This document shows positions 1-64,000 of a stretch of DNA of 64,000 nucleotides, one piece after another. Numbering within the stretch: position 1 is the stretch's first letter; each line of letters starts with the position of its first letter. A model generated the notes under the pieces. The model was given only the letters and a program-made list of their open reading frames with translations. It did not search any database and had not been told where the DNA came from. Source of the DNA: a phage. Both the position numbers and the translations under genes were made by a program. The DNA is taken from the sequence record NC_104726.1; one strand, written 5' to 3'.

Positions 1-469
1 CACGTAGCCAACTGATCCCTCTACCTATCATGTCAGGTGACCATGATGGGCAGTGTGTACCCATGAAAGGATCAGATGTTTTTCTGTCGTTATGTAGCTC
101 CCACGATACCAGATCTCCATACGAGGAAATAGGATTACCGTCGATAAGTATATCTTCTATACCTTCCAGAGGGTGATTGGCAAGAACAATAGCACAATGG
201 AGGGTTCTGTCGCTATCCTGCTCCAAAAACGCAAGCAATCCAGATGTGCGTGTCTTTCCATACACTACAGAGCAAGGTGCAGCAGAAGATCTGAGAAGCT
301 TTTGTCTATCTTGCTGACTTCTGTAAGATTTGTTGCCCTCAAAAATCTTATCCAGAGTTCTGGTGGTAACAGTGTTCAGGCTGTCAGCCAGAGCTGCCTT
401 GGATGCGTTCCAGTCATAACTTGAAGATCTTGCAGAAGCAACGATGTTATCAATCATTGCAATTGGCAT
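1..469 (-). CDS. tail-module protein, 5' portion only (gene runs off left edge of window)
   Basis: minus-strand frame open from ATG at 469-467 (TAATG overlap with upstream stop) to base 1; translation begins MPIAMIDNIVASARSS; not in ORF track because no in-window stop. Confidence 0.4.
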   Translation of the reverse strand, partial: MPIAMIDNIVASARSSSYDWNASKAALADSLNTVTTRTLDKIFEGNKSYRSQQDRQKLLRSSAAPCSVVYGKTRTSGLLAFLEQDSDRTLHCAIVLANHPLEGIEDILIDGNPISSYGDLVSWELHNDRKTSDPFMGTHCPSWSPDMIGRGISWLR

Positions 470-906
470 TAATACCTCCAGACATCAACAACGATAGAAT
501 CTTTCATATCGAACATAAAGACCCCTTTATCACCTTTCGCCCAAATCTGGTTGTTCCAGAACACACCAGCGGTGAGCCCGTTCAGACCATCGAAGATAAC
601 AATATCGCCACGCTGAACCTGTTTAGGAGTATCTAGTCGAGTCATAAAGAGATCAAAAATAGTAGGCAGGTGTGTGGTTTTGAAACGGAGCATGCACCAT
701 CTTTTGCTTTCCAACTCTGTTTTATACGTTCCTTCGAAGTTAGAAAGAAAATCTGTTCCGTATTGGGCATCAACACACTTAGCTGCAAAGGTGCAGCAAT
801 CGTGGAATCCCCATTCAAAAGGTATGGTGGCCTCTTCGTCAAACACTTTCCACAATCTTTCTTGCCAATCCACTAAACGAGGGTGTGTGCTCATTAAACC
901 TCCCAA
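469..906 (-). CDS. hypothetical tail-module protein (Cys/His-containing, possibly peptidase-like)
   Basis: 145-aa ORF in tail gene block; FHDCC motif; no confident family assignment. Confidence 0.35.
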   Translation of the reverse strand: MGGLMSTHPRLVDWQERLWKVFDEEATIPFEWGFHDCCTFAAKCVDAQYGTDFLSNFEGTYKTELESKRWCMLRFKTTHLPTIFDLFMTRLDTPKQVQRGDIVIFDGLNGLTAGVFWNNQIWAKGDKGVFMFDMKDSIVVDVWRY

Positions 907-1460
907 ATGATCGGGCGGCTCGCCACCTGATCCACATATTTAAAAAATCTGTCATTATCGTTTCTTGAGCTGTGGCTTTCCTCCGTGTACCGATAAGGAA
1001 AACCTCTTAACCAACTGTTGAAGATGGAAGAGATGGATATGGACAAAGCACTGTTCTCACCTGTCTGAATAGCCATATCTGTTATAAGGCCGTCAAACAA
1101 GCCATTAGTTGTAACAGGCAGACCATTCTCCATAGCGGTAATATACAACGTGGCACGACAACCAGAATACTCCGTCTTCAGTAGATCACCAACATACTTA
1201 GGATCAAACCCGTTCAATGTTGCTACCACAGATCCGAAGTTGGTGGCATCTTTCTCAGACACAGCAGTTAATGTTGCTGATCCACCTATCCCTATAAAAT
1301 GTTGCCCCTCAATTACTACAACACCAGTGCCTGAGCACACCCTGACAGTTCCTGTCGGTAGCTCCAGCTTTGCAGCAATTAAGATCTCAACACCATCAAG
1401 CTCCAGCTTTTCAAGAAATAAATTATCTAATGGCGCTCTGATCATCTTAGAAATCCTCAA
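894..1460 (-). CDS. hypothetical tail protein
   Basis: 188-aa ORF, co-oriented and tightly packed with tail fiber genes. Confidence 0.35.
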   Translation of the reverse strand: MRISKMIRAPLDNLFLEKLELDGVEILIAAKLELPTGTVRVCSGTGVVVIEGQHFIGIGGSATLTAVSEKDATNFGSVVATLNGFDPKYVGDLLKTEYSGCRATLYITAMENGLPVTTNGLFDGLITDMAIQTGENSALSISISSIFNSWLRGFPYRYTEESHSSRNDNDRFFKYVDQVASRPIIWEV

Positions 1461-2037
1461 AGAAGGTGATAACTATATTATCACCTTTTTGCATAGCATC
1501 GACTTTTTGCTTAATTTTATAAATATCTCTGATATGAAACCTACCCTTTGGGGATTGAGTTATTATCTTCATAGTATCCCCTGCGGCAATAGGTTTTCTA
1601 AGTCTTGGAGATATGCTTATAACAGCAGACCCAACACCATCGCTGCGCACTGGAGCTGTTACCACTTTCAACTCATCATTGACAGATATTTTATCCCCAG
1701 CTCTGGCTATGTCTCTGTTTGGCTCCCACCCAACCGTCTTCAAAAAATCGTCGTTACCAGTAGGCCCAAGGGCGATTGGCTCATTAGCTGTAACTGAGTG
1801 ACCGTAAGTTTTAATAAGAAAGATGTTTCCATCTTTATACACCTGATCAACAAAGCTCTTAAGCTCTAGCAACTGTGACTCGCTGATATTGGAAACCGTC
1901 AAAGTGCCTTTCCAGTTAGGTGTGGCATAGGTTACTTTTTGCGTTTTACCTGTAAACGGACTTTTAAACGTAACAATATCTGCCAGCAGCTCCAATCTAA
2001 TATCTGGAAGGTATCTAGGCCTTTCCCATAAAAACAT
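1447..2037 (-). CDS. hypothetical tail protein
   Basis: 196-aa ORF immediately downstream of long tail fiber gene, 14-nt overlap with next ORF. Confidence 0.35.
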   Translation of the reverse strand: MFLWERPRYLPDIRLELLADIVTFKSPFTGKTQKVTYATPNWKGTLTVSNISESQLLELKSFVDQVYKDGNIFLIKTYGHSVTANEPIALGPTGNDDFLKTVGWEPNRDIARAGDKISVNDELKVVTAPVRSDGVGSAVISISPRLRKPIAAGDTMKIITQSPKGRFHIRDIYKIKQKVDAMQKGDNIVITFFEDF

Positions 2038-2100
2038 TGTGCCTCCAGGTTAAACAATCATGATAGTTATTTTACCAGATTTTAAGTTAATACGCAATAC

Positions 2101-2129
2101 AAACAAAAAGCCCCCGCCGAAGCGAGGGC
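2101..2129 (-). terminator. rho-independent terminator after long tail fiber gene
   Basis: minus-strand hairpin GCCCTCGC-TTCG-GCGGGGGC followed by UUUUUGUUUG. Confidence 0.55.
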
Positions 2130-2136
2130 AAAACAG

Positions 2137-5100
2137 TTACTTCAGTTTCTCTTGCAACCCAGTAACAACCTCTGTCAATTTTTTAACCTGCTCCTCAAGG
2201 GCGGTTATTTTATCGTCCTGTTCCCTGCAAACCTGGACAAGCAAGCCTGTTACGGCTGCGTAATCCACGCTATAGAATCTTTCCTCTGTTATCAAAGGAG
2301 TTCCATCTTGATCAGAGTTTGGGATTTCCTTTCTTTGCACGAAAGAGCTAACTGCTTCCGGCAGCGCTTCAAGCACTTCTTGTGCTATAACACCTGCATA
2401 AGGCATACCGTTCTCTTTAAGAGTGTAAGTATAACCCTTCATCTTCCGGATAGCTTCTAACGCATCAGGAATAACAGCTATGTTGTCTTTCAGGTCTCTG
2501 TCAGAGCTCTGATTGACAGATGTGCAATTCACTGCACCGTTTACAGAAAGATATCTTGATTTATCCGGCAAGGTACCGCAATGCCATACCCAATTTGCTT
2601 GAGACTCGTCAAGAACCTTAAACTCTAACACGTTTGGACGAGCCCCTGTGCTGCCGTTACCCCAATAATGCATATGGGCGGCATTAGCAGGCATGTTGCC
2701 ACCGTTATTAGTAACATGGCTTCCAGAAATATACACCTTTAACTCTGGGGTAGGTATTTCCCCTTCTGGGGTTGTTCCTCCATACCTGAAGCTAACACCA
2801 TTACCACCTGTTTGGGTCCACGGTCCCCAAGTGAAGACCTGTTTCACCATATTCCCATAACGTGTAAATCTATCGCCATGATAGGTAATATACTCTTGAA
2901 CACACCCATTACCATTATTGGCGTTATTTTGCAACACAATAAGTGTTCCGGCCTCATTTACGGGATAATGACGATCATATGTTGCATCATTATTTGCAGG
3001 CTGATGGTAAATACCTTCCCACAATCCGTGATAGGTGTTAAGGTCTGAAGTACCAAGACCCTGACCCCTGTGTTGCATAGCCTTATTCCAGGGATGGTGA
3101 TTACCACCTTCTATAGACCTGGTATACAAGTTACTTTGTCTGCCAGCAATCTGGAAAGCGTAGTTTCCAGAGAATCCTACAGATAAACCGCCTACAACCA
3201 TGGTATCTTGTGGGCCGTTAACATTACCAGCTATTATTTTTGACGGGTTGTTAGGCCCAAACTGGTTGTTCCAGTCTGCACCCGTGTGGCATACAAAACC
3301 ACCAGGAGCTGAGAAAGTGCCATCTTTGTTGAAATTGTAGAACTTATGAGCTGTACCTACAACATCGCGAACGATAACTTGACCAGCTTCCGGAGTAGAT
3401 CTGAACTCTGCCTGGCCTTGCAGTCTTGCACCATTACCACATTTAGAGGTAAAGGTGTTGTTGATCAGATCCTCTGTTCCTTCCGATGCAGCTTGGAACC
3501 CTGCGTTAGAGAACAGTGCTTTTCTAGTGGTCTGACTGCCAGGACAAATGTAGTCAATACCGTCTGCCCATAGCTCGACTTTTGGCATATTCATTTTGCT
3601 CATCACAGCATAGCGTTCAGCAGTGCCTATATAGTGCCACTGTGTGCCGCCACCAGTGTAGAACCCTGAAGTCCCTTTGAAGTCAACAATAGGTCTGGTG
3701 TTGGTATTATTATCTCCAAGAACAGCAAGATTCAAATCTGCTGACTGGAGAGGTGCAACGAACTTAACACCGTCCTGATTGTCTGTTACAGAGCCAACCT
3801 GGTAATCTTGCTCCCTGGTAAACACCTCGACAACATTTCTACTTGCGTATATGCTGACAGGGAAAGCACGCGCCTCTGCATAGAAAGCAACATATTCTTG
3901 TTTACCCCTTGTTGGAGCAACCATCCCAAGAAGTGCTTTTTCATTCTGGTAGAAATTTACTACCCCGTAGAAAGAGTCTCCTCTGTTTGTCCAACCACCA
4001 GTTCTATAGTGACACTGTAAGGTCGCACAGTTCATAGGGTCATTTCCAGATGAAGACCTGGTGACTATAGTAATATCTGTACCTGTCGAAGGGGCGTAAT
4101 ACGGATCTGTTCTAACGATGATTGGGTAGTATTTCCCATCTTCCATCCCTGCGGTTCTTGGCAGTGTTAAGAAGTCTTTTACACCTGCTGCTATAGGAAC
4201 TTTGAACAGATTCTGAGCGTCTGCTAAAGTTGTAGCCCCAGTGCCACCTGCGGCTTGAGGTAGAGGTTCCCACTTGGCCTTCCGGTTGTTATAAACACCC
4301 CATTCAAGCGTTCCTTCACCTTGCTCGTCCATACCGCCATCCCAGACAACCATCTTGGCGGCTTTCTTGGACCCCCAGAAACCTCTTTCTGCCCCTGAAC
4401 TACGGATCCACTCTCCAAGTCCCCAGTTTGCCAGCTGACCGTTCAGATCACCAACCTGCATATATTTAGGACAATCTAAGACCCCATCCTCACGGAAGCC
4501 TAAATAGCTATGAGTTTCAGATCCTTTTGCGCCTTTGTGCAGGTGGATTGTCAACCAAGCCTTATTGTCGTTTCTTACCTCAGAGTAGATCCTATACCCA
4601 TGCTCAAGGACACCGTCAGCGCCGTATTTATCCCCATGGAGAATACCTGATGGAGACTTAACCTCAGAAGTGCTTTGAGATAGGTAAAGGTTCCCGAAGG
4701 TAGGGGTATTTCTAGACCCGAGACCGATGTGCGATCTAAAGGTATCATCGTTACGAGGTCTGACCATCGGCTGCCATGCAGTCCACTGATTTGTGTTGGC
4801 CTGATAGGTTCTCAAATACCAAACATCTACGTTAGAGAATGGATAGTATTCCTGACGACAACCTGTACCGCCGTTAGCATTGTTCTGCCAGACAATCAAG
4901 TGACCAGCACCAGAACCTGCAGGGTAACCATTTGCCTCAGTTGCATAAGCAGTCATCGGCTGGTAGTATACACCATCCTGATTACCAGTCAAGTTATTGA
5001 TATTGAAATTTGGCTCAAGGGCTGCACGTTGCTTATAGAAAGCACCGATATTGATACGGACCCCAGCGGCATCTCTAGCCCCTGTGCCGCCTTGCTCTAT

Positions 5101-5955
5101 AGCAAGAGGTTGCCACGAAGCTGTTTGTTGGTTCCACATACCCCAACGGCCTGTTGCATCAAGCTGCAAGTACCCTGCCGTATTTAAATCATCTCCAGCA
5201 CGGATAACTGTTCTTGTTGGGTTGTTTGCCTCTAGGCGTTTAAATTCATCACGAAGTGCTATTCTTTTCGTTGTTGCTACACCGTTGGTTACTGCAATGG
5301 TGTACATGGCTCCGGTGGTAGCGCCACGGAAAATACCATCAACAGTTGTAGTATCACGACGAGATACCACACCGTTCAGAAATTTTTCACCAGCTGCTAC
5401 AGAAGGGTAGTTGGTAGTTCTTCCCTCTTCAATAACTGCAGGGCCAACAAAGTTATCAAGGTGAATAACATCGCCTACAGTGTGCACTGTACCAAAATCT
5501 ACACGCTGTGCAAGTGCTTTGGCATCGTTAGCTGTCTGAACAGTAACATCCATTACATCCTGGACAGACTGCCCTTCGGCTGTCATGATCATAGATGCGC
5601 CAATGGTAGATTCCAGCTCCTCCCTTAAGGACGGGTCAGTATATACCATCCATGCAGCATCAGTGATCCCACCATCGGAGTACGGTGAAGACAGTGCAGG
5701 AACAGTGTGCGGAAATTCGCCTTTCCAACGTAGGTAGAGGTCTTCCTCTTCGAAGTAGGCAAAATCCATTGGGCCGTTTAACTTACCACCTTCCTTAAAG
5801 GAGATTACATGAGAAACAGTCCCATCCACATGGACAACATCGCCAATTTTTACACGACGGGTCAGGTCTGGTTGTTGAACAACCAGGTAATCATCCTCTG
5901 TCACTGCGGTAGTGGCAGGAAGAGATTCAATTCTGACAACTTTAATATCAGCCAT
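2137..5955 (-). CDS. long tail fiber / tailspike with C-terminal intramolecular chaperone (peptidase S74-like) domain
   Basis: 1272 aa; N-terminal anchor MADIKVVRIESLPATT...YLVVQQPDLTRRVKIGDVV; C-terminal ~120 aa (SDRDLKDNIAVIPDALEAIRKMKGYTY...coiled coil) typical of auto-cleaving fiber chaperone; internal duplicated segment NNANGGTGCRQEY / NNANNGNGCVQEY. Confidence 0.8.
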   Translation of the reverse strand: MADIKVVRIESLPATTAVTEDDYLVVQQPDLTRRVKIGDVVHVDGTVSHVISFKEGGKLNGPMDFAYFEEEDLYLRWKGEFPHTVPALSSPYSDGGITDAAWMVYTDPSLREELESTIGASMIMTAEGQSVQDVMDVTVQTANDAKALAQRVDFGTVHTVGDVIHLDNFVGPAVIEEGRTTNYPSVAAGEKFLNGVVSRRDTTTVDGIFRGATTGAMYTIAVTNGVATTKRIALRDEFKRLEANNPTRTVIRAGDDLNTAGYLQLDATGRWGMWNQQTASWQPLAIEQGGTGARDAAGVRINIGAFYKQRAALEPNFNINNLTGNQDGVYYQPMTAYATEANGYPAGSGAGHLIVWQNNANGGTGCRQEYYPFSNVDVWYLRTYQANTNQWTAWQPMVRPRNDDTFRSHIGLGSRNTPTFGNLYLSQSTSEVKSPSGILHGDKYGADGVLEHGYRIYSEVRNDNKAWLTIHLHKGAKGSETHSYLGFREDGVLDCPKYMQVGDLNGQLANWGLGEWIRSSGAERGFWGSKKAAKMVVWDGGMDEQGEGTLEWGVYNNRKAKWEPLPQAAGGTGATTLADAQNLFKVPIAAGVKDFLTLPRTAGMEDGKYYPIIVRTDPYYAPSTGTDITIVTRSSSGNDPMNCATLQCHYRTGGWTNRGDSFYGVVNFYQNEKALLGMVAPTRGKQEYVAFYAEARAFPVSIYASRNVVEVFTREQDYQVGSVTDNQDGVKFVAPLQSADLNLAVLGDNNTNTRPIVDFKGTSGFYTGGGTQWHYIGTAERYAVMSKMNMPKVELWADGIDYICPGSQTTRKALFSNAGFQAASEGTEDLINNTFTSKCGNGARLQGQAEFRSTPEAGQVIVRDVVGTAHKFYNFNKDGTFSAPGGFVCHTGADWNNQFGPNNPSKIIAGNVNGPQDTMVVGGLSVGFSGNYAFQIAGRQSNLYTRSIEGGNHHPWNKAMQHRGQGLGTSDLNTYHGLWEGIYHQPANNDATYDRHYPVNEAGTLIVLQNNANNGNGCVQEYITYHGDRFTRYGNMVKQVFTWGPWTQTGGNGVSFRYGGTTPEGEIPTPELKVYISGSHVTNNGGNMPANAAHMHYWGNGSTGARPNVLEFKVLDESQANWVWHCGTLPDKSRYLSVNGAVNCTSVNQSSDRDLKDNIAVIPDALEAIRKMKGYTYTLKENGMPYAGVIAQEVLEALPEAVSSFVQRKEIPNSDQDGTPLITEERFYSVDYAAVTGLLVQVCREQDDKITALEEQVKKLTEVVTGLQEKLK

Positions 5956-5968
5956 TCTTTCTCCTGAA

Positions 5969-5987
5969 AGGGGGCAAACAGCCCCCT
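5969..5987 (-). promoter_or_regulatory. GC hairpin between tailspike and tail fiber genes, immediately 5' of fiber RBS
   Basis: AGGGGGC-AAACA-GCCCCCT; on minus strand followed by TTCAGGAGAAAGA-ATG; weak U tract. Confidence 0.35.
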
Positions 5988-5990
5988 ATG

Positions 5991-8588
5991 TTAAAGGTAC
6001 AATCCACGGTATTGAGCATAAAGGCCCAGACCGCGAAGGATTTCGCCAGAGTGATAGCCAACCGGATCAGAAACTGCCCAGCAGCCGTTTAAAACATTAT
6101 CCCCATTAATGAAGTGGTGCTTTTGCAGTAGCTTCACACAGGCTTCTACAACAATATCTATTTGAGGTATTGTCTCTGAATACCCGCACAGACCTAGCCA
6201 GCAGCAACCTGCAAGCCATTCACCTACCACCCACATCCTGTCTCCTCTGTCCTGATAAGAATATCCCCCAGAGGTGTTAAAGTCTGTAGGTAGATTTCCT
6301 GAATGAGATGACTGGAATCTGTTGAGGAACCATGCCCATTTCTGGCAGAACAGGAACAGTCTTTCATCAACAGGTTCTTTATGTTTCTTGAGCTCATATA
6401 TTGTGCGGCACGCAGCAACAAAAGATCTTGACTGGAGCTTAGAGTTATCTACCATCTCCCACCAACCAGTCAACCCTTCATTACCTCTCTGCCATACATA
6501 ACGTGAGGCAACTGGACCCTCTGTCTTAAATGTATTATTATACCAGACTTGAGCGTCATACAGAAAGCCTATTGTATTTGACAATCTATGGCGATCTATG
6601 TTTTCTGCACCCATGCAGTAGACTGCTGGGTATTGCATGCCTGGGTAGGGCCAATTTGGCCTTTCCTCTAAGAGATAGTTTTCCTTATCTATCACCTTTC
6701 CGGCAGGGAACACACCTGGTGTGTGCCTGTATGCACCTTGCTTGTAGTTTCTGACATAGCAATCACCAACCTTAGCGGTTGATTCTGTCTTGCTTGCCAT
6801 CCATACGCTAAACCAGATTAGATAAGCATCCCTATCTGCAATATAGAATTGCGGCAGTGTGTTGACGCAATATAGATCAAACAAGCCATTACCTATCTGC
6901 CTGTCGCTTAGGCTGAAATCTACAGAGGTGAGTCCCTTAGGATTAGCAAAGAAAGGTTTAATCTCTTCTTCAGTGTGATGAGGTTGTGTCGGATCTAGTT
7001 TGAAATCTCCTAGAGTAAGAGTTTCTGTTATCCATTGTCCATTAGTGGCATATAGATCAGCATACCATAACCACCTGTCTTTGTCAAGAAATTTGACCCT
7101 TACCATCTCATCATCTGATCGATAAGTTACTGAGTTTAAAGAAATCTCTCTTCCAAAATTGAAAGTTACTTTGCCTCTTGCTATATTACAACGGGTGAAG
7201 TTGTCAGAGTGGTTGTAAATGTCAGTATCGTACTGCATACTAACACTGGCACCACCGCTCACGGCAATGTTTTCCTCTTTAGGTAAGAGGTACGGATTAC
7301 CGTCTTTACCAACTACCTCTACGAAATCAGTAACCTTGGCAACTATTTCTGTTACCTCTGCCCCTCCAAAAGGAACCCCTATCCTGTACTGTTTTTTGTT
7401 ATTGTTGCCATCATTAAGGATGAAATGTGGCTGGAACAGAACCCCTTCTCCTCCGAAATTCATAACAATTTCAGCATCTCTGCCTATTTTGTATGTAGTC
7501 CCTTTTTGAATTATTTCGCAAGGCTGGCGTGCGTTCATTCTAAAATTGATATACCCGTCACTGTCCCTACTCATGACAGGAACTGTTCCTGCAACAAGAC
7601 AAGTACCATCTGTGAACGGTGCCTTAATCAACGTGGTCTTTCTAAACAGTTTGTCGTAGGCGTTTATGTCACTGAAATTAAGCAACTTGTTGTAAGACTG
7701 TTTAAACGCGGTGTAATACTTTTCTTCACCTGTCAAGGTGTAGAGTTGATAACAAGCGTCACACCACATTTCTTCCCCGTCCAACTCTGGGGCCTGATTA
7801 TCTGCAACCACGTTTATAGGATTTACAATTACAGGGGATCCAGCAGGTATCACCGATCCACCCTGCTCTTGAGGTAATCTTACACAATAGGTCACCTTGT
7901 GGCTTCCTGTAACACCCTTATCTTGTAATTGGATTGTGCCGAACTCTATAGACGTATGCCCACTGTCGGCTATGCTCCCGTTATCCCAATAGCGGTTACC
8001 ATCCCATGCTATGTACCACTCAACCCACCAACTTAATCCGGATGTTGTCCAATCTGGGTTAGCATCTGTGCCACCGTAAACATCAGAGTCTACAGTGTTT
8101 CTTCCTAACACACCGTTATACGCTTGGAATGCCTTGTCCAGGTATTCCCCCCATGTCGGAGATCCAGCTGGGATTTTTCCTCTACCGTTGGTAAAAGACA
8201 CTACCACATCTTTAAACCCACCGTGTGATGGAACCCCATCTGTGGATAGAGGGTAGTGGGACAATCTTTGCATTTTACTTTCTACGGCATATGCACCCAG
8301 AAGATGACTATTGTAAGCTTCCCAAGCATCTTTTGCCCTATCCAGATAGAAATCGCTTTTCGATGCCCTGTATGCTTCAATGTATCCCAGAATCAACACA
8401 GCTTGGGACTCATGCATTGCCCAATCGTTATTTATCTTATTACCTGCCCACCCTGCAGCTATAAGACCATCAGGGTTTACTAGCTTATTTTGTGTAGGTG
8501 TGTTGGTAATACCTGTGTTGTTATCGAGGCACTTCCTGTGCCCCTCAATCATCTGAAATACGTTATCAATGTTGTGTTGAATACGCAT
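5991..8588 (-). CDS. putative tailspike / receptor-binding protein with glycoside-hydrolase-like region
   Basis: 865 aa, between two fiber genes; N-terminal region has an alpha/alpha-barrel glycosidase-like flavour; assignment by position and composition only. Confidence 0.35.
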   Translation of the reverse strand: MRIQHNIDNVFQMIEGHRKCLDNNTGITNTPTQNKLVNPDGLIAAGWAGNKINNDWAMHESQAVLILGYIEAYRASKSDFYLDRAKDAWEAYNSHLLGAYAVESKMQRLSHYPLSTDGVPSHGGFKDVVVSFTNGRGKIPAGSPTWGEYLDKAFQAYNGVLGRNTVDSDVYGGTDANPDWTTSGLSWWVEWYIAWDGNRYWDNGSIADSGHTSIEFGTIQLQDKGVTGSHKVTYCVRLPQEQGGSVIPAGSPVIVNPINVVADNQAPELDGEEMWCDACYQLYTLTGEEKYYTAFKQSYNKLLNFSDINAYDKLFRKTTLIKAPFTDGTCLVAGTVPVMSRDSDGYINFRMNARQPCEIIQKGTTYKIGRDAEIVMNFGGEGVLFQPHFILNDGNNNKKQYRIGVPFGGAEVTEIVAKVTDFVEVVGKDGNPYLLPKEENIAVSGGASVSMQYDTDIYNHSDNFTRCNIARGKVTFNFGREISLNSVTYRSDDEMVRVKFLDKDRWLWYADLYATNGQWITETLTLGDFKLDPTQPHHTEEEIKPFFANPKGLTSVDFSLSDRQIGNGLFDLYCVNTLPQFYIADRDAYLIWFSVWMASKTESTAKVGDCYVRNYKQGAYRHTPGVFPAGKVIDKENYLLEERPNWPYPGMQYPAVYCMGAENIDRHRLSNTIGFLYDAQVWYNNTFKTEGPVASRYVWQRGNEGLTGWWEMVDNSKLQSRSFVAACRTIYELKKHKEPVDERLFLFCQKWAWFLNRFQSSHSGNLPTDFNTSGGYSYQDRGDRMWVVGEWLAGCCWLGLCGYSETIPQIDIVVEACVKLLQKHHFINGDNVLNGCWAVSDPVGYHSGEILRGLGLYAQYRGLYL

Positions 8589-8589
8589 C

Positions 8590-9258
8590 TTAGATAGCTC
8601 CTGCGATAATCAGTGCCCCGTACCAAGTTAACCCGTTGTCGTAGGTTTCCAACTTGAAAATGTCTGTTGCACCAGCTGTAAATGTTAGGATAGGATCTCT
8701 TCCGTAGGACCATTTAACATTACCAGGCCAATAGACTTTGTTGCCGCCAGAGGTCTGAGTAATGCATACGGTTATAGTTCTCGCCACCCCTTCAAGACCT
8801 TCTGTTTGATTTTCAAAAGAGATTGTGGTATTTGAAGTTAGTCGAACCTTAAAGGTATCCGCAACTTCAAGATCCATATCAAGCTGACCACCGATAGATC
8901 CGTAATCAACTATTCTGCCAGAAGAAGTTGCAGCAAGCTCACCAAAAACAGACCAGGCGTTTGCAGACACACCCCCAGCACCCTCTACAGTGGAGTCTGG
9001 GAGGATTATTTTAGGATAATCCCCGTTCCACGTGTAGTAGCGCTTAGTTTCTGGATCATAAGCAAAGTCCTTCTTGCTCTTAAGATAACCACCCTCTGTG
9101 AAATAGACTATTTTAGTAATGCTGAGATCGTTGACAACATCATCAATCTTAGCCTTTCTTGTCCCATCAGTCTGGTTGACAACCAAGAAGTCATCACTCA
9201 GGACTGTTTCTGCATCTTCAAGATCTGGAATTGGTATTGTAGGATAAGCTACAGCCAT
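8590..9258 (-). CDS. short tail fiber protein
   Basis: 222 aa; N-terminus (DAETVLSDDFLVVNQTDGTRKAKIDDVV) is paralogous to N-terminal anchor of the 1272-aa fiber. Confidence 0.5.
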   Translation of the reverse strand: MAVAYPTIPIPDLEDAETVLSDDFLVVNQTDGTRKAKIDDVVNDLSITKIVYFTEGGYLKSKKDFAYDPETKRYYTWNGDYPKIILPDSTVEGAGGVSANAWSVFGELAATSSGRIVDYGSIGGQLDMDLEVADTFKVRLTSNTTISFENQTEGLEGVARTITVCITQTSGGNKVYWPGNVKWSYGRDPILTFTAGATDIFKLETYDNGLTWYGALIIAGAI

Positions 9259-9267
9259 GATTTCTCC

Positions 9268-9984
9268 TTAGTTAACATCAATAGCACGACCAGACTGGTT
9301 GGCAATAGCCTCATCATTGGAGGTAGCAATAACACCAGAGTATTCGCGCTCATCTGGAGCAAGCGTCCAGGTATTGCGGTTAATGGTTTGTTCTGCCTCA
9401 GTCATCAGCAGATCTTTATCCTGAGTCAACAGAGAGCCTACAGGGATCGGGTTTTCCATCTCAGGACCAGCATACTGGTTCCACCATGTGGCATCTCCGG
9501 TTCTAGGCAATCTGAAGTTGATCAGGTAGTACAGTTTATTAGCCCACTTAATCCAACCCTCATCATCACAGAGAGAGGTTGTCCCAGAATCAGGTTGTGG
9601 GTAGGTAAACTGATCAAGACCTACGAAAGCCAGCCTTACAATCTCGTTCTCTTTGGTAACAACCTCAAAGAACGCTTGGTATGTTCTCGATCTTCGATCC
9701 ATGGTAGACTGGAAGTTTACGATGTTTAGCACATCCGGCTCTTGTCTTGCCACTTCCATAATCTTGTTATCAAGAACAGTCTTCATGACCTTCTTACTGA
9801 GAAAGTCCATATAAGGGAAGCCAAACAACTCGTCAAAGTACCAGCTCCCCTTCCACGTATTAAACCTCATCCACAAGCGCTGGCGCAGACTTACCTGGTT
9901 TGAATCTATCAACTCAAGACCTTTGTCTATCGCCAAATCGCCTGTCTGTGGGTCCATCAATATATCACTATAAAGCGTAGCCAT
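9268..9984 (-). CDS. putative baseplate wedge protein
   Basis: 238 aa, position between spike and fibers. Confidence 0.3.
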   Translation of the reverse strand: MATLYSDILMDPQTGDLAIDKGLELIDSNQVSLRQRLWMRFNTWKGSWYFDELFGFPYMDFLSKKVMKTVLDNKIMEVARQEPDVLNIVNFQSTMDRRSRTYQAFFEVVTKENEIVRLAFVGLDQFTYPQPDSGTTSLCDDEGWIKWANKLYYLINFRLPRTGDATWWNQYAGPEMENPIPVGSLLTQDKDLLMTEAEQTINRNTWTLAPDEREYSGVIATSNDEAIANQSGRAIDVN

Positions 9985-9996
9985 GAAAGCCCTCTA

Positions 9997-10674
9997 TTAG
10001 TGCGGTCCACTTGTCTCGCCATCAGGGCAAGAGTGGGTATGACCTTTATATTCTGCATAGAATGAATCCAAATCCACACCAGCAGCAGTTATAATTCTAC
10101 CAGATGGGTCTATTGTGGCACCATTCATTCTGATATTTCCATCCACAGCAGCTCGCAAATTGGCAGCCCCGTTAGTAAAAGAGAACTCCCCGCTGCTGTC
10201 GCACCGTAGTGTTCCACCCGGTGTCTGAAGCTCAAAATCGCCAGAAGGTGTCAGTTTAAAATAAACCCTATCATTCCATAACTCTACGTTATCAGGATCG
10301 ATCTGTAAAGCGTTTGAGTCTGAATGAACGGAGGTGATTGCCCACCCTGGAAACAGGCCGTGAGTTTGTTGATCGTCGTTATTGTTTTCATTCCTCTCTG
10401 AAAACTGCAATCCTACAACATCTCCGGCCTTAATAGGAAGTGTTAACCTTGCCTTTCCGCTGTTTGCAGACATTACCTGAATTGGAACGTCATAGATAAG
10501 AGGGTATCTCTCCACATCTCCGTCATCAAACGTGGTTTCAGCTATTGGCTGCACGGCTGCAGAAGGGATACTGTAGTCTACACTGACAACTCTGGCCCTG
10601 ATACTGGTGTGGTAGTCCCTCATTATTTTTTCTATAAAGGATCTTACAGCAGCATCTTTCCTATTTATTGCCAT
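9997..10674 (-). CDS. baseplate central spike protein (HxH apex motif)
   Basis: 225 aa; C-terminal YKGHTHSCPDGETSGPH resembles the HxH metal-binding apex of P2 gpV / Mu gp45-type spikes. Confidence 0.5.
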   Translation of the reverse strand: MAINRKDAAVRSFIEKIMRDYHTSIRARVVSVDYSIPSAAVQPIAETTFDDGDVERYPLIYDVPIQVMSANSGKARLTLPIKAGDVVGLQFSERNENNNDDQQTHGLFPGWAITSVHSDSNALQIDPDNVELWNDRVYFKLTPSGDFELQTPGGTLRCDSSGEFSFTNGAANLRAAVDGNIRMNGATIDPSGRIITAAGVDLDSFYAEYKGHTHSCPDGETSGPH

Positions 10675-11678
10675 TATACCTCCTCAGTTTTGTCAACAAC
10701 TCCACCCACTGTTTCCCCAAGGCCAAGCTCTGTAGTGTAATCACCACCTTCTATGGTGCCCTTATGATGTACCGTGATCACCTTATAGAAGCCTGTATAT
10801 TGCTTGCTTTTAAGATAAATAGTGGACTCTGGGAGGATAGCTCCGTTAAGGCATGTGGTTACAGTAAGGCCAACATCCTCTCTCGGGTTTTTCTTTTTCT
10901 TTTTAGATGTCGAACCACCTTTGGCAGCAGCTTTAGCTTTTCGTTTTTTAGCAGGTTCTGGGTTTTTAGGGGTAGGAGATCCGTGCATCCCAGACTCTGC
11001 ACTTATTTCAAACACAGAGTCTTTGAACCTTTTCCCAACCTTGGTCCAATACAAAGCCCCATCCTGAACGCTAAATGTTGAGTTGGTCAGCCTTGCAAAC
11101 CTGCGGAGGTTCTCTGCAGTGTTTCCAGAGAAAGCCATAGAGTATTGTAGAGTCTGGTTTCCAAAACCCACAACCCTACCTTTTGGCAAGTTCATATCCT
11201 TCAGTAGGTCATTAAGCACAGAGTTCAGAGGTGTGCCTTTCTGATAAGATCTTGTGCTTTGGCACTTAATGATGTTCTCAGTGCCATCCCCAAAGATGAA
11301 CTTAGTTTTTCTGGTCGGACCTTCCCACCTGTCTTCAACAAACTCCACAGTTCCGGAGAATATCAACTGGTTCTCATTATCATAGCCAGCTTCAAACATA
11401 ACTGCAAGGGCATCAGCCTGATGCATATCCAGATAGTTAACTGTATCGTCAGACAGGTTGTAAACTGTCACATAACCTTTGTTTGGCTCTTTGGTATTGT
11501 CCTTTTGTATGTCAAACTCTATATTGGCAGCACCAGTGTCTGAGCTAACTTCATAAACTCCGGAATCACTCTCCCCTTTCTTTTCAACAGATTTTGGGAT
11601 ATTGGTTTTTGATTTACCGCCATGTTCTACAGGACGACCAAACAATAATCGCCATGTTCTACGTCTGTACTCTGCCAT
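10674..11678 (-). CDS. putative baseplate hub protein
   Basis: 334 aa; Lys-rich linker KKRKAKAAAKGGSTSKKKKK; position upstream of spike. Confidence 0.3.
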   Translation of the reverse strand: MAEYRRRTWRLLFGRPVEHGGKSKTNIPKSVEKKGESDSGVYEVSSDTGAANIEFDIQKDNTKEPNKGYVTVYNLSDDTVNYLDMHQADALAVMFEAGYDNENQLIFSGTVEFVEDRWEGPTRKTKFIFGDGTENIIKCQSTRSYQKGTPLNSVLNDLLKDMNLPKGRVVGFGNQTLQYSMAFSGNTAENLRRFARLTNSTFSVQDGALYWTKVGKRFKDSVFEISAESGMHGSPTPKNPEPAKKRKAKAAAKGGSTSKKKKKNPREDVGLTVTTCLNGAILPESTIYLKSKQYTGFYKVITVHHKGTIEGGDYTTELGLGETVGGVVDKTEEV

Positions 11679-12058
11679 TATTCTAACCCTTGCTGTTCCT
11701 TGTAAAGATCAACCGGGGTGCCGTATACAAGTTGTAGCTCAGATCTCGCCCCAAGGTTATATCTTCCAACCCTACCCCAATATTGATCGTCTTTAAACGA
11801 CAGCGCCATCAGTCTACCTTTCGGTAAATCATCTCTGTAATGCAGTCCGTCTAAAATATCTTGACAAGCTGTTACTTTTCTGGTTACTAAAGGGCTGTCA
11901 CCTACTGGACCAAGAGATAACCACCAGGACTCATCCCTCTCATTCCATTGCATACGCATTTCATACGTTTCATTGTCTAAAACAACACGCATGGTTTGAT
12001 CAGGAAAGCCGTCAATGTCCCACACAAAGGTGATTATGCACCAATCTTTAAGCTCCAT
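11678..12058 (-). CDS. hypothetical tail protein
   Basis: 126-aa ORF, start/stop overlap with neighbours. Confidence 0.3.
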   Translation of the reverse strand: MELKDWCIITFVWDIDGFPDQTMRVVLDNETYEMRMQWNERDESWWLSLGPVGDSPLVTRKVTACQDILDGLHYRDDLPKGRLMALSFKDDQYWGRVGRYNLGARSELQLVYGTPVDLYKEQQGLE

Positions 12059-12070
12059 TATACGCTCCCC

Positions 12071-12982
12071 TTATTTCCCGTTAACTTTGTTGTAGTTCCC
12101 CTGCTCAGATGGGACTATGGTAGAAGGTCTTCCATATTCCTGATAATACCAATCCGCAGCCGATTGGGTAACACCGTTTTCATCTGTCCACATCATGGAT
12201 TTGTATGGCTGCCACTCCTCTGCAGCATTTGTGGATGCAGTGTCTGCGAATGCTCCTGTGTCCCTCTTGTTACCTACGTTACTACCATTCTTACAGTCGT
12301 TGACAGCACCTTTTTGCTGGGTTTTGCCTACTTTCTTAGGATTGCTGTATACAGTTGCATTAACAACCTTATTCAAGTAGAATGTGCGGAACTCTGTAAG
12401 TTCTACATCAAACACCATTGCAGCGCCTTCACCAACAGACTTGTTGGCAGAAAGACTGGTTATGATGTAGTTCTCAAGAAGTCTCTCCTCGGTAACCAAA
12501 GAAACCAACTGTCGTTTATTGATAATCTCAGTCAAAGCCTCCAATGCAGCGCCTGGTCGCATAGATGCTGCAGGGTTTTTAGAGTCAGTATTCCTGTCGA
12601 TGTAGTTTTGCTCATAGATTATGTGTGGGGACGTATTTACCCTACCAGTAAAAGAAAACACACCATCTTTAATTACAGCGTGGTCTGACAGGGTAGATTT
12701 ATCTTCCACCGCAAACCCAGTCTTATCAACAGAATGTTTGAAAGAGTAATTCTCAACCTGATCGAAGATAATGGCAAGATCGTTAGTAAAGTTTTTACCC
12801 TTCATCTCCGTATTGCGACCACCATAGTTAAGACCGCTGACAAACATAGTGTACTTTACATCGCTTTCAGTTTGCTGCTCTGCCTTTTCAGCCTTTGGAG
12901 ATTTAACCTCTTGAGGCTTGTACAGGTCTTTTTCATCAACTATATTGCTTGGCATAACCTCTCCAGGACACTCCGATACCAT
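12071..12982 (-). CDS. tail protein downstream of tape measure
   Basis: 303-aa ORF immediately after tape measure gene. Confidence 0.3.
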   Translation of the reverse strand: MVSECPGEVMPSNIVDEKDLYKPQEVKSPKAEKAEQQTESDVKYTMFVSGLNYGGRNTEMKGKNFTNDLAIIFDQVENYSFKHSVDKTGFAVEDKSTLSDHAVIKDGVFSFTGRVNTSPHIIYEQNYIDRNTDSKNPAASMRPGAALEALTEIINKRQLVSLVTEERLLENYIITSLSANKSVGEGAAMVFDVELTEFRTFYLNKVVNATVYSNPKKVGKTQQKGAVNDCKNGSNVGNKRDTGAFADTASTNAAEEWQPYKSMMWTDENGVTQSAADWYYQEYGRPSTIVPSEQGNYNKVNGK

Positions 12983-13020
12983 CTAGATATTGTATCATAA
13001 AATAGCCGTTTTTACAACAC

Positions 13021-13049
13021 CGATAAAATAAAGGGGGCCGGAGCCCCCT
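13021..13049 (-). terminator. rho-independent terminator after tape measure gene
   Basis: hairpin AGGGGGC-CGGA-GCCCCCT followed by U-rich tract on minus strand. Confidence 0.5.
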
Positions 13050-13059
13050 GCACAGTTTA

Positions 13060-15399
13060 TTACCAAAGGTCGGTAGACATGAAGTTGATATCTTTATTGT
13101 TCTCCCACTCAAGTTTTGCATCAAATATTTTGTTAAACTCACCCTCATCTATTGAAATCGTGATTTTCCCATCACTGATCTCTAAAGGTAGCATTTCCAT
13201 AGTTCTTAATTGAGAAGCAAAACCAGGACCACCTGGCAACGGAAGAGTCCCGCCCGGTAAGGTGTCCAAAGGATTGACAAACCCGTTACCACCCGATATG
13301 ATATCTTTGCGAATCATATCGCTGATAGTATCCAACTGCTGATTTCTTTCACTTAGTGGGTTGAAACGGTCATTAAATAATTCCCCGGCACTCAGTATTG
13401 TACCGATAATGCCCAGCTTACCGAGAAGACCAACTTTGCCACCAGGTGTCTTGAGGCCACCTCCCCCTTTTCCTGCCGGAGCGCCACCACCACCAGATCC
13501 TTCTGTAGTAGCTGCACCTGCTACTCCAGCCGCCCCCCTTAGAGAGCTAAGGAATTTAAAGGTTTTTACAAGCATGGATGCCATGACAAAACCTTTTGTT
13601 AGGGCGTTCACTACCAGCATGATGGCAGCAGCAAACCCTGCCCATTTAGCATAGCTAAAGGTGTCATGAAGCTCTTCAGAATATTCCTTCGTCTTAGCTG
13701 TTATGAATCCCCATTTGATTCCCCATTCAAGGAAAAACATACGGATCTTGACTATAGTGTTGTTTAGTTCACCAACTACCCAGTTAAGACCTCTCACAAA
13801 CCCGCTAACAAAATCACCAGATGCATCCCACACAAATTGCAGAGTCTCACCAGTGCGGATCAGTGTATAATAGAACTCTGTTAGTTCGTCAGACCAACGG
13901 GTGAACAGTTTCTGACGAGTCAGTTCGATGAAGGTTTTCAGTCTGTTTTCTGCCAGCACGTTAGACTTCTGCATTCTTTCATAACCAGCTGCAGATGCCT
14001 CGTTCATGTACTTAGCCACATACTTCATGATCTTGGCTGTTTTAACCTCACCTTTCTTCATCATGTCCATGAACTGATCCATGGAGAGTTCAGAAAGACC
14101 AAAAGCCTCTTTGGTAGCCTTGATAAAAGGTTCGTATGCACCAGGTAATGCTTCAGCAAGTTGTTGCTTCAGTTCTTCGGACATTACTTGCCCTTTACCG
14201 AGCATCTGTTGGATTGCCATAATACCGCGCTGGTATTTTACCTCATCAGCACCATAAGCAGCAGCATACTGGGAGTATGCAGAAAACAGCTCATGCACTT
14301 CCTGATTTGTCATCTGGTTTTTGGCGTTTACCGACATCTGGGCGTAACCTTGAAGACCAGATTTGAGATCAAAACCAAGACGCATAGCCTCTTGCTGGAC
14401 AAACGCAACCTCACTGTTGGCTTTGTTTGGATCTCCAGTAACAGCAGTAAGAGCAGCACTTGCCCCCTCCATCATGTGACCGGATCTGTTAACCGCAGCA
14501 AATCCAGAAAAAGCTGTATACGCAGCTGTTGCATTAATAACAGATCTACGTAAGTCTCTCATGGCATCGCCTAGTGTAAGCGTTTGGCTGGTGGCACTTT
14601 TAAATCCAGACTGCAGCGCTGACAGGTGGGCGTTAAAGGTTGACTTTTTCATCTCCCCGCGAGCAAACCTAGACTCTAACTCTGAGTATCCTGGCAAGCT
14701 TCCACGGAATCCGGCCCCATACTTGGCAGAAAGTCTTATCGCGGAGTTGTAGAGGTGGGTTCTTCTTGCCTCACGATCCGACATAAGCCTATTATCCATA
14801 CCAGCTTTACTGTCTCTTCTTAGCTGTCTATGATAACGATTCATAGCGGCTGTCTGAGCTTTCACAAGGTTAGGGTCGGAAGCCACACCACCCATATTAG
14901 GGTTACCGGGGATATATTTGAAAGATTTGGCATTAGCCAAAACTCTTGCCTTAGGTGCCTTATAACCACCGTAAGACACTGGTGCAGATTTGGCAGCCTT
15001 TTTGGCCTCTTTAGCTTGCTGCTGGTAGAACTTACGCATCCTAGCCATTTCTGGATTTTTAGCGGTAAGATTACCTACAGCTTGTTTACGTCTCGCATTC
15101 TCCCTACGTTCTATTGCAGCCCTTACTGCAGCCTCTTTCTTGGCCTGCGCTACGCTCTCCCTATGCAGCTTAGCATTTGCCTGAGATTGCTGTCTGGCAA
15201 CCCGCTGCATTGTCTGCTGGGTTTTAACAGCTACCGCCTGCCATCTACTCATGGGGTTGGCTGAGTTAAAATCTTCGCCCAGTTTCCTGAACTCTCTCCC
15301 AATACTGCGAATTTTCTCTACAGCTTTTTTGTAGGAGGAGTTCTCTATCTCAAAGCCAATCTTGTTGACTGTTGTGGCAACTATTTTGTTTGTAGCCAT
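13060..15399 (-). CDS. tail tape measure protein
   Basis: 779 aa, long helical Ala/Lys/Gln-rich protein with Gly-rich tract (GAAGVAGAATTEGSGGGGAPAGKGGGG); located after tail chaperones. Confidence 0.75.
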   Translation of the reverse strand: MATNKIVATTVNKIGFEIENSSYKKAVEKIRSIGREFRKLGEDFNSANPMSRWQAVAVKTQQTMQRVARQQSQANAKLHRESVAQAKKEAAVRAAIERRENARRKQAVGNLTAKNPEMARMRKFYQQQAKEAKKAAKSAPVSYGGYKAPKARVLANAKSFKYIPGNPNMGGVASDPNLVKAQTAAMNRYHRQLRRDSKAGMDNRLMSDREARRTHLYNSAIRLSAKYGAGFRGSLPGYSELESRFARGEMKKSTFNAHLSALQSGFKSATSQTLTLGDAMRDLRRSVINATAAYTAFSGFAAVNRSGHMMEGASAALTAVTGDPNKANSEVAFVQQEAMRLGFDLKSGLQGYAQMSVNAKNQMTNQEVHELFSAYSQYAAAYGADEVKYQRGIMAIQQMLGKGQVMSEELKQQLAEALPGAYEPFIKATKEAFGLSELSMDQFMDMMKKGEVKTAKIMKYVAKYMNEASAAGYERMQKSNVLAENRLKTFIELTRQKLFTRWSDELTEFYYTLIRTGETLQFVWDASGDFVSGFVRGLNWVVGELNNTIVKIRMFFLEWGIKWGFITAKTKEYSEELHDTFSYAKWAGFAAAIMLVVNALTKGFVMASMLVKTFKFLSSLRGAAGVAGAATTEGSGGGGAPAGKGGGGLKTPGGKVGLLGKLGIIGTILSAGELFNDRFNPLSERNQQLDTISDMIRKDIISGGNGFVNPLDTLPGGTLPLPGGPGFASQLRTMEMLPLEISDGKITISIDEGEFNKIFDAKLEWENNKDINFMSTDLW

Positions 15400-15410
15400 G
15401 GTTTCCTCAT

Positions 15411-15449
15411 AATAAAAAGGGCCAGATCCCAGAAAAGGAATCCGGCCCT
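15411..15449 (-). terminator. candidate terminator/attenuator between chaperone and tape measure genes
   Basis: imperfect GC hairpin AGGGCC...GGCCCT followed by U tract on minus strand. Confidence 0.35.
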
Positions 15450-15453
15450 TAGA

Positions 15454-15702
15454 TTATCCTCTCCTGCGCTTAGCTTTCGCAGCAGCTGCGGCAGCCTTCT
15501 GCTCCCGCTCCATTTCCCTGTTTTGGACGGTATCTAGGAATTCTTCGATATCAAGATACTCACAGAGCTTCAAGAAATACGCCATATCTGCAAGATTTAG
15601 CGATTCAAAATTTTCCCCTTTGAAATTCTTGAGCACCCTGCACCAAAGAAAGTCGAACCAGTTAAGTGAACTGTTCTTAGCTGCCCACTCACTGGCCCTC
15701 AC
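15454..15702 (-). CDS. tail assembly chaperone, downstream frame
   Basis: 82-aa ORF between tube-proximal chaperone and tape measure; frame stays open upstream into preceding ORF. Confidence 0.4.
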   Translation of the reverse strand: MRASEWAAKNSSLNWFDFLWCRVLKNFKGENFESLNLADMAYFLKLCEYLDIEEFLDTVQNREMEREQKAAAAAAKAKRRRG

Positions 15703-15713
15703 AACAACCTTGC

Positions 15714-16187
15714 TTATTCCTGCTCTTCCGGAGTCTGATCCAGGTTGTTCACCTGCTGAATCATACCCATCTGCTGTAACATCTCCAGAAGGCTTCCTAA
15801 ACCGTCTTGTGTGAAAAAACAGCCGTAGTTAACCTCCAGAACCTTACCTGCCAGCTTAATCATCTCCAGCAGATGCCCTGCAAACACAACATCCGGGTTA
15901 AGCTTATCCACACCATCTACGGTAATATCTTCGAACAAGATTTTAAATAGCTCTTCAATAGAGTTATCATCAAGTTCTTGGAACAGGTAAGCCAGAGCAG
16001 TAGGAAGGACCTCTGCCATGTTCTGACCGCCTGAGATAATAGATCCACCGATAGCACCTAGCGGGACAGCCACAATCTTACCGATTTTAGGCATGTTTTT
16101 CATTGCTTTCATCGGTCCCCAGTGGGTGATCACAAAGTTGTGCCCTGCTAAATCAATCTCTGTTGTAGGTCTAAAGTTTATAGCCAT
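15714..16187 (-). CDS. tail assembly chaperone
   Basis: 157-aa acidic protein between tube and tape measure genes. Confidence 0.45.
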   Translation of the reverse strand: MAINFRPTTEIDLAGHNFVITHWGPMKAMKNMPKIGKIVAVPLGAIGGSIISGGQNMAEVLPTALAYLFQELDDNSIEELFKILFEDITVDGVDKLNPDVVFAGHLLEMIKLAGKVLEVNYGCFFTQDGLGSLLEMLQQMGMIQQVNNLDQTPEEQE

Positions 16188-16230
16188 TTTATAGCATCCT
16201 TATTAGTCATGTTGTGCACCATATTTGTGT

Positions 16231-16259
16231 ATTTTACCATGATTATGGTGCATTGTCAA
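16231..16259 (-). promoter_or_regulatory. sigma70-like promoter for tail chaperone/tape-measure operon
   Basis: minus strand TTGACA-17 nt-TAAAAT; flanked by inverted repeat TGCACCAT/ATGGTGCA. Confidence 0.5.
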
Positions 16260-16290
16260 TTTAACCTTTCAAGCAATTCAAGAACGTGTG

Positions 16291-16324
16291 TCAAAACCAT
16301 AAAAGCAAAAAGCCCCACCCGAAG
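16291..16324 (-). terminator. rho-independent terminator after tail tube gene
   Basis: hairpin AGCCTCACC-TTCG-GGTGGGGCT plus U tract (minus strand). Confidence 0.55.
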
Positions 16325-16349
16325 GTGAGGCTTATGCTAAAGTGTGCCC

Positions 16350-16823
16350 TTAGATAATACCTGCAAGACCTGCGAGGCCAGTAAGAGCACCAGTGATGTT
16401 ATCACGGTTGAGCCATGCATCCAGAATACCGATATCCCAGTCCAGTTGACCTACTTCGGTTCCGTAAGTCAGGTCAGGCTGTTTCTGGATCCAACCGATT
16501 GTAGAAATACCAGGGCCCTGGCTACCTTCCAGCAGAACCGGGAAGAATACCAGGCCAGTAATCGATGCCTGTTTCTGCCAGTCAGAAAGGTAAGCGTTCC
16601 ATACAGAAGTGTTCTGCAAAGATACAGTCATAACACCAGATTGGTTACGAGACAGGGCCGCAGACATTTCTCCATCCACACCAAAGTGAGGGTAGATGTT
16701 GTCTTCGTTTCTTGAAACAACGATCTTGGTGTCAGCAGCGAAGCCAGTGACACGCTGCTGCATCAGGTACAGTTTGACCTTTTTAGGGTCATAAGCATAA
16801 GGAGTTAAAATTTGAGTTTCCAT
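16350..16823 (-). CDS. tail tube protein
   Basis: 157 aa immediately downstream of sheath gene. Confidence 0.7.
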   Translation of the reverse strand: METQILTPYAYDPKKVKLYLMQQRVTGFAADTKIVVSRNEDNIYPHFGVDGEMSAALSRNQSGVMTVSLQNTSVWNAYLSDWQKQASITGLVFFPVLLEGSQGPGISTIGWIQKQPDLTYGTEVGQLDWDIGILDAWLNRDNITGALTGLAGLAGII

Positions 16824-16833
16824 CTAGTCTTCC

Positions 16834-18210
16834 TTATTCAGTCATTGCAACAGCATTGGTGGATTTAGAACCAACTTTGTCAAGAAGGACGTTGATCCGG
16901 ATACGAACGAAGTGCAGGGCGTTGTTATACACCAGTTCTACTTTCACACCTTCCAGAACACGAGCAGCTAACTGATTGGTTGGGATTTCTGCACGTTTAG
17001 GAACTGTGATGATCGGGTCGTAGAATACATTATTGTCTTCGTCGAAACCTGTCAGGATCGCACCATTCTTAATGCCAGTGTTGATCGGGTTGTTCATCAG
17101 AACAGACTTGATAACCGGAAGATCATCATCAGACATCTTCATGCTTAAACCCATGTTAGAGCGGCGATGCATGTACCCAAACATAGATTCTTCAGATCTG
17201 AACTTGATCCAGTGTGCAAAACGAATAGCGTCTGCATACTGACCTGAAGCACACTTACCTTCCCAGAAAGCGCCAACACCGTTAATCATTCTGTAGAAGT
17301 TAACGTGGTTTTCCCAAATAGCCATACGCTGAGTTAAAGTCAGAGATGGTGCAATCACACCAGGCATCTGTTTTAAATGCAAGCTGTCGCCATAGGACGG
17401 ATCGTTAGATGCCATAGCGCCTATGATACCACCCTCTGGAAAATCTTTATCAGCACGAGGGTCGTACATGCCAACACTGTCATATTGTGCAGCCATCAGT
17501 TTGGTGGCGATGTTATTATCTTTACCAGTCACATCTTCTGCAGTAGAGTAGACATGCAGTTTGTAGTTAGCCTGAGCCCACTTAGCACATGCTTCAATAT
17601 CTGTGTGGTCTTCATGGCACAGGAAGTACCAATTATCCCGCTCAGCATTGATCTTGTCGATCACGGTAGAAGGTTTTTCAGCATTGGCGATATTTTTGAT
17701 TGTATAGTTACCAGTGTGATAACCAACAGTACAGTCACCAGTGATGGTGATAACACCATCGGCAGCCTCTACAGTGATATCGTCCAAGTTATCATCTGCT
17801 TCGATCTTAGTCTTCATTGACTCTGCAATCTGAGTTGCACCTGTTCCACCAGAGATAGGTACTATCAAAGAAGTATTGTAGCTACCTTTTGCAATAGTCA
17901 TTACGACATCGGTATCGGCTGCGGCAGCAATACCTTTAAAATCTACAGTGGTTTTTTCTTTAGCCTGTCTGCCGATCATAACATATTGTGGAGGGAATAC
18001 ACCACCAAAAGCTTTTGCTGCAAACTCATACGCTGCAGAGCCTTGTGCGAAACCATCTTCCACCATCTGATCCAGCTCAGCATATACGCGAGCTCTCTCA
18101 GTAAAGTTGTTGTGGATAGCGATGAACAGGGGAGTTTCGAAACCTACAGTGTCAATAGGCTGGGTTCCGAGGTTAACTGTAACATCTACCACTTTATCTA
18201 AATATGGCAT
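16834..18210 (-). CDS. contractile tail sheath protein
   Basis: 458 aa, size/position and sequence character typical of myoviral sheath. Confidence 0.8.
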   Translation of the reverse strand: MPYLDKVVDVTVNLGTQPIDTVGFETPLFIAIHNNFTERARVYAELDQMVEDGFAQGSAAYEFAAKAFGGVFPPQYVMIGRQAKEKTTVDFKGIAAAADTDVVMTIAKGSYNTSLIVPISGGTGATQIAESMKTKIEADDNLDDITVEAADGVITITGDCTVGYHTGNYTIKNIANAEKPSTVIDKINAERDNWYFLCHEDHTDIEACAKWAQANYKLHVYSTAEDVTGKDNNIATKLMAAQYDSVGMYDPRADKDFPEGGIIGAMASNDPSYGDSLHLKQMPGVIAPSLTLTQRMAIWENHVNFYRMINGVGAFWEGKCASGQYADAIRFAHWIKFRSEESMFGYMHRRSNMGLSMKMSDDDLPVIKSVLMNNPINTGIKNGAILTGFDEDNNVFYDPIITVPKRAEIPTNQLAARVLEGVKVELVYNNALHFVRIRINVLLDKVGSKSTNAVAMTE

Positions 18211-18282
18211 TTGTTTCCTCTTAATATCTGTGCACGGATATCAAACACGCAGTGTAATCATTACACTACACAATTATAACGA

Positions 18283-18834
18283 TTACTGACCACTGTCTGT
18301 AACCGCTTTACCAGAATTGGGTGAAGGGAAGTGTGTGGTTATTTCAGCCTTAATTCCCTGAAGATCCTCAAAAGCCCCAATGTCTGTTTCAACAAACCTT
18401 ACGTTAAATGTCAGCATTACAGTGGCTCTATTTTCATACGTCTGCTTATTCAACGGCACTCTTTGAGGTGAGATTGTTGAATTGTTAGAGTAGGCAAAGC
18501 ACGATCCTAGAGGGAAATACTTGTCATAAAACATTGGAAGGTTTATTGCTTGCAATACTCTGCTAAGTGCAACATATGCCCTGCCACGATAAGCTGTTAA
18601 CAGATAAGTAACAGTGTAGCTGTGGGTGACGTAAGCATTACCCTCCGCATCTTGAAACTCATTATCTTCCCAAGTGGTGGGATTGATCGCCAAGGTTTGT
18701 AAAAGTACAAACTCACCTTCCGGCTTCGGTATGGTGGAGCTTTCTGCCAGAACTACAGTTCTTCCTGTGGCAACCTTGACGAGCTTAGCAATGGTTGTTT
18801 CAAGATCAGAAAAAACTTTTTCGAAAGCTTCCAT
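18283..18834 (-). CDS. hypothetical neck / tail completion protein
   Basis: 183-aa ORF between head and sheath genes. Confidence 0.3.
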   Translation of the reverse strand: MEAFEKVFSDLETTIAKLVKVATGRTVVLAESSTIPKPEGEFVLLQTLAINPTTWEDNEFQDAEGNAYVTHSYTVTYLLTAYRGRAYVALSRVLQAINLPMFYDKYFPLGSCFAYSNNSTISPQRVPLNKQTYENRATVMLTFNVRFVETDIGAFEDLQGIKAEITTHFPSPNSGKAVTDSGQ

Positions 18835-19259
18835 CAGTTCTCTCCTTCAGGCTCTTCTACCACAAAAAATCTATATCTCCCACCACCAGAGGTAACATAT
18901 GCATCGCATTTTAAAACGGTAAACCATTTCAAGTCACCACGGATGTCAGGTAGCTGAATTTGGTCAGCCATTGCATATGTTCCTTCGTCCGGACTATACA
19001 ACTTGGTTGAGGAGTAAACTGTAAAAGCCTCGTACTGTCTGTCACCTTCAGGGTTTATTTGAGAGGAGTAATCTTTAGCTGCCCTTCCTGTCAACGGCTG
19101 CACAACACACTCTAAGACATCAAACTCTTCATACTCAAGCTCTAACCCCTCGTTGACAAAAGGACCACCAACTGTTTTGTTATACACTCTGTGGCGACCT
19201 TTGAATGTTTTACGAGGTATCAGTCTGTTCTTTCCTATCAGCTTATAACCTGCTGCCAC
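18834..19259 (-). CDS. hypothetical neck protein
   Basis: 141-aa ORF, overlapping stop/start with neighbours. Confidence 0.3.
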   Translation of the reverse strand: MAAGYKLIGKNRLIPRKTFKGRHRVYNKTVGGPFVNEGLELEYEEFDVLECVVQPLTGRAAKDYSSQINPEGDRQYEAFTVYSSTKLYSPDEGTYAMADQIQLPDIRGDLKWFTVLKCDAYVTSGGGRYRFFVVEEPEGEN

Positions 19260-19276
19260 TCAACCCCCCTTATTTT

Positions 19277-19747
19277 TTACTGTCCGATTTTAAAGGTTGC
19301 AGATTCAAGCAGCACATCGTAATGCCGCATAGCCTCGTTGAAGCCCTTTTCTTGTGCCCACTGCTCACTAACAGTAGGATTACTAAACTGACCAGCCTCA
19401 ATAACAAACTGGATAGCTTTGGCCCCTGTGTCCCCCATCTGCTTAAGAATAGCCTCTGCACTTGACCCTCTAGCCATAGCTCTCAACAATTTTTCTGTCA
19501 AGGTCTGTAGTTGAGTGCTGTGAAATGCAAAGGCTGTCTCCATGAAATTGCGAACAGGCAGCCCGTTCCAACCGAAGTTGTGAATAGCTGCCAATGTTGC
19601 CATATTTAAGCCTGACGGGTGAGGTTCGTCATAAAAGCCGTAGGTTATTGTTTTACTTTCAAGTCTCACAAGTTCTTTGTAGAAGCGATCTAAACGCTTT
19701 AGGTTGAACCTTGTTTGACATTTAACCTTTAGCATTATATCCCTCAC
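19277..19747 (-). CDS. hypothetical head-tail joining protein
   Basis: 156-aa ORF in head-tail connector region. Confidence 0.3.
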   Translation of the reverse strand: MRDIMLKVKCQTRFNLKRLDRFYKELVRLESKTITYGFYDEPHPSGLNMATLAAIHNFGWNGLPVRNFMETAFAFHSTQLQTLTEKLLRAMARGSSAEAILKQMGDTGAKAIQFVIEAGQFSNPTVSEQWAQEKGFNEAMRHYDVLLESATFKIGQ

Positions 19748-19788
19748 TAATGTATTTTACCACAAAGATACATCAAAAGCAACAATTT

Positions 19789-20466
19789 TTAAAAACTGCG
19801 TTTGCGCCTTGGGTGGCGAGGAGGTTGGTTATTTAGACCACTGATAGGTGTAATACCCTGGACATCGAACGGTCCGTTGCTGTTTTCATTAAATTTAACC
19901 CGAATTCCTTCGTCTACACGAACACCACCAATGATAATCATTCTGCTGTAAGCATCTAGCTCAGAATCTACATAGTCGGGGTGTGCCAGCAGCCAATCAA
20001 GGAAATCTTTCCATTGAGCGTAGGAAGATCCACCACGAATCTCTATAGTCTCATCACCTATTTTTTCCAGACGGGAAGTTATACTTGCATTACCGCTGGA
20101 CACTTCCTGCATCATCAGCCACCGCACAAGTTGCACAAGCACATTGTACTTAAGCAGAGGTAGCTTATCAGGATCTGCCGGATAATTTAGTTTCAACTTC
20201 TCCATGTCAAGGAATGTTTTAATTACCTCATCAGGGAGAGTTTCCTCATCAACATTGCCGAGCAACAACCTCATAATATTAATAAGAGATTGGTCTGGAT
20301 CAGGTTCCGGAAGTACAGGATCTTCTTTTGGTGGTTCTTCTGGGGTATCGACTACACCATCATGGTTAGGCGGTGACGGGATAATCTCTTCATCTTCATA
20401 CCATGCCATTTGAAAATACCTCGTAAAAATAAAGCCCCATTCCTGATTTGGAAGGGGCCTTAACAA
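19789..20466 (-). CDS. hypothetical structural protein
   Basis: 225-aa ORF, acidic/Pro-rich N-terminal half. Confidence 0.3.
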   Translation of the reverse strand: MLRPLPNQEWGFIFTRYFQMAWYEDEEIIPSPPNHDGVVDTPEEPPKEDPVLPEPDPDQSLINIMRLLLGNVDEETLPDEVIKTFLDMEKLKLNYPADPDKLPLLKYNVLVQLVRWLMMQEVSSGNASITSRLEKIGDETIEIRGGSSYAQWKDFLDWLLAHPDYVDSELDAYSRMIIIGGVRVDEGIRVKFNENSNGPFDVQGITPISGLNNQPPRHPRRKRSF

Positions 20467-20468
20467 AA

Positions 20469-21296
20469 TTATGCCAGTGCAGCCTCAAAATCTTTCATCA
20501 TATTTTGGAAAGTTTTTGCCTTACTTAAGGTAACACCGTACTCTTTAGCGAAGGTTTGGAGTGCATCTTTTGAACCACTTTTGTCATCTTCGTTGTTAAG
20601 AGCTGCGGCCTGTTTAAGGATTTCATCCTTATTCTCAATGGCTAAAAATGAGGAAGAGGATACAGTCACATCTTGCGGATCTGCTACAGTAACTTCACCG
20701 TCACCACCAGGTTCAGTAGGACCTACAGGCGGCTCCGGCTCTGGTTCAGGCGGTGGAGCTATCGTAGAAACCAGTCCAAGATTTACAACCTGAGAACGTT
20801 TCTTAGGCCACTCAATGGTGAAAGTTTGGGTATCTTCTTCATAAACAATGTTGCATTGCTCATCGTTTATGGTCACTTTTTTAGGCATCCCTACAGGGTC
20901 CCATAGATGCCCCTCTGCCACGGAAACTTGGAAAGCAGCATCTACCTCTTTAAACACTGACGGGGTGAGGGTGATATTGACATCCCCGCTTTGCAGTGTT
21001 AAAGTGCTTTCATCAAGGTTCTCTGTGAAGAACAGAAGAATAACACCCATACGGATAGTTGAAATACCAGTATCAATTGGCAGGCCTGTATGTTTTGCAA
21101 TCTTCTCAAAGAAGTCTACAATCGTTCTACATGGATAGTGAACACTGCCAATAACGAATTCTGTTGGTGGCAGCAGGGCTGATAAACCAACATTGATTTC
21201 TGGGTTATATTGTGCTAAAAATTGATAAAAACTTAACTGATTGTTGAAAACTCTTAATAGCGGATCATACTCAACTGGATATACGGCTCTCTTCAC
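20469..21296 (-). CDS. hypothetical structural protein
   Basis: 275-aa ORF downstream of major capsid gene; PEPEPEPP linker. Confidence 0.3.
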   Translation of the reverse strand: MKRAVYPVEYDPLLRVFNNQLSFYQFLAQYNPEINVGLSALLPPTEFVIGSVHYPCRTIVDFFEKIAKHTGLPIDTGISTIRMGVILLFFTENLDESTLTLQSGDVNITLTPSVFKEVDAAFQVSVAEGHLWDPVGMPKKVTINDEQCNIVYEEDTQTFTIEWPKKRSQVVNLGLVSTIAPPPEPEPEPPVGPTEPGGDGEVTVADPQDVTVSSSSFLAIENKDEILKQAAALNNEDDKSGSKDALQTFAKEYGVTLSKAKTFQNMMKDFEAALA

Positions 21297-21317
21297 GGGA
21301 CACTCCTGTTAAACCCT

Positions 21318-21353
21318 AATAAATAAAAAGGGGAGGGGGAGAACCCCCTCCCC
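21318..21353 (-). terminator. strong rho-independent terminator after major capsid gene
   Basis: perfect 10-bp stem GGGGAGGGGG-AGAA-CCCCCTCCCC followed by U-rich tract (minus strand). Confidence 0.65.
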
Positions 21354-21377
21354 ATATGGGATGAATCACATCAGTGA

Positions 21378-22388
21378 TTAGTCACCAGCTTTCAGAGTTA
21401 CTTTAACAACCAGCTCTGGGCGGGTGTTAACTGCCAGCATAGAAGTTTCAGATTCAATCTTCTCTTCACGCAGGTATGCAGAGTGTTTATACCACATATA
21501 CAGTTCCTGTGCTGGAGTGTTTGCTTCGTTAACATCGTCTGCCGGAGCAAAGTGCAGTTGGAACATCTGATCAATACCCATCGGCAGAATGCGAGCTTCT
21601 TTCTTAGGAATATTGCCAGAGATATCTTCGATAAAGGTGATACCTTTATGTTCGAACACACGATAAACGCTGTCCTGACCGCCAGCACCCAGACGACGAC
21701 GCAGAGGTTCCTGAGCAGAACCGTAGTAGGTGTATGCCAGTTCTACCAGCGGGTGATGGGTAATAGCACTGAAGAACTCTGGTGAGCACAGGGCTACAAT
21801 ACGATAGCCAGCTGCATTATCGCCAGCTTGCAGCGCGATGTGCAGACGAGCTTCTTCCAGAACCTCCATAGGATCCTGATCTGCTTTTGCAGGGTCGATC
21901 TCAACAGATTTCTGAGACACACCCCATAGAGTGTAGTAATCATACTGGCAGGTAGCGTCACCAGGTGCATAGGATTTACCCAGAATAGCCTGGAACAGAG
22001 CTTTCTCACGCAGTGCTTCATGAGAAACACGGATACGACGAACAACGCGGGTTACTACGTCCTGAACAGTTTTCGGAGCATCAGGAGTGAAGTAACGACG
22101 GAAGTTCTGAACATCTGCGGCAGTGATGCCTTTGTCCAGAGGGAAGAACGGGATGTTCAGGTTTTTAACCTGAGCACGTTCACTACCAACGTAGTTACGC
22201 TCACCACCACGACGGCGTGCCGGAATGTCGGTTACAACTTCATCAACACGCTCGATCTGAGCAATTGTTGAGGTGCCGAGACGAGTTTCGAACAGATCCA
22301 TACCGGTAATCAGGCGAAATTGACGCGGAACAAGGTCCAGGGTAGCACCTAAATCGACAATGCCAAATTCATCTTTACGAGTAATCAT
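21378..22388 (-). CDS. major capsid protein
   Basis: 336 aa, follows decoration and scaffold genes in canonical portal-scaffold-decoration-capsid order; strongest terminator directly downstream. Confidence 0.65.
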   Translation of the reverse strand: MITRKDEFGIVDLGATLDLVPRQFRLITGMDLFETRLGTSTIAQIERVDEVVTDIPARRRGGERNYVGSERAQVKNLNIPFFPLDKGITAADVQNFRRYFTPDAPKTVQDVVTRVVRRIRVSHEALREKALFQAILGKSYAPGDATCQYDYYTLWGVSQKSVEIDPAKADQDPMEVLEEARLHIALQAGDNAAGYRIVALCSPEFFSAITHHPLVELAYTYYGSAQEPLRRRLGAGGQDSVYRVFEHKGITFIEDISGNIPKKEARILPMGIDQMFQLHFAPADDVNEANTPAQELYMWYKHSAYLREEKIESETSMLAVNTRPELVVKVTLKAGD

Positions 22389-22439
22389 TTATTTCTCCAA
22401 AGTAAAACTTAAATATTTTCCCGAACAATTTAGGGCTTA

Positions 22440-22826
22440 TTATTCAACAAGAGTCTGGACGTGAACTTTGTTACCTAAAGCTTCCAACTTATCCAGAATT
22501 CTTTGGTCTGCTTTAGCTCCATCTGCACCTAACAGCATGTCTTTTGCAAAGGTAACACCATGGACGGCAACAACCAGGTTATAGGATTGACCTACTTCTA
22601 AAGGTTTTGCAAGATGAACCGTACCAGCATCTTTGACAAGAGCACGGTCAACAAGAACGCCGTACACATCAGAACCGTCTGCGTTAGCGATGGTACCTGT
22701 TTTTGTTACAACAGTGCCAGCGTGGTGATGCTCTGTCAGTGTTACCTTAATCTCTTTAAAATTGTAGCCAGCATCGCTAGAATCAACTTTGCCGAGCACG
22801 ATATCAGAATATTGAGCGGTAATCAT
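22440..22826 (-). CDS. head decoration protein (lambda gpD-like position)
   Basis: 128 aa, immediately upstream of major capsid gene. Confidence 0.45.
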   Translation of the reverse strand: MITAQYSDIVLGKVDSSDAGYNFKEIKVTLTEHHHAGTVVTKTGTIANADGSDVYGVLVDRALVKDAGTVHLAKPLEVGQSYNLVVAVHGVTFAKDMLLGADGAKADQRILDKLEALGNKVHVQTLVE

Positions 22827-22846
22827 TTATTTCCCCCGTTAATGTC

Positions 22847-23824
22847 TTATTTGTTAGATTCTGCACGTGCACGAGCAAGTGCTTTTGCAACGTTTTCAGC
22901 AAGAATTTCTTCTGCGGATTTTGCAATATCATCCACAACAGGTTCGCCATCATTACCATGTTCAGTGGTGGCAAACTCTTCTTTAGTTTTATGCACCTCT
23001 GCTTCCAGCTCTTCAATTTTTGCTTGAGCTTTCTCCAGCATAGCTACGATAGGTTCGTTAGCTTTTTCCAGCATGAAGTCAACTAGGGTTGCGTGATCTT
23101 CTTCACCAACAAAGCTTAAAGCTTGAGCCTTAGTCAGCATTTTAGCTTTTTCAACTTCAACCTGGGCCTTGATGATTTCTTCAGCTTTACTCTGGGTTGC
23201 TTTCAGCTCTTCTACTTGCTTCAGCAGATCCAGATACTCTTTAGTTTTGGTTACGTCCACCGGATTCTCCTCGGTATTTGCGGATTTTGCAACATCATCC
23301 ACCTCGGTAGTTTTATCCACCTCAGCAGGTTCCTGTACCGCCTTGATCAGGTTCCCTTCTTTATCGAAGAGATCAGCGGTTACTTGTTCAAAAATCTGTT
23401 GTGTTTTTAACAGGCTGTACTGATCTACCACACTAAGCTGCTTGCCTTCTTTTGCAGCCTTATGAATGGTCACGTTATCACAACGCTCTTCCAGCCATGC
23501 AATACAAGACTCTGCGTCAGCTTGCGCCCATTCCCAATCAGGATGCTCTTTAGCCCAAGCCTCCTCTTCAATCTCAAAACCAAGCATGTGTGCAAGTGCT
23601 TTAGCATCATCATACCACATATCGAAGAAACGACGCAGGTATTCTTCAAAACTAAGCTCCACAGTAACTTGGCGAAGTGCCTTAACAATATCGTCTGTTA
23701 ACTGCTCAGGCTTAAGATCACTCTTCATCAAAAGAGATACAGGTCTATTGTTAGCGCTATAGCCTTGCGCCTTGTGGCACAGGGCAATCCCCTTCTCTTT
23801 AATAGTAATCGTTTTTTCAGACAT
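22847..23824 (-). CDS. scaffolding protein
   Basis: 325 aa, C-terminal half strongly helical and Ala/Glu/Lys-rich; between portal-proximal gene and decoration gene. Confidence 0.5.
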   Translation of the reverse strand: MSEKTITIKEKGIALCHKAQGYSANNRPVSLLMKSDLKPEQLTDDIVKALRQVTVELSFEEYLRRFFDMWYDDAKALAHMLGFEIEEEAWAKEHPDWEWAQADAESCIAWLEERCDNVTIHKAAKEGKQLSVVDQYSLLKTQQIFEQVTADLFDKEGNLIKAVQEPAEVDKTTEVDDVAKSANTEENPVDVTKTKEYLDLLKQVEELKATQSKAEEIIKAQVEVEKAKMLTKAQALSFVGEEDHATLVDFMLEKANEPIVAMLEKAQAKIEELEAEVHKTKEEFATTEHGNDGEPVVDDIAKSAEEILAENVAKALARARAESNK

Positions 23825-24243
23825 TATTCATTGCCCTCTTCTACAACACTGATCCCGAAGTTTACGTTGGTAATTTCACCAGTTTCTTCATCAACATTAC
23901 CTGTTGCCTGAATGCTTAGGCCACCAACAATGCCAGCCTTCTTAGCTTCCCATAGTTCAGGATTATTGTATTTAACTTTAGCAACCCAAGAGCCAGCCTT
24001 GATGACCTGCTCAGTGCCAATTACTACAACATCAAACTCTTCTTGAATCCACGTTTTTTCAATGGTGAAAGCATCTGTAGAGGTCAAGTGGAAAAGGTTC
24101 TCAGAAACTAGGCCTGCGGCGTATGCTGCGTCCCAGTTATCTTTAGCCTTTTTGATGGTGTCTTTACTCATCCACTCACCGTGAGCATCTTTAGTGTCAG
24201 GCTCGTAGATGATTTCGTAGGAAATCATTTCTTCCTGTGGCAT
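23824..24243 (-). CDS. head morphogenesis protein (possible prohead protease)
   Basis: ORF track 23824..24399 trimmed to Met at 24243 (GGGGA RBS, avoids overlap with portal); position between portal and scaffold. Confidence 0.3.
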   Translation of the reverse strand: MPQEEMISYEIIYEPDTKDAHGEWMSKDTIKKAKDNWDAAYAAGLVSENLFHLTSTDAFTIEKTWIQEEFDVVVIGTEQVIKAGSWVAKVKYNNPELWEAKKAGIVGGLSIQATGNVDEETGEITNVNFGISVVEEGNE

Positions 24244-24310
24244 ATTATTCCCCATGTGGATTATTTTATCACGCCAAAGGAGGTTTTGCAACCCCCTGTG
24301 TTGATAATTT

Positions 24311-25867
24311 TTAATTTTCCATGTTGGATATGGAATTATCTCTGGTTGATGACATCTTAGAAGTGCCGTTACCAGTGGATCCTGCAGCCATTCCATCACC
24401 AGCCCTGCTGATGTCCTGGCCCAAGAGCTTCATCAGCTCTTCCTGATCCATGTCCTCGTCAAATCTTTCATCAAACCCGCCTACTTCAAGAATCTTATTA
24501 ATTACTGCAGGAGTTTTTGGCAAGTAACCTACAGCACCGATCCTCTGGACAAACTTGGAGAAGCTCTCCATATCCACTTCTTCAATCAGACCAGGTTTCA
24601 GTTTAGGCATATCATCATCTTCAAGGATGATACCATTCAATGCCAGAAGCTGTGGAATAAGATCTTTATTGAAGGCCTCAGTGATAATATCTATATCACG
24701 CTGAACAAAATGACCATGGATAGACTGTTTTGACTCAGACAGAGAGAAAGATCCAACGTTATCGTTACCGAGGTTAATAAAGCCAGCACCGAAACGGTCA
24801 AGAATCGCCTTCTTACGGGCATCGATCAAATCTTTAGTGGAATATTGCTTACCCATACCGTCAACCCCCTTCAGGGTCATGGAGTAAAGCTCTTTACCAG
24901 ACTTATCTCTATCAGACGGAAGTATAAAGAAACTTTGCTCACCACTATGGGCGTTTGCTGCGTCAAGCATAAGGTCTGCAACCATTCTCCCTTCCATTGA
25001 ATTCGGGTCAATGCTGGCCTTGTTCAAAATATTGGAAGGAATTTTCAGCTCAAGCACACCACCAAGGTCTTTGGAACAGCCAACAACCTCAAGGTTTTCA
25101 ATCAGAACTTTCTCACGGAAAGATCTGTAGCAACCTATCATCGGTGACACACCTGCAGGGTTAGATTCTGTTCCTGACAGGGTCATGAGCATAAGCTTTT
25201 TAGCAGGGATGAAAATTTCAGGCTCATTAAAGCCTTTTGAAGGCATTGCAGCAAGAGGTCCAGCCCAGCGTGCATTCTGAGTGTTTAGAAATGCATTAGG
25301 TGACTGATAAATACCTGTCAGTGTTCTACTATTCTTGTCAAAGACAAACGGCTCTGATCTGGACAAACTGGCCTGAGGTCGGAATGCAATTTTATCAATA
25401 AGAAGCATCCCGGCATATTTACCTTCTTTCTCTCTGCGGTATACTTTCTCAAACAGTGAAAAACCATACTCGTTAAAGGTAGCTGCGCTTCTTGCAATAT
25501 CTCGAAGAGTTTGTTGGTTTGCCAAATTACGCAAAGAATACTCTATAAGCTCGGCAGCTTTCTTAGAGTCTTCACTTTTAACATTATAAAGGATCTTAAA
25601 ATCATTAAATGCTTTCGTGATGAAAACATATTTTGTATCTAAGGCAGTAGCAACTGTGGAATCACATTTCATAGTCTCCACTGTAGCAATCAGCTGAGGC
25701 CAACGCAATTCCTCAACCATCATAGATTGCGATTCTGCCATAATTTGGGAAAGTGCGCCAGAACCGATCTCACTCATACGAACATTATGAGTTGGTGCGC
25801 CTGCGTTCCCAGATTTATTCACAGTTTTGGCTGTGGCGTTGTGTTTCCTGCGGTTCTTTTTGGACAC
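24311..25867 (-). CDS. portal protein
   Basis: 518 aa directly downstream of terminase large subunit; size and position typical. Confidence 0.75.
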   Translation of the reverse strand: MSKKNRRKHNATAKTVNKSGNAGAPTHNVRMSEIGSGALSQIMAESQSMMVEELRWPQLIATVETMKCDSTVATALDTKYVFITKAFNDFKILYNVKSEDSKKAAELIEYSLRNLANQQTLRDIARSAATFNEYGFSLFEKVYRREKEGKYAGMLLIDKIAFRPQASLSRSEPFVFDKNSRTLTGIYQSPNAFLNTQNARWAGPLAAMPSKGFNEPEIFIPAKKLMLMTLSGTESNPAGVSPMIGCYRSFREKVLIENLEVVGCSKDLGGVLELKIPSNILNKASIDPNSMEGRMVADLMLDAANAHSGEQSFFILPSDRDKSGKELYSMTLKGVDGMGKQYSTKDLIDARKKAILDRFGAGFINLGNDNVGSFSLSESKQSIHGHFVQRDIDIITEAFNKDLIPQLLALNGIILEDDDMPKLKPGLIEEVDMESFSKFVQRIGAVGYLPKTPAVINKILEVGGFDERFDEDMDQEELMKLLGQDISRAGDGMAAGSTGNGTSKMSSTRDNSISNMEN

Positions 25868-25884
25868 AAGCTTTACCCCTCAAA

Positions 25885-25919
25885 ACAGTATAACAAAATA
25901 GCCCTCGTGTTAGAGGGCT
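25885..25919 (-). terminator. candidate terminator between terL and portal
   Basis: hairpin AGCCCTC-TAACAC-GAGGGCT followed by U-rich tract on minus strand. Confidence 0.4.
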
Positions 25920-25969
25920 AGTATCTCCGATTACTCTATTCTACCACATCTAATTAAGATTGGCAACAC

Positions 25970-26774
25970 TTAGATAAAACGCTTGAACATAGAAGGTGAT
26001 GAGATTGATGGAATCACACAAGGAAGTGCTACCTCCTCTTTCTCCAGGAAATTAATCGCAGAAGCTACACAGTCTGCCCAGTCGTCTTTTCTGTTAAATG
26101 TTGATCTTTCCCCGTTGAATTTTTCAAGTTCAGTCAGAAATGCTTCCAGAGTATCAGGATGGAAACTGGATTTTACAATTCTCACCATTCCTTGTTGGGC
26201 AAGATTGGCAAAAGGTGAGAACCTTGTCAGTTTAGATTTGTTGGAAGGCATTGGGTCTTCTTCAACCCTAAACCCTTCGGCGAGCAGGGATCTGGAGGAG
26301 GTTAAGAACTCACTCTTACCTGCCTGCCCTGGGTCCACAGAGAAGACGATTATGCAATCATCACCATCGAACTGCGCCTGTTTCCTGATGATCACATCTC
26401 GTTCACCAGCCTTTTTACAGAACTTGCCTTCCAATCCTGTGGAATACCTCCCGTCATCCACGTTCTCAGGACAATAATCACCTGACAGGTAATAAAAGCC
26501 GTCGCTATCTTTACTTACCTTAATACTGGCAGTAAAGTCAGGAAATTTATTACCGGAAGTTCTCTCGGTTCCTGCCTTATCCCATGCCCTGCAAGATACT
26601 GATCCAAGGGGTACTCTATCGGCATCACGAAGGAAAGATCTTTGAAAATAGTTTGCACCCTCAGGCTTTGCAAACCAGTTACCATGGAGAAGCTGAGCTT
26701 TTTCCAGCTCTGGTAGACCTTCGAGGAAAGCAAGGTATTCTGGGTTGTCTCTCAAACAGACAGGATTATCGAAT
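25970..26774 (-). CDS. terL: terminase large subunit, exon 3 (nuclease domain)
   Basis: continues FDNPVCLRDNPEYLAFLEGLPELEKAQLLHGNW...; frame open upstream of annotated start to 26774; joins exon 2 in phase. Confidence 0.7.
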
Positions 26775-27753
26775 CCTTATATTCAAAGGTGGTCGCAACA
26801 CCACCCTCCGCACCATTACGTGCCGCTGCATGTTACCATGCAGAGTAGACTATATCACCACCCATCTCAGGGTGCTTCGCTTTTCGAGCGCCATAGGCTT
26901 GCGCCCTACTCCCTCTCGGGATAGTCGTTGAACTACATTACCAATCGTAATTGTTTGAAATATAGGTGTAAGTCTTACGGTCTTTTATTCCTTTAACAAC
27001 ACTAAAACTTACGCCCCACTTCTTAGCTATTTTATTTACACACAAAACCCTATCACTAAGATCCTCGCAGATACCTATTATCTTGTGCTCACTTATCCTA
27101 TTAGAGGTTGGCACTTTTCTAAAGTTAAACTCTTTAGAAATATCTGGGTATACTGAGCCATTCTTTATACCACTTACAAGTGGTTGATTGACACCAAACA
27201 TTTCACAAATGTCTTTTACCCTTGCACCTTGCTCTAACAGTCTACATATTTCAAGAGCAGTGGCATCATCTAGGGACCTGTATTTATTGACATAGTCCTT
27301 TTTAAGTCCCATTTCATGAGCATGATGTGTGTTTTCCTCAGGTGTTGTCCACTCAAGGTTCCATGCGGCGTTATTCAACTTATTGCCATCAAGGTGATTT
27401 ACTTGAGTTTTCACGCTGGGATTATCATTATCAACAAAAGTCATAGCAATCACTCTGTGAACGAGCACTTGGAACTTTTTACCGTCCTCGCACAAAGTTA
27501 CCATAGCATAGCCAGTCTTTTTCTGCACATTAGGATGGAGGAATTTATTAGAATACAGACTGTAAATTCTGCCATCGTATGTAGCACAATAATGATTGTA
27601 GCCTAAAAAGCCTAAATTTTTCATTTCAAACATCTCCCTACTACAGGTTCGGAAGGGTAATTATAGCTGCTGATTGTCCGTTTAGCAATCGGATTTTCCA
27701 GCAATTAACGAAGTTATTCGACGTGCATTTCTGCACGAAGCCACTATCATTTA
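26775..27753 (-). mobile_element. group I intron 2 in terL, carrying HNH homing endonuclease ORF
   Basis: interrupts terL between ...SFSFIGATI and FDNPVCL...; coding strand carries R-like GTTCAACGACTA (26933-26922) and S-like GATATAGTC; exon ends in U, intron ends in G; boundaries +/- ~15 nt. Confidence 0.6.
26938..27633 (-). CDS. intron-encoded HNH homing endonuclease
   Basis: 231 aa; HNH motif HRVIAMTFVDNDNPSVKTQVNHLDGNKLNNAAWNLEW; lies wholly inside terL intron 2. Confidence 0.75.
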   Translation of the reverse strand: MFEMKNLGFLGYNHYCATYDGRIYSLYSNKFLHPNVQKKTGYAMVTLCEDGKKFQVLVHRVIAMTFVDNDNPSVKTQVNHLDGNKLNNAAWNLEWTTPEENTHHAHEMGLKKDYVNKYRSLDDATALEICRLLEQGARVKDICEMFGVNQPLVSGIKNGSVYPDISKEFNFRKVPTSNRISEHKIIGICEDLSDRVLCVNKIAKKWGVSFSVVKGIKDRKTYTYISNNYDW

Positions 27754-28073
27754 ATGGTTGCGCCTATGAACGAGAATGACAACGGTCTTGGCTTGATCTC
27801 TACGCCAAGTCCGTTAACCGTGGTGTATTTCTCTATCAACTCTTCTTTAGAATCTCCCCATATAAATTCACCGTCGCGTCGGATAAAATATCTTTTCTTA
27901 CCGCATTTCTCCGGATCTGGATACCCTTCATCGTCCAACCACCATCTAACCAGTTTGGCAAGCATGTGTTCTGAATCTGGGTTACAGCTGATAACCATTC
28001 TTGATGGATACTTTGACTGAGATCGCAGACGAGACATCAGATAGTCTATCTGCTCCCATTCGAATTGTGTCGT
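27754..28073 (-). CDS. terL: terminase large subunit, exon 2
   Basis: TTQFEWEQIDYLMSRLRSQSKYPSRMVISCNPD...; in-frame continuation upstream of the annotated Met. Confidence 0.65.
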
Positions 28074-28390
28074 CTATGTTCGGGCAAGGTCGCTAGTCTT
28101 GCCCCGCCATTTTTCAGGCAGCTGCATGTCTCCATGCAGACCAGACTATATCTTATAAGCGACAACAACCGCTTACCCTCCCGTTTCGAATCGCTTGATT
28201 CTACGTCTTTCGACTAGTCGTTGAACGTTCATCCTCTCGGATGCTTCGCTGCGGATTATCTAAATTAACACACTGTTACCATACCTTCGATCTCTCTTCG
28301 AAGCCTCTATCATGTTACCATGACAGGTTGGTGGTGTCAATAATAAAGATTTCCCCGCAATTAGGGAGGTTTTACGAGAGCTACAAATTA
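28074..28390 (-). mobile_element. group I intron 1 in terL (no ORF)
   Basis: separates Walker-B exon (…MVCFDEG) from exon 2; coding strand has GTTCAACGACTAG (28225-28213) and AAGATATAGTCTGG (28154-28141); begins after U, ends with G; shares CTGCATG-N5-CATGCAG hairpin with intron 2. Confidence 0.6.
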
Positions 28391-28816
28391 ACCCTCATCG
28401 AAGCAAACCATGGTGTACTCAAGCCCTTGATGGTTAAGCTTATCTTGTACATACTCCATGTGGCAGTATTTTACAACAGCTCCCTTTTTGCTTCTATCCC
28501 ACTTACCAGTGTTAGGATCAAACCGTGGAAAAATGAACTTATGATCCTTCTCTCTGAACTTTGGCTTAATGTTTTCAGGCAGATCACTATAAATAGCTAC
28601 TGCTTTAGGCCATAGTCCACCCTCACCCTCCAACTGTGGAGTTGTTCTTCGGAACATAACCACAGAGCTGTGGGGGTCATCAATAATTTTAAGCGGCATC
28701 AACTGCAAAAGGAACGACTTGCCAGACCCTGCGGCACCGCCGATTACCAAAATATCTGCATCGTTTTCGAGGATCATCTTCTGCTTTTCAGAACACGGTC
28801 CGTAAATCTTAGACAT
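28391..28816 (-). CDS. terL: terminase large subunit, exon 1 (ATPase N-terminus)
   Basis: Walker A GGAAGSGKS and Walker B MVCFDE; ORF track 28388..28816 ends at an in-frame stop that is the first codon of the intron. Confidence 0.75.
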
Positions 28817-29103
28817 TAACCTCTCTCCTTTGGAAACAGTGTTCTAATATAGTCTTGCAAAATGATCAATTTAGCTCTATCATTGCTACAAGACAGATTA
28901 TTATCCCTCATAATGCCAGAATTCACCGCATCTGGCGCACCTTTCTTTAAAGGTATAGCTTTAGCAGGTGGTTTCATGGCACCTTCCGGGGGTTTAACAA
29001 TCAACCTTCCTACATCTGGAGGGTCAATCTTGTATTCTTTCTCAACACTGGTTGCACACCCACATAATAACAAGCACGCAATAAACAGTGTAGCAACTCT
29101 CAT
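28816..29103 (-). CDS. o-spanin (Rz1-like outer-membrane lipoprotein)
   Basis: 95 aa; signal peptide with lipobox LLLCGC; Pro-rich; downstream of i-spanin. Confidence 0.6.
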   Translation of the reverse strand: MRVATLFIACLLLCGCATSVEKEYKIDPPDVGRLIVKPPEGAMKPPAKAIPLKKGAPDAVNSGIMRDNNLSCSNDRAKLIILQDYIRTLFPKERG

Positions 29104-29498
29104 CGATCCTCCTGATTGATACTCTCATTATAAATATCTATAAGCTGATCAGGGAGTGTTGACTTCTTACCTTCAGGTGATTGGAGGTAGATAATCTGCT
29201 TTTCTTTACCTGCCTTCTCAGCCATGTTTAATTTATCCTGTAGGTCAGAAAGAGATTTTTCAAGGTTTTTAACCTCCTCTGCGTGGCCCATTTTAATTTT
29301 GTCGGCCTGCTTTTGTTGCTGATCAAGGATCCGTTCCCACTTTAACTCTGTTGCTGACACACCCTCTTGGTAGGCATCATTAAGCTTAGAGTTAAACCAA
29401 TACACGGCCCCAAGATAAGCTGTACCTATAGCCGCTGCAAAAACTAAACCTTTTATGATCCCTCTATACCTACTCAGCCATGTTAAACCTGAAATCAT
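29100..29498 (-). CDS. i-spanin (Rz-like)
   Basis: 132 aa; N-terminal TM helix then coiled-coil (QQQKQADKIKMGHAEEVKNLEKSLSDLQDKLNMAEK). Confidence 0.6.
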   Translation of the reverse strand: MISGLTWLSRYRGIIKGLVFAAAIGTAYLGAVYWFNSKLNDAYQEGVSATELKWERILDQQQKQADKIKMGHAEEVKNLEKSLSDLQDKLNMAEKAGKEKQIIYLQSPEGKKSTLPDQLIDIYNESINQEDR

Positions 29499-29510
29499 TT
29501 TAAGGCTCCA

Positions 29511-29547
29511 GAAACGAAAAAACCCCGCAGCTATACAGCTAACGGGG
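29511..29547 (-). terminator. candidate terminator upstream of spanin genes
   Basis: CCCCG...CGGGG hairpin followed by UUUUUU on minus strand. Confidence 0.4.
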
Positions 29548-29603
29548 CGGGTTAAAATTGAGTAACCTAAATAGATCGAAACTAACTAAAAGGAGACTAA
29601 TAC

Positions 29604-29873
29604 TTATCGAGGCACTCGGTGGATGATTCTAACAGTAACTGCATTTTCATTCATCAAGTATGCATCTACATCTCTGTAAATATAAAACTTCTGCTCACTA
29701 TCAACAACACAAGCTACTGCCCCTTCAGAGTTGTCTTCAAAAAAGACCACCACTGCATCGCAGCTGAGTTCATGATATGACTCTCGAAGATTTACAGCCA
29801 GAGGATTGAAATCGTCACGAAAATCTACGGTATGGGTTGGATTTACACGCTCTACAATTTTAAGTGTATACAT
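29604..29873 (-). CDS. hypothetical protein
   Basis: ORF 29604..29963 trimmed to Met at 29873 (AAGGAA RBS) because longer form overlaps tRNA-Pro. Confidence 0.4.
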   Translation of the reverse strand: MYTLKIVERVNPTHTVDFRDDFNPLAVNLRESYHELSCDAVVVFFEDNSEGAVACVVDSEQKFYIYRDVDAYLMNENAVTVRIIHRVPR

Positions 29874-29919
29874 TTTAAAGGTTCCTTTTGTTTGTATATG
29901 TTTAAAGTATAACTGAAAG

Positions 29920-29996
29920 TGGTCTCCACGGAGTGATTCGAACACTCGACCTCCTGATCCCAAATCAGGCGCTCTACCAAGCTGAGCTACGCGGAG
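29920..29996 (-). tRNA. tRNA-Pro (anticodon UGG)
   Basis: manual fold: acceptor CTCCGCG/CGTGGAG, D arm GCTC..GAGC, anticodon loop TTTGGGA, T loop TTCGAAT, encoded CCA. Confidence 0.75.
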
Positions 29997-30007
29997 TATT
30001 TACTATT

Positions 30008-30082
30008 TGGTGGCCCTGGGTGGAATTGAACCACCGTCTGGCGATTATGAGTCGCTTGCTTGAACCTTCCAGCTACAGGGCC
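30008..30082 (-). tRNA. tRNA-Met (anticodon CAU; Met/Ile2 type undetermined)
   Basis: manual fold: acceptor GGCCCTG/CAGGGCC, anticodon loop CTCATAA, T arm GGTGG-TTCAATT-CCACC, encoded CCA. Confidence 0.7.
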
Positions 30083-30083
30083 T

Positions 30084-30159
30084 TGGTGCTGATGGCAGGA
30101 CTTTAACCTACAACCTATTGATTACAAATCAATTGCACTACCGATTTTGCTACATCAGC
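30084..30159 (-). tRNA. tRNA-Thr (anticodon UGU)
   Basis: manual fold: acceptor GCTGATG/CATCAGC, anticodon arm ATTGA-TTTGTAA-TCAAT, encoded CCA. Confidence 0.7.
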
Positions 30160-30164
30160 AAAAA

Positions 30165-30263
30165 GGTGCTAGGTGATGGAATCGAACCACCTATGTATTC
30201 AACGACTACCTCGTCTATTTTCAGGATTAAAAATCCTCGCCCTTGCCAAAGGGCTTACCTAGC
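30165..30263 (-). tRNA. atypical tRNA-Lys (anticodon UUU) with ~29-nt extra hairpin in variable region
   Basis: acceptor GCTAGGT/ACCTAGC, D arm GCCC-TTTGGCAA-GGGC, anticodon arm AGGA-TTTTTAA-TCCT, T arm GGTGG-TTCGATT-CCATC; 99 nt, extra segment AAAATAGACGAGGTAGTCGTTGAATACAT between anticodon and T arms. Confidence 0.5.
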
Positions 30264-30361
30264 TCAGTATGTTGACCATGTTGCTAGTCGGCGATGACGA
30301 CTGTAACATTTGATAATCCGGTTCTGCTTCCGACTTTCGCTTAATTACAAGGTCAACAATG

Positions 30362-30452
30362 TGGCGGAGAGTAATGGAATCGAACCATCATCGAGTCATC
30401 CTCAACGGGACGGTTTTCAAGACCGCTTGAGCACCATTGCTCCCTACCCTCC
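30362..30452 (-). tRNA. tRNA-Ser (anticodon UGA), type II
   Basis: acceptor GGAGGGT/ACTCTCC, anticodon arm GCGGT-CTTGAAA-ACCGT, long variable arm, encoded CCA. Confidence 0.7.
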
Positions 30453-30566
30453 TTTATAAATAATACTGATAATGACACTGATTTTCGAGCAGTTAGTGAC
30501 TAGTATAAACGACGATAAATATCAATGCCATTATCTGTATTATTTATGCATCTAAAAATATAAATT

Positions 30567-30653
30567 TGGTGGGGAGTGGTGGAGTCGAACCACCCGAGTC
30601 GCAATGACAATAGATTTACAGTCTACACCGCTACCTCTACGGGATAACTCCCC
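30567..30653 (-). tRNA. tRNA-Tyr (anticodon GUA), type II
   Basis: acceptor GGGGAGT/ACTCCCC, anticodon arm GTAGA-CTGTAAA-TCTAT, long variable arm, T arm GGTGG-TTCGACT-CCACC, encoded CCA. Confidence 0.65.
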
Positions 30654-30657
30654 AATT

Positions 30658-30732
30658 TGGCACCCCGTACTGGACTCGAACCAGTGTCAACGGCTTAGAA
30701 GGCCGCTGCTTTATCCACTAAGCTAACAGGGC
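30658..30732 (-). tRNA. tRNA-Arg (anticodon UCU)
   Basis: acceptor GCCCTGT/ACGGGGT (two G-U pairs), D arm GCTT..AAGC, anticodon arm GCGGC-CTTCTAA-GCCGT, encoded CCA. Confidence 0.65.
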
Positions 30733-30790
30733 ACTGGGTGGCTTTCTTTTACACCTTAGCCGCCAGAAAAGGTGGGAGACCATGTTTACA

Positions 30791-30819
30791 ATATTACACT
30801 GTTAAGCAAAGTTTGTCAA
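30791..30819 (-). promoter_or_regulatory. sigma70-like promoter upstream of tRNA cluster
   Basis: minus strand TTGACA-17 nt-TAATAT, ~60 nt upstream of tRNA-Arg 5' end. Confidence 0.5.
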
Positions 30820-30828
30820 GAAAATATT

Positions 30829-31167
30829 TTAACTATTGCCAACAGGCTGTATTTCTGTGGTGAATGGCATAAAAGGTGCTGGTTTTTCAGCCTCTTCTAC
30901 TACCACCTCTTCCTCTTCACCAAACATCTCATCATATTCTTCCTGCATTCGGTCTGCCTTATCAAGAACATACTCTGCAATGCTTTGACGAATATTTTGT
31001 TTGGTTTTCGGGTCCAACATCAGCTCTCTTAAAACTTTGTGAGCTTCTGGAACCATCGCTATAAAAGATTCCTTCATATCAAGGATGTTCTTCTCTAGCT
31101 GAATGGCGTTGGACTCCTCTTTCAGAGGTCTGCCTCTACGGCGACGCTTTTTAGTTGTATCCGCCAT
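30829..31167 (-). CDS. small DNA-binding protein with AT-hook-like motif (possible terminase small subunit or regulator)
   Basis: trimmed to Met at 31167 (GGAGGA RBS); KKRRRRGRPLKE motif; acidic C-terminus. Confidence 0.4.
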   Translation of the reverse strand: MADTTKKRRRRGRPLKEESNAIQLEKNILDMKESFIAMVPEAHKVLRELMLDPKTKQNIRQSIAEYVLDKADRMQEEYDEMFGEEEEVVVEEAEKPAPFMPFTTEIQPVGNS

Positions 31168-31511
31168 GTTTCCTCCATTATCACGTGATAGGTGGATTTT
31201 ATCATAGCAAATACTGATTGTCAAGTTCGCCGCAGGGTGGTATTCCCTGCGACTTGTCCAGCGTCCTGGACCAGCAAGACCCAACAAGTGGGTTACCAGA
31301 GCCCATTACCGCACTTTGGCTCGACCTTATTACAGGTTGGCTGGGGTCACATCGTCATGTGCTGGCTGCCCCTACCATTTTAAGTGTGGTACACTATCAA
31401 GCCCTCTAAGGGGAACTCAGCCTTCTCCGAACCCTGTTTCAAAGCATCCGGAGATAAAGCCATCAAATTCATCTTTAAATTGGATATTCATCATGATACA
31501 CGAAAACAACC

Positions 31512-31754
31512 TCATTGTAAAGCACAAATAAATAAAACATACTTAATTTGTTTGTTATCAGGCTCAGGGTAGAAGTAGAAGATCTTGCTATCACCGATCT
31601 GAACACCACCATCCCAACAGCATAGCCCATAACCCGTATTCATACAAGCTAAGTCGTTGGCAAAATCTATTGCATCATCCAGTGCACGAAATTCACCTTC
31701 ATCTTCTAAATAATCCTCATTCATGGAACGAAAAACGAGCTTAACCTTAAACAT
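31512..31754 (-). CDS. hypothetical protein
   Basis: 80-aa ORF. Confidence 0.3.
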   Translation of the reverse strand: MFKVKLVFRSMNEDYLEDEGEFRALDDAIDFANDLACMNTGYGLCCWDGGVQIGDSKIFYFYPEPDNKQIKYVLFICALQ

Positions 31755-31830
31755 AGCATTACCTGTAGACCTCGTAAGTTAAAATTGCATCACATCATAT
31801 TGCAGATCTTATCAGGTAACACTATTTTTG

Positions 31831-32040
31831 TCAACAGATTCCGGCCTTATACTTCCTGTCTGCGTATTCTTTAATCGCAACCTCATCTGCATTAGTGACC
31901 AGGTCTTCAAAGTAACCCTCAAGCTCCTCGTCAATGTCAGGAGACCAGCTCTTTTTCCTGTCAGTGTGAATTGCAGACTTGTTGAACTTATTACAGTTCT
32001 TTGCTACCGGGTTGTTCATTAAGCGCTCCTCAGCGTTCAT
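31831..32040 (-). CDS. hypothetical protein
   Basis: 69-aa ORF. Confidence 0.3.
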   Translation of the reverse strand: MNAEERLMNNPVAKNCNKFNKSAIHTDRKKSWSPDIDEELEGYFEDLVTNADEVAIKEYADRKYKAGIC

Positions 32041-32608
32041 AGTAAATCTTATTTAACATTACCTCATCCTTTGCAGAAAGGATATCAAGATATGCATCAC
32101 CAAATCTTCCTGCAACAACCTCTGCATGATACATCACTTCGTTAACATCGTCAAGAGTGATAACCGGATGACCATATCTTTCTGAATATTGTCTCAGGGT
32201 GCGATGTAACGAGTCGTCATCATATGCAGACTTTTTAATATCACAAACACGACGAATAGCCTTGATGTCGAAAAAACCTGTGCGATACCACCCAAGAAAA
32301 AGGTTTCGTGCAGTGTCAACATCTACATTGATACCATCAAGAACCTTATCTACAAGATAGCTGTCATCCTTTGGACCAGCGTCCTTAGTGCGAATGTAGT
32401 TGCCATCTTTTCCAGGCGACATCTCCTTCTCATCCCCAACCTGCATGCCATCATTTGGCGGTGTTAGCCACTTATCCGGATGCTTACGATCACGAGCGTT
32501 AGAATGATTACGCTGGAAACCGGGCTTCCACTTGAAAGTTTTCTCCATCTGTTCTTCATTCTGATAACGTTTTGCAATCTTTTCACGGTCATCTTTGCGT
32601 GAACCCAT
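32030..32608 (-). CDS. hypothetical protein
   Basis: 192-aa ORF with GAAGAGGAGG RBS; long non-coding leader upstream. Confidence 0.4.
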   Translation of the reverse strand: MGSRKDDREKIAKRYQNEEQMEKTFKWKPGFQRNHSNARDRKHPDKWLTPPNDGMQVGDEKEMSPGKDGNYIRTKDAGPKDDSYLVDKVLDGINVDVDTARNLFLGWYRTGFFDIKAIRRVCDIKKSAYDDDSLHRTLRQYSERYGHPVITLDDVNEVMYHAEVVAGRFGDAYLDILSAKDEVMLNKIYYER

Positions 32609-33000
32609 AGCTGCCTCCTCTTCAAGTTATAGAAAAACTCACTGTATCGCTTTGTAACGAGCTTTTCTATCAAACTGGTGCGATTGCATTACCTGGTATA
32701 GTTTATATAGTTGTGGAGCGATTTAGGGGCCTTCTTGTCAGTTTCCACACATAAACTTCATCCAAGCTCGCGCGGGAGACTCTCAACCGACTCCTTACGG
32801 CGCTGGCAAGCTTTCGTCGGTGGTCCACATCAGTGCTCGGCCTTTGGCCTGCGCTATCGCTTCGCTCCCACACATGTTAACAGACCTGCATGTATGAACT
32901 TCTGTTATTGTGTGCACCAAGGAGGCCCGGCATCTCGCCCCTCGTAGGCGAGTGCCAATGAAGGGCCGACACTGCCCATAGTAAGTAATAAATTTAAAAC

Positions 33001-33070
33001 ATGGTACTTAGGATCTAGTATATTCTACATAAGTTAAGTATATGTACTTAGTACCATAAGTACTAGATCT
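33001..33070. repeat. AT-rich ~70-bp imperfect palindrome
   Basis: nested inverted repeats ATGGTACT/AGTACCAT and GGATCTAGTA/TACTAGATCT. Confidence 0.5.
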
Positions 33071-33110
33071 TTTATTTTTTATTATTTAGTTATTTTAGTT
33101 ATATTCTTTA

Positions 33111-33194
33111 TGTGTCCGTATCACGGACAGTTAGTGTCCGTATTACGGGCAGATGTGTCCGCGTGACGGACAGTAGTGTCCGTATCACGGACAG
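33111..33194. promoter_or_regulatory. array of four tandem 21-22-bp units each containing a 17-bp palindrome (operator/iteron-like)
   Basis: TGTCCGTATCACGGACA (33113-33129), TGTCCGTATTACGGGCA, TGTCCGCGTGACGGACA, TGTCCGTATCACGGACA (33177-33193); centre spacing 22/21/21 bp. Confidence 0.6.
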
Positions 33195-33268
33195 TTAATA
33201 GTATCCGTTCCATGGCGAACATAAAACATACGAATCCTTATAGTACAGATATTTAAGTTTTTACTGGT

Positions 33269-33619
33269 CTAACCAGTTGTTGACATCCGAATAACTTCTT
33301 CTGGTGGCAAAACTTTGGAAAATGTGCATCTTTTACCTCTCCCTTGTGTGGATGTTTCAACCACTCCTGCACATTCTAAAGTTTTAACGCACGCTGCTGC
33401 TTTTGTTTTCTTTATCCCAACATCTGCTGCAATTTTCCTTGTGCTTGGTGTGAAGCGTGAATTTCCTCCAAGCTTATACCAGTTGTGCAGGTAGCAGTAT
33501 ACGATCTTGTCATACAAGTCAAGAACAACAACCTCCCCAGTTGTGTCATTCAAAACTTTTGACATAGATAGTATTTCAAGGGGGACTTTAAGATATAGCA
33601 GCTTATCCCCATCTTTCAT
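33269..33619 (-). CDS. putative HTH DNA-binding protein
   Basis: 116 aa; segment TPSTRKIAADVGIKKTKAAACVKTLECAGVVE resembles a helix-turn-helix; gene ends 75 bp from palindromic site array. Confidence 0.35.
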   Translation of the reverse strand: MKDGDKLLYLKVPLEILSMSKVLNDTTGEVVVLDLYDKIVYCYLHNWYKLGGNSRFTPSTRKIAADVGIKKTKAAACVKTLECAGVVETSTQGRGKRCTFSKVLPPEEVIRMSTTG

Positions 33620-33666
33620 ATCTCCTGATTCTCCTTGTGTGGCAATTTTCTTTAAAATAGCAGGGA

Positions 33667-34221
33667 TTACTCCCTGCTGTCAATATCAAAACTCATTGCA
33701 ATACGGTATGCCTCTTCTAATTGTAAGAGTCTCCCCCACACATCCCAACCGACATCAAGCTGCCTGCCAAACAACTGTTGTGTGGTTCCGTGAGCATGAC
33801 CGAACAGTTGGACTGATCCGTGAGGCTTTCTGTTCCACTTTGCAAACTGGTAATGGCTCATACAGATCAAATTCTTGTTGTGGCGAAGCTCGTAATAATC
33901 TACAACCTCATGACCGAACTCTTTCATAATTCTGACAGTCGTCCTTGTGTCATGGTTGCCACGAACAAGAATAATATGTCCGTTCAACATATTTAGAATA
34001 TCTGGAAGTAAGTTGTTGATATTCTTATCATTAGTGCACGCAATATCTCCCAAGTGGAACACAGTGTCTGCAGGTGACACAACAGAGTTCCACTCGGCGA
34101 TGATTCCCGCATTCATACTGTCAAGATTGTGATCATACTGAGATCTGTGTTTTTGACATGAATCAAACTCCATGACCCGCTGGTGGAGAAAGTGTGTGTC
34201 GCTTGTTACAAAGTATTTCAT
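33667..34221 (-). CDS. calcineurin-like metallophosphoesterase (Pnkp-type phosphatase candidate)
   Basis: ORF 33667..34326 trimmed to MKYFVTSDTHF; motifs DxH (SDTHF), GDIA, GNHD, GHAHG. Confidence 0.6.
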   Translation of the reverse strand: MKYFVTSDTHFLHQRVMEFDSCQKHRSQYDHNLDSMNAGIIAEWNSVVSPADTVFHLGDIACTNDKNINNLLPDILNMLNGHIILVRGNHDTRTTVRIMKEFGHEVVDYYELRHNKNLICMSHYQFAKWNRKPHGSVQLFGHAHGTTQQLFGRQLDVGWDVWGRLLQLEEAYRIAMSFDIDSRE

Positions 34222-34228
34222 ACATTCC

Positions 34229-34639
34229 TCATTTAAGTTTAATGCAGTTTTTAAGCTGGCGTTCCATACGATCCACAACCTTGTCTGGAACATCATGAAT
34301 GCTTTTATTACCGTGGCGGTTTTCAACCACGATCACGGTATAACTATACCCATGAGTGATTGCCATGTCAACATATTCCTGCACATGTTTTTCTTTTGTA
34401 AACGTATTACTTACCACGATACGGTCGTATCCCATACGCATCATATCTTCTACGTTATCTTTGCACCATTTTGCTGCGAGTGTTACTTTACTTGCATCCC
34501 AGTTGTAATTGCCGTCATCGTCATACCAGAACATGTCGTTCTCAAAATGTGGATACAGACCCTCTAAAGATAGCGCATTTGCCAGTGTTGATTTGCCAGA
34601 CCCTGGTAGACCACGCACGATATATAGCATTTTAGACAT
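34229..34639 (-). CDS. P-loop polynucleotide-kinase-like protein
   Basis: trimmed to MSKMLYIVRGLPGSGKST (GGAGGG RBS); Walker A close to T4 Pnk GCPGSGKST; small single-domain kinase. Confidence 0.55.
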   Translation of the reverse strand: MSKMLYIVRGLPGSGKSTLANALSLEGLYPHFENDMFWYDDDGNYNWDASKVTLAAKWCKDNVEDMMRMGYDRIVVSNTFTKEKHVQEYVDMAITHGYSYTVIVVENRHGNKSIHDVPDKVVDRMERQLKNCIKLK

Positions 34640-34667
34640 AGCGACCCTCCGTTTTAATTTCAACGGT

Positions 34668-34696
34668 AGTATACCTAACTGTTTTGTTAATTTCAA
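34668..34696 (-). promoter_or_regulatory. sigma70-like promoter for kinase/phosphoesterase genes
   Basis: minus strand TTGAAA-17 nt-TATACT; back-to-back with plus-strand TTGACA at 34700. Confidence 0.45.
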
Positions 34697-34699
34697 GTG

Positions 34700-34730
34700 T
34701 TGACACTAAGTTATTTGTGTGGCAGGATAG
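34700..34730 (+). promoter_or_regulatory. candidate promoter for RNA ligase gene (weak -10)
   Basis: TTGACA at 34700-34705; downstream GGATAGACT as imperfect -10. Confidence 0.3.
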
Positions 34731-34739
34731 ACTGACAAA

Positions 34740-35675
34740 ATGACAAATGAGGAACATATAATGAAGTATTTTAATGCAGACGACCTAGTTGACAAAGGTC
34801 TTGCAACCAGTAGGTATTACCCAGATCTCGGGTTAAAGATCTATAAATATGCTAGAAAAGTATTTTACAACAATTTATGGCATTTGTCCCCTCGTTTACT
34901 GGAGTGCCGAGGCATTGTTGTAGGTAATGAAGGAAATGTTGTGGCATGGCCCTTCACAAAAGTGTTTAACTTGGGAGAAAACTCCACCAACCTGCCTGAC
35001 AATAAGCTTGTGACTGCGGTAGAGAAAAAGAACGGATTCCTTGGTGTGGTATCATCTCATAAAGGTGACCTATTGTTCTCAACAACCGGGTCTCTTGATT
35101 CTCCATATTGTAACCTTGCAAAGGAAACCATCCAAGAGCAATGTGGTAATTTAGATCTTATCAAGAAGGTTATGGGCAATGAAAACATGACATTCATGTT
35201 TGAAATTTGTCACCCTTCAGATCCGCATATTGTTCAAGAAGACCATGGCGCATATTTGATAGGTTGCAGATATAATGATTCTGGAATAATGCTACCAGAA
35301 GCAGCTTTAGATGGGATTGCCAAATACCTTGGTGCAAAACGTCCTAACACTGTGCGTGAAATTCCGTTCAGCTATGCAAAAGAATTAGCTGCAGAAACAA
35401 GAGGTGAAGGGTATATGATTCGTAAGCCTTACTACCCTTATGATCTGCAGCTGAAGATCAAGTCTCCATACTATCTGGCACGGAAGGCAGTAATGAGGGG
35501 TAAAGCTTGGAAGATTTGGGATGATGATATCTTTAAACGTGTTGACGAAGAGTTTTACGGTATGGTAAAATTTATTCGTAGCAACTATACAGAAGATGTG
35601 TGGAATTGCTTATTAGAGCAGGAGCGTCGTGAGATACTGGACTACTATTTCCACAACGAGGACTATATGCAATGA
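34740..35675 (+). CDS. rnlA: RNA ligase 1 (T4 RnlA-like)
   Basis: 311 aa; LLECRGIVV and VFNLGEN match T4 Rnl1 ALECRGIMF / FFNLNEN; nucleotidyltransferase motif I KKNG; motif V LKIKS. Confidence 0.7.
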   Translation: MTNEEHIMKYFNADDLVDKGLATSRYYPDLGLKIYKYARKVFYNNLWHLSPRLLECRGIVVGNEGNVVAWPFTKVFNLGENSTNLPDNKLVTAVEKKNGFLGVVSSHKGDLLFSTTGSLDSPYCNLAKETIQEQCGNLDLIKKVMGNENMTFMFEICHPSDPHIVQEDHGAYLIGCRYNDSGIMLPEAALDGIAKYLGAKRPNTVREIPFSYAKELAAETRGEGYMIRKPYYPYDLQLKIKSPYYLARKAVMRGKAWKIWDDDIFKRVDEEFYGMVKFIRSNYTEDVWNCLLEQERREILDYYFHNEDYMQ

Positions 35676-36022
35676 AGAAGTGGATTGTGTGGCTTGATGA
35701 TTTTAGAGATCCGTCAGATTATGGACTCCCAGACGCTCTGTGGCTAAAGAATTCTTCTGAGTTTATGGATTTTCTTAATGATAAGAGAAAGCTCTACAGA
35801 CGCGTATCTGAGTGGTATTTTGACAATGATCTAGGTGAAGTGCTTGAAGGGTACGACTGCTTCTCTGCGCTAGAGGAGAAACTTGTATTCGGAAAGCCAC
35901 CACTTATTGACAACGTGATTATTTTCGTGCATACTTCTAATCCATCGGCAGCTCGTAAATTTATGCTTGCTGCTGACTCATTCAAGAAGTTTGGAATAGA
36001 GATTAAACAAAACATCTACTGA
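35672..36022 (+). CDS. hypothetical protein, receiver-like alpha/beta fold suspected
   Basis: 116 aa; N-terminal MKKWIVWLDDFRDP resembles beta1-DD of CheY-like receiver; translationally coupled (ATGA) to RNA ligase. Confidence 0.3.
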   Translation: MKKWIVWLDDFRDPSDYGLPDALWLKNSSEFMDFLNDKRKLYRRVSEWYFDNDLGEVLEGYDCFSALEEKLVFGKPPLIDNVIIFVHTSNPSAARKFMLAADSFKKFGIEIKQNIY

Positions 36023-36030
36023 GGACACTT

Positions 36031-36792
36031 ATGCGACGACTGATTATTATCTCCGGTGCTGGTTTGAGCGCTGAATCTGGTATTCCCACTTTCCGATCTG
36101 GTAGCACTGCAATGTGGGAGAATTTCAGCATCGATGAGGTGTGCAACATCCACACCTTTGCCAAGAATTACTATAAGGTGCATGACTTTTACAATGCACG
36201 TCGTGTAGCTCTGGGCAGTGTTGATCCTAACCTTGCACATCTTCGGATCGCTGAGTGGTATTCCCGCTGGTCTGGTCGTGTGATCAACCTTACCACCAAT
36301 GTAGATGATTTGCTGGAGCGTGCTGGTGTAAAACATGAAGATATTTTACATGTCCACGGGTATTTGCCTGAAATCACCTACGAAGATGCTGAAGGTAATG
36401 ATGTAATTAAAAATATCGGATACACGGAGGTAGATACAGGCAAGTATACCTGGGTTAAGCCCAATGTAGTGTTATTCGGTGAGGTTGCTCCTAAGTATAC
36501 AGACATGTATGACCTGTTGACATCTCTCACAAGCAATGATATGGTGATCCTAGTAGGTTGTTCTAACACAGTTATTAATTTTAACTGGGAATTGTTTCCT
36601 GCTACTTGTAAAGGCACAAAACTGCTGATTGTAAACAAGTATGACTCGCAGAGTGCAGATGGAAGTGGCATTTCACGTAGCGACCTTTATCAATATGAGG
36701 ATCGCGGGATCCCTGTATGGTTTAACGGTGCTGTTGACGCTTTCTCTGATAAAGCATTTATTGAAACTGTAGAAAACTTTATGGAACTTTAA
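36031..36792 (+). CDS. Sir2-family NAD-dependent enzyme (sirtuin-like, no zinc ribbon)
   Basis: 253 aa; GAGLSAESGIPTFRSG, TTNVDDLLERAG, catalytic HVHG, VLFGE; lacks CxxC...CxxC zinc-binding module. Confidence 0.7.
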   Translation: MRRLIIISGAGLSAESGIPTFRSGSTAMWENFSIDEVCNIHTFAKNYYKVHDFYNARRVALGSVDPNLAHLRIAEWYSRWSGRVINLTTNVDDLLERAGVKHEDILHVHGYLPEITYEDAEGNDVIKNIGYTEVDTGKYTWVKPNVVLFGEVAPKYTDMYDLLTSLTSNDMVILVGCSNTVINFNWELFPATCKGTKLLIVNKYDSQSADGSGISRSDLYQYEDRGIPVWFNGAVDAFSDKAFIETVENFMEL

Positions 36793-36805
36793 AAGGAGAC
36801 CTTTA

Positions 36806-37519
36806 ATGCTGAATACTAAACTGATCGACAACCTGGAAAAACTGTCTCAGCCTGAAAACTACCTTTGGTCTGCCAACTGGGTGGAAAACTGGAACCGTGT
36901 GGCAGCTAAAGTGAAAAAATCATACACACCATTCGAATTACAGCTTAGCTTCATTGAGGAAGAGTTCAATGAGGTTTTGGAAGAGCTGGAGAAAGGTGAT
37001 GGTGGAGATCACCTGCTAAAAGAGGCCTGCGATCTTCACGTTGTCACAAGTTATGCCGCTTATCTTGTTAATGATAATCACGAAAAGTGGTCAAACCTGT
37101 TTGATAATCCACGAGGTCTTAAGTTCAAGATCGGTGAGTTCTATGATACACTGATCGCTGCGAAAAACACATCCAAGCAAAGAGCGTCAGCTTACCGCTT
37201 AGCGGAGTTGTCAACAGCTTTGCTGTTCCAGCTTCGCGGCGATGTGTGTGGGATGATGCGGAAGGTTCTCAAATCTAATGACAGCAAGTTTGCACGGATC
37301 AACCATCTACGATATTCTCACGGTGCCAGTGCAGATATGTCTACTGAATTGCTCATAGAGTTAGAGATTGAAGATCTTGAGCGTCGTTTTGGTGGTCGCT
37401 ACGAAGGTTTCGTTGCTAAAGAGGAGTTCTACAACGGTAATAAAGTTATTATATTCCTTGACAGTAAAGGTAAGATTATGAAGCCTTCGAGCTTCAAGGA
37501 TGTAACAGAGTATATTTAA
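36806..37519 (+). CDS. MazG-like nucleotide pyrophosphohydrolase domain protein
   Basis: 237 aa; N-terminal all-alpha segment with acidic EExxE-type motif (FIEEEFNEVLEELEK...LKEACDLHVV); C-terminal half unassigned. Confidence 0.4.
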   Translation: MLNTKLIDNLEKLSQPENYLWSANWVENWNRVAAKVKKSYTPFELQLSFIEEEFNEVLEELEKGDGGDHLLKEACDLHVVTSYAAYLVNDNHEKWSNLFDNPRGLKFKIGEFYDTLIAAKNTSKQRASAYRLAELSTALLFQLRGDVCGMMRKVLKSNDSKFARINHLRYSHGASADMSTELLIELEIEDLERRFGGRYEGFVAKEEFYNGNKVIIFLDSKGKIMKPSSFKDVTEYI

Positions 37520-37525
37520 CAACAT

Positions 37526-37550
37526 AGCCGGGATTACCCGGCTTTACTTA
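37526..37550 (+). terminator. rho-independent terminator after MazG-like gene
   Basis: hairpin GCCGGG-ATTA-CCCGGC followed by TTTACTTATT. Confidence 0.5.
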
Positions 37551-37581
37551 TTATGGAAAGTATGCAGTGAGGTAGTTAGTT

Positions 37582-37890
37582 ATGTACAAGCATTCCAGAG
37601 ATCTTGAAAAAGATGCTGTGTTTGGCGACCAGATGAAGGAGCTGATCAAACTTATAGGTAGAATGGAAGATAAGTTTGACACTAAAATCTACATCGATAG
37701 CAAGATCTTCAACCACAAAATATGGACAAATGTGTGTGTTGGGCTACATGGTGATAAAGATATTGTAAATTTGGTTGTAATAAAGTTCATAGTGTGGCAG
37801 AATAGGACTATACGTTATTCCGATCCACACTTACTTGTTTATCCTATAAAAGACCTACTACAGAAGGAGGACTGCAATGCCGTTATTTAA
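37582..37890 (+). CDS. hypothetical protein
   Basis: 102-aa ORF. Confidence 0.35.
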   Translation: MYKHSRDLEKDAVFGDQMKELIKLIGRMEDKFDTKIYIDSKIFNHKIWTNVCVGLHGDKDIVNLVVIKFIVWQNRTIRYSDPHLLVYPIKDLLQKEDCNAVI

Positions 37891-38146
37891 TCTTGCTAAA
37901 CCTGTAGAAGCACACCAGTTTGATGGAAGCTCTTCATCAGTATCTGATCTGCAACGGTGGATTGATACAGGTGTGTTTACATCGTCACCTGTTCGGACCA
38001 GAGATATTCGTCGCATGTGTGAGCTTGTTGAGCCGTTTGGCAACTTGGTTTTGTACCAGGGAGATTGGTTAGTTGACTTTATGGGAGACTGGTTGGTAAT
38101 GAGTAAAGAAGAGATGTTTAAAATTTTTAAGGAAGAGGCCGAGTAA
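37877..38146 (+). CDS. hypothetical protein
   Basis: 89-aa ORF, overlaps neighbours at both ends. Confidence 0.35.
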   Translation: MPLFNLAKPVEAHQFDGSSSSVSDLQRWIDTGVFTSSPVRTRDIRRMCELVEPFGNLVLYQGDWLVDFMGDWLVMSKEEMFKIFKEEAE

Positions 38147-39429
38147 TGCATCAAATCAAAACAACACTGTACGCACTGAACAAAGATGGCAGCTACCAAC
38201 AGTGGAAAGTATTCACTGATGGCGAAAAGGTTATCGTAGAGTTTGGCAAGCTTGACGGTAAATTGCAGTACAAAGAGACGGTATGCACACCTAAAAACGT
38301 AGGTCGTGCCAACGAGACTACAGCTGAGCAACAGGCCGAGCTTGAGGCTATCAGCAAGTGGGAAAAACAAGTCCGTCTGGGGTATGTTGAAAACATGGAA
38401 GATTGCGAGCAGGGTGTTGATCTTTTACCTATGCTGGTGCATGACTACCTGAAGCGTGGCAAGGCACTTAAATTACCTTGCTGGATCTTGCGTAAGTTAG
38501 ATGGCCTTCGTCTGCTTGTTGTTTTCCAAAATGGTGAGCCTAAATTTATTTCCCGTGGTAATAAGTCCTACCCTATTCAAGGAAAGCTTTTAGAGCAACT
38601 TCGTTCTTTCCATTCTACCACTGGGATTAAACAACTTGATGGGGAACTATACATTCATGGTCTTCCTTTGCAGAAAATAGTGTCTCTTGCTAAACGGTGG
38701 CGCACACAGGAAGAGATTCAGGCCGAGATCGATAAAGACTATGAGGCAGATAAAAAACGCCGTCATGCAGCAATTAAGGCAGGCTTATCAACATACAAAA
38801 ACTTCAACAAGGTAGATATTCCTGTCGATGTTGAGCCTGTTCGTGATGATTTGCGTTACGGTGGATACTGTAGCTACGATCTGGAGTATCACATTTTTGA
38901 TATTCCTAGCGACAAGGTGTGGTGGGATCCAGAAACAGAGTCTGGACGCTGCAAGGATCTTATGGATGCAGAGGATACCGTTACCACTCTGATGCTTGAT
39001 CATATCAAGGTTGTTGACGCAGAGCTTGCGTACACAGTTGATCATTGCGAAGAATCTGTTGGTATATTCATGTCCGAAGGATATGAAGGTACTATCATGC
39101 GTAATTTCTGCGGTAAATATGAGTATGGTCAGCGAACATCTGAAGCATTGAAATGGAAAAAGTTCAACGACGCAGAGGTGAAAGTTATTGACGTTGAGAA
39201 AGATAAGAATGATGAAGGTGTTCTTATCTGTGTTGACAAGGAAGGTATTGTTGTTAAAATGAAGATGAAAGGTACGCACGAGGAGCGTAGCTATGACAGA
39301 ATGCAGGAAATGATCGGCAAGTTTGTCACCTTCAAATATCAAGCAAGGACAGAAGACAACAACTACCAATTCCCTGTCGGTATCTGCGTCCGAAATGTTA
39401 ACCCAGATACTTGGGAGGTTCTGGAATGA
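38146..39429 (+). CDS. ATP-dependent DNA ligase
   Basis: 427 aa; adenylation motif I KLDGLR (cf. T7 ligase KYDGVR); N-terminal extra domain. Confidence 0.6.
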   Translation: MHQIKTTLYALNKDGSYQQWKVFTDGEKVIVEFGKLDGKLQYKETVCTPKNVGRANETTAEQQAELEAISKWEKQVRLGYVENMEDCEQGVDLLPMLVHDYLKRGKALKLPCWILRKLDGLRLLVVFQNGEPKFISRGNKSYPIQGKLLEQLRSFHSTTGIKQLDGELYIHGLPLQKIVSLAKRWRTQEEIQAEIDKDYEADKKRRHAAIKAGLSTYKNFNKVDIPVDVEPVRDDLRYGGYCSYDLEYHIFDIPSDKVWWDPETESGRCKDLMDAEDTVTTLMLDHIKVVDAELAYTVDHCEESVGIFMSEGYEGTIMRNFCGKYEYGQRTSEALKWKKFNDAEVKVIDVEKDKNDEGVLICVDKEGIVVKMKMKGTHEERSYDRMQEMIGKFVTFKYQARTEDNNYQFPVGICVRNVNPDTWEVLE

Positions 39430-39457
39430 TGTAGGATGGTTTAGTAGGTAACGGTAG

Positions 39458-39484
39458 CCAATTGAATGATGGTTTTTCAATTGG
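39458..39484 (+). promoter_or_regulatory. 9-bp-stem hairpin after DNA ligase gene (no U tract)
   Basis: CCAATTGAA-N9-TTCAATTGG. Confidence 0.3.
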
Positions 39485-39554
39485 CACCTACATAACCACA
39501 CCACACAGTGGTGCTGATCGGGGCTCGTTATGAGTGAACTGGAGAGTATGAAAA

Positions 39555-40052
39555 ATGAAACTTGATAAAAATATTCAACGAAAAGCTTTCTTGGATCTTA
39601 TTGGCTGGGCAGAGGGAACAACAACCCACCCTGCCACCAAATGTGGAGGATACGATGTTGTAGCATACGGGATGGACGGAAAACCTGAAATCTTTACAGA
39701 TTTTTCTACACACCCTTTTGCAAACGGTCGCCCTGGTAAAGTGTTTAACTCAAAAGGGCAAAGAACTACAGCCTGCGGTAAATATCAATTTCTTGTCAAA
39801 TACTGGGAACACTACAAAAAACAGCTTAAGTTGCCGGATTTTGGACCAGATAGCCAGGATAAGTGGGCAATCCAGTTGATCAGGGAACGTAAAGCACTTG
39901 AAGACATAGATAACGGTCATATTAAATCTGCTATACGTAAGACCTCAAATATTTGGGCTTCGTTCCCATACAACCAGTACGACCAAAATCCAAAAACCAT
40001 TGACAAGTTGCTTAAGAAATTTGTAGAGTTTGGAGGTGTTGTTCTGGATTAA
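39555..40052 (+). CDS. endolysin, lambda R-like lytic transglycosylase
   Basis: 165 aa; NIQRKAFLDLIGWAEGT...GYDVVAYG...FTDFSTHP...GKYQFL...SNIWASFP closely parallels lambda R. Confidence 0.75.
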   Translation: MKLDKNIQRKAFLDLIGWAEGTTTHPATKCGGYDVVAYGMDGKPEIFTDFSTHPFANGRPGKVFNSKGQRTTACGKYQFLVKYWEHYKKQLKLPDFGPDSQDKWAIQLIRERKALEDIDNGHIKSAIRKTSNIWASFPYNQYDQNPKTIDKLLKKFVEFGGVVLD

Positions 40053-40059
40053 TGATCAA

Positions 40060-40086
40060 AAGGTAGGCCACTCGCCTACCTTTCTA
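40060..40086 (+). terminator. rho-independent terminator after endolysin
   Basis: hairpin GGTAGGC-CACTC-GCCTACC followed by TTT. Confidence 0.5.
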
Positions 40087-40106
40087 CACCAGAGGTGTGT
40101 TGAGAT

Positions 40107-40868
40107 ATGAAGATACATTTCTTTTTTAATGATCATTACCCTTATTGGTACAAGGATGGTGATCTAATCTTTTGGAAACCTGGCTACAGTAGGAATGGAA
40201 ATAGGGCTGGACACTACAACAAAAAGACTGGATATTTCCAAGTGTACAATAAGCTGACAAATGTTAAACGTGGCAGACATAGGGAAATTTTTGACATGTT
40301 TTACGGATGTGTCACAGATACTTGGCATATCGATCATATCGTATCTAAGAAAAATTCTACTAACGGAGTGCCTGTAGACAAGATAGAAAACCTTCAAATG
40401 TTGAAGCCATGGGATAACTACTGTAAGAGAGCCTTGGAAAATGTACAAAGCAATAATACCTCTACAGTGACTGGTGTGGTATGGCTGAAAAGAGAGGGTA
40501 AGTGGAGGGCAAGTAGAAGGATAAATAGGGTAAATGTTAGGTTGGGAGATTTTGACACTTTCGAAGAGGCTAAATCTAGGATTGAATGGTCGATAGCCAA
40601 CCCGGAAGAGGCTTTAAAGATAGTTCCAAACCCGCACAAGAATAATATCCTGCCCGGTATTGATTGGTCTAAGAAAGATACCTGTTGGAGGGCACGAGAT
40701 AACAAAGGAAGAAACTTAAGGTGCTTCAACGACAGGAAGTGGCTAAATCCGTGGTGGGAGGCAGTTTGTGCAAGAAAGTCTTGGGAAGTAAACTGTCTCT
40801 ACGGAGAGATGTCACTAACTGAGTGGAAGTTATCCAGAGGCTATCCAAGACCTTGTGTTAAGGATTGA
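40107..40868 (+). CDS. free-standing HNH endonuclease with AP2-like DNA-binding domain
   Basis: 253 aa; HNH core WHIDHIVSKKNSTNGVPVDKIENLQML; AP2-like segment TGVVWLKREGKWRASRRINRVNVRLGDFDTFEEAKSR. Confidence 0.6.
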   Translation: MKIHFFFNDHYPYWYKDGDLIFWKPGYSRNGNRAGHYNKKTGYFQVYNKLTNVKRGRHREIFDMFYGCVTDTWHIDHIVSKKNSTNGVPVDKIENLQMLKPWDNYCKRALENVQSNNTSTVTGVVWLKREGKWRASRRINRVNVRLGDFDTFEEAKSRIEWSIANPEEALKIVPNPHKNNILPGIDWSKKDTCWRARDNKGRNLRCFNDRKWLNPWWEAVCARKSWEVNCLYGEMSLTEWKLSRGYPRPCVKD

Positions 40869-40871
40869 TCA

Positions 40872-40900
40872 TTGACATAACCACACGGACGTGGTATTGT
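40872..40900 (+). promoter_or_regulatory. candidate promoter
   Basis: TTGACA-17 nt-TATTGT; spacer contains CCAC...GTGG inverted repeat. Confidence 0.35.
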
Positions 40901-40931
40901 TACCTCATAAAATGTTTAGGAGGGTTTAACC

Positions 40932-41138
40932 ATGAAAGATTTTCTGTTGGCAATTTTGTTCATGGCAGCATGTCTGGCCTGTGGTGTCGTGTTTGCAGGT
41001 GAAACAGCGTATCTTGTCGATGTATACCGGGACAATGGTAAACGTATTTGCCTTTATGAGACAAGTCAAGGTGAGCTCTACGAGCTTGTGAAACAAGGCG
41101 AGGCTGGATCTTGTCCTCGCACCCATTTCTTTGAATGA
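40932..41138 (+). CDS. small secreted/lipoprotein-like protein
   Basis: 68 aa; N-terminal hydrophobic segment FLLAILFMAACLACG (possible lipobox). Confidence 0.35.
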   Translation: MKDFLLAILFMAACLACGVVFAGETAYLVDVYRDNGKRICLYETSQGELYELVKQGEAGSCPRTHFFE

Positions 41139-41147
41139 GGAGAATAC

Positions 41148-41612
41148 GTGGAAGACGGACGTTTAATGAAGTCTGAACGCAGGCTTATTGTGCAACTGAT
41201 CCCAGAAACAGCTTGGTATAATAACCTCCGAAACGCTGTAAAGAAGAGTGAGTGGGATAAGATCCGCAAGAAGTGCTATAGAGAAGCCAACTACACCTGT
41301 GAGGTGTGCGGCGGTAAAGGCAGCAAACACCCAGTGGAGTGTCATGAACTTTACACTTTCGAAGAGGGAGTGATCCGGCTTGTCGGACTGATAGCGTTGT
41401 GCCCAGATTGTCACACATCGGTGCATCCTGGGTTAGCAAATATCCGTGGAAAGTATGCTCAGGCAGTTAATCAGTTGGCTAAGGTGAATAAGATCACCAA
41501 AGGTATGGCAGAGGCGTATTACCGAGACTGCTTTGCAGAGTGGCGTGAGCTTAGTAAAGTTCCAGAATGGAAGACTGACTTTTCGTGGATAGAGGGGTAC
41601 CTTGATGGCTAA
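41148..41612 (+). CDS. zinc-finger protein, HNH-like
   Basis: 154 aa, GTG start after AGGAGA; CEVCG...ECHELY...CPDCHTSVH arrangement. Confidence 0.35.
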   Translation: MEDGRLMKSERRLIVQLIPETAWYNNLRNAVKKSEWDKIRKKCYREANYTCEVCGGKGSKHPVECHELYTFEEGVIRLVGLIALCPDCHTSVHPGLANIRGKYAQAVNQLAKVNKITKGMAEAYYRDCFAEWRELSKVPEWKTDFSWIEGYLDG

Positions 41613-41895
41613 GAGACCTGTAAAAGAGAAATTCGATAAGACAGCTTTTGTATTCGATACACCTCTGGACGATATCATCAGAGGTATGCAAGCCTTGTAT
41701 CGGAAGGCTGAATCTGAGCAGTTGTCTGAATCAGAACTTTACTGGCTTGGTTGGTGGGAGTTAAACCTGCCTAAAGCTGAAAGTTCTTGTCTGAGAACTG
41801 TTAAAACGTGCGCCCAAGAAAACGCTGCACTTGGAATCTACCACAAAAGGAAAAGATCAACAAAAAGCTCTCCAAGAAAGACTAAAAAGTCTTGA
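41602..41895 (+). CDS. hypothetical protein
   Basis: 97-aa ORF with basic C-terminus. Confidence 0.3.
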   Translation: MMAKRPVKEKFDKTAFVFDTPLDDIIRGMQALYRKAESEQLSESELYWLGWWELNLPKAESSCLRTVKTCAQENAALGIYHKRKRSTKSSPRKTKKS

Positions 41896-41921
41896 CAAAA
41901 GTGTTATTAATCTGATATTAT
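41892..41921 (+). promoter_or_regulatory. early promoter (TTGACAAA ... TATTATCGG family)
   Basis: TTGACA-18 nt-TATTAT. Confidence 0.5.
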
Positions 41922-41954
41922 CGGTCAGATATCTATAAACTAGGAGAACCAGAT

Positions 41955-42263
41955 ATGCTTAAAATTTTTATTATTGAAGATAAAGATATTGTCCAGTTGT
42001 ATGCAAACGAGAATCATAAAGGTATGATTCTGAAGAAGGCAAGTAACCTTCATGAAAACACAATTCAACCTGGTGATGTAATTAAGATCTGTGGTTATAT
42101 GATACCAGACTCCTTGATGAAAATAACCCACCACTGGGGGTCTAATCCGTTCCTTTTTGAAAAGTATTGGGATGTTGAGTCACTTATTGCAGAGAGTGAT
42201 GATGCATTCCATTACAGCATCCAACCATCTTGCAGAATAACTAACAGGAGGGTCTTTGAGTAG
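41955..42263 (+). CDS. hypothetical protein
   Basis: 102-aa ORF. Confidence 0.35.
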   Translation: MLKIFIIEDKDIVQLYANENHKGMILKKASNLHENTIQPGDVIKICGYMIPDSLMKITHHWGSNPFLFEKYWDVESLIAESDDAFHYSIQPSCRITNRRVFE

Positions 42264-43395
42264 AGAATATCCACTTATTGAGTCCATAGATTGTCTGGCT
42301 GATCTTCTTGAACCTGACGCTATAGTTTATTATGACTTCGATCAGGTTGCATATCAAGCTGCAGCAAGTTGTGAAAAAAGGACAATTGAGGTAACACACA
42401 AAGCCTCCGGACGTAAGAAGATGTTTAAAACACGAACAGAGTTCTGGGGGCGGCAGAAGAACACCGTTGGTGGTTGGTTAAAAGCTGAGAATACCAACCG
42501 TGAAGCTGCATGTAAAAAGGCTGGCAAGGAGTTTATTCCGTGGACACGAGAAGATTTCGATGTCTTGGATATCCAAACCCCTGATCCTGTAGAGAATTGC
42601 TTGCACACAATTAAGTGTAAAGCTAATGCAGTCCTTAATTATCTCGGTATTCCGGAAGATCGGTGCGTGGGGGTACTTGGAGGCACAGGTAATTTCAGAC
42701 TAGATCTTCCCATGCCGGAAAGATATAAAGCCAACCGTAACAATACTCTTCGACCACTGCTGCTTGGAGATGCAAGACAGTATCTCCAAAAGCAGTATAA
42801 TGCTCAAGTGATCAACGGTATCGAGGCTGATGACTGGTTAGCTATCCAGCAATTTGAAGGTTGGAACCACTACCAAAAAACAGGTAAGTTCAACAAGTTT
42901 ATTATCTCTATTGATAAGGACCAAAGAACACTACCGGGGCTTGTGTTCGATCCCATGCGAAACGATAAGGGAGATTTTGTAAGGGAAACCCCTATGCTGA
43001 TCGATAACGGTATGGGGAACATCTTCATGAAGCCTAATGGAGAGGTTGGTGGTTACGGAATGCTGTTCTTCGGATACCAAATGCTGTGTGGTGACTCTGC
43101 TGACAACATCAAGCCGTATCAAGGACTTATCGGTAAGGGTAAGTTCGGGGATGCCTCAGCATTCTACCTACTGTCTCAGTGCAGCACTCCAAAGGAGATG
43201 TGGGCGGCTATTATTGATCAGTACAAGAAGTGGTTCCCGAAAGGTGTTGTTAAGTATACTGACTTCAATGGTATTGATCGTAGAATTTCCGTAGGTCAGT
43301 GGATGAGTATAATTTTTGACTGTTTGTATATGAAGCGAACATTCAATGATCGAACAAAACTTGTTAACGTTCTTAGAAATGTTGGAGCAATTTGA
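42256..43395 (+). CDS. 5'-3' exonuclease / flap endonuclease (T4 RNase H-like)
   Basis: 379 aa; AIVYYDFDQVAYQAA, GIEADDWLAIQQ, GDSADNIKP parallel T4 RNase H ICLIDFSQIALSTA, KYEADDHIAVLVK, GDKKDNVAS; TTG start. Confidence 0.6.
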   Translation: MSREYPLIESIDCLADLLEPDAIVYYDFDQVAYQAAASCEKRTIEVTHKASGRKKMFKTRTEFWGRQKNTVGGWLKAENTNREAACKKAGKEFIPWTREDFDVLDIQTPDPVENCLHTIKCKANAVLNYLGIPEDRCVGVLGGTGNFRLDLPMPERYKANRNNTLRPLLLGDARQYLQKQYNAQVINGIEADDWLAIQQFEGWNHYQKTGKFNKFIISIDKDQRTLPGLVFDPMRNDKGDFVRETPMLIDNGMGNIFMKPNGEVGGYGMLFFGYQMLCGDSADNIKPYQGLIGKGKFGDASAFYLLSQCSTPKEMWAAIIDQYKKWFPKGVVKYTDFNGIDRRISVGQWMSIIFDCLYMKRTFNDRTKLVNVLRNVGAI

Positions 43396-43727
43396 TGACT
43401 AAAAATTCTGTAGATAATGCAATTATGGAAGCTGTTTTTGAGGATGATCATACAACAGGGACCATTAAAACAAAAAATACATTTATTGTTGCCACAGGTA
43501 TGTGGCGGTTGTATGAAGATGACACTATTTCATACATCCTGTACACAGATGATTACGCAGATGACCGTGTATGGTCTGCTGTTTTAAAAGAGGATTGTGA
43601 GTTGATTGAGGGCGAGCGGTTATGCATGTTCACCAGTGTGGAAACAGATGTTAAGCTTTGCTCTCTCGTCCTGTTCAAAGATAAGGCTTATGCTCCTGAT
43701 GAAGGAGAGGAGGATGAGGAAGCATGA
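43392..43727 (+). CDS. hypothetical protein (acidic C-terminus)
   Basis: 111-aa ORF. Confidence 0.35.
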   Translation: MMTKNSVDNAIMEAVFEDDHTTGTIKTKNTFIVATGMWRLYEDDTISYILYTDDYADDRVWSAVLKEDCELIEGERLCMFTSVETDVKLCSLVLFKDKAYAPDEGEEDEEA

Positions 43728-44353
43728 GAGAGCGTCTATTATCCATAGACCAGTCGTTGACACACACAGCTTGCGTTGTATGGGACGATGGAAAGCCTGT
43801 TCATAAGGTTGTGTTACGAACTCAAAGCTCATCTGCAAAAGAGAAGAAACCAGGGACGGTTTCTTTTGCAACAGCTGCTGAGCGTATTGACTGGATCTGC
43901 AAACAGGTCAGATATTATATCCACACGCACGGCGTTGACACCGTGGTTATGGAAGGGCTTTCCTTTGGATCACGCGGGGATGCCACACGTGAACTGGCTG
44001 GGTTGTTTTACGGTCTTGAAGTTATGCTTTGGGATGCTTTGGCTGATTGTGAAAATGACGGCCTGTTTAAGGTCCACACAGTGACACCAACAACTGCCAA
44101 AAAGTTTGCTCGTAGTCATCTTCCTGAGGAACTTGCTTTTGAGGAGAAGAAAAAGCTTGACAAAAAGACAGGTAAAGAGCATACTGTGAAGAAACCTGTT
44201 ACGATGGATAAAAAGTTGATGGTTAAGGCCTGCGAAGTATCTGAACCAGGGTTCCTAGATGGGATCAATTTGGTACAAGGTAAGGCCGATCTCGCAGATG
44301 CTTATTGGATAGGCAGGGCGCATCTGGAGGGATTATCGCAAAGCGTAAAATAA
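43724..44353 (+). CDS. RuvC-like Holliday junction resolvase
   Basis: 209 aa; N-terminal LSIDQSLTHTACVVW and C-terminal DAYWIGRAHL resemble RuvC catalytic motifs. Confidence 0.45.
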   Translation: MRERLLSIDQSLTHTACVVWDDGKPVHKVVLRTQSSSAKEKKPGTVSFATAAERIDWICKQVRYYIHTHGVDTVVMEGLSFGSRGDATRELAGLFYGLEVMLWDALADCENDGLFKVHTVTPTTAKKFARSHLPEELAFEEKKKLDKKTGKEHTVKKPVTMDKKLMVKACEVSEPGFLDGINLVQGKADLADAYWIGRAHLEGLSQSVK

Positions 44354-44910
44354 GAAAGAAAGCTGTCAAAGCCCCAGTTCATAACGGGTGGTTAAAAGAT
44401 TCTAAGGACATAGCCAACTTTCGAAAAGAATTGTCAGAGGAGCAAGATGGTCTTGATCCGATCTTGTGCGAGCCACTTCGTAAGCCTTGTCTAGATCATG
44501 ATCATCTGACTGGTCGTTGCAGGGGTGTTTTGTCTCAGTGCACTAATACCTTTGAGGGGTATGTGCTTAAATACTGGATGAAATACTGTAACGAGTATAC
44601 AGATTGCAGTTTATCAGAGGCGTTGCGCCGGATGGCTGACTATCTGGAGAAAGACTACAGCGACTTCCCGCTCCACAAAAACTACAGAGATGATATGACA
44701 AAGTTCTTGAGGAGATGCTCTAAAGCTACGATCATTGCACGAGCAGAATCAGATCTCAATCTTGTCATTAATCCAGAGTGCACCAAGCATGAGGCTATTG
44801 AGTTCTACATGCAGGAGTTTATAAAGAAAACTGAGGAGAGAGATTTCTATGGGGATGAAAAAGGTATTCAATCCTTGCGATTCAGTTCTGATCAGGATGA
44901 AATACCGTAA
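44305..44910 (+). CDS. endonuclease VII (T4 gp49-like) resolvase
   Basis: 201 aa; CLDHDHLTGRCRGVLSQCTN matches Endo VII zinc/HDH core. Confidence 0.65.
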   Translation: MDRQGASGGIIAKRKIRKKAVKAPVHNGWLKDSKDIANFRKELSEEQDGLDPILCEPLRKPCLDHDHLTGRCRGVLSQCTNTFEGYVLKYWMKYCNEYTDCSLSEALRRMADYLEKDYSDFPLHKNYRDDMTKFLRRCSKATIIARAESDLNLVINPECTKHEAIEFYMQEFIKKTEERDFYGDEKGIQSLRFSSDQDEIP

Positions 44911-45070
44911 CTGGAAAGGTGTTGTTGCAGATCGCTGCGTTACTGAGCCTAATTTATGGTTTGGCTCTACAGAATATCATAAAGAAGAGCAGTGGTTGAT
45001 GCATGCCTTCGATGTAGACAAGGGCGAATATCGTGACTTCGCTTTAAAAGACATTCTTCAGTTTTACTAA
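44849..45070 (+). CDS. hypothetical protein
   Basis: 73-aa ORF with GAGGAGAG RBS; overlaps 3' end of Endo VII gene in another frame. Confidence 0.3.
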   Translation: MGMKKVFNPCDSVLIRMKYRNWKGVVADRCVTEPNLWFGSTEYHKEEQWLMHAFDVDKGEYRDFALKDILQFY

Positions 45071-45076
45071 GGAATC

Positions 45077-46066
45077 TTGACGATGATGACAAAGTTAACT
45101 CTTGAGCAAATTTTAACACTAAAGCAACAGGGATACACTAATAGACAAATTGCTCGTGAATTTTTAGGCCGTGAGTCACGTGAGAGCTGGATCCGACTAC
45201 AGCTTAAACGTGCACAAGAGAATATGTCAGAGATTGTAGGAGAAGCAACGGAGCGCTTCCTTGAAGAGCACAAAGGCGCTAAAGTTTGGGTGTATGATAC
45301 AGAGACATCCCCAACAAACGGCTGGTTCTTTGGGCACTATAAGACCAACATTCAAACCTGTGGTATTGAAGTTATGCCTTATATGCTAACTTTCGCAGGT
45401 AAGTGGTTAGACAGTCCTAGTGTGGTTGACTGCGCTCTTCCCGATTACAAAATGTGGGATGAGGATATTCACAATGACCTCGAATTGATTCAGGACTTGT
45501 GGTATTATCTGGATAAATGTGATGTCGCAGTAGCCCACAATTCAGGTTTTGACTGTGGGTGGGCAAACCAACGATTTGCATTTCACGGGTTGCCTCCAAC
45601 AAGCCCATACAAAGAGGTTGACACCCTTAAAATGATCAAGAAGGCATTCCGTTTGAATGCAAACACTTTGGAGTATGCATGCAAATACTTCCAACTTGCC
45701 AGACAGAAACTGATTGACCACACATTTGAAATGTGGATCAAGTGTGTTCATGGTGATCTTGAGGCGTTTAAACAGATGCGGGAGTACAATGTTGGTGATA
45801 TCCTATCTCTGGAAGGCCTGTATTTGCTGGCACGCCCGTTTGCTAAGCAGCACCCCAACATGTCATTGTACTACCAGGATGAGGAGCCAAAAGTTCGTTG
45901 CCCACGCTGCGGTGGAGAACACCTTCACGAGGAAGAAGCTTTGGCGTATACTCAACTGAGTGCATTTAAAACATATCGCTGCGAAGGTTGTGGATCTGTT
46001 GTTCGTGACCGTAACAACATCCGTACCAGAGAAGAAATGAAAAACACCCTGATTCAGATAATCTAA
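45077..46066 (+). CDS. DEDD-type 3'-5' exonuclease with N-terminal HTH and C-terminal zinc ribbon
   Basis: 329 aa; HTH-like LKQQGYTNRQIAREF; Exo I VWVYDTETS, Exo II HNSGFD, Exo III YNVGDILSLEGLY; CPRCGG...CEGCG. Confidence 0.5.
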   Translation: MTMMTKLTLEQILTLKQQGYTNRQIAREFLGRESRESWIRLQLKRAQENMSEIVGEATERFLEEHKGAKVWVYDTETSPTNGWFFGHYKTNIQTCGIEVMPYMLTFAGKWLDSPSVVDCALPDYKMWDEDIHNDLELIQDLWYYLDKCDVAVAHNSGFDCGWANQRFAFHGLPPTSPYKEVDTLKMIKKAFRLNANTLEYACKYFQLARQKLIDHTFEMWIKCVHGDLEAFKQMREYNVGDILSLEGLYLLARPFAKQHPNMSLYYQDEEPKVRCPRCGGEHLHEEEALAYTQLSAFKTYRCEGCGSVVRDRNNIRTREEMKNTLIQII

Positions 46067-46075
46067 TCAAGTATA

Positions 46076-46103
46076 GGGAGGCTTGCGCCTCCCTTTTCCT
46101 TTT
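46076..46103 (+). terminator. rho-independent terminator after exonuclease gene
   Basis: hairpin GGGAGGC-TTGC-GCCTCCC followed by TTTTCCTTTT; overlaps 5' end of ORF 46083..46931. Confidence 0.55.
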
Positions 46104-46112
46104 GGAGGCACT

Positions 46113-46931
46113 TTGAGCAAGAAAGAGTCCAACGACAAATATTACACAAACCCTGAGTATGCAGAATATCTTGTTGGTAAAGTAAAAGATAAGTATGGAA
46201 ATTGTGCATACGTTGAGCCTTCTGCTGGAAGGGGTTCTTTTTCAAAACTATTTTCAGAGATACTGTCTTACGATCTAGTACCAGATCCTGAATTTGAAGG
46301 ACCAACACCGTGCATTCAGGCAAACTTCTTGGAGGTGCATCCCAAGGCAGATGTCTTCATAGGTAACCCACCATTTGGCAAGAATTCATCTTTAGCTTGC
46401 AAATTCTTTAACCATTGTGCATCATTGCTAGAGCTTGGAGGGGCTATAGCCTTCATCTTGCCACGGACATTTGAAAAAATATTTTTTGCAAACAAACTGG
46501 ACATGTCGATGCACCTTGTCTACAGTGAAAGGTGCCCTAAGAACTCGTTTCTACTTAATGGCAAACCTTATGACGTGCCGTGTGTTTTCCAAATTTGGGA
46601 GAAAAAGGCGTGCAACAGGGATCCTGTAGAGATTGGGGAGAATAAGTTATTTTCTTTTAGCACTCCAGATGACTACGACTTCTGTGTAAGACGTGTTGGG
46701 TATAATGCTGGAAAAGTATTGGGGGAGGATGACCCAAAATCTGAAGAATCTACATATTTCATAAAATCTTTAGTTGACGGTGTTGACAGAGTGTTTGCTG
46801 AATGCTATTCTTCTTTTCAAGAAGAAGCAGGTAAGACTGCTGGAATGAAGAGTATAGGCAAGAAAGAACTACAATACATTTTGGAGACCCGGTATGATCA
46901 AAAGCATAGACTTGACCAAAGAACTTACTGA
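46113..46931 (+). CDS. N6-adenine DNA methyltransferase (NPPF motif)
   Basis: motif I EPSAGRGSF, motif IV FIGNPPFG; start moved to in-frame TTG at 46113 because upstream part is a terminator hairpin. Confidence 0.6.
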   Translation: MSKKESNDKYYTNPEYAEYLVGKVKDKYGNCAYVEPSAGRGSFSKLFSEILSYDLVPDPEFEGPTPCIQANFLEVHPKADVFIGNPPFGKNSSLACKFFNHCASLLELGGAIAFILPRTFEKIFFANKLDMSMHLVYSERCPKNSFLLNGKPYDVPCVFQIWEKKACNRDPVEIGENKLFSFSTPDDYDFCVRRVGYNAGKVLGEDDPKSEESTYFIKSLVDGVDRVFAECYSSFQEEAGKTAGMKSIGKKELQYILETRYDQKHRLDQRTY

Positions 46932-47352
46932 TGCAAAAGCTTTTGGTGAGACAGCGGTACAAAGAGGCCAGGCTATGGGACTGGCACTACCTTTCGTCTT
47001 AAAAGAGCACTTTACAGATTTTCAACTTATCAAGGGTGATAAGGGAATTCTTATCCTGGAGCATAAGTTGAGTAAGAAACGCTATAAAGTTGTTTTTAAT
47101 TCTAAAGCTCCAACAAAACTGGGATTCAGAACTTACAATCTTAACCCATCCTACACTAAGGGTGTAGGAAGAGTAGAACAACAGCATTTCAGTGCCAGAG
47201 CTTCTTTAGCCCCTTTGATGCTAAATTTTTCAGGGGTGGCTTTAGGATACCTTGACAAGAAAAGAGTTCTTCATGTCCGTTTCACAGACTTTGTAACGCT
47301 TTTAGCTAACAATGAGGTAGATGAAAAGGGACGTGTAAAAACAAACTTCTAA
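46894..47352 (+). CDS. hypothetical protein
   Basis: 152-aa ORF. Confidence 0.35.
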   Translation: MIKSIDLTKELTDAKAFGETAVQRGQAMGLALPFVLKEHFTDFQLIKGDKGILILEHKLSKKRYKVVFNSKAPTKLGFRTYNLNPSYTKGVGRVEQQHFSARASLAPLMLNFSGVALGYLDKKRVLHVRFTDFVTLLANNEVDEKGRVKTNF

Positions 47353-47367
47353 TAACGCATAGTATGA

Positions 47368-47571
47368 TTGGAGACAGCAATGACACTAAAGTTAACAGTT
47401 CCAGACAGCTTTTCAGAAAACTTTATCCCAGAAATGATGGATAAGATGCGATCATTGCTTGATCAGATTGAAGAGGCTGTTTGGGAAGACGATGCTGTAG
47501 TGGCTAACGAGCTGGTAGATAAGTGTAAAAGTATTATTGATGCAGTTGAAGAATACCACGGAGGTTTTTGA
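47368..47571 (+). CDS. hypothetical protein
   Basis: 67-aa acidic ORF. Confidence 0.3.
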   Translation: METAMTLKLTVPDSFSENFIPEMMDKMRSLLDQIEEAVWEDDAVVANELVDKCKSIIDAVEEYHGGF

Positions 47572-48185
47572 TGGATATTATTGTTCTTAACGCCCCACCT
47601 AGTAGTGGTAAGGATCACATTGCAGATCTCTTGTTGGAAGCTATTCCTAACTCACACCATCATGAGGTTAAGGAGATGCTCTTCAGCGTGGCAATTAAGG
47701 CAGCTGGTGTAACTCCTCAACTCTGGAATGCACTTTATGACCGCCACTACAAAGAAGAGCCTTGCCCTTTCTTAATGATAGACGGTAAGCATGTTTCTCC
47801 GCGAGAGTGGATGATCCATTGTAGTGAAAATCTGATTAAACCTATCTTTGGTGAAGATGCTTTCGGTAAGGCCGCAGTCACATCCTTGAAGAAAGATTTC
47901 CCTAAAGGTAAAGGGGTTGTTGTTTACTCCGATGGTGGATTCAAAGAGGAGCTGGCATGCCTTAGTGAGTACGCATACAGCACAGGTGGAGATCTGTTGT
48001 TGTTCCGTATTCACCGTGTCGGATATGACTGGGGAAATGATTCCAGAACCTATCTAAGTCTGGAAAAGAACGGAATAAAAGGGATTGAGTTCGATGTTGT
48101 AAACCCTGAAGGTGCACCTTGGGAGTGTGCATCGGAGATTGTGTGCAAGTATATTGATGCTAAAGAGGCCCAAGAAGAATGTTAA
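47568..48185 (+). CDS. deoxynucleoside monophosphate kinase (T4 gp1-like)
   Basis: 205 aa; N-terminal IIVLNAPPSSGKDHIADLLLEA parallels T4 gp1 LIFLSGVKRSGKDTTADFIMSN. Confidence 0.5.
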   Translation: MMDIIVLNAPPSSGKDHIADLLLEAIPNSHHHEVKEMLFSVAIKAAGVTPQLWNALYDRHYKEEPCPFLMIDGKHVSPREWMIHCSENLIKPIFGEDAFGKAAVTSLKKDFPKGKGVVVYSDGGFKEELACLSEYAYSTGGDLLLFRIHRVGYDWGNDSRTYLSLEKNGIKGIEFDVVNPEGAPWECASEIVCKYIDAKEAQEEC

Positions 48186-48772
48186 TCGGAATTGATGTAG
48201 ATTTGACACTGGTAGATTCAGGAACAGCATGGTGGGAGTGGTTGGAGCGTTTGTATGGTCCAGCCAGTAAGACAGTCGCTAAACCTTCTAATGGACTGAT
48301 GTATTACGATCTGTCAAAGTATTGGCCTGATCGCCCCAAAGAAAACATCATAGGGCCTTTTGATTTCTGGAGTGACCCATTCCTCTACGACTTTCTTAAG
48401 CCTGAAGAGGGGGCTATTGAGGTTATGAAAGATTTGGTGGCTCGTGGTCACAAGCTTGCATTTATCTCGGTATGCAAGAAAGGTCACCTTGCATCTAAAT
48501 CAAGGTTCTTAAAGCGTTGGACCAGTGATTTTATGGATCTGGACGATCACACCCAGGGTCACGGCTTCTACGCCACACATTTCAAAGGAAATGTGGCTGT
48601 AGATGTTATAATTGACGACAGGCATGAATACCTCAACCAATTCGCTTCACGACCTGAAGTTATTAAAATCCTAAAAGATACGCCTTATGAGCAATTCGAG
48701 GAGTTAAAGGTCAGTATTGACTATACCGCCAATAGCTGGTATAAAATAGGAAAGTTTTTAGAAGGTATTTGA
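48179..48772 (+). CDS. HAD-superfamily 5'(3')-deoxyribonucleotidase-like phosphatase
   Basis: 197 aa; DxDxT motif IGIDVDLTL; later DVIIDDR. Confidence 0.5.
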   Translation: MLIGIDVDLTLVDSGTAWWEWLERLYGPASKTVAKPSNGLMYYDLSKYWPDRPKENIIGPFDFWSDPFLYDFLKPEEGAIEVMKDLVARGHKLAFISVCKKGHLASKSRFLKRWTSDFMDLDDHTQGHGFYATHFKGNVAVDVIIDDRHEYLNQFASRPEVIKILKDTPYEQFEELKVSIDYTANSWYKIGKFLEGI

Positions 48773-48773
48773 A

Positions 48774-48974
48774 ATGGGCAGATGTTCTAAAGGTGGCGAT
48801 CCTGTAGTCAGATACGGAGACTGGCTAGAGGTATATAATCTGGAGGGAAAGCTAGTGTATGCTTCCAGGATCACCCAGGATATGTGCTCTGATATGTTTA
48901 ACAGGTACCTTGCATTTAAGGCCAACATAAACCCAGACGAAATTTCCAAAATTAAAACAAGGAGAGCTAAATAA
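48774..48974 (+). CDS. hypothetical protein
   Basis: 66-aa ORF. Confidence 0.3.
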   Translation: MGRCSKGGDPVVRYGDWLEVYNLEGKLVYASRITQDMCSDMFNRYLAFKANINPDEISKIKTRRAK

Positions 48975-49957
48975 TGCTAAAACTGTGCACTGCAAAGATT
49001 ATTGCTGACAGCATTTCCGAGAAAGGTAAGCGTATAACCACTTTTGAGCTAGAGTATCCTAGAATCATTCACTCTGAACTCATGACACACCGAGTTTTCA
49101 GCAGAAACGCCATGTCCTCTCGTGCAGTACCTGTTAACAAAATGCTGCAGCAGGTTGTGGAAAATCCTGCAATGCCAGTTCGTTTTGGTGTAAACCAGCG
49201 AGGTATGGAGGATGGTGGCGATCACGATCAGAAGATCCGTGTAGAGTATACTGATCTTGAGTTCTCTCCTGAAGAGTTCTGGAAAGAAGCTGCCAAAAAT
49301 GCAGCCTGGCATGCAGAGAAGTTCGCACTTGCTGGTTACCATAAGCAAGTGTGTAACCGCTTAGTGGAGCCTTTTCAACGCATGAAAACAGTTGTAACAA
49401 GCACAGAGTGGAATAATTTTTTCCATCTCCGTTGCTGGCACGATGCGGATCCTACGATTCAGATGTTGGCTAATTGTATGTGGGAAGCTCTTGTGAATAG
49501 CACTCCTGAAATCCTTAAACCAGGGCAATGGCACACTCCATATGTAGAGCACGTTTATTTGGACGGAGAGTTTAACTACGCTGTACTTGACACAGAAGGA
49601 AAGCTCTGCATTCTCGATACTAAAGAAGCTCTGTCTATCAGTGCTAGTTGCTGTGCACAAGTATCTTATCGAAATATTGACAGCACGTTTGAAAAGGCAG
49701 ACAGTGTGGCTAAAAAATTGATTGGTGGGGATCGTATCCATGCAAGCCCTTACGAGCACCAGGCAACACCTATGGATCACGATAACGCAATGGAACGTTT
49801 AAACTACTACCTGTCTTCATGTGAAATCACACAAGACAGCTGTGTTTGGCAGGAAGGTGTAACCCATCAAGACCGTGATGGTAAATTCTGGTCTGCCAAC
49901 TTTTGTGGGTGGGTTCAGCACAGACAACTGCTTAATAACCACTTCGTGAAATGTTAA
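48974..49957 (+). CDS. thyX: flavin-dependent thymidylate synthase ThyX
   Basis: 327 aa; ThyX signature RHRVFSRNAMSSR. Confidence 0.7.
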   Translation: MLKLCTAKIIADSISEKGKRITTFELEYPRIIHSELMTHRVFSRNAMSSRAVPVNKMLQQVVENPAMPVRFGVNQRGMEDGGDHDQKIRVEYTDLEFSPEEFWKEAAKNAAWHAEKFALAGYHKQVCNRLVEPFQRMKTVVTSTEWNNFFHLRCWHDADPTIQMLANCMWEALVNSTPEILKPGQWHTPYVEHVYLDGEFNYAVLDTEGKLCILDTKEALSISASCCAQVSYRNIDSTFEKADSVAKKLIGGDRIHASPYEHQATPMDHDNAMERLNYYLSSCEITQDSCVWQEGVTHQDRDGKFWSANFCGWVQHRQLLNNHFVKC

Positions 49958-49986
49958 TCCTATCACAGCGATAGGTAACTTTTGTG

Positions 49987-50015
49987 TTGACTAATAGTAT
50001 CAGATAATCTATAAT
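49987..50015 (+). promoter_or_regulatory. sigma70-like promoter
   Basis: TTGACT-17 nt-TATAAT; preceded by palindrome CCTATCACAGCGATAGG. Confidence 0.55.
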
Positions 50016-50055
50016 AATGGCTCACTTTGTTGGTGAGCCAGAAATGGAGACAGAT

Positions 50056-50517
50056 ATGAGTAATGTTATGATTCCTAAAAAGACATTTATTTCAGTTACT
50101 TTAGATTTCCTAGCTACCGTCCCTGGGTTTAACGTTCGCACACGAAACGGTCTCCGAGCTGCACTCTTTGCCGTAGGGTTTGATTTAAAAAGTATTGATG
50201 TTCTTCGTGGAAAAAACGTTCGATGCAAAAATAAGCCAACACATTATCGAAAGGCAGATGTATTTGCTGGTGTTATGCGTGCAGACTTTAGATACCCGCA
50301 AATGTATAACGGTGTAGATATTTTAGATGTGGATAAAGCACCTGGTGAGGCAATGCTTGTTCAAGATCTCCCGTATGATATCCCAGTAGAGGATCGTGTT
50401 AATGTAAGAAAGTATACAAAACAATCTGAAAAGGCTGAAGATATTCATATTGTTGATGAACCTTTCAATTTTGAAGATCTGCATCGCCTGGAAAAATTAT
50501 TCGGTATTGAAAGCTAA
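50056..50517 (+). CDS. hypothetical protein
   Basis: ORF 50017..50517 trimmed to Met at 50056 (GGAGA RBS) because upstream Met lies inside predicted promoter. Confidence 0.35.
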   Translation: MSNVMIPKKTFISVTLDFLATVPGFNVRTRNGLRAALFAVGFDLKSIDVLRGKNVRCKNKPTHYRKADVFAGVMRADFRYPQMYNGVDILDVDKAPGEAMLVQDLPYDIPVEDRVNVRKYTKQSEKAEDIHIVDEPFNFEDLHRLEKLFGIES

Positions 50518-50527
50518 GGTGGTGAAG

Positions 50528-50758
50528 ATGAGTCATAACTCCAAGTGGAAGGATCTTGGTTTTGCAAGTCGGGCAGAATATGTTGGTTGGCTTTGGTTCA
50601 ACGGCCTGACAAACGATATTAAAATGTATGATGATGTTTATTATGACGAGTATACAGGCAAAATTATAAATATCTCTGTAGAAGAGGATACCTTTATCCA
50701 GCAAGATACTGATACCTGCCTTGATAAATACGTTAATGAAGTGGAGGAAGCAAATTGA
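50528..50758 (+). CDS. hypothetical protein
   Basis: ORF 50450..50758 trimmed to Met at 50528 (AAGGTGG RBS). Confidence 0.3.
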   Translation: MSHNSKWKDLGFASRAEYVGWLWFNGLTNDIKMYDDVYYDEYTGKIINISVEEDTFIQQDTDTCLDKYVNEVEEAN

Positions 50759-53070
50759 TCACCAAGGTAATTAAAAGCAACGGATGTGAAGTGGCATTCG
50801 ATCCAGAACGTTTAAATAAGGCAGCTATTTTCGGTGACGACGGTAACGGCAATTGGTCACATATTGCACTGGATGCATACAAACGACTGTATGATGGATG
50901 CACAACCAAAGAAGTTAACCAAGCTATTATAGACTCCTGTGTTAGCCGTAAAGACGAAGCACATTCCCGTATGGCTGGTCGTGTTCTTATTGGTCAGATT
51001 TATAAAGAGGCTTTTGGAGGGTTTACAAAGATCCCTTCCTTACCATCATTTTACAACGACATGGTTGAGAAAGGGTATTGGGAGGATATGGGTTATAGCT
51101 TTACCGAGTTAAACACTTTAGGCACTGTTATTGATCACAGTAAAGATCTCGGTTATGGCTATGCAGTCCTTAAACAGTTTCGCGACAAATACGGGATCAA
51201 GGATACTCTTAAAGACACCTTGTTTGAATCTCCTCAGATGATGTTTATGGGGATAGCAATGGCTGTCATGAAGAATATGCCGAAAGAACGTCGTATCAAC
51301 GATGTTGTAAAATTATACACTTATCTGTCCGACTTAAAGATCAATGCCCCGACACCGTACTTAAACGGTCTGCGCACAGGTAAGACAGGGTATGCATCTT
51401 GTTGTGTAATAAAAGCTGACGATACAGCAAAATCTATTGGTGTGGCACGTGAAGTTGCGTACACAATGACGGTTAACCAAGCAGGTATCGGCTACTACTT
51501 ATCCTCAAGATCTGCAGGCGATGGTGTTCGTGGTAACACTATTAAACATATGGGTAAGATTCCATATTATCGAGGTATTGATGCTGGGGTTAAGGAGAAC
51601 AGACAACAATCACGTGGTGGTTCTGCAACAGTATCATTCCTTGCACTGGACCCGCAGATTGATGAGCTAATCCGTTTGAGAAACCCTATGACTGTTGCTT
51701 CAAAAAGAATCAACACCATGGACTACTCCATCGGTATTAATAGGTCGTTTATCAACCGTGTGGCTAAGAATTTGGATTGGATGCTTGTTTCTTATAAGCA
51801 CGCGCCTCAACTGCATGAGGGTATCTTCACCATGTCTATGGAGGAGTTTGATGCAGAGGTTGATCGTATCGCTAAAGATGACAGTATTCCTAAAACATGG
51901 ATCCGAGCTAGAGATCTTGCTGTTGAGCTGATCACGCAGCGTACCGAGGTGGGAAGACTGTACGTATACTGGACAGATGAGATGAATAGACATACACCTT
52001 TTAAAGATGTGATCTATTCAAGTAACCTGTGTGCAGAAATAGCTCTCCCGACAAAAGGCTATTCAGATATGCGTAATATCTTCAAGCACGATGTTGATGA
52101 TGGCGAAGTTGCATTGTGCTTCCTGTCATCTCTTGTAGCTGGGAGGGTTACCCCAGAGGAGTATGAGGATGTTGCATACTACACGGTGCTTATGATTGAC
52201 AATGTTATGGAAATCATGACATATCCGTATGAAAATATGGAGAGCACTGTTAAAAAACGCAGATCCATCGGGGTTGGCCTTACCAATGTTGCACATTTTA
52301 TTGCCAGCCACAAGGTTACTTACGGATCTCCTGAAAGTAAACAGCTTGTTCACGATCTTGCAGAACTTCACAGCTACAGCTTGCATAAGGCAAGTTTACG
52401 GTTGGCAAAAGAGCGTGGTGTCTGCGAGTGGATGCATAAGACAAAATATCCAGAAGGTTGGTTACCAATCGACACCTATAACAAAGAGGTCGATAGCGTG
52501 GTGAAAGATCCTTCTCTTAAACAGGATTGGGAAGGGTTACGTAAAGAGATCATTGAAAATGGTGGGCTACGTAATAGCGTTCTTGAAGCATATATGCCTA
52601 ATGAAAGCTCTTCGCTGGCAACAAACACCACTAACGGGGTTTATCCTGTCCGTGAGCACATTATCTTTAAAAAGTCGCCACAAGGGCAGGTGCTGTTTAT
52701 CGTTCCTGACTATGATGAGTTGAAAGAGTATTACACTTCGGCTTGGGATGTTGATACTAACGACATGATCGATATGTATGCTGTGATTCAAAAATTCACA
52801 GGTCAGGCAATCAGCGCGGATTTGTACATAGACTACACCAAGTTGAAAGATGGTAAAATTTCAATGAAGGAGCAGCTAGGGTACCTTATCCGTGCCACTA
52901 AATTCGGAATGAAGACATGGTATTATTTAAACTCTAGGGTTGGTGCTGGCGACTCCTTGGCAGAGGAACTTCATGCCAAGAAACAGGCTGAAGATGAAAC
53001 CAGAAAGAACTATCCTTTGAATGCAGATAGTTCAGTTGAAGATCAGTATTGCGAAAGTTGTGCACTATAA
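50755..53070 (+). CDS. nrdA: ribonucleotide reductase class Ia large subunit
   Basis: 771 aa; N-terminal ATP-cone; active-site SNLCAEI; C-terminal CESCAL. Confidence 0.85.
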   Translation: MITKVIKSNGCEVAFDPERLNKAAIFGDDGNGNWSHIALDAYKRLYDGCTTKEVNQAIIDSCVSRKDEAHSRMAGRVLIGQIYKEAFGGFTKIPSLPSFYNDMVEKGYWEDMGYSFTELNTLGTVIDHSKDLGYGYAVLKQFRDKYGIKDTLKDTLFESPQMMFMGIAMAVMKNMPKERRINDVVKLYTYLSDLKINAPTPYLNGLRTGKTGYASCCVIKADDTAKSIGVAREVAYTMTVNQAGIGYYLSSRSAGDGVRGNTIKHMGKIPYYRGIDAGVKENRQQSRGGSATVSFLALDPQIDELIRLRNPMTVASKRINTMDYSIGINRSFINRVAKNLDWMLVSYKHAPQLHEGIFTMSMEEFDAEVDRIAKDDSIPKTWIRARDLAVELITQRTEVGRLYVYWTDEMNRHTPFKDVIYSSNLCAEIALPTKGYSDMRNIFKHDVDDGEVALCFLSSLVAGRVTPEEYEDVAYYTVLMIDNVMEIMTYPYENMESTVKKRRSIGVGLTNVAHFIASHKVTYGSPESKQLVHDLAELHSYSLHKASLRLAKERGVCEWMHKTKYPEGWLPIDTYNKEVDSVVKDPSLKQDWEGLRKEIIENGGLRNSVLEAYMPNESSSLATNTTNGVYPVREHIIFKKSPQGQVLFIVPDYDELKEYYTSAWDVDTNDMIDMYAVIQKFTGQAISADLYIDYTKLKDGKISMKEQLGYLIRATKFGMKTWYYLNSRVGAGDSLAEELHAKKQAEDETRKNYPLNADSSVEDQYCESCAL

Positions 53071-53075
53071 TTTTA

Positions 53076-53098
53076 AAGGGGCTTCGGCCCCATTTTAG
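53076..53098 (+). terminator. hairpin attenuator/terminator between nrdA and nrdB
   Basis: GGGGC-TTCG-GCCCC followed by ATTTTA. Confidence 0.4.
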
Positions 53099-53109
53099 AG
53101 GTTAGAATA

Positions 53110-54198
53110 ATGGCTGTATTTAATGCTGAGAACACCGCTCATAAAACTGGTGACTATCCGCTGTTTCTAGGACAGCAAATGGGTATGTACGACTCTATCA
53201 ACAAAAAATATCCACAACTGTTTGAACTATACAAAAAACAAAAAGAGCAAGATTGGGCAGAGGATGAAGTGGATTTGTCGCAATCTATTTCAGATTTTGT
53301 AACATGCTCAAAGTCAACTTATGACGTGATGGTGCAGACCTTGATGTGGCAATGGGAGGCTGATAGCGTTGCGGCAAGATCGATCATCTGCCTCTTTTCA
53401 CCATTCATCACTAATAGTGAGCTTTTCACTCTATTGATGAAACAGTCAGAGATTGAAGTTCTTCACGCACTAACTTACTCAGAGATTGTTAGACAATGCC
53501 TCCCCAATGCCCGTGAGATTATAGAAGAGATTCAGGAAAACCAAAACGTTCTGAGCAGATCCGGCGTTATTGTCAAATACATGCAAGAGCTTGAGGTTAT
53601 TGGTGCAAAATACCGCCTGGATCCTTCTAGTGTTGAAGAAGATATTGTGCGGAAATGCATTCTTAGAGCGCTTTTTGCACTTTTAGCCCTGGAAAGTATT
53701 GAGTTTATTGCAAGTTTTGCATGCACTTTCGCAGTAGCTGAACAGGGTATTTTTGTTCAGGTGGCGCAGCTTGTTCAAAAAATCATGCTTGACGAAATGC
53801 TACATTCGAAAGGTGATTTTGCCATCATTGATATCTTGCTTAACGATCCCGCATGGGAGAAAAGCTTCCTGGAGATAAAAGGGGAGTTAAAAGAGATTCT
53901 TGATGAAGTACGAACCAAAGAGTACGGTTGGAGTGACTATATTTTCAGCGAAGGAAGAGCGATTATAGGTCTTAACTCACCGTTGCTTAAAGAATGGGTT
54001 GACTATAACTGCTCACCGATTTATGATTACTACGACATCGACAAAGACTTTGTGCCGCCAACAAAGGACCCGCTACCGTTTATGCAGGTGTGGATGAAAC
54101 CTTCATTGCAACAGACGGCGAACCAAGAAATGTCGAACACTGACTACCGCGTCAACACAACTGTTAACGACGCTGAAGAAGAAATTTGGGAGTTTTAA
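53110..54198 (+). CDS. nrdB: ribonucleotide reductase class Ia small subunit
   Basis: 362 aa directly downstream of nrdA; helical ferritin-like composition with E/H-rich motifs. Confidence 0.75.
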   Translation: MAVFNAENTAHKTGDYPLFLGQQMGMYDSINKKYPQLFELYKKQKEQDWAEDEVDLSQSISDFVTCSKSTYDVMVQTLMWQWEADSVAARSIICLFSPFITNSELFTLLMKQSEIEVLHALTYSEIVRQCLPNAREIIEEIQENQNVLSRSGVIVKYMQELEVIGAKYRLDPSSVEEDIVRKCILRALFALLALESIEFIASFACTFAVAEQGIFVQVAQLVQKIMLDEMLHSKGDFAIIDILLNDPAWEKSFLEIKGELKEILDEVRTKEYGWSDYIFSEGRAIIGLNSPLLKEWVDYNCSPIYDYYDIDKDFVPPTKDPLPFMQVWMKPSLQQTANQEMSNTDYRVNTTVNDAEEEIWEF

Positions 54199-54201
54199 TA
54201 T

Positions 54202-54480
54202 ATGAGCTGCGAAAAATCTTTTTTCATCATCATTTACGGTAAGGATAACTGCCCACATTGTGTCAGAGCAAAAGAATTTGCAATCAGCAAAGGTCTGCCT
54301 TTTGTATATAAGACACTTGGCGAGGGCTACACAAAAGAAGAGCTTATTGAGAAGTGTAGTCCAATCGTCCCCCGAACGTTGCCGCAGATCTTCTTAGAAA
54401 GCGATCTTGACAGTATCCATATAGGCGGTGCCGACGATTTCATCTCTTTTGTTAAGAATGGTTTTGGAGAGAAAAAGTGA
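54202..54480 (+). CDS. glutaredoxin-like protein (NrdH/Grx)
   Basis: 92 aa; CPHC redox motif near N-terminus; between nrdB and nrdD. Confidence 0.65.
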   Translation: MSCEKSFFIIIYGKDNCPHCVRAKEFAISKGLPFVYKTLGEGYTKEELIEKCSPIVPRTLPQIFLESDLDSIHIGGADDFISFVKNGFGEKK

Positions 54481-55337
54481 AAGTTGTAAAACGGGACGGT
54501 AGAGAAGAGTTCTATAACGGAATTAAGGTGATCAAGGCGGCAGAGTCCGCCTTACTTGAGTCTGGACATACTGAAGAAGAAGCTTACCGGATCGCTTGTG
54601 CGGTTAATGAAGTTGTTGCTAACAATCTGCCAACCGACCAGTGCACGATCTCTGTAAAAAATATCCATATCCTTGTTGAAGATGCTCTTATGGATATGGG
54701 TTTAAAATGTGCAGCCAGAGAATACATCCAGTATAGACAGACAAGAGATAATAACAGAGAGGCAGGTGGAAAACTGCTTGCAGATATTAGTGGCTTCTTG
54801 GATCGAACTTGTGATGAATTTACAAAAGAAAACGCAAATAAGCCTACTAATCATGTACACACTCATCGCGACCTGCTTGCAGGTATTCTTAGCAAACACC
54901 TTGCATCAACACAGATCCTGCCAGACCGTGTCTCCGAAGAGCACAATAAAGGCTTCATCCATGTGCATGATCTTGACTACTTGATCAGTCCGTTAACAAA
55001 CTGTTGCTTGGTAAATTATCCAGATATGTTGGAAAACGGATTCAACATTGGTAACGCCCATGTCAGTAAGCCGAAGTCAATAGGGGTTGCAACAACAATC
55101 CTTAGCCAAATCTCTAGTGCGGTAGCTAGTGCTCAATATGGTGGTCAGACTATGAGCCATATTGATCATTATCTGGCACAGTATGCTGAAGCGACCTATG
55201 AGAAGAACCTTAAATTTTGCCAGGAACATTGGTTGCCAGATGCTGAAACTGTTGCAATGCAAATGACAGATAAAGACGTGTTTGACAGCATGCAGACGTT
55301 GCTTTATCAGATCAACACACTAACCTCGGTAAACGGT
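54477..55337 (+). CDS. nrdD: anaerobic ribonucleotide reductase, exon 1
   Basis: GTG start overlapping grx stop; ATP-cone; ...FIHVHDLDY...TNCCLVNY...; ends ...QINTLTSVNG, colinear with T4 NrdD ...VNTLFSSNG. Confidence 0.75.
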
Positions 55338-55594
55338 TAACAAACTGGCCGTTTTAAAACTCTGCTAACCTTAGTATGAGGGGTCAGCTGATCGCTGGCT
55401 AACGGGGAACGCTAAGGCGAAAGCTATGCCAATCCCGTGACTAGCTTCACAAGGAGTGAGGCGGTTGTAACGACTAACCTTTTGGTGTAGGGATTATGGA
55501 AGATTCCGAAACGCAGGGGTCTGATTAAGAATCACACGGTGTGATTTCAGGCAAGAGATAGTCTGGCCTTGTGGAAACATAAGGGTGGGGACCG
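55338..55594 (+). mobile_element. group I intron in nrdD (no ORF)
   Basis: 257 nt with stops in all frames between exon 1 (...SVNG) and exon 2 (QTPFITL...); exon ends in U, intron ends in G; R-like GTTGTAACGACTAA and S-like AAGAGATAGTCTGG. Confidence 0.6.
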
Positions 55595-56857
55595 CAAACC
55601 CCTTTTATCACATTAAGTTTAGGACTGGATACCTCGGTCTTTGGTAGAATGATTACCAAAAATTACTTGAAAGTCCACAAAATGGGTCTTGGTGAAGAAC
55701 GGATCACACCTGTGTTCCCTAAAGTGCTGTTCTTCCTAGAAGAGGGTGTCAACATGAACCCTGAGGATCCTAACTATGATTTGAAACGATTAGCTCTGGA
55801 ATGCTGTGCAGAACGTATCTACCCTGACTTCGTATCTGTACCACTAAATAGAAAAGTGACAGGCTCGACAGATGGCAAAGTAACGAGCATGGGTTGCCGG
55901 AGTTTTCTTAGCAAATACAGTGACTTGGAAACAGGCGAGGAGAAATATCTTGGCAGATTTAACTTAGGCGTTGTTAGCCTTAACCTACCAATGATTGCGG
56001 CAAAAGCTAAGACGGAAGGTGTTGATTTCTTTGCAGTTCTTGACGAATACTTGGATCTTGCATACGAGGCTCACCTTGTAAGGGTTAACCGTCTAAAAGG
56101 AACAAAGGCAGGGCAGAACCCCATCATGTGGTGTGAAGGAGCTCTTGCTCGCCTGGATCCTGAAGAGAGTATTGATAAACTCTTCTATGACGGGTACGCT
56201 TCCATCAGCATTGGGTATATTGGTGTGTATGAAACCTGTCAGATTTTGGGTAGAGAGGGTGACAAGGCTTTAGCTCTTGGAATCCTTCAGCACATGAGAG
56301 ATGCTTGTGAGCGATACAAGAAGGAAAGTAGACTAGCGTTTAGCTTGTACGGCACTCCTTCTGAGAGTCTATGCTATAAAGCTGCAACCTGTCTGGATCG
56401 TGAATATCCGGAAGTGTTGAAGCACGAGCATGAATATCTCACCAACAGTTTCCATCAGCCAGTATGGATCAATAGCTCTCCTTTTGATAAGTGGGAGTAT
56501 GAGGAAGGTTTTGCTATGATCTCCTCCGGTGGCAACATCGGATACGTAGAGACACCTAACCTGAAAAACAACCTTGATGCTTTAGAGGCTCTTGTTGACT
56601 TCGGGTATAAACACATTATGTATTTTGGTATTAACCAACCTGTGGATAAATGTCTCAAGTGTGGTTTCTCTGGTGAGTTCAGTGCAACAGCTAAAGGGTT
56701 CTGCTGCCCTGCGTGCGGATGCCACGATGAACAATATATCTCAGTGATCCGAAGAGTGTCTGGATACCTTTCCAGTCCTAACTCCCGTCCTTACAATAAA
56801 GGTAAGCAAGCGGAAGTTATCGAGCGAGTTAAGCACTACGGAAGTTGTGGTTGCTGA
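55595..56857 (+). CDS. nrdD: anaerobic ribonucleotide reductase, exon 2
   Basis: QTPFITLSLGLDTS... colinear with T4 NrdD QTPFVTITFGTGTD; C-terminal zinc site CLKCGF...CPACGC and glycyl-radical motif RVSGYL. Confidence 0.75.
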   Translation, partial: QTPFITLSLGLDTSVFGRMITKNYLKVHKMGLGEERITPVFPKVLFFLEEGVNMNPEDPNYDLKRLALECCAERIYPDFVSVPLNRKVTGSTDGKVTSMGCRSFLSKYSDLETGEEKYLGRFNLGVVSLNLPMIAAKAKTEGVDFFAVLDEYLDLAYEAHLVRVNRLKGTKAGQNPIMWCEGALARLDPEESIDKLFYDGYASISIGYIGVYETCQILGREGDKALALGILQHMRDACERYKKESRLAFSLYGTPSESLCYKAATCLDREYPEVLKHEHEYLTNSFHQPVWINSSPFDKWEYEEGFAMISSGGNIGYVETPNLKNNLDALEALVDFGYKHIMYFGINQPVDKCLKCGFSGEFSATAKGFCCPACGCHDEQYISVIRRVSGYLSSPNSRPYNKGKQAEVIERVKHYGSCGC

Positions 56858-56923
56858 TACTTGACAAAAGCCACAAGGATGTGGCACCCTTAGTTCAAAG
56901 ACGAGAACTAAGAGGATTCAGCA

Positions 56924-58084
56924 GTGAGAAAACTTACAACCGAAGATTTTATAGAGGGGGCGAAAGCAGTTCATGGTGATAAATATGATTATTCCAAAGT
57001 CAAATATGTGGGTGCACACACCAAGGTTGTAATTATATGCCCTGAGCATGGAGAATTTAAGAAAACTCTTGGAGATCACCTCCGTAAAAAACAGGGTTGC
57101 CCAAAATGTCAGATTGAAGCAGAAAGAGCGGCTTCTGCTGAAAAATTTAAAGCGGAGGCCGAGGCTAAGTATAATTATAAATATGATTACTCTAAGGTAG
57201 AGTATGTAAATGCTAAAACTAAAGTTGTGATTGTTTGTCCTGTTCACGGCGAGTTTGAGCAAAAGCCTGATAACCATCTCCGCGAGGGGGGTTGCCGTAA
57301 GTGTGGAGGAACTGAGAGAAAGACTACTGAAGAGTGGATCGCTGAGGCAAAAGCGCTTCATGGCGATAAGTATGATTACTCTCTTGTAAATTATAAAACC
57401 GGTAATGATAAAGTGGAGATAATCTGTAATACATGTGGTGCTCACTTCCCACAAAGACCTCATGACCATGCACCAAGTGGAAAAGGTTGCCCCGAGTGCG
57501 GGAAGAAGAAGGTGGCCGAGGTTAGTAGGAAGACGCAGAGAAAGAAAGCATCTGAGGTAGCTAAAAGGTTTGAGGCAAGAGCCAGAGCTATCCATAAAGA
57601 TAAATACGATTATTCCGGGGTGGAATATGTTAATAGGGAGACAGAGGTCACTATCATCTGTCCGATTCACGGGGAGTTCACACAAAAACCGTTTGTCCAC
57701 ATCAACCAAAAAGCTGGCTGTCAAAAATGTGCTAAAGTCGGCTTCTTATCTCATGAACATGGTAGCCTTTATATCATGGTTGACGATCTGGAAGTACCAA
57801 CTATGATGAAAATTGGTGTGAGTGTCCGGGTAGATGAACGAAGAAAAGATGTGTTAAAAAGAGCTAAAAAAGCTGGTGCTAGATTCTCTGATCTACATGT
57901 TATAAAAACTTGGGAAGGAACAACAGACGACATGCAAACTTTAGAAAAAGCTATGCACCAAGCCTTGAGCCAATACAAAATCAACTTCACAGAGAAGTTT
58001 GATGGCTGTCGAGAGTTCTTCTACTACAGACCGGAGGTATTCGAGCTAGTAGAAGAACATTTGAAGAAATTTGCTAATAAATAA
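56924..58084 (+). CDS. homing-endonuclease-like protein: four zinc-ribbon repeats plus C-terminal T5orf172-type domain
   Basis: 386 aa, GTG start; repeats HGDKYDYSKVKYV...ICPEHGEF...GCPKC x4; C-terminal ...GCREFFY resembles T5orf172 domain. Confidence 0.55.
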   Translation: MRKLTTEDFIEGAKAVHGDKYDYSKVKYVGAHTKVVIICPEHGEFKKTLGDHLRKKQGCPKCQIEAERAASAEKFKAEAEAKYNYKYDYSKVEYVNAKTKVVIVCPVHGEFEQKPDNHLREGGCRKCGGTERKTTEEWIAEAKALHGDKYDYSLVNYKTGNDKVEIICNTCGAHFPQRPHDHAPSGKGCPECGKKKVAEVSRKTQRKKASEVAKRFEARARAIHKDKYDYSGVEYVNRETEVTIICPIHGEFTQKPFVHINQKAGCQKCAKVGFLSHEHGSLYIMVDDLEVPTMMKIGVSVRVDERRKDVLKRAKKAGARFSDLHVIKTWEGTTDDMQTLEKAMHQALSQYKINFTEKFDGCREFFYYRPEVFELVEEHLKKFANK

Positions 58085-58145
58085 TAACACACAAAGGGCC
58101 AGCTTTATTCTAGCCCTTCAGTCCGTTGTAAATTAAGGAGTTGTT

Positions 58146-58271
58146 ATGTCATCTGGTGGCTTTAAAGTAAAAATTTGTAAACACTGCGGTTGTAAGTGCA
58201 ATCTTCGTTGGTGCAAGGCACTGGACGATTTTATTTGGCATTGCCCTAAATGTGATGCGGAGTATCTATGA
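58146..58271 (+). CDS. small zinc-ribbon protein
   Basis: 41-aa ORF MSSGGFKVKICKHCGCKCNLRWCKALDDFIWHCPKCDAEYL, stop overlaps nrdG start (ATGA); below ORF-track size cutoff. Confidence 0.35.
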   Translation: MSSGGFKVKICKHCGCKCNLRWCKALDDFIWHCPKCDAEYL

Positions 58272-58741
58272 ATATTGCCGGATACACAGAAATATCTTAC
58301 ACCGAAGGGCCAGGTATTAGAACTGCCTTATGGGTATCTGGGTGCCCACACGCTTGCCCTGGTTGCTTTAATCAGGCATTTTGGTCAAAAGATAAGGGGA
58401 GAGAGTTTACTGAAGAAGACTTGCAAAAAATCTTGTCAGATTTAGATAACCCGTCTGTGTGCGGTATCTCTCTGCTGGGTGGAGAACCCTTAGCATACTA
58501 TAATGAGCCAGATATTATTAGCCTGATGGAGAAAATTAAGGAAAAATTTGGTGACAAGAAAACTATTCTTGTATATACTGGGTTCACATTTGACCATATC
58601 TCTAGTAATGTTCTTAAACTGGCTGATATCATCATTGACGGTAAGTATGTAAAAGATTTACCAACCAAGAAACCGTTCCGAGGTAGCGATAACCAAAGAA
58701 TGTTTAAAAAAGTAGCAGGCGGTTGGGTCCAGGTAGACTAG
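58268..58741 (+). CDS. nrdG: anaerobic ribonucleotide reductase activating protein (radical SAM)
   Basis: 157 aa; CPHACPGC radical-SAM cysteine motif. Confidence 0.75.
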   Translation: MNIAGYTEISYTEGPGIRTALWVSGCPHACPGCFNQAFWSKDKGREFTEEDLQKILSDLDNPSVCGISLLGGEPLAYYNEPDIISLMEKIKEKFGDKKTILVYTGFTFDHISSNVLKLADIIIDGKYVKDLPTKKPFRGSDNQRMFKKVAGGWVQVD

Positions 58742-58744
58742 TTG

Positions 58745-58774
58745 TTGACAAAGCTTTGTTTAGATAGGTATAAT
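58745..58774 (+). promoter_or_regulatory. early promoter (TTGACAAA ... TATAAT family)
   Basis: TTGACA-18 nt-TATAAT, followed by AGGAGG RBS of small ORF. Confidence 0.55.
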
Positions 58775-58805
58775 TATCGTAAAATGAAAGCAGAGGAGGT
58801 GCCAA

Positions 58806-58919
58806 ATGGCTAAAAAAGCCTTGAAGAAGGCGTACAAGAAAGAGATTGCGCTTGAGCTTAAGAAAAAACACAAGCGTGAAAAGAAACATCATGAAGATGA
58901 AGAGGGGGTGCAACAGTGA
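58806..58919 (+). CDS. small basic protein
   Basis: 37-aa ORF MAKKALKKAYKKEIALELKKKHKREKKHHEDEEGVQQ with strong RBS; stop overlaps next start. Confidence 0.35.
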   Translation: MAKKALKKAYKKEIALELKKKHKREKKHHEDEEGVQQ

Positions 58920-59266
58920 CACAAGAACGTATCGATTTGGCTAATAAGTTTGTAGATCTCATTTTGCCACGGTTAGTTACTCAACATGCAGATGCTATTT
59001 CTACTAATCTTGATGGCTTACGTCTAATGCTGAATCGCACAGATGACCCTCGTATTCGGGCTGATTTAGAAGCCTCTGCCAACAAACTGGAAAAGTTCTT
59101 GCAAGTAGGTACGCAAGAAGCCTTACACAAGATTATGGTGGAAGGTTTCTCTAAAGAATTTACCATTAAAGAGCTTAAGGAGCTGATCCACCAAGAAGAG
59201 ATGAATATCCGAGTTCAGGCTGTTGCAAGCAGCATGGAAGCGGCTATTGAAAAACTGTTGCAGTAA
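58916..59266 (+). CDS. hypothetical protein
   Basis: 116-aa helical ORF, GTG start. Confidence 0.35.
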   Translation: MTQERIDLANKFVDLILPRLVTQHADAISTNLDGLRLMLNRTDDPRIRADLEASANKLEKFLQVGTQEALHKIMVEGFSKEFTIKELKELIHQEEMNIRVQAVASSMEAAIEKLLQ

Positions 59267-59304
59267 AAGTTCCAGACACATCTCAATCTGAAAGGAGTCC
59301 CAAC

Positions 59305-60099
59305 ATGGGTCGAGCTAAAGAAACAAAACGCATGCGTGATGAAGCTAAAGAGGCTCGCAAATCTGATCGCCTGCGTAAAGCTGCTGAGAAATTTGCTGAA
59401 GAACGAGAGCACACAGCTCCAGCTCTCCGACCGATGAATAAAAAACAAGAGTATTATCTCCACCTTCTTAAAACTAAACAGTTAGTGATCGCAACAGGGC
59501 TGTTTGGCACAGGCAAGTCGTTTATGGCTGCAGCTTATGCTGCAGACCTGCTTCGTAAGAACGAGATTGATAGAATTATTGTTTGCCGCCCAAATGTTGA
59601 ATGTGGAAGCCATGGCACGGGGTTCAAACCTGGAGGTGTATTACAGAAAAACGAACCTTTCTTAAAATCAATTTTAGAAACTCTCAAAAAACGACTCGGA
59701 CCTGGTGCTTATAGTACGTTATTGGGAGACGGTCAGACTGGGCGCATCGAGGTGCAAGAGGTTGCAACAATCCGAGGTCGAGATTTCTCTGATCGTTGCA
59801 TCATCCTAGTTGATGAGTTTCAGTTGACAACCTGTGCAGAGGCTTTGGCAATTGCCACACGGCTTGGTGAGCATGCACAAATGATTTGCATGGGAGACTT
59901 ACGACAGAACGATCTCAAAGGCACCTCAGGACTTCAGTGGCTGATCGACTTTGTAACGAGGCACGAAATCAACGGTGTTGGTATCGTAGATTTTGACGAG
60001 CCAGAAGATGTGGTTCGCTCAGGTATTGGTAGACTGTTTGCACTAGGCCTTATGACTGACCGTAATAAAGGTGTGTGGACCCCTGAGGCAGGTTTATAA
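59305..60099 (+). CDS. phoH: PhoH-like ATPase
   Basis: 264 aa; Walker A GLFGTGKSF; Walker B ILVDEFQ. Confidence 0.7.
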   Translation: MGRAKETKRMRDEAKEARKSDRLRKAAEKFAEEREHTAPALRPMNKKQEYYLHLLKTKQLVIATGLFGTGKSFMAAAYAADLLRKNEIDRIIVCRPNVECGSHGTGFKPGGVLQKNEPFLKSILETLKKRLGPGAYSTLLGDGQTGRIEVQEVATIRGRDFSDRCIILVDEFQLTTCAEALAIATRLGEHAQMICMGDLRQNDLKGTSGLQWLIDFVTRHEINGVGIVDFDEPEDVVRSGIGRLFALGLMTDRNKGVWTPEAGL

Positions 60100-60111
60100 T
60101 ATATATAGGAG

Positions 60112-60135
60112 AGAGGGTGATATTATTCACCCTCT
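60112..60135 (+). terminator. hairpin after phoH
   Basis: perfect inverted repeat AGAGGGTGA-TATTAT-TCACCCTCT. Confidence 0.35.
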
Positions 60136-60142
60136 ATTTAAG

Positions 60143-61072
60143 ATGCGTTTAGGAGAACAGTTATCACGAGAAGAAGTGTTTATCAAGAAAGCTACTGATA
60201 AGCATGGTGACAAGTATGATTACTCCAAAGTTGTATACAAAAACAACACAACACCTGTGAATATAGTGTGCAACAAGTGTGGTACAGTTTTTAGTAAAAC
60301 TCCTAAGTCTCACCTTATAGGCGCAGGATGCCCAGATTGTAAGAACAGGGAGTTAAGTGAGAGATTCCGAATGTCTAAGGAGGAGTTTGTAAAAAGGGCA
60401 ACAGAACTGCACAAGGGGAAGTATGACTACTCTCTTGTAAAAAGTTTTTCTAACAGGAACGACACTGTTACTATTATTTGCCCCATCCACGGAGAGTTCA
60501 AGCAGACAGTTGCAAATCATTTAGCTGGTGGGTGCTACAAGTGTGGAAAAAGAGCGACAGCTAAAAAGATGAGGAAGTCTAAAGATAGATTCATAGAGGA
60601 TGCTACTCAACTACACGGAGACATATATGACTATTCAGAAGTGAAGTATGTGAATACCCACACTCCTGTAACCATTATCTGCAAGTCTTGCGGGTGTAAG
60701 TTTCTTCAACAGCCTGCAAACCACCTGTGCGGTAACGGTTGCCCAGAATGCTCTACTTCAGGATTCAGGCAGAGTACTAAAGAGAGCTGTCTGTACCTTC
60801 TTGTTGATGATCTTACCATTCCCACGGTTATAAAAGTTGGGGTGACTATCAATCTACAGAGCAGACTATACAACATAAGAAGGAACACAAATTTTCCTGT
60901 TCACGTGCTTAAAGTATTTACTTTCGAGCAGGGGTGTGCTACCATGCAGATTGAAAAATTGGTGCATAAAGTCTTTGCAGATCGCAACTGCCACTTCGAA
61001 GGTTTCGACGGGGCAACGGAGTGGTTCTGGTACTCTCATGATATTGTAGAGTTTCTAGAAGACAATTGTTGA
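60143..61072 (+). CDS. homing-endonuclease-like protein, paralog: three zinc-ribbon repeats plus T5orf172-type domain
   Basis: ORF 60071..61072 trimmed to Met at 60143 (after hairpin); repeats HGDKYDYSKVVYK...CNKCG...GCPDCK x3; C-terminal ...GATEWFWY. Confidence 0.55.
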   Translation: MRLGEQLSREEVFIKKATDKHGDKYDYSKVVYKNNTTPVNIVCNKCGTVFSKTPKSHLIGAGCPDCKNRELSERFRMSKEEFVKRATELHKGKYDYSLVKSFSNRNDTVTIICPIHGEFKQTVANHLAGGCYKCGKRATAKKMRKSKDRFIEDATQLHGDIYDYSEVKYVNTHTPVTIICKSCGCKFLQQPANHLCGNGCPECSTSGFRQSTKESCLYLLVDDLTIPTVIKVGVTINLQSRLYNIRRNTNFPVHVLKVFTFEQGCATMQIEKLVHKVFADRNCHFEGFDGATEWFWYSHDIVEFLEDNC

Positions 61073-61097
61073 CAAACAGATAAGCTTTAGGTATTAT
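61069..61097 (+). promoter_or_regulatory. early promoter (TTGACAAA ... TATTATCGG family)
   Basis: TTGACA-17 nt-TATTAT; near-identical architecture to promoters at 58745 and 41892. Confidence 0.55.
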
Positions 61098-61127
61098 TAT
61101 CGGACAAAACAAGGAGAAGGAGATAGT

Positions 61128-61439
61128 ATGGCTACAATACAAGAGAGACTGAATAAAATATACTGCCTGTTTGTCTATAACGGCGAGACAATTTTGGCAA
61201 ATAAAGGATCCAAGAATGTGTGGATCAAGGACAGTGGTGGTAATATAATCAACTTAGCGTTGCTACGTGAGCGCCGACACAGATTCTTTATCGAGTCTCG
61301 GATTATTGAAAGCAGCACCTGCTACAGAACAGGCGATAAAGTAATTGTTGACAATGATACGTGGTATGTGGTAGACTGGCAATCATTGAGCTGTGATGCT
61401 TCTGACAATCGTAAGTATTCCCTAGTGATTGCTAAATAA
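61128..61439 (+). CDS. hypothetical protein
   Basis: 103-aa ORF with GGAGAAGGAG RBS. Confidence 0.4.
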   Translation: MATIQERLNKIYCLFVYNGETILANKGSKNVWIKDSGGNIINLALLRERRHRFFIESRIIESSTCYRTGDKVIVDNDTWYVVDWQSLSCDASDNRKYSLVIAK

Positions 61440-61499
61440 AGGTAAATGTGAATCAGTTTTAAATAAATAGCTTTCAACTTCCAATATTAAGGATTTCTC

Positions 61500-62549
61500 A
61501 TGAATTTAACACCTCGCAGCACCATGGTACACGGCATGAAAGAAAAACAGAACGGTTTCGAACCTATGAGTAATAAAATGTTTGGTATGCCGGGTGGTAT
61601 TATGGAAACATACAGCTACCCAACACCTGTTGTTGACCACGTTCTTTATATCGACGATTTGGAAGACTTACAAGATCATATGTCTCGTCTGCAGACGATC
61701 CGTATGGCTCAGCCAGAAGAAAGTATCCGTGTAATCATTAACAGTCCTGGTGGTTGCGTTCACATTGCTATGGCGTATTTGCAGGCATTCCGCGAGTCTC
61801 AGGCAAGCGTTGTTGCACATGCTGAAGGGATGTGCTGCTCTGCTGGAACAATCTTATGGCTTGGTTGTAAAGAACGTACTGTGGCTCCGGACACAGAGTT
61901 TATGTTCCACTACTATCAAGGTGGCACTTATGGTAACGGTGTGAACATGAATACTCAGGTCAGCTACTGGAAAAAACGTTTTGAACGCCTGATCGAAAAA
62001 TACTACGGTGGGGTGCTGACAGAAGATGAGATCGCATCCATCACAGCTGGTGGCGAAGTGTGGTTGGACGGAGAAGAGCTGGCAGCACGCACTGGAGCTA
62101 TTATTCTGGATGAAGGCAACATACAACGCATCCAGAACGGACAAAAACCGAAAAAGCTTCTGGCAAAAGGTGATGAAGAAGGCGTGTTAGGTGAAGCAGG
62201 TCTTCCGGAGATTCACCAGTGCACATCTTTAGATGAGTTAGTTCATGCTGTTGAATCTGCAAAAGCGGGTGGTTCGAAAGGTGATGTTCACACTGTGTTC
62301 CTGAATCTGCAGATGGAGAGTGGCGAGACCGTCAGAATTGCCCTGGGTGAGATTACTTCAGAAGATCTGCAGAGATTCTCTGTCGTTGAACTTCAGGATA
62401 TTCTGTCTCAATTGAAGACTACTCTGAACGGCGGTGAAGAGGTTAAGGTGAAAGATAAGACTCGCAAGCGTCTGGTGGACAATATTATTAAAACAGCAAA
62501 AGAGCTCAATGAAAAAATCCTGGGTGCAGGAATTGTCGAAGAAGCTTAA
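61500..62549 (+). CDS. ClpP-like serine protease with C-terminal helical extension
   Basis: 349 aa; VIINSPGG, GMCCSAGT (Ser), FMFHYYQGG (His); ~150-aa charged helical C-terminal region. Confidence 0.6.
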   Translation: MNLTPRSTMVHGMKEKQNGFEPMSNKMFGMPGGIMETYSYPTPVVDHVLYIDDLEDLQDHMSRLQTIRMAQPEESIRVIINSPGGCVHIAMAYLQAFRESQASVVAHAEGMCCSAGTILWLGCKERTVAPDTEFMFHYYQGGTYGNGVNMNTQVSYWKKRFERLIEKYYGGVLTEDEIASITAGGEVWLDGEELAARTGAIILDEGNIQRIQNGQKPKKLLAKGDEEGVLGEAGLPEIHQCTSLDELVHAVESAKAGGSKGDVHTVFLNLQMESGETVRIALGEITSEDLQRFSVVELQDILSQLKTTLNGGEEVKVKDKTRKRLVDNIIKTAKELNEKILGAGIVEEA

Positions 62550-62562
62550 ACATTAATTCTAA

Positions 62563-62586
62563 AGCCCTCTTCGGAGGGCTTTTATG
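62563..62586 (+). terminator. rho-independent terminator after ClpP-like gene
   Basis: hairpin AGCCCTC-TTCG-GAGGGCT followed by TTTTA. Confidence 0.6.
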
Positions 62587-62600
62587 ATCTGGAGATTTGC

Positions 62601-63134
62601 ATGACTTGTGCTAGAAAACCTGATGAACAACGTAACGCCTACGATGAGTATGTGACACCGGAGTGGTGTGCAGAAGGGCTGTATGACCTTATTCCGTTCC
62701 CAGAAGACTGGACCTACTTAGAGCCTTGCAGGAATAGTGCCTCAGGTGTGTTCTACTCCCGTATGCCGTTAGGATCTGCATGGGGAGAAATACAAGAAGG
62801 TGTTGACTATCTGAATACAGAATACAACCATGTTGACTGTATTATCACCAACCCACCATACAGCCTGGCTCGTGAGTTTGTAGACAAGGCGTTGAAAGAT
62901 GCTGACGTAGTTATTATGCTTTTGCGTCTTAATTTTCTGGAAAGCAAAGCCAGATTTGAATGGTGGCTTGATAATGCACCTACTACTGTGATCACAATAT
63001 CTAAGCGTCCATCATTTCAATCAAACGGCAGAACTGACGGGCAAGCATATGCATATTTTGTGTGGGATAAGAAAAACCGTTTAGACTTGCCGCCGTTTAT
63101 GTGGTTGGCACCCCCAGAGGTAGACCTGAAATGA
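62601..63134 (+). CDS. phage-type N6-adenine DNA methyltransferase (NPPY motif)
   Basis: 177 aa; IITNPPY catalytic motif; small single-domain enzyme. Confidence 0.6.
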   Translation: MTCARKPDEQRNAYDEYVTPEWCAEGLYDLIPFPEDWTYLEPCRNSASGVFYSRMPLGSAWGEIQEGVDYLNTEYNHVDCIITNPPYSLAREFVDKALKDADVVIMLLRLNFLESKARFEWWLDNAPTTVITISKRPSFQSNGRTDGQAYAYFVWDKKNRLDLPPFMWLAPPEVDLK

Positions 63135-63415
63135 AAATGAGTGCTAAGGACAAATTACACCATCTAGCGCTAAAACGCCCTGTAACGCTCCCTGACGAGC
63201 TTAACTCCATTTATGATGCGATTGTAGGGGAGATACAAAATAAAGCGTTAGCAGGCTTTCTGGGGTGCGGATTTTCGATAAATCTACCCTCGCATCTCTC
63301 AGATTACTTCCCGCACATTGTTGGAGATTTAAGGGCAGGAGGTCTGCAGGTAGATGTTGTTGGGATCTCCCCAGAGAAAAATAATACGGTTGCCTACTTG
63401 ACAGTAACCTGGTAG
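63131..63415 (+). CDS. hypothetical protein
   Basis: ORF 63101..63415 trimmed to Met at 63131. Confidence 0.3.
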   Translation: MKMSAKDKLHHLALKRPVTLPDELNSIYDAIVGEIQNKALAGFLGCGFSINLPSHLSDYFPHIVGDLRAGGLQVDVVGISPEKNNTVAYLTVTW

Positions 63416-63451
63416 TTGTGTATTGTTGTTTTCAACAAGAGGGGGTCATTT

Positions 63452-63691
63452 ATGTACAAGTCATTTTCAATCTACTCAAGACAGGCGAAACACTACACAG
63501 AGATCCTGATCACTCAGAAAAAATCTGTGGAAGGTGAGTGGGAATATCACCATAAAATGTTGCGTCCAGACTGGGTTTTTGATAGACTTATTGCTATGAT
63601 CCCTCTCGGAGAAGTATACCCTCTGACAGCCCATCGCGATGCTTGGGATTTAATTGATTACATAGATTCATTTAAGGAGCCTAGATTATGA
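63452..63691 (+). CDS. hypothetical protein
   Basis: ORF 63416..63691 trimmed to Met at 63452 (AGAGGGGG RBS). Confidence 0.3.
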   Translation: MYKSFSIYSRQAKHYTEILITQKKSVEGEWEYHHKMLRPDWVFDRLIAMIPLGEVYPLTAHRDAWDLIDYIDSFKEPRL

Positions 63692-64000
63692 AGATTGAGA
63701 TTACTAAAGAAGGTAAGAAAGTGTCCGGCAACTATGCAACAGTAATTCGGGATTTAATGTTTGAAGCCACCAAGATCGGTACATCTAAAGTTGGTCAAAC
63801 TGTTAGTGTGAAAAGTAATATCTCCACAGGAGAGAAGGTATTCATTGTGGTCAAAGGGCAGGATCCCGTGGAAGGAACAGTGGGCCGAGGTGGCTACCTG
63901 TGCATTTCTGAAGAGCCGCGTATGTTAGTGGCTGACGCTACTATGGGTGGGAAACGTGTGTGCGAGGCGGATGAGGTAATGATTATCCAACCTGTTGATC
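63688..64000 (+). CDS. hypothetical protein, 5' portion (continues beyond right edge of window)
   Basis: ATG at 63688 (ATGA overlap), frame open to 64000: MKIEITKEGKKVSGNYATVIRDL... Confidence 0.35.
   Translation, partial: MKIEITKEGKKVSGNYATVIRDLMFEATKIGTSKVGQTVSVKSNISTGEKVFIVVKGQDPVEGTVGRGGYLCISEEPRMLVADATMGGKRVCEADEVMIIQPVD

Follow-up and report, generated by a model that had tools for sequence, protein, structure and literature searches.

A tRNA-like gene in the tRNA cluster of an rV5-like phage very probably belongs to a conserved family of long-armed RNAs

Introduction

The class II tRNAs (Ser, Leu and Tyr), which are also encoded in phage tRNA clusters, have a 7/5 cloverleaf with a canonical T loop, a G19-C56 pair and a stem-loop in the variable region. 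A long extra arm is likewise present in tRNA-Sec (Rfam RF01852), together with a purine-type position-8 linker and a 6-bp D stem closed by a UGGY tetraloop. A 6-bp D stem with a tetraloop is the hallmark of both tRNA-Sec and the allo-tRNAs (PMC5389517). The latter, described together with the SelC* tRNA-Cys by Mukai et al. in 2017, are irregular molecules that combine a Sec-like D arm with a long V-arm, carry G73 or U73 and occur with many anticodons; they have been proposed to act as suppressors or regulatory RNAs, and some are phage-encoded (PMC5389517).

Phage tRNA clusters contain further relevant molecules. At the end of its tRNA cluster, phage T4 encodes 2 small RNAs, rnaC and rnaD (species 1 and 2), which are 119-139 nt long and have no cloverleaf, rnaC carrying a T-arm-like hairpin. 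Clusters of phages T5 and SP15 encode a tRNA-Lys with a UUU loop that evades PARIS or PrrC and is an ordinary class I tRNA with point changes near the anticodon stem-loop (PMC11464382). Two further lines of work provide context, neither of them directly about the RNA described here: phage tRNAs counter PARIS, PrrC, Retron-Eco7 and Septu (PMC11464382, PMC11555353, PMC13096335), and PhiTE, a relative of the phages considered here, opposes ToxIN with an RNA mimic (PMC3475682).

Here we describe a 99-nt tRNA-like gene located in a 64,000-nt stretch of phage DNA (NC_104726.1, hereafter the window), which very probably belongs to a family of long-armed tRNA-like RNAs that is conserved and restricted to phages. 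The family is previously undescribed: a full-text literature search found no description of this RNA, and public records either give the gene disparate tRNA labels or omit it. Phages resembling rV5, PVP-SE1 and phi92 are among the commonest coliphage isolates and are present in therapy cocktails and in the BASEL collection.

Results

The window derives from an rV5-like myovirus (Vequintavirus), and about 1 kb around the gene is 99.6% identical to isim, nimi and CarlMeissner and 99.5% identical to rV5. ARAGORN identified on the minus strand a cluster comprising, in order, tRNA-Arg, tRNA-Tyr, tRNA-Ser, the long-armed element, tRNA-Thr, tRNA-Met(CAU) and tRNA-Pro. A scan of the window found a promoter-like match (TTGACA...TAATAT) at 30819-30791, upstream of tRNA-Arg, and the rV5 record annotates a sigma-70-type promoter upstream of the same tRNA.

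A previous reading of the sequence alone (the sequence-only reading) had proposed here a 99-nt gene with well-formed acceptor, D, anticodon and T arms, interrupted by a 29-nt extra segment with a GACGA hairpin. This description proved accurate, since it agrees with the ARAGORN call, the Rfam match and the minimum free energy (MFE) fold. ARAGORN placed the gene at exactly 30165-30263 on the minus strand and left its identity unassigned ('tRNA-???', anticodon 'atcc'). We rejected this 4-base anticodon because it depends on an alternative AUUUU/AAAAU stem which is possible only in the rV5 sequence and is unsupported in homologues. The Rfam tRNA model (RF00005) matched 30167-30263 with 35.5 bits (E 2.5e-05) and a 26-nt insertion in the variable region, above its gathering score of 29 bits. 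Among the 6 neighbouring tRNAs, 4 scored 60-71 bits with the same model, and tRNA-Ser (41.5 bits) and tRNA-Tyr (33.7 bits) were matched by the tRNA-Sec model only. The MFE fold of the 100-nt RNA is the cloverleaf plus the GACGA/UCGUU hairpin, with -34.2 kcal/mol and z = -3.3, and none of 200 shuffled sequences folded as well.

Numbering the RNA from window position 30263, the acceptor stem begins with GCUAGGU (30257-30263), which pairs with ACCUAGC at 30168-30174 and is followed, in the 3' segment spanning 30165-30174, by the discriminator A (30167) and CC (30165-30166); the next base is U, so that the window copy does not encode a full CCA. Position 8 is A and not U. The D arm, GCCC-UUUGGCAA-GGGC, occupies 30239-30254, and the anticodon-like arm, which can be drawn as AGGA(U)-UUUUUAA/UUUUA-(A)UCCU, occupies 30223-30237 with the 'anticodon' UUU at 30229-30231. 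Between this arm and the T arm (GGUGG-UUCGAUU-CCAUC, 30175-30191, with a canonical T loop) lie 31 nt (30192-30222), that is, the 29 nt of the sequence-only reading plus one on each side. This extra region consists of G-AAAAUA, the hairpin GACGA-GGUAG-UCGUU (30201-30215) and G-AAUACAUA.

Sensitive blastn searches that started from the window copy and continued from divergent copies retrieved 128, 181 and 226 phage records, and in total more than 25 distinct homologues were found in 5 Vequintavirinae genera, phi92-like phages, one N4-like phage and metagenomic phage contigs. The genera are Vequintavirus, Avunavirus (Av-05, 24-2-1), Seunavirus (PVP-SE1, SSE121, 4MG and GAP31 among others), Mydovirus (Mydo, Ro1 and Klebsiella phages) and Henunavirus (Erwinia phages); the phi92-like carriers belong to Justusliebigvirus (PaulScherrer, Eryne) and the only one from Schitoviridae is Salmonella phage UTK0002. 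Pattern scans of IMG/VR and metagenomes added copies on contigs of ~58-148 kb, on 2 of ~85-97 kb, on 3 fragments of 1-3 kb and on one of 866 kb. Homologues occur as one copy per genome or locus, every one of them within a tRNA cluster, and the element often starts 2 bases past the CCA of the preceding tRNA. Comparison of the neighbouring protein genes across lineages revealed none in common, and no protein partner was found.

A host origin, or the existence of prophage copies, was rejected: blastn against 5,426 complete E. coli genomes gave no match to the element, and neither did a family-specific pattern applied to 100,044 bacterial and archaeal species, represented by one genome each. We then built a covariance model (R1) from 20 distinct copies, which gives family members 82-121 bits and the window copy 102 bits (30164-30263). 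The best non-member, a distant long-armed paralogue on contig L065, reached 39.9 bits, and ordinary tRNAs, including class II tRNAs, genuine tRNA-Lys and the T4 tRNA cluster with rnaC and rnaD, did not exceed 26.9 bits. With Rfam, the tRNA model passes only the window copy, 4 homologues have tRNA-Sec as best match at 27-39 bits (threshold 47), and the 3 copies from Mydo, Klebsiella DP and a phi92-like phage gave no match.

In 2 phages the 5' part of the element has been deleted: V18 has a chimera in which the 5' half of tRNA-Tyr is joined to the 3' half of the element, and the deletion in O157 typing phage 4 is similar. The element is thus dispensable under laboratory conditions, which fits an accessory role such as anti-defence.

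The alignment of the 20 sequences supports the fold. Standard pairs fill 98.6% of its 440 pair cells, a proportion that drops to 31-44% if the 3' partners are shifted along by 1-3 columns, and 11 of the 22 pairs have changed on both sides. All 4 stems covary: in the acceptor stem every cell is paired and 3 of its 7 pairs have changed on both sides, in the D stem 3 of the 4 core pairs covary, and covariation likewise extends to the anticodon-like and T stems. The tertiary G19-C56 pair follows the same rule, since G19 is replaced by U in exactly the 7 sequences in which C56 is replaced by A (U19-A56), and this perfect covariation of the elbow pair argues for a tRNA-like L-shape. The covariation score was equalled in none of 500 shuffles, a count that is not a probability because the sequences are related; the sliding control is the more telling of the two.

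Conservation outside the helices is concentrated in the D loop, the T loop and both strands flanking the extra hairpin, which are near-invariant in the family. Within Vequintavirus, the few substitutions found in the gene leave its pairs intact (in the T stem, G-U becomes A-U or G-C), whereas the flanking spacers change more. As comparative evidence, these patterns show a family that folds as an L-shaped tRNA mimic under purifying selection, which constrains the body, the elbow, the 3' end and the strands next to the extra hairpin and not a particular anticodon. The family shares a 7-bp acceptor stem, a 5-bp T stem and an extra region of 31-40 nt, in which a hairpin of variable sequence is flanked by conserved, A-rich single-stranded segments.

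The core departs from that of a tRNA. Positions 8, 14 and 15 are A, U and U, invariant in the family, where tRNAs have U, A and R, so that the core U8-A14 and R15-Y48 are absent; an A precedes the T stem. The D arm could instead form 6 bp with a tetraloop (UGGC, UGUC or UGGU) by adding U14-A21 and U15-A20, as the MFE fold predicts and as the Rfam tRNA-Sec alignment of the UTK0002 copy also draws it. Because these bases never vary, covariation is uninformative on the 2 extra pairs. Most lineages end in U73-CCA. In the rV5 clade the ending is A73-CC, and the discriminator is U73 in Av-05 and C73 in 24-2-1.

The extra arm combines invariant flanks with a variable hairpin. The 5' flank GAAAA(A)UA (GAAAAUA in the window) and the 3' flank (G/U)AAUACAUA are near-invariant, with GAAAA and AAUAC invariant. 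A hairpin is present in the same register in 18 of the 20 homologues (mean z = -2.26 against shuffles), with stems of 3-8 bp and unrelated sequences: GACGA/UCGUU, CCUCC/GGGAG, GCUCUC/GAGAGU, GCC/GGC, GUC/GAC and GUUAGAC/GUCUAAC. The length of the extra region is 31 nt for the rV5/Av-05 clade, compared with 39-40 nt for all other homologues in the alignment. The supposed 29-nt insert is therefore a shortened form of an arm that is an ancestral, conserved feature of the family, and probably not an insertion into a normal tRNA. Two functional readings of the arm were discarded. Sequences complementary to this conserved flank on the 3' side (CTATGTATT, with 1 mismatch allowed) number 8 in the window where 18 are expected, and the gene itself is the sole exact match, which rejects an sRNA-like seed; motifs of CsrA or Hfq type, inspected by eye, are inconsistent between lineages.

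Among the unpaired loops of the cloverleaf proper, the anticodon-like loop is conserved least, and the loop of the extra-arm hairpin alone is equally variable. Its sequence is UUUUUAA in phages of the rV5 clade, UUUAUAA in those of the Av-05 clade and CAUCAAA in Henuna-, Justusliebig- and Ithacavirus, and elsewhere AAUCAAG, UAUCGAA, CCAUCAG, CCAUCCAG, CCUUCCAG, CCCUCAAG, CCAGCCAG or GUGAUA, making at least 11 different sequences of 5-8 nt in which U33 is mostly replaced by A or C. Even the Seunaviruses GE_vB_MG and PVP-SE1, which are 97% identical, differ in loop length. No part of a genuine isoacceptor family is more conserved than its anticodon loop; the reverse is seen here, as the orthologues lack a conserved 7-nt loop with U33, a purine at 37 and a stable anticodon, the window copy being canonical-looking. 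The drift of the loop is not free, since AUC recurs in many of these sequences. In PVP-SE1, an element whose loop contains UCC coexists with a normal tRNA-Gly(UCC).

These features set the family apart from each of the described systems. Class II tRNAs of the same phages score at most 26.9 bits with R1, and they differ from the family, in which the variable region spans 31-40 nt and places 6-9 conserved unpaired bases to either side of its hairpin, A8/U14/U15 replace U8/A14/R15 and the anticodon loop is unconserved and mostly non-canonical. Resemblance to tRNA-Sec, the best Rfam match for 4 homologues, includes the loop of several lineages (C-A-UCA-A-A, compared with C-U-UCA-A-A in Sec). However, scores remain below the 47-bit threshold, the acceptor stem has 7 bp and not the 8 of a 13-bp branch (the extra acceptor pairs of the Sec model are mismatched and covariation supports 7/5), position 73 is U or A and not G, U33 is replaced, and the window copy has UUU.

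The allo-tRNAs are the nearest described analogues. A long V-arm, a Sec-like D arm, G73/U73 and varied anticodons are all found at the level of the family, with A73 in the window copy. In contrast, allo-tRNAs have an 8/4 or 9/3 branch and decodable 7-nt loops, whereas the family combines a 7/5 branch with an extra region that is longer and of different construction, and is found in enterobacterial lytic phages. Like the family, T4 rnaC and rnaD are small phage RNAs associated with a tRNA cluster, but homology to either was rejected, since R1 gave no match at the rnaC/rnaD region (L057 1909-2172).

Discussion

The reading that we favour, although we place it a little short of an even chance, is that the RNA acts as a non-decoding, tRNA-shaped mimic through its body and not through a fixed anticodon. 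The element would be co-transcribed with the tRNAs of the cluster and mature through the same enzymes as these (RNase P, 3' trimming and CCA repair), after which the tRNA-shaped body and the long arm may act as a mimic, decoy or substrate of a host or phage tRNA-binding enzyme; it would not be a dedicated lysine decoder. The UUU of the rV5 clade would then be a lineage-specific state of a drifting or diversifying loop. Several observations count against this mimic: the window loop looks canonical (U33, UUU, A37) and, with A73, offers what a Lys decoder needs; AUC recurs in the loops; the element is dispensable; and no conserved neighbour gene was found.

The sequence-only reading had instead taken the gene for a tRNA-Lys(UUU) of altered architecture, with an insertion. 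What stands of it is the long arm and, in the rV5 clade, UUUUUAA with A73. An architecture altered from that of a tRNA-Lys is not supported, since the arm is ancestral to a family with non-Lys and often non-canonical loops, and the gene is probably not a lysine tRNA with an insertion. Genuine tRNA-Lys genes of related phages are ordinary class I genes of 75-78 nt, without specific similarity to the element, and score 14.8-17.8 bits with R1, far from the 82-121 bits of family members. They resemble each other and E. coli tRNA-Lys; aligned with tRNA-Lys, the element has only generic tRNA positions in common, and its 31-nt variable region contrasts with the 4-5 nt of a tRNA-Lys. An origin from tRNA-Lys by insertion was therefore rejected on the alignment and the model scores. 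The T5 and SP15 tRNAs, alike in being phage-encoded, clustered and UUU-looped, are thus not homologous to the element.

Restricted to the rV5 clade, the idea of the sequence-only reading becomes that the family scaffold was adapted there into a working tRNA-Lys(UUU), charged by LysRS and reading AAA, whose unusual body might survive PrrC, RloC or the AriB nuclease of PARIS. UUU with A73 is the identity set of E. coli LysRS, and the complete set U34-U35-U36 plus A73 is present, by sequence, only in the window copy and the rV5 clade, where the loop UUUUUAA has U33 and A37 and the discriminator is A where most relatives have U. In addition, G30-A31/U39-C40 and the loop match E. coli tRNA-Lys except at position 32. 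tRNAscan-SE-based records say Lys/AAA, rV5 has no other annotated tRNA-Lys, and the loop of the element is non-Lys in lineages that also encode a normal tRNA-Lys; in at least 2 lineages, the phi92-like phages and contig L049, the element occurs together with a normal tRNA-Lys(UUU). Precedents exist, since phage tRNA-Lys defeats PARIS and PrrC (PMC11464382, PMC11555353). Nevertheless, we consider this adaptation unlikely. In the sister clade (Av-05, 24-2-1), UAU is combined with U73 or C73, an incoherent identity set; the anticodon stem is limited to 4 pairs plus a G-G juxtaposition, or to 5-6 pairs if the loop is reduced to 3-5 nt; A8/U14 replaces U8/A14; and specific similarity to real tRNA-Lys genes is lacking. 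Furthermore, a long variable arm, here of 31 nt, would face class II synthetases such as LysRS, and AAA is not a rare codon in E. coli.

The resemblance to allo-tRNAs raises the possibility of an adaptor charged by an anticodon-blind synthetase, most plausibly SerRS acting through the long arm and U73, which would serve as a missense or nonsense suppressor or as a non-translational aminoacyl donor. The long V-arm, the Sec-like D stem with its tetraloop, U73 and diverse 'anticodons' are as in allo-tRNAs (PMC5389517), the N-A-UCA-A-N loops of several lineages align to CUUCAAA in the Rfam tRNA-Sec model, and most lineages encode CCA. Yet the acceptor/T arrangement of 7/5 is not the 8/4 or 9/3 expected, C2-G71 stands in place of G2-C71, the 6-9 unpaired bases on each side of the hairpin are unlike tRNA-Ser, and serine at AAA or AUA would harm the proteins of the phage itself. 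Decoding should moreover be poor, because in most lineages U33 is absent and the loop has 5-8 nt, and for these reasons we regard such an adaptor as improbable.

A further reading would make the family a tRNA-shaped bait, which host tRNA-targeting immune nucleases or tRNA-modifying toxins take for a tRNA because of its conserved body and long arm, with a loop that diversifies from one phage lineage to another to match the locally attacked tRNA and that in the rV5 clade mimics or functionally replaces tRNA-Lys(UUU), the target of PrrC, RloC and PARIS. This proposal is doubtful, and we hold it with decidedly low confidence.

The sequence-only reading had also offered a pseudogene as an alternative, and a functionless decaying tRNA pseudogene or insertion relic might be suspected because annotation pipelines disagree on the gene or skip it, because some Vequintaviruses have deleted it and because the rV5 clade does not encode a full CCA. 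This is contradicted by compensatory changes in every helix and in the tertiary pair across distant phage groups, by the invariant D loop, T loop and arm flanks, and by retention across 3 phage taxa of a gene more conserved than its flanking spacers. The maintained pairing next to more variable spacers within Vequintavirus excludes a pseudogene, and we find functionless decay highly improbable.

A last claim concerned an 11-mer shared with a terL intron. The exact match is real: TTCAACGACTA occurs at 30198-30208 on the plus strand and at 26922-26932 and 28215-28225 on the minus strand, so that the reported position 26933 is wrong by 1 nt. Of the minus-strand copies, that at 28215 falls within the R element of a group I intron (Rfam 84 bits), and 26922-26932 gave no Rfam match above threshold. 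The RNA strand of the gene is antisense to the R element, its UAGUCGUUGAA being exactly complementary to UUCAACGACUA, which is found twice upstream on the minus strand. However, 99-nt pieces drawn at random from the window average 5.6 exact 11-mer matches elsewhere, and only 3% lack such a match; given this chance level and the different hairpin of Av-05, we treated the match, which is not conserved in relatives, as a coincidence and rejected a functional link to the intron. That the extra arm regulates the terL group I introns as an antisense RNA, through 11 nt complementary to 2 sites of which one lies in an Rfam-supported R element, is accordingly barely credible, as matches of this length are expected by chance, the hairpin sequence is unconserved (UAGCCGUUGAA already in Av-05) and the hairpin stem sequesters half of the 11-mer.

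Recognition of the family extends the irregular tRNA architectures by one that combines a 7/5 branch with a Sec-like D arm and an arm of 31-40 nt, and provides a handle on the role of non-decoding tRNA-like RNAs in phage tRNA clusters, a question that dates from T4 rnaC and rnaD. It is also timely, as tRNA-targeting defences (PrrC, PARIS, Retron-Eco7, Septu and Schlafen) and phage counter-tRNAs are now emerging; if the RNA were charged or acted as a decoy, it would represent a new anti-defence or recoding mechanism. Annotations should cease to treat the gene as a tRNA for Lys, Stop or Sec. It is at present labelled tRNA-Lys(AAA) in BASEL genomes (tRNAscan-SE) and tRNA-OTHER, tRNA-Stop(tta) or tRNA-???(atcc) elsewhere, and the rV5 reference leaves it unannotated.

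Natural deletions and an insertion within the tRNA cluster

Two related phages carry natural deletions that extend into the long-armed tRNA-like element (window 30165-30263, minus strand). In V18 (locus L006, 977-1043), the 5' half of tRNA-Tyr is joined to the element's 3' portion, starting in the middle of the extra arm, while in O157 typing phage 4 (L007, ~990-1040) the same half is joined to the element from the T arm on, and through these deletions tRNA-Ser and the 5' part of the element have been lost. These tRNA-Tyr/element chimeras show both that recombination occurs within the tRNA cluster and that the element is dispensable. Additionally, a gene for an HNH homing endonuclease (L018, 407-799) has been inserted in Raoultella phage Ro1, where it separates tRNA-Thr from the element, resembling segB of the T4 tRNA cluster.

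Other atypical tRNA-like genes and candidates

The metagenome contig Ga0308161_1000008 (L065) reaches 866 kb, and we know of no phage as large. Its segment from 4400 to 7200 is densely packed with 17 tRNA genes, among which Gly, Val and Arg recur in many copies. This array holds a single member of the family, at 7004-7112, with loop UAUCGAA and A73-CCA; a distantly related paralogue with a long arm and loop CCUCAAA lies at 5031-5137 and scores 39.9 bits on the family model. Rfam searches also returned unannotated, weak tRNA-like matches (tRNA at 35-39 bits or tRNA-Sec at ~30 bits) in the same clusters of related phages, at L032 981-1059, L012 and L013 1171-1250, L019 712-793 and L005 1298-1380; judging by these sequence matches, such clusters may commonly contain atypical tRNA-like genes.

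Introns, spacers and the CAU tRNA of the window

Upstream of the tRNA cluster lies a group I intron (28122-28400, minus strand; Rfam, 84 bits), at a site where the rV5 annotation gives the terminase large subunit gene as three joined pieces. The 11-mer that its R element shares, in antisense, with the extra arm has a second copy ~1.3 kb away (26922-26932, minus strand), where Rfam gave no match above threshold and which may mark a second, more divergent intron.

The AT-rich, 114-nt spacer between tRNA-Tyr and tRNA-Ser (30453-30566, minus strand) folds into a long, nearly perfect hairpin (-30.3 kcal/mol, z = -5.5, with 0 of 200 shuffles equally stable), and this predicted structure could be a processing signal or a further small RNA. 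The 98-nt spacer directly upstream of the element (30264-30361, minus strand) is closed by a GUUGACC/GGUCAAC stem, its overall fold being unexceptional (z = -1.55).

Finally, the tRNA at 30008-30082 (minus strand) is Met(CAT) according to ARAGORN and the rV5 annotation, but in the records of the BASEL phage collection it is annotated as a tRNA-Ile that reads ATA, which corresponds to a CAU tRNA of the Ile2 type.

Follow-up and report, generated by a model that had tools for sequence, protein, structure and literature searches.

What is the function of the 660-bp gap at positions 32609 to 33268 in a stretch of phage DNA where every surrounding gene lies on the minus strand? The window, by which we mean the whole 64,000-nucleotide stretch that was analysed (sequence record NC_104726.1), comes from a Vequintavirus (rV5-like) coliphage. 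Its interval 32000-34400 matches Escherichia phage JLBYU08 at 100% identity and dozens of other Vequintavirus myoviruses at 98-99.8%. Read 5' to 3' along the minus strand, the genes encode a polynucleotide-kinase-like ATPase, a metallophosphoesterase and a 116-aa winged-helix protein; the gap follows, and then a 192-aa protein, small ORFs and seven tRNA genes. Public records label the gap 'repeat_region' at most, and a 56-aa ORF is annotated within it in the rV5 RefSeq record (ORF78 / gp074). The first-pass annotation had described it as a non-coding control region, with an origin or a packaging-recognition site as the alternative. Its statement that the minus strand holds no ORF of 60 aa or more is essentially right, as the sole one that touches the gap (32464-32673) lies mostly inside the next gene. 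From the sequence, we infer that the region is an iteron-type replication origin of rV5-like phages, built like the λ origin, and not a transcriptional control region, a judgement that we hold with evenly balanced confidence. What the analysis establishes is the anatomy of the region, the homology of the adjacent protein, the uniqueness and conservation of the sites, and a set of compensated helices.

The flanks of the gap and the part of it next to the winged-helix gene contain the following features, in window coordinates.

33654 to 33683, minus strand: sigma-70-like promoter (TTGACA, 18-nt spacer, TG-TATTTT), just 5' of the winged-helix gene.
33269 to 33619, minus strand: gene for the 116-aa winged-helix protein, a putative origin-binding initiator that resembles the N-terminal domain of RepA_N-type initiators.
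33198 to 33268, no strand: spacer from the winged-helix stop codon to the repeat array, the fastest-evolving segment of the locus.
33112 to 33197, no strand: four iteron-like units of 21 or 22 bp, to which dimers of the 116-aa protein would bind.
33070 to 33111, no strand: putative DNA-unwinding element of 42 bp and 7% GC, with TTTTATT and TTTTAGTTA repeats, adjoining the iterons.
33001 to 33069, no strand: AT-rich segment with two interleaved inverted repeats and two GATC sites, near-invariant among phages.
32609 to 32678, minus strand: leader and ribosome-binding site (GAGGAGG) of the 192-aa gene.
32030 to 32608, minus strand: 192-aa gene, PHROG 12226, function unknown.

To assess the conservation of these segments, we aligned 12 versions of full length, taken from GenBank and from metagenome assemblies (89.8-99.7% identity), and calculated the mean pairwise diversity of each segment. 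Diversity was 0.028 in the repeats, 0.032 in the AT tract, 0.034 in the AT-rich inverted repeats and 0.055 in the GC-rich island described below, compared with 0.063-0.077 in the neighbouring genes; the 70-bp spacer that follows the stop codon reached 0.146. The repeats and the AT tract carry about half the variation of the neighbouring genes, and the low values of all three core segments indicate that the core is more constrained than coding DNA.

The four units of the array occupy 33112-33133, 33134-33155, 33155-33176 and 33176-33197, at spacings of 22, 21 and 21 bp, and units 1 and 4 are identical. Each contains a 17-bp palindrome, TGTCCGT-N3-ACGGACA (33113-33129, 33135-33151, 33156-33172 and 33177-33193, with 0, 1, 1 and 0 mismatches, respectively), so that the earlier description of four units at 21-22-bp spacing, two perfect and two degenerate, is confirmed. 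Allowing up to three mismatches, the palindrome has 8 matches in the window against 1.33 expected, and 0 of 100 shuffles reached 8. Folded as single-stranded DNA, the array has a z-score of -6.9. Unit copy number ranges from 2 to 4 among phages through unit-precise deletions; such variation by whole units is iteron behaviour, and we count it in favour of an origin. Substitutions within the sites fall mostly in the central N3, and in the Aya group an inner-arm change (T..G to C..G) restores dyad symmetry. The array thereby has the at least three direct repeats of ~17-22 bp in helical phase that characterize origins of the λ ori and plasmid oriV type.

A candidate unwinding tract lies directly beside the repeats, with 33070-33111 abutting the array at 33112. 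Only 3 of its 42 positions are G or C, and the AT repeats that had been noticed here resolve into TTTTATT (×2.7) and TTTTAGTTA (×3.1). The adjacent segment, 33001-33069, had been described as a single AT-rich palindrome of ~70 bp. Its AT-rich inverted symmetry is real, but it consists of two interleaved inverted repeats, ATGGTACTTAG/CTTAGTACCAT (33001-33011/33047-33057) and GATCTAGTA/TACTAGATC (33012-33020/33061-33069), and as a single strand it folds no better than shuffled sequences (z = -1.0). A k-mer search of the genome for copies of the AT-palindrome motif returned nothing notable. Between 32601 and 33280 we found no TTATCCACA (at up to one mismatch), TTWTNCACA or WATCAANNNNTTR; DnaA and IHF consensus sites are absent from this interval. 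Boxes for DnaA and IHF are common at iteron-type origins but do not define them.

The gene next to the array is a candidate cognate initiator gene, homologous to known initiators. Its 116-aa product matches PHROG 12838, 'replication initiation protein', with E = 5e-80 and three other initiator PHROGs more weakly, and several RefSeq and GenBank records name it 'replication initiation protein'. Two Pfam matches fall just below threshold (DUF6945, 27.4 bits with a cut-off of 28; HTH_36, 24.5 bits with a cut-off of 25), and RepA_N (PF06970) is not among the matches at E up to 0.1. The closest PDB sequence found by phmmer is 4ro3_A (E = 3e-6). An AlphaFold model of moderate confidence (pLDDT 78.8) has the N-terminal winged-helix fold of RepA and DnaD N-terminal domains. 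Foldseek ranked 4ro3 first for this model (TM 0.65), followed by the N-terminal domains of staphylococcal plasmid RepA proteins (4pql, 5kbj, 4pt7 and 4pta), a Rep-DNA complex included. This domain spans nearly all of the 116 residues, and a C-terminal host- or replisome-specific domain is not present. The structure 4RO3 is the N-terminal domain of RepA from the Vibrio cholerae satellite PLE, which was placed in the RepA_N family by structure, BLASTP having given no sequence similarity (PMC7145576). As established by EMSA and deletion, the iterons that PLE RepA binds in the PLE origin are semi-palindromic direct repeats, which is the usual form of RepA_N iterons (Barth et al. 2020, PMC7145576). 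Homology thus supports the earlier suggestion that the phased dyads bind a dimer, for example of the adjacent HTH product, as this protein is a predicted winged-helix relative of a RepA_N-type dimeric initiator domain. For the 30829-31167 product, which had been put forward as a second protein to try, nothing was found that connects it to the region.

Searches for more distant relatives of the 116-aa protein (a word-indexed search, full HMMER over 1.8 billion representatives and tblastn on phages) returned just Vequintavirus proteins of at least 87% identity and a few weak HTH_36/DUF6945 proteins, and a scan of IMG/VR returned no relatives. The contigs of two of the weak relatives (P0009 and P0011) are too short to reveal neighbouring repeats. 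In Mydovirus and Justusliebigvirus, which we compared by synteny via the phosphoesterase gene, gene order differs and the module is absent. As the module is confined to one genus, the origin reading draws no support from deep comparison.

In the mechanism that we propose, dimers of the 116-aa protein would bind the four dyad-symmetric iterons, whose spacing of two helical turns would place them on one face of the DNA. The resulting nucleoprotein complex would melt the adjoining 42-bp tract of 7% GC, and the phage's gp4-like primase-helicase and PolA-type polymerase would load at the melted tract. The GC-rich island would serve the origin as an accessory element in cis, for instance as a structure for priming or replisome entry, in minus-strand sense and as either RNA or single-stranded DNA. 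The initiator-iteron pair would be specific to each element, and the island would be the part common to the phage and to the satellite-like plasmids described below. Counted against an origin are the lack in the 116-aa protein of the C-terminal domain that is thought to recruit the replication machinery in RepA_N proteins and λ O, the sub-threshold Pfam matches without a RepA_N match, and the lack of a DnaA or IHF consensus.

Genome-wide, the cumulative GC-skew minimum lies at record position 133,976 (window position 34,664), 1.5 kb from the array at record positions 132,425-132,505, and coincides with the major divergence of transcription. The rV5 genome paper sought the origin by skew analysis and saw just transcription-linked shifts. 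As GC skew follows the direction of transcription, the position of the minimum fits an origin here but is not independent evidence for one. Beyond the window, at record 34.8-36.4 kb, lies a second non-coding region with ~12-bp CTGTTTACRC repeats of its own, which could be the origin instead or a further one.

Between the AT-rich segment and the leader of the 192-aa gene lies a GC-rich island, with a GC content of 55-59% at 32750-32950 compared with 23-30% at 33000-33150 and ~40% in the flanks. It had been described as GC-rich and stem-rich, and both attributes stand, the helices being compensated in the comparison with satellite-like plasmids. Its features are as follows.

32924 to 32967, minus strand: hairpin p1, with an outer stem GGCCC/GGGCC, an inner 10-bp stem and a conserved bulged A, shared with satellite L022.
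32869 to 32914, minus strand: variable hairpin p1b, with a CACACA...UGUGUG stem, ending in the recurrent motif UGUGUGGG.
32770 to 32829, minus strand: 60-nt f core, comprising UGUGGACC, helix A, GAAAGCUUGCCAGCGCCGKAAGGA, helix A' and ..AGAGUCUCCCGCGC.
32679 to 32734, no strand: short motifs shared with satellites, GGCCCCTAAATCGC at 32718-32734 and TGCGATTGCATTACCTGG at 32679-32696.

The island contains a 56-aa ORF on the minus strand and a 78-aa ORF on the plus strand. Every ORF is disrupted in at least one of the 11 variants, and the variable columns are spread 12/10/9 over the three codon positions; these broken frames and the lack of codon phase rule out a protein-coding gene, including rV5 ORF78 / gp074. 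In Rfam 15, the sole match of the region was rli43, at 21.9 bits against a gathering score of 100 and over the AT-rich part, and searches with a satellite and with the second non-coding region returned nothing. A plus-strand promoter that would read into the island (TTGCAT, 16-nt spacer, TATAGT, 32684-32711) was rejected, as the motif is inverted in satellites and the -10 element is not conserved in the Aya group.

About 290 bp of the island recurs in circular E. coli 'plasmids' of ~13.5 kb, as a sensitive search of E. coli genome and plasmid sequences showed. The shared sequence forms patches of 84-87% identity in the non-coding DNA of plasmids of 13.2-13.7 kb and of one 39.6-kb trimer, and homology with the phage runs in blocks from ~32,976 to ~32,680. 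In these plasmids TGCGATTGCATTACCTGG is inverted and forms a perfect palindrome, TGCAATTGCA. Scans of metagenomes for the f core added two more satellites and two more phages; matches to the f-core pattern in genome contigs and in one IMG/VR sequence were discarded as chance, lying inside GC-rich coding DNA. The plasmids carry genes for major capsid and tape-measure proteins, a baseplate protein with 54% identity to its phage counterpart, a protein 48% identical to another phage protein, a winged-helix protein of 288-306 aa and a small HTH protein, and none encodes an obvious terminase or integrase. These ~13.5-kb elements look like Vequintavirus satellites that persist as plasmids, and we refer to them as satellites. 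Our literature search found no paper on them. The hairpin element, its sharing and the satellite plasmids themselves appear to be undescribed, as judged from sequence analysis of few independent lineages. The origin-type protein and repeats are already in databases, the protein as an initiator on grounds of homology and the repeats under a repeat annotation.

Comparison of phage and satellites revealed compensatory changes in two helices of the island. Hairpin p1 has 15 pairs and is 98.7% paired; 2 of the 15 pairs have changed on both sides between phage and satellite L022 (G-C to U-A, twice), and changes among phage groups are in the loop. The f core, which occurs once in the phage genome, has the same sequence in the phage and in six canonical satellite loci (L022-L025, L031 and L033) except for the two 6-nt segments that form helix A (plus-strand positions 32816-32821 paired with 32786-32791). 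The phage has ACCGAC/GUCGGU in these segments, the satellites have GCUGCC/GGCAGC, and all six pairs form in every version. Three of the six have changed on both sides, and for one A-U to G-C change a phage lineage represents the G·U intermediate, the only sign that favours the minus-strand sense. In the divergent satellite L038, the same flanks (AUGUGGA and GAGUCUCCCGCGCG) enclose a third, 8-bp version of helix A, GUCCGGAU/AUCCGGAC; the inner loop of the f core is replaced, and further compensated pairs occur in other hairpin modules. In total, five pairs are compensated between phage and plasmid, in addition to the G·U intermediate and the third helix version. Compensated pairs in two helices argue that the island is a structured element, and one that is absent from Rfam.

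The number of independent lineages that contribute to this covariation is small. An 18-bp deletion at hairpin p1b in rV5 and A135 leaves CACACAUG...CAUGUGUG, which is again able to pair. The motif (U)GUGUGGG ends each satellite hairpin module and is present in three copies in the phage island. Two further structures were considered and rejected. A long-range helix predicted by RNAalifold (A3 columns 22-32/154-165), with one covarying pair, has no 3' partner in the satellite that carries p1, which keeps the local GGCCC/GGGCC stem. All pairs of a pseudoknot in the f core (GCGC/GCGC and GGA/UCC) are invariant and hence uninformative, and the inner loop is replaced in L038. Folding energy did not discriminate between strands, as both strands of the satellite element fold equally (z = -4.3 and -4.9). 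With stems that are almost purely Watson-Crick and strands that fold equally, the element may be structured as either RNA or single-stranded DNA.

The native context of the element in the satellites bears on its role. The satellites have 4-5 iterons with a 23-bp period and of several sequence types, followed by A/T-rich DNA and then by the shared element, which is the order found in the phage and which we count in favour of an origin. Satellites L023 and L024 differ in both the recognition helix of the HTH protein and the iteron type; L022 and L023 have the same iteron type and unrelated HTH proteins, which gives a mixed picture of whether iteron type covaries with the HTH protein. The number and order of hairpin modules also vary between satellites. 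As the island accompanies iterons in phage and satellites alike, whereas the iterons and initiators differ, we favour an origin-accessory role for it, for example in priming or replisome entry common to helper and satellite. It may further represent a new class of structured cis element, made up of UGUGUGGG-punctuated modules and a 60-nt core, that serves as the satellite's 'handle' on the replisome or packaging motor of the helper, although we regard this more specific idea as doubtful. If it is true, the origin would be modular: the initiator part would be private to each element, and virus and parasite would have the other part in common.

It is possible, if not what we would expect, that the island is instead a non-coding RNA gene or a cis-acting RNA (an antiterminator or a processing signal) that has nothing to do with replication and that satellites mimic or exploit, a reading compatible with an iteron origin. 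The GC content of the island is well above the genome mean, like that of the nearby tRNA genes, and its compensated helices pass through the A-U, G·U and G-C series on the minus strand. The unpaired motifs UGUGUGGG and GAGUCUCCCGCGC are conserved, and hairpin modules with the same motif are found in the second non-coding region, between a 25-mer shared with the satellites and a terminator-like hairpin. However, neither strand has a promoter or terminator bracketing the island, no Rfam family matches it, and near-pure Watson-Crick stems with equal folding of both strands would be unusual for an RNA gene. The strong sigma-70 promoters of the satellites are on the downstream side of the element and point away from it.

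Transcriptional control, the function first assigned to the gap, is in our view unlikely. The 116-aa protein would then be a regulator, and four cooperative dimers would form a roadblock or operator 3' of its own gene; it is similarly improbable that the array gates read-through from the early Pnk-phosphoesterase-HTH operon into the tRNA, lysis and structural genes. The layout would permit such gating, with the array placed between the promoter at 33683-33654 and the next gene on the same strand and no terminator between them. Many records name the gene 'putative transcriptional regulator', its product has weak Pfam matches to regulator-type HTH families (CodY, LexA and TrmB) and the C-terminal domain of initiators is missing. 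Its best experimentally characterized homologue, however, is an origin-binding initiator, and no sigma-70-like site, the promoter type that the scan covered, was found on the minus strand from 33654 to 32154 or on the plus strand of the region. The palindrome is not present at the gene's own promoter, whose equivalent is annotated as promoter P76 in the rV5 RefSeq record, nor, at up to one mismatch, in any other intergenic region of the 136.9-kb genome. At this threshold, the four sites of the array are the only ones in the composite genome, and two further sites with two mismatches are at the level expected by chance. Control of transcription would also leave unexplained both the adjoining tract of 7% GC and the same layout in plasmids that require an origin. 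Collectively, the initiator-type gene, the unique phased dyads downstream of it, the abutting AT tract and the lack of an overlapping promoter favour an origin over an operator array. Of the functions named in the first-pass annotation, the control region put forward in its headline is the weaker and the origin that it listed as an alternative is the better supported.

Its other alternative, packaging, we consider very unlikely. The part shared with satellites (the GC island and possibly the repeats) would be a pac site for headful packaging by the helper terminase, as terminase-less satellites must carry the helper's packaging signal, and the sole non-coding similarities found between phage and satellites are the ~290-bp element and one 25-mer elsewhere; moreover, three metagenomic contigs and one GenBank record stop within the repeat array or next to it. 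These ends, however, fall in tandem repeats, consistent with assembly breaks and copy-number variation, and leave the GC island untouched; pac sites that are known consist of double-stranded sequence, mostly within or beside the small-terminase gene, and none is nearby; the compensated stems point to single-stranded structure and not to duplex sequence; and as a pac candidate the 25-mer of the second non-coding region is just as good.

Read as an iteron-type origin, the region has counterparts among known systems. It would resemble λ ori and O in having four phased dyad repeats for winged-helix dimers, then an AT-rich tract of ~40 bp and then an inverted repeat, with the initiator gene at the same locus. 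Whereas λ ori lies inside the O gene, and O has a C-terminal domain that recruits P-DnaB, the phage array lies 75 bp downstream of its gene and the 116-aa protein has no C-terminal domain. Sequence similarity is lacking, and λ ori is not followed by a GC-rich hairpin element. In its order of iterons, AT-rich tract and GC-rich stem-loop segment, the region is also like the oriV of the broad-host-range plasmids RK2 and RSF1010, in the latter of which the ssiA and ssiB hairpins are single-strand initiation signals for a dedicated primase. Sequence relationship to these origins is lacking, and the element here, unlike theirs, is shared between a virus and its putative satellites. The island further recalls the single-strand origins ssoA and ssoU of rolling-circle plasmids and priming signals of the G4/phiX type, which are non-coding, strand-specific, heavily paired elements of 150-300 nt with short conserved unpaired motifs near a double-strand origin, but the RSB and CS-6 motifs of sso elements are absent here and there is no sign of rolling-circle initiation.

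The likeness to PLE is one of homology. The 116-aa protein is related to the DNA-binding domain of PLE RepA both in sequence, by the phmmer match given above, and in fold, and the PLE origin likewise belongs to a host element that relies on a phage replisome whose polymerase is PolA-type and whose helicase is gp4-like. According to the rV5 paper, ICP1 is among the phages with the closest polymerase homologues. Unlike the proteins of PLE and the RepA_N plasmids (pSK41 and pTZ2162), the 116-aa protein is a product of the lytic phage's own genome, has no domain beyond the N-terminal one and is not matched by Pfam RepA_N, and the iterons here centre on N3 rather than on a poly-A tract.

The shared element makes it likely that E. 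coli is home to a helper-satellite pair whose satellite is a plasmid with capsid and tail genes. With a defined 60-nt motif and a helix suited to disrupt-and-restore experiments, this pair could be used to probe what a satellite must copy from its helper. How PLE, a satellite of Vibrio phage ICP1, recruits the replisome of that phage is an open question (PMC7145576), and the present system could address the same question. The rV5-like phages are widely used as therapeutic and typing coliphages and have no mapped origin. A concrete origin with a 116-aa initiator would aid the engineering of these phages and help to explain the loading of a T7-like replisome in a large myovirus.

In two phages, rV5 and 'A135', the variable hairpin in the GC island of the non-coding locus is 18 bp shorter (window 32894-32911). 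The sequence left after the deletion, CACACAUG...CAUGUGUG, can still form a stem. Further along the locus, three metagenomic contigs (L019, L020 and L021) end, and the GenBank record MG065672.1 starts, inside or beside the repeat array of iteron-like units (window 33101-33197). These record ends are most simply explained by an assembly break in tandem repeats whose copy number varies; alternatively, they may be physical DNA ends.

A complete Vequintavirus genome, CP057073.1 (137,565 bp), stands in the database as a plasmid of E. coli from cattle faeces. Its identity over the non-coding locus is 97.7%, and its deposition as a plasmid may reflect a carrier state, pseudolysogeny or contamination. 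Eighteen GenBank records of the MG0656xx series, labelled 'Campylobacter phage', share 91-99.7% identity with E. coli Vequintavirus at the locus and are marked UNVERIFIED where inspected; their Campylobacter host label is doubtful.

The locus is adjoined by an RNA-repair-type gene set (window 33667-35675) comprising a Pnk-like AAA_33 kinase, a metallophosphoesterase and a T4 Rnl1-type RNA ligase; its promoter region, at about 34,640-34,740, is divergent. In Mydovirus and Justusliebigvirus the RNA-repair-type genes are co-oriented, and the HTH gene and non-coding module are absent. The window also contains a cluster of seven tRNAs (29920-30732), within which ARAGORN calls a tRNA with a four-base anticodon:

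30165-30263, minus strand: 99-nt tRNA with anticodon atcc and no assigned identity (ARAGORN); labelled 'tRNA-OTHER' in GenBank

A second non-coding region, of 1.6 kb, lies outside the window at 34,790-36,400 of the JLBYU08 phage record (L035), where transcription converges and cumulative GC skew reaches its maximum (34,460). It contains many CTGTTTACRC-type repeats of about 12 bp each, and both strands have hairpin modules with TGTGTGGG. The region may be the pac region, an additional origin or an RNA gene. It also holds a 25-mer, TGATATTTGAGAATTGTTAKAAGAA, that is common to all examined satellite-like plasmids, the elements that share the GC-island hairpin element with the phage.

Satellite-like plasmid records
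L022: NZ_CP020521.1
L023: NZ_CP043822.1 (trimer)
L024: NZ_CP178698.1
L025: NZ_CP035869.1
L038: CP134895.1
L031 and L033: metagenome contigs

These records form one family of circular E. coli 'plasmids' of about 13.2-13.9 kb, on which we found no paper in the literature. Neither a terminase nor an integrase is annotated in them. Their genes include those for a major capsid protein, a tape-measure protein, a baseplate protein with 54% amino acid identity to its phage counterpart, and winged-helix and HTH proteins, and they carry several types of iteron array. The family looks like a group of plasmid-borne Vequintavirus satellites.

Follow-up and report, generated by a model that had tools for sequence, protein, structure and literature searches.

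Gene content and layout of the locus

The locus lies in a stretch of 64,000 nucleotides of phage DNA (NC_104726.1, here called the window) that belongs to a Vequintavirus, an rV5-like phage of E. coli, and is 99.8% identical to phage isim. Six contiguous genes occupy positions 33667-37519 (Table 1) and encode a metallophosphoesterase (MPE), a kinase, an RNA ligase, a cREC protein, a sirtuin (Sir2) and a MazG-like protein. The 4-kb region is kept at an identity of at least 90% in 118 of 119 matching phage records, and phage V5 is 97.7% identical to the window over the queried 4 kb.

The initial annotation had described the first three of these genes as a divergent RNA-repair cassette. The three ORFs were found again at the same positions (for the ligase, 34740-35675), and the three genes stand as parts of the unit, but its size was underestimated, as the ligase heads an operon that also contains the genes for cREC, the zinc-less sirtuin and the MazG-like protein. 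Likewise, the divergent layout holds for the window but not as a general trait, being specific to Vequintavirus, while most relatives have MPE, ligase and kinase on one strand. The ligase gene is set among early nucleotide-metabolism-type genes, not tail genes, and an ATP-dependent DNA ligase is encoded 2.5 kb downstream; no NARP1 or Macro gene was found in the window. A cluster of seven tRNA genes is located about 3 kb from the locus.

Table 1. Features at the locus and its immediate surroundings
Feature	Position	Strand	Basis
MPE, 184 aa; candidate 3'-end healing enzyme (2',3'-cyclic phosphodiesterase/phosphatase)	33667..34221	-	Metallophos_2/Metallophos, phrog_547
Stand-alone P-loop kinase, 136 aa; candidate polynucleotide 5'-OH kinase	34229..34639	-	AAA_33, phrog_2071, phrog_505
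Putative divergent control region	34640..34760	both	promoter scan, sequence, conservation in relative L090
Rnl1-family RNA ligase, 304 aa (ORF opens at 34740)	34761..35675	+	PF09511, BLASTP to T4 Rnl1, residues, fold
cREC protein, 116 aa; predicted metal-independent cyclic-phosphate phosphoesterase	35672..36022	+	PF20274, phrog_1479
Divergent sirtuin, 253 aa; proposed KptA/Tpt1-like 2'-phosphate remover	36031..36792	+	PF02146, phrog_2162
MazG-like nucleotide pyrophosphohydrolase, 237 aa; last gene of the ligase operon	36806..37519	+	phrog_671
GC-rich hairpin AGCCGGG-ATTA-CCCGGCT, directly after the MazG-like stop	37526..37543		terminator-like scan, both strands
ATP-dependent DNA ligase	38146..39429

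Back-to-back promoters had been proposed at 34668-34730, and promoter-like hexamers, which we regard as predicted promoters, do sit at these positions. On the minus strand, the scan detected TTGAAA-17 nt-TATACT (34696..34668, 10 of 12 matches), and a Shine-Dalgarno sequence (GGAGGG) precedes the kinase gene. The plus-strand site was not called by the promoter scan and was read from the sequence: TTGACA (34700-34705), a 17-nt spacer ending in TGG, and a weak -10 element, CAGGAT (34723-34728). Its -35 element and a TGTGTGG block are kept in a diverged relative (L090). In the rV5 record, no promoter is annotated in the kinase-ligase gap. For the ligase, ATG 34761 is the most likely start, and not 34740, as it has a Shine-Dalgarno sequence ahead of it (GAGGAA, 34749-34754) and is conserved in L090, whereas ATG 34740 is not. 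The hairpin at the far end might possibly act as a bidirectional terminator that closes the ligase operon, in a region where terminator-like sites are no more numerous than in shuffled sequences.

The kinase, the metallophosphoesterase and the ligase

The kinase carries the P-loop GLPGSGKST, and the likeness to T4 Pnkp, which begins MKKIILTIGCPGSGKST, is confirmed. The P-loop (G10-T18, residues 10-18) and Asp35 are invariant in 38 kinase sequences. Family matches were obtained with AAA_33 (9e-11), phrog_2071 (1e-57) and phrog_505 ("polynucleotide kinase"). When compared by hhalign with the kinase domain of T4 Pnkp, the protein aligned with a probability of 95.7%, D35 falling on T4 D35; this residue is the general-base Asp of polynucleotide kinases (D35 in T4, D38 in Cth). 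Single-sequence phmmer searches against the PDB returned nothing useful for the kinase or the ligase, so that family profiles were needed. The kinase profile matched the Mucorales RNA 5'-OH kinase, Pnkp1, PSTK, T4 Pnk and CthPnk. An AF2 model (pLDDT 89) compared by Foldseek gave CthPnk as the best match (TM 0.76-0.79) and T4 Pnk at 0.72-0.75, followed by PSTK (0.70-0.75) and mammalian PNKP (0.59-0.68), while gluconokinase and APS, UMP-CMP and adenylate kinases scored 0.49-0.60; by this measure the fold is closer to polynucleotide kinases than to NMP or metabolite kinases. Profile comparison, predicted fold and the invariant catalytic Asp all point to a Pnk-type enzyme, as originally suggested. 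In the hhalign alignment there is no clear equivalent of the acceptor-binding T4 Arg38, which falls within an unaligned insertion; the invariant R108 (ENRHG) aligns to T4 R122, near the lid residue R126, in a loop where the alignment is uncertain.

The four MPE motifs listed in the initial annotation (SDTHF, GDIA, GNHD, GHAHG) are present, and so are all five motifs of such enzymes (DxH, GD, GNH, H, GHxH), with D8, H10, G58-D59, G88-N89-H90, H123 and G141-H142-x-H144 invariant in the family. The C-terminal DHH motif found in nearly every member of the family is missing from the protein of the window. The MPE matches PF12850/PF00149 (about 1e-6) and phrog_547 (4e-51). A search of all PDB sequences with the family profile recovered aq_1665 (1xm7, 8e-18), 6unc, GpdQ, YfcE and Rv0805; lambda phosphatase and the CthPnkp phosphatase gave no match at E<1, and a single-sequence search of the PDB agreed in finding no lambda-phosphatase or Pnkp match. 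The description "calcineurin-type, as in bacterial Pnkp" is thus correct at the level of the superfamily but not of the family, as the PDB profile search places the enzyme outside the lambda-phosphatase/bacterial Pnkp family. Among solved structures, the closest relative is Aquifex aq_1665, a protein of no known function. That the phosphatase is not of the HAD type was borne out: it is a binuclear metallophosphoesterase, and a search for a T4-type HAD phosphatase domain was negative in all fetched loci. An identity of the MPE family with the "phage phosphatases" that Osterman et al. 2026 describe was considered and rejected, as those are Macro-domain proteins.

The ligase matches PF09511 (RNA_lig_T4_1; 1e-14, 55.4 bits against a cut-off of 28.3) and phrog_562 (3e-65), and is 26% identical to T4 Rnl1 (BLASTP, E 9e-10). 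A score of 38.4 against a cut-off of 242 places it outside the NCBIfam T4 RnlA equivalog TIGR02308. Its motifs comprise the AMP-lysine K89 in motif I (KKNG), E148, E216-G217 in motif IV and K232/K234 in motif V; T4 Rnl1 and both phage subfamilies have all of these (K89-K-N-G, E148, E216-G217, K232/K234) without variation. R50, K67 and F69 (304-aa numbering), which align to T4 R54, K75 and F77, are invariant as well, so that the full list of invariant T4 equivalents reads R54, K75, F77, K99, G102, E159, E227, G228, K240 and K242. The position of T4 K119, in motif Ia, is a Thr (STTGS) in this ligase subfamily; Wang, Ho and Shuman reportedly found in 2003 that K119 of T4 Rnl1 is essential for RNA adenylylation. 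By this in silico evidence the protein is an Rnl1-family ligase that has the essential residues of T4 Rnl1, the K119 position excepted, much as had been claimed. It is 304 aa long, against 374 aa in T4 Rnl1, and past motif V its C-terminal region does not align to that of T4 Rnl1, which holds a tRNA-specificity domain. With the family profile, T4 Rnl1 was the sole match in the PDB (2e-12), Trl1 giving no sequence-level match, while Foldseek comparison of the AF2 model (pLDDT 93) ties fungal Trl1-LIG with T4 Rnl1.

Putative NAD-linked helper genes of the ligase operon

The start of cREC overlaps the ligase stop (ATGA). The protein matches PF20274 (cREC_REC; 9e-14, 52 bits against a cut-off of 27) and phrog_1479, and its predicted role is the one proposed in PMC7824862 and PMC9503650. 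The sirtuin matches PF02146 (2e-27) and phrog_2162 and stays under every NCBIfam cut-off. Alignment to E. coli CobB (1s5p) shows that the NAD+ pocket and catalytic His (GAGxSxESGIxTFR, HxHG) are kept, while the zinc module has no Cys, the zinc-ribbon cysteines having been lost. A defence-type Sir2 was considered and rejected, as no PADLOC defence model matched. The last protein of the operon, called MazG in PMC9503650, matches phrog_671 (6e-22) and no Pfam family, and MazG-like genes co-occur with Sir2 in related loci.

Conservation of gene order

The ligase alone matches 756 of 50,697 phage records. In a ligase-anchored census of 44 non-redundant phage loci with a KxNG-type ligase, in which neighbours within 10 kb were considered, the kinase was found in 39 and the MPE also in 39, and in 32 loci the ligase lies directly between the two on the same strand. 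Sir2, cREC and MazG are present in 7, 6 and 8 of the 44, respectively. MPE-ligase-kinase is the constant core, and Sir2, cREC and MazG are add-ons. The trio occurs in Vequintavirus, Phapecoctavirus and Pakpunavirus, and in Vibrio, Aeromonas and Acinetobacter phages. Three tightly linked genes in many unrelated phages fit the earlier proposal that end-healing and sealing would be provided by separate polypeptides. Chance co-occurrence is negligible, as contigs with confirmed members of the ligase, kinase and MPE families number only in the hundreds among 2.9 million from viruses. In Aeromonas phage 2L372X, genes of the cluster overlap. The ligase operon of Klebsiella-phage-like relatives includes the kinase gene as well, with cREC on one side of it and Sir2 on the other.

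NAD-linked genes occur within 10 kb at 32 of the 44 KxNG loci but at none of 12 loci with a KxDG-type ligase. Among them are the Adps-like and Namat-like genes that form the NARP1 pair, and a gene for a Macro protein, for example in PAK_P1, and in sirtuin-less phages they are NARP1 with or without Macro/Adpp. The 12 KxDG-type loci keep the kinase-MPE-ligase trio, and from its linkage there, with no NAD-related neighbours, we conclude that kinase and MPE are tied to the ligase and not to NAD metabolism. When the kinase was used as the anchor, an Rnl1-type ligase lay no farther than 10 kb away in only 20 of 48 non-redundant loci, and 17 had the MPE alone, so that the kinase-MPE pair also exists without a nearby ligase.

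A predicted RNA repair module

Nucleases that cut tRNA are now seen as a common bacterial anti-phage weapon, and the tRNA repair carried out by T4 Pnkp and Rnl1 counters the anticodon nuclease PrrC. We think it probable that the locus is a phage "heal and seal" module for RNA made up of the kinase, the MPE and/or cREC, and the ligase; conserved synteny is the strongest evidence for this reading. When an RNA is broken, the kinase would phosphorylate its 5'-OH end, the MPE and/or cREC would open or remove the 2',3'-cyclic phosphate at the other end, and the Rnl1-family ligase would join the ends via a lysine-AMP intermediate at K89. Likely substrates would be tRNAs, of the host or encoded by the phage, whose anticodon loop has been cut by host defence nucleases. 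The cREC protein, the zinc-less sirtuin and the MazG-like protein would most likely add an NAD+-dependent handling of 2'-phosphate or ADP-ribose by-products. From genes that are present, assigned to families, intact in their catalytic residues and conserved in their linkage we infer all enzymatic activities, the substrate and the end chemistry.

Two end chemistries come into question, a T4-like 2'-OH route and a fungal-like, NAD+-using 2'-phosphate route. The initial reading after T4 presupposes a 3'-OH,2'-OH end. The ligase has the Trl1-type KxNG motif I and no equivalent of T4 K119.

The 2'-phosphate route, an idea of Iyer et al. 2022 (PMC9503650), would amount to a fungal-style RNA ligation assembled from unrelated parts (cREC/MPE, KxNG ligase, sirtuin, MazG-like protein), and we consider it unlikely. 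Here cREC (or the MPE) would open the 2',3'-cyclic phosphate to a 3'-OH,2'-PO4 end, which the KxNG-type ligase would then seal. The zinc-less sirtuin, as a non-homologous replacement of Tpt1/KptA, would strip the 2'-phosphate from the junction using NAD+, and the MazG-like protein would clear the ADP-ribose by-product. The one thing that our data add in its support is the contrast in NAD-linked neighbours between KxNG (32/44) and KxDG (0/12) loci.

The same neighbours, with the NARP1 pair and the Macro protein among them, could be taken to indicate an anti-defence island that deals with small molecules, where the substrates of kinase, MPE, cREC, Sir2 and MazG are not RNA ends but either derivatives of NAD+/ADP-ribose or nucleotide-based immune signals (cyclic ADPR, 2',3'-cNMP, ADPR-1''-P), the ligase being merely co-located. 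Iyer et al. speak of a "nucleotide kinase" and put the cluster in the NAD+-ADPr network (PMC9503650), and the MPE relatives GpdQ, YfcE and Rv0805 are phosphodiesterases on small substrates. However, the fold and catalytic Asp of the kinase fit polynucleotide kinases better than nucleotide or metabolite kinases, the trio persists in KxDG lineages that have no NAD-linked neighbour, and the window itself has neither NARP1 nor Macro gene. The NARP1 module has been shown experimentally to rebuild NAD+, and NARP1-AP is a self-sufficient three-gene pathway that needs neither kinase nor MPE. This explanation is quite improbable.

A role in the repair of DNA ends is very improbable. Kinase and MPE would then be a split PNKP that prepares 5'-OH/3'-phosphate DNA ends for the ATP-dependent DNA ligase, during replication or after attack by host nucleases, and the RNA ligase would have no part in this or only a secondary one. 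DNA does serve as a substrate of T4 Pnkp and the Mucorales kinase too (PMC11571804), and besides the DNA ligase gene downstream in the window, such a gene lies within 10 kb of 22 of the 44 KxNG loci and inside the cluster in the Klebsiella-phage-like relatives; the MPE also resembles the ligase-associated PdeM, if only weakly and with a score well under the cut-off (E 3e-4). Yet it is the RNA ligase, not the DNA ligase, that immediately adjoins kinase and MPE, often with overlapping genes, none of the 12 KxDG loci has a DNA ligase within 10 kb although the trio is kept, and no DNA ligase was found at the kinase-plus-MPE-only loci.

It is extremely unlikely that the ligase homologue is mainly a tail-fibre attachment factor flanked by unrelated enzymes, as the label "RNA ligase 1 and tail attachment protein" on many GenBank records and the second, tail-fibre activity of T4 Rnl1 (T4 record note) might suggest, since the name was copied from T4 gp63 through homology alone, the catalytic ligase residues are strictly conserved, the C-terminal region is unlike that of T4, the gene is not among tail genes, and the linkage to kinase and MPE would be left unexplained.

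Prior knowledge and significance

The repair function of the cluster, which we favour, is already known as a prediction, made for phage V5 by Iyer, Burroughs, Anantharaman and Aravind 2022 (Viruses 14:1977, section 3.7.3; PMC9503650), and GenBank records already carry names for its genes. Those authors described a sirtuin-centred RNA-repair neighbourhood, type 2, "prototyped by Escherichia phage V5 and Proteus phage Mydo", and predicted that 2',3'-cyclic phosphate ends are cleaned up before they are ligated, the sirtuin serving as an analogue of KptA (PMC9503650). Locus and phage genus are the same as theirs, and the window has the make-up of type 2: a sirtuin with a T4-like ligase, cREC, kinase, MazG and calcineurin-like phosphoesterase. 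In their account the sirtuin is central and the phosphoesterase "occasional", whereas our census indicates the reverse, with MPE-ligase-kinase as the core; also, the residue-level and structural analysis of kinase, ligase and MPE given here is not part of it. In the searchable literature, we found no biochemical or genetic work on any of the proteins of the locus; for the rV5-like ligase, kinase or Sir2 only the two surveys of the Aravind group came up. The hypothesis itself is not new, and its remaining value is experimental.

If the prediction is true, the trio would give phages a second and more widespread means of repair, with an effect on the host range of phages relevant to therapy; the removal of an RNA 2'-phosphate would be a new enzymatic activity for the sirtuin superfamily. 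To our knowledge, T4 Pnkp/Rnl1 is the only phage repair answer that has been studied in depth.

Comparison with known repair systems

The T4 system is phage-encoded as well, its kinase has the same P-loop and catalytic Asp, and its ligase is of the same family and shares the essential residues save at the K119 position. The two differ in 3' healing, for which the window has a binuclear MPE that is not fused to the kinase, as opposed to the HAD/DxDxT phosphatase of T4 Pnkp. The ligase of the window differs in motif I (KxNG instead of KEDG), in the Thr that replaces K119 and in a C-terminal domain that is about 70 aa shorter, and cREC, Sir2 and MazG have no T4 counterpart.

To the bacterial Pnkp-Hen1 and Pnkp1-Rnl-Hen1 systems (Clostridium thermocellum, Capnocytophaga) the locus is linked by the kinase fold, with CthPnk as best structural match and Pnkp1 among the profile matches, and by a metallophosphoesterase as the presumed 3' healing enzyme. 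In contrast, the MPE of the window belongs to another family and matches neither the CthPnkp nor the lambda phosphatase, the ligase is Rnl1-type and not a Pnkp C-terminal ligase domain, there is no Hen1 methyltransferase, and the proteins are separate small polypeptides.

The operon differs from fungal and plant Trl1 (ligase-kinase-CPD) with Tpt1 in that neither a 2H cyclic phosphodiesterase nor Tpt1/KptA was found in it; cREC and the sirtuin are predicted substitutes only. In Trl1, the 2'-phosphate-binding residues are Arg334/Arg337. The likenesses to Trl1 and Tpt1 are the KxNG form of motif I, which Mucorales RNL has too, a fold similarity of the ligase to Trl1-LIG that is as good as that to T4 Rnl1, and an NAD+-using enzyme encoded next to the ligase. 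The Mucorales tRNA-splicing kinase is stand-alone (PMC11571804), and the stand-alone kinase and ligase of the window resemble this split RNL/KIN arrangement.

Gene content and family placement

The 4-kb region around the kinase, metallophosphoesterase (MPE) and RNA ligase genes matches Escherichia phage isim at 99.8% identity and phage rV5 at 97.7%, so that the window can be assigned to a Vequintavirus; 118 of the 119 matching phage records show at least 90% identity over this region. All three open reading frames described in the initial annotation are present where it had placed them, with the motifs it had quoted. The unit is, however, bigger than these three genes, as genes for a cREC protein, a sirtuin (Sir2) and a MazG-like protein also lie 3' of the ligase.

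Features of the repair region and its surroundings
Feature	Position in the window	Strand	Matches and remarks
tRNA gene cluster	29920-30732	-	seven genes
tRNA-like gene	30167-30263	-	97 nt, within the cluster
HTH protein gene	33269-33619	-	HTH_36/DUF6945; phrog_12838 'replication initiation protein'
MPE	33667-34221	-	Pfam Metallophos/Metallophos_2; phrog_547
Kinase	34229-34639	-	AAA_33; phrog_2071; weaker match to phrog_505 'polynucleotide kinase'
Promoter-like site	34343-34371	-	TTGACA-17-TATAGT, 11/12
Ligase	34740-35675 (ORF)	+	PF09511 (RNA_lig_T4_1), 55 bits vs cut-off 28
cREC	35672-36022	+	PF20274, E 9e-14; start overlaps ligase stop
Sirtuin	36031-36792	+	nearest relative E. coli CobB; 8 nt after cREC
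MazG-like protein	36806-37519	+	13 nt after sirtuin; followed by a GC-rich hairpin

The kinase has >7,990 homologues, a very large family of free-standing ~130-aa proteins in which the P-loop, D35, N78-T79 and an ENRH motif are among the invariant elements. The proposed likeness to T4 Pnk holds at family level: when its profile is compared with that of T4 Pnkp, the match has 95.7% probability and D35 aligns with the catalytic Asp35, while no counterpart of T4 Arg38 was identified in this comparison. Top PDB matches of the profile include the Mucorales tRNA-splicing 5'-OH kinase (PMC11571804), Capnocytophaga Pnkp1, PSTK, T4 Pnk and C. thermocellum Pnk (CthPnk), all of them polynucleotide or tRNA-linked kinases, together with one adenylate kinase 9 chain. 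The AlphaFold model (pLDDT 89) is nearest to CthPnk (TM 0.76-0.79), followed by T4 Pnk (0.72-0.75) and PSTK (0.70-0.75), as against ~0.5-0.6 for metabolite/NMP kinases.

That the ligase is an RNA ligase 1 homologue with T4 Rnl1 motifs was confirmed by its PF09511 match, by BLASTP against T4 Rnl1 (26% identity over the N-terminal 180 residues, E 9e-10) and by an alignment of two phage subfamilies with T4 Rnl1, where the counterparts of T4 R54, K75, F77, K99, G102, E159, E227, G228, K240 and K242 are invariant. The family profile matches T4 Rnl1 alone in the PDB (2e-12). There are also differences, as motif I is KEDG in T4 Rnl1 but constantly KxNG in the window's subfamily, T4 K119 is constantly replaced by Thr, and the C-terminus is ~70 residues shorter. 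The AlphaFold model (pLDDT 93) resembles the ligase domains of fungal Trl1 enzymes and T4 Rnl1 to the same degree (E ~1e-12, TM ~0.62). KxNG is the motif I of the Trl1 type (PMC10946426). Two arginines in the Trl1 C-terminal domain set its preference for a 2'-phosphate end, and such ends are not sealed by T4 Rnl1 (PMC12440814).

None of the five metallophosphoesterase motifs varies across the MPE family. The description "calcineurin-type, as in bacterial Pnkp" is true at the level of the superfamily only, as neither lambda phosphatase nor the CthPnkp phosphatase domain is among the PDB matches at E<1. The nearest solved relative is the uncharacterised Aquifex protein aq_1665 (8e-18), followed by the phosphodiesterases GpdQ, YfcE and Rv0805. 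While close relatives end in DHH, IHH or DHGE, the window's MPE ends in ...FDIDSRE (33667-33690) and lacks the DHH motif of most family members; this lineage may have lost a possible additional ligand for metal or substrate.

The sirtuin retains the NAD+ motifs and the catalytic His, whereas the zinc-ribbon cysteines are absent; it falls under every NCBIfam cut-off and matches no PADLOC defence model.

Conserved linkage

From 80 viral-contig loci found with the kinase profile and five found by encoding-contig look-ups, 48 non-redundant loci were obtained, with the MPE family within 10 kb in 34 and an Rnl1-type ligase in 20. In three or four of them, which are Klebsiella-phage-like genomes, the genes follow one another on a single strand as ligase-cREC-kinase-Sir2-DNA ligase...MazG. 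Anchoring on the ligase instead (80 loci found by profile plus the ligase-bearing loci of the kinase search) gave 44 non-redundant loci of KxNG type. Kinase and MPE each occur within 10 kb in 39 of these, and in 32 both flank the ligase on the same strand within 2.5 kb, ordered MPE-ligase-kinase (23) or the reverse (9). Named cases include Aeromonas phage 2L372X, where genes 150-152 overlap, and Pseudomonas phage PAK_P1. The divergent layout of the window is the exception (1/44). This linkage is not due to chance, as pattern scans confirmed these families in no more than hundreds of the 2.9 million contigs. Sir2 (7/44), cREC (6/44) and MazG-like genes (8/44) are far less frequent within 10 kb, so that the trio represents the constant core and these genes are add-ons.

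Association with NAD-linked genes

NAD-linked genes (Sir2, cREC, or a PRPP-synthetase-like gene paired with a NAMPT-like one, in some loci plus a Macro gene) occur within 10 kb of 32 of the 44 KxNG ligases but near none of 12 ligases of the second subfamily (~350 aa, canonical KxDG; Fisher p = 5e-6, uncorrected for relatedness of loci). A NAMPT-like gene is carried by 28/44 vs 0/12. The pair, often with Macro, adjoins the trio in loci L004, L005, L091-L123 and L170 (PAK_P1), and most likely represents NARP1 and, with Macro where present, NARP1-AP, an experimentally validated anti-defence pathway rebuilding NAD+, whose Macro enzyme is a Poa1p-like ADPR-1''-phosphatase (Osterman et al. 2026). 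No NARP1 or Macro gene was found in the window. The association may reflect a shared anti-defence island, or NAD+ consumption by a repair route that removes 2'-phosphates.

Proposed function

The analysis establishes which genes are present, the families they belong to, their catalytic residues and their linkage; every activity of the module and its substrate are inferred. RNA heal-and-seal is the best-supported function, with tRNA cut by host nucleases as the likely substrate. The kinase would act on the 5'-OH end, the MPE and/or cREC on the 2',3'-cyclic phosphate, and the ligase would seal the healed ends. The 3' end might be healed to a 2'-OH, as in T4, or to a 2'-PO4, as with Trl1, in which case the sirtuin would take the place of Tpt1/KptA.

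DNA-end repair together with the nearby DNA ligase, or a role purely in small-molecule NAD/ADPR chemistry, explains less, as the trio stays linked where DNA ligase and NAD-linked genes are both absent nearby. A role in tail-fibre attachment likewise explains less than RNA repair; GenBank names for these genes include 'RNA ligase 1 and tail attachment protein' and 'putative phosphoesterase', and BASEL phage records call the kinase 'polynucleotide kinase'.

Iyer et al. 2022 (PMC9503650) took phage V5 as the prototype of this gene neighbourhood and proposed the sirtuin as a KptA analogue, and the cREC prediction was first made in the same group's 2021 jumbo-phage paper (PMC7824862). As we found no experimental study of an rV5-like ligase, kinase or Sir2 in the literature, the finding is already known, as a prediction. 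Added here are residue-level and fold support for kinase and ligase, the corrected MPE family, the trio as conserved core, and the KxNG/NAD-gene association.

Promoters, tRNA genes and related records

The kinase-ligase gap holds two -35 hexamers back to back, separated by 3 bp. The minus-strand site (TTGAAA-17-TATACT) passes a consensus scan. On the plus strand, the TTGACA hexamer is perfect and is accompanied by a TGn element, but the -10 (CAGGAT) is poor; the TTGAC and TGTGTGG blocks of this site are kept in the alignment with L090, a related locus with diverged flanks. Judged by sequence, promoter function is plausible for both. The L090 alignment and a GAGGAA Shine-Dalgarno sequence place the probable ligase start at 34761, not 34740. 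The best promoter-like site of the region lies within the kinase gene, upstream of the MPE, and is annotated in the rV5 record as sigma-70 promoter P80; the MPE may thus also be transcribed separately. Directly downstream of the MPE, the HTH gene is a transcriptional regulator in GenBank. GC skew flips from about -0.12 to about +0.12 at ~34000-34700, the divergent gene boundary, coinciding with the coding-strand switch of the whole 64-kb window, and this may be a replication-related boundary too.

About 3 kb from the cassette is a cluster of tRNA genes (Pro-UGG, Met/Ile-CAU, Thr-UGU, a Lys-like gene, Ser-UGA, Tyr-GUA and Arg-UCU). Against defences that cleave tRNA, a phage can both supply its own tRNAs and mend cut ones, and the two strategies complement each other. 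The 97-nt tRNA-like gene, left untyped by ARAGORN ('anticodon atcc'), scores 35.5 bits with the Rfam tRNA model (gathering score 29); by eye it has the loop UUUUUAA, anticodon UUU (Lys) and a very long variable arm. It is tRNA-Lys in the BASEL record and absent from the rV5 annotation. As tRNA-Lys(UUU) is the classic PrrC target, this odd copy 4 kb from the repair cassette may be a decoy-proof substitute.

Among matches to the ligase and to window positions 33000-37000, 18-23 'Campylobacter phage' records (e.g. C2, MG065655, host C. jejuni) share 90-98% identity with this region of an E. coli vequintavirus, which looks like host mis-assignment or contamination.
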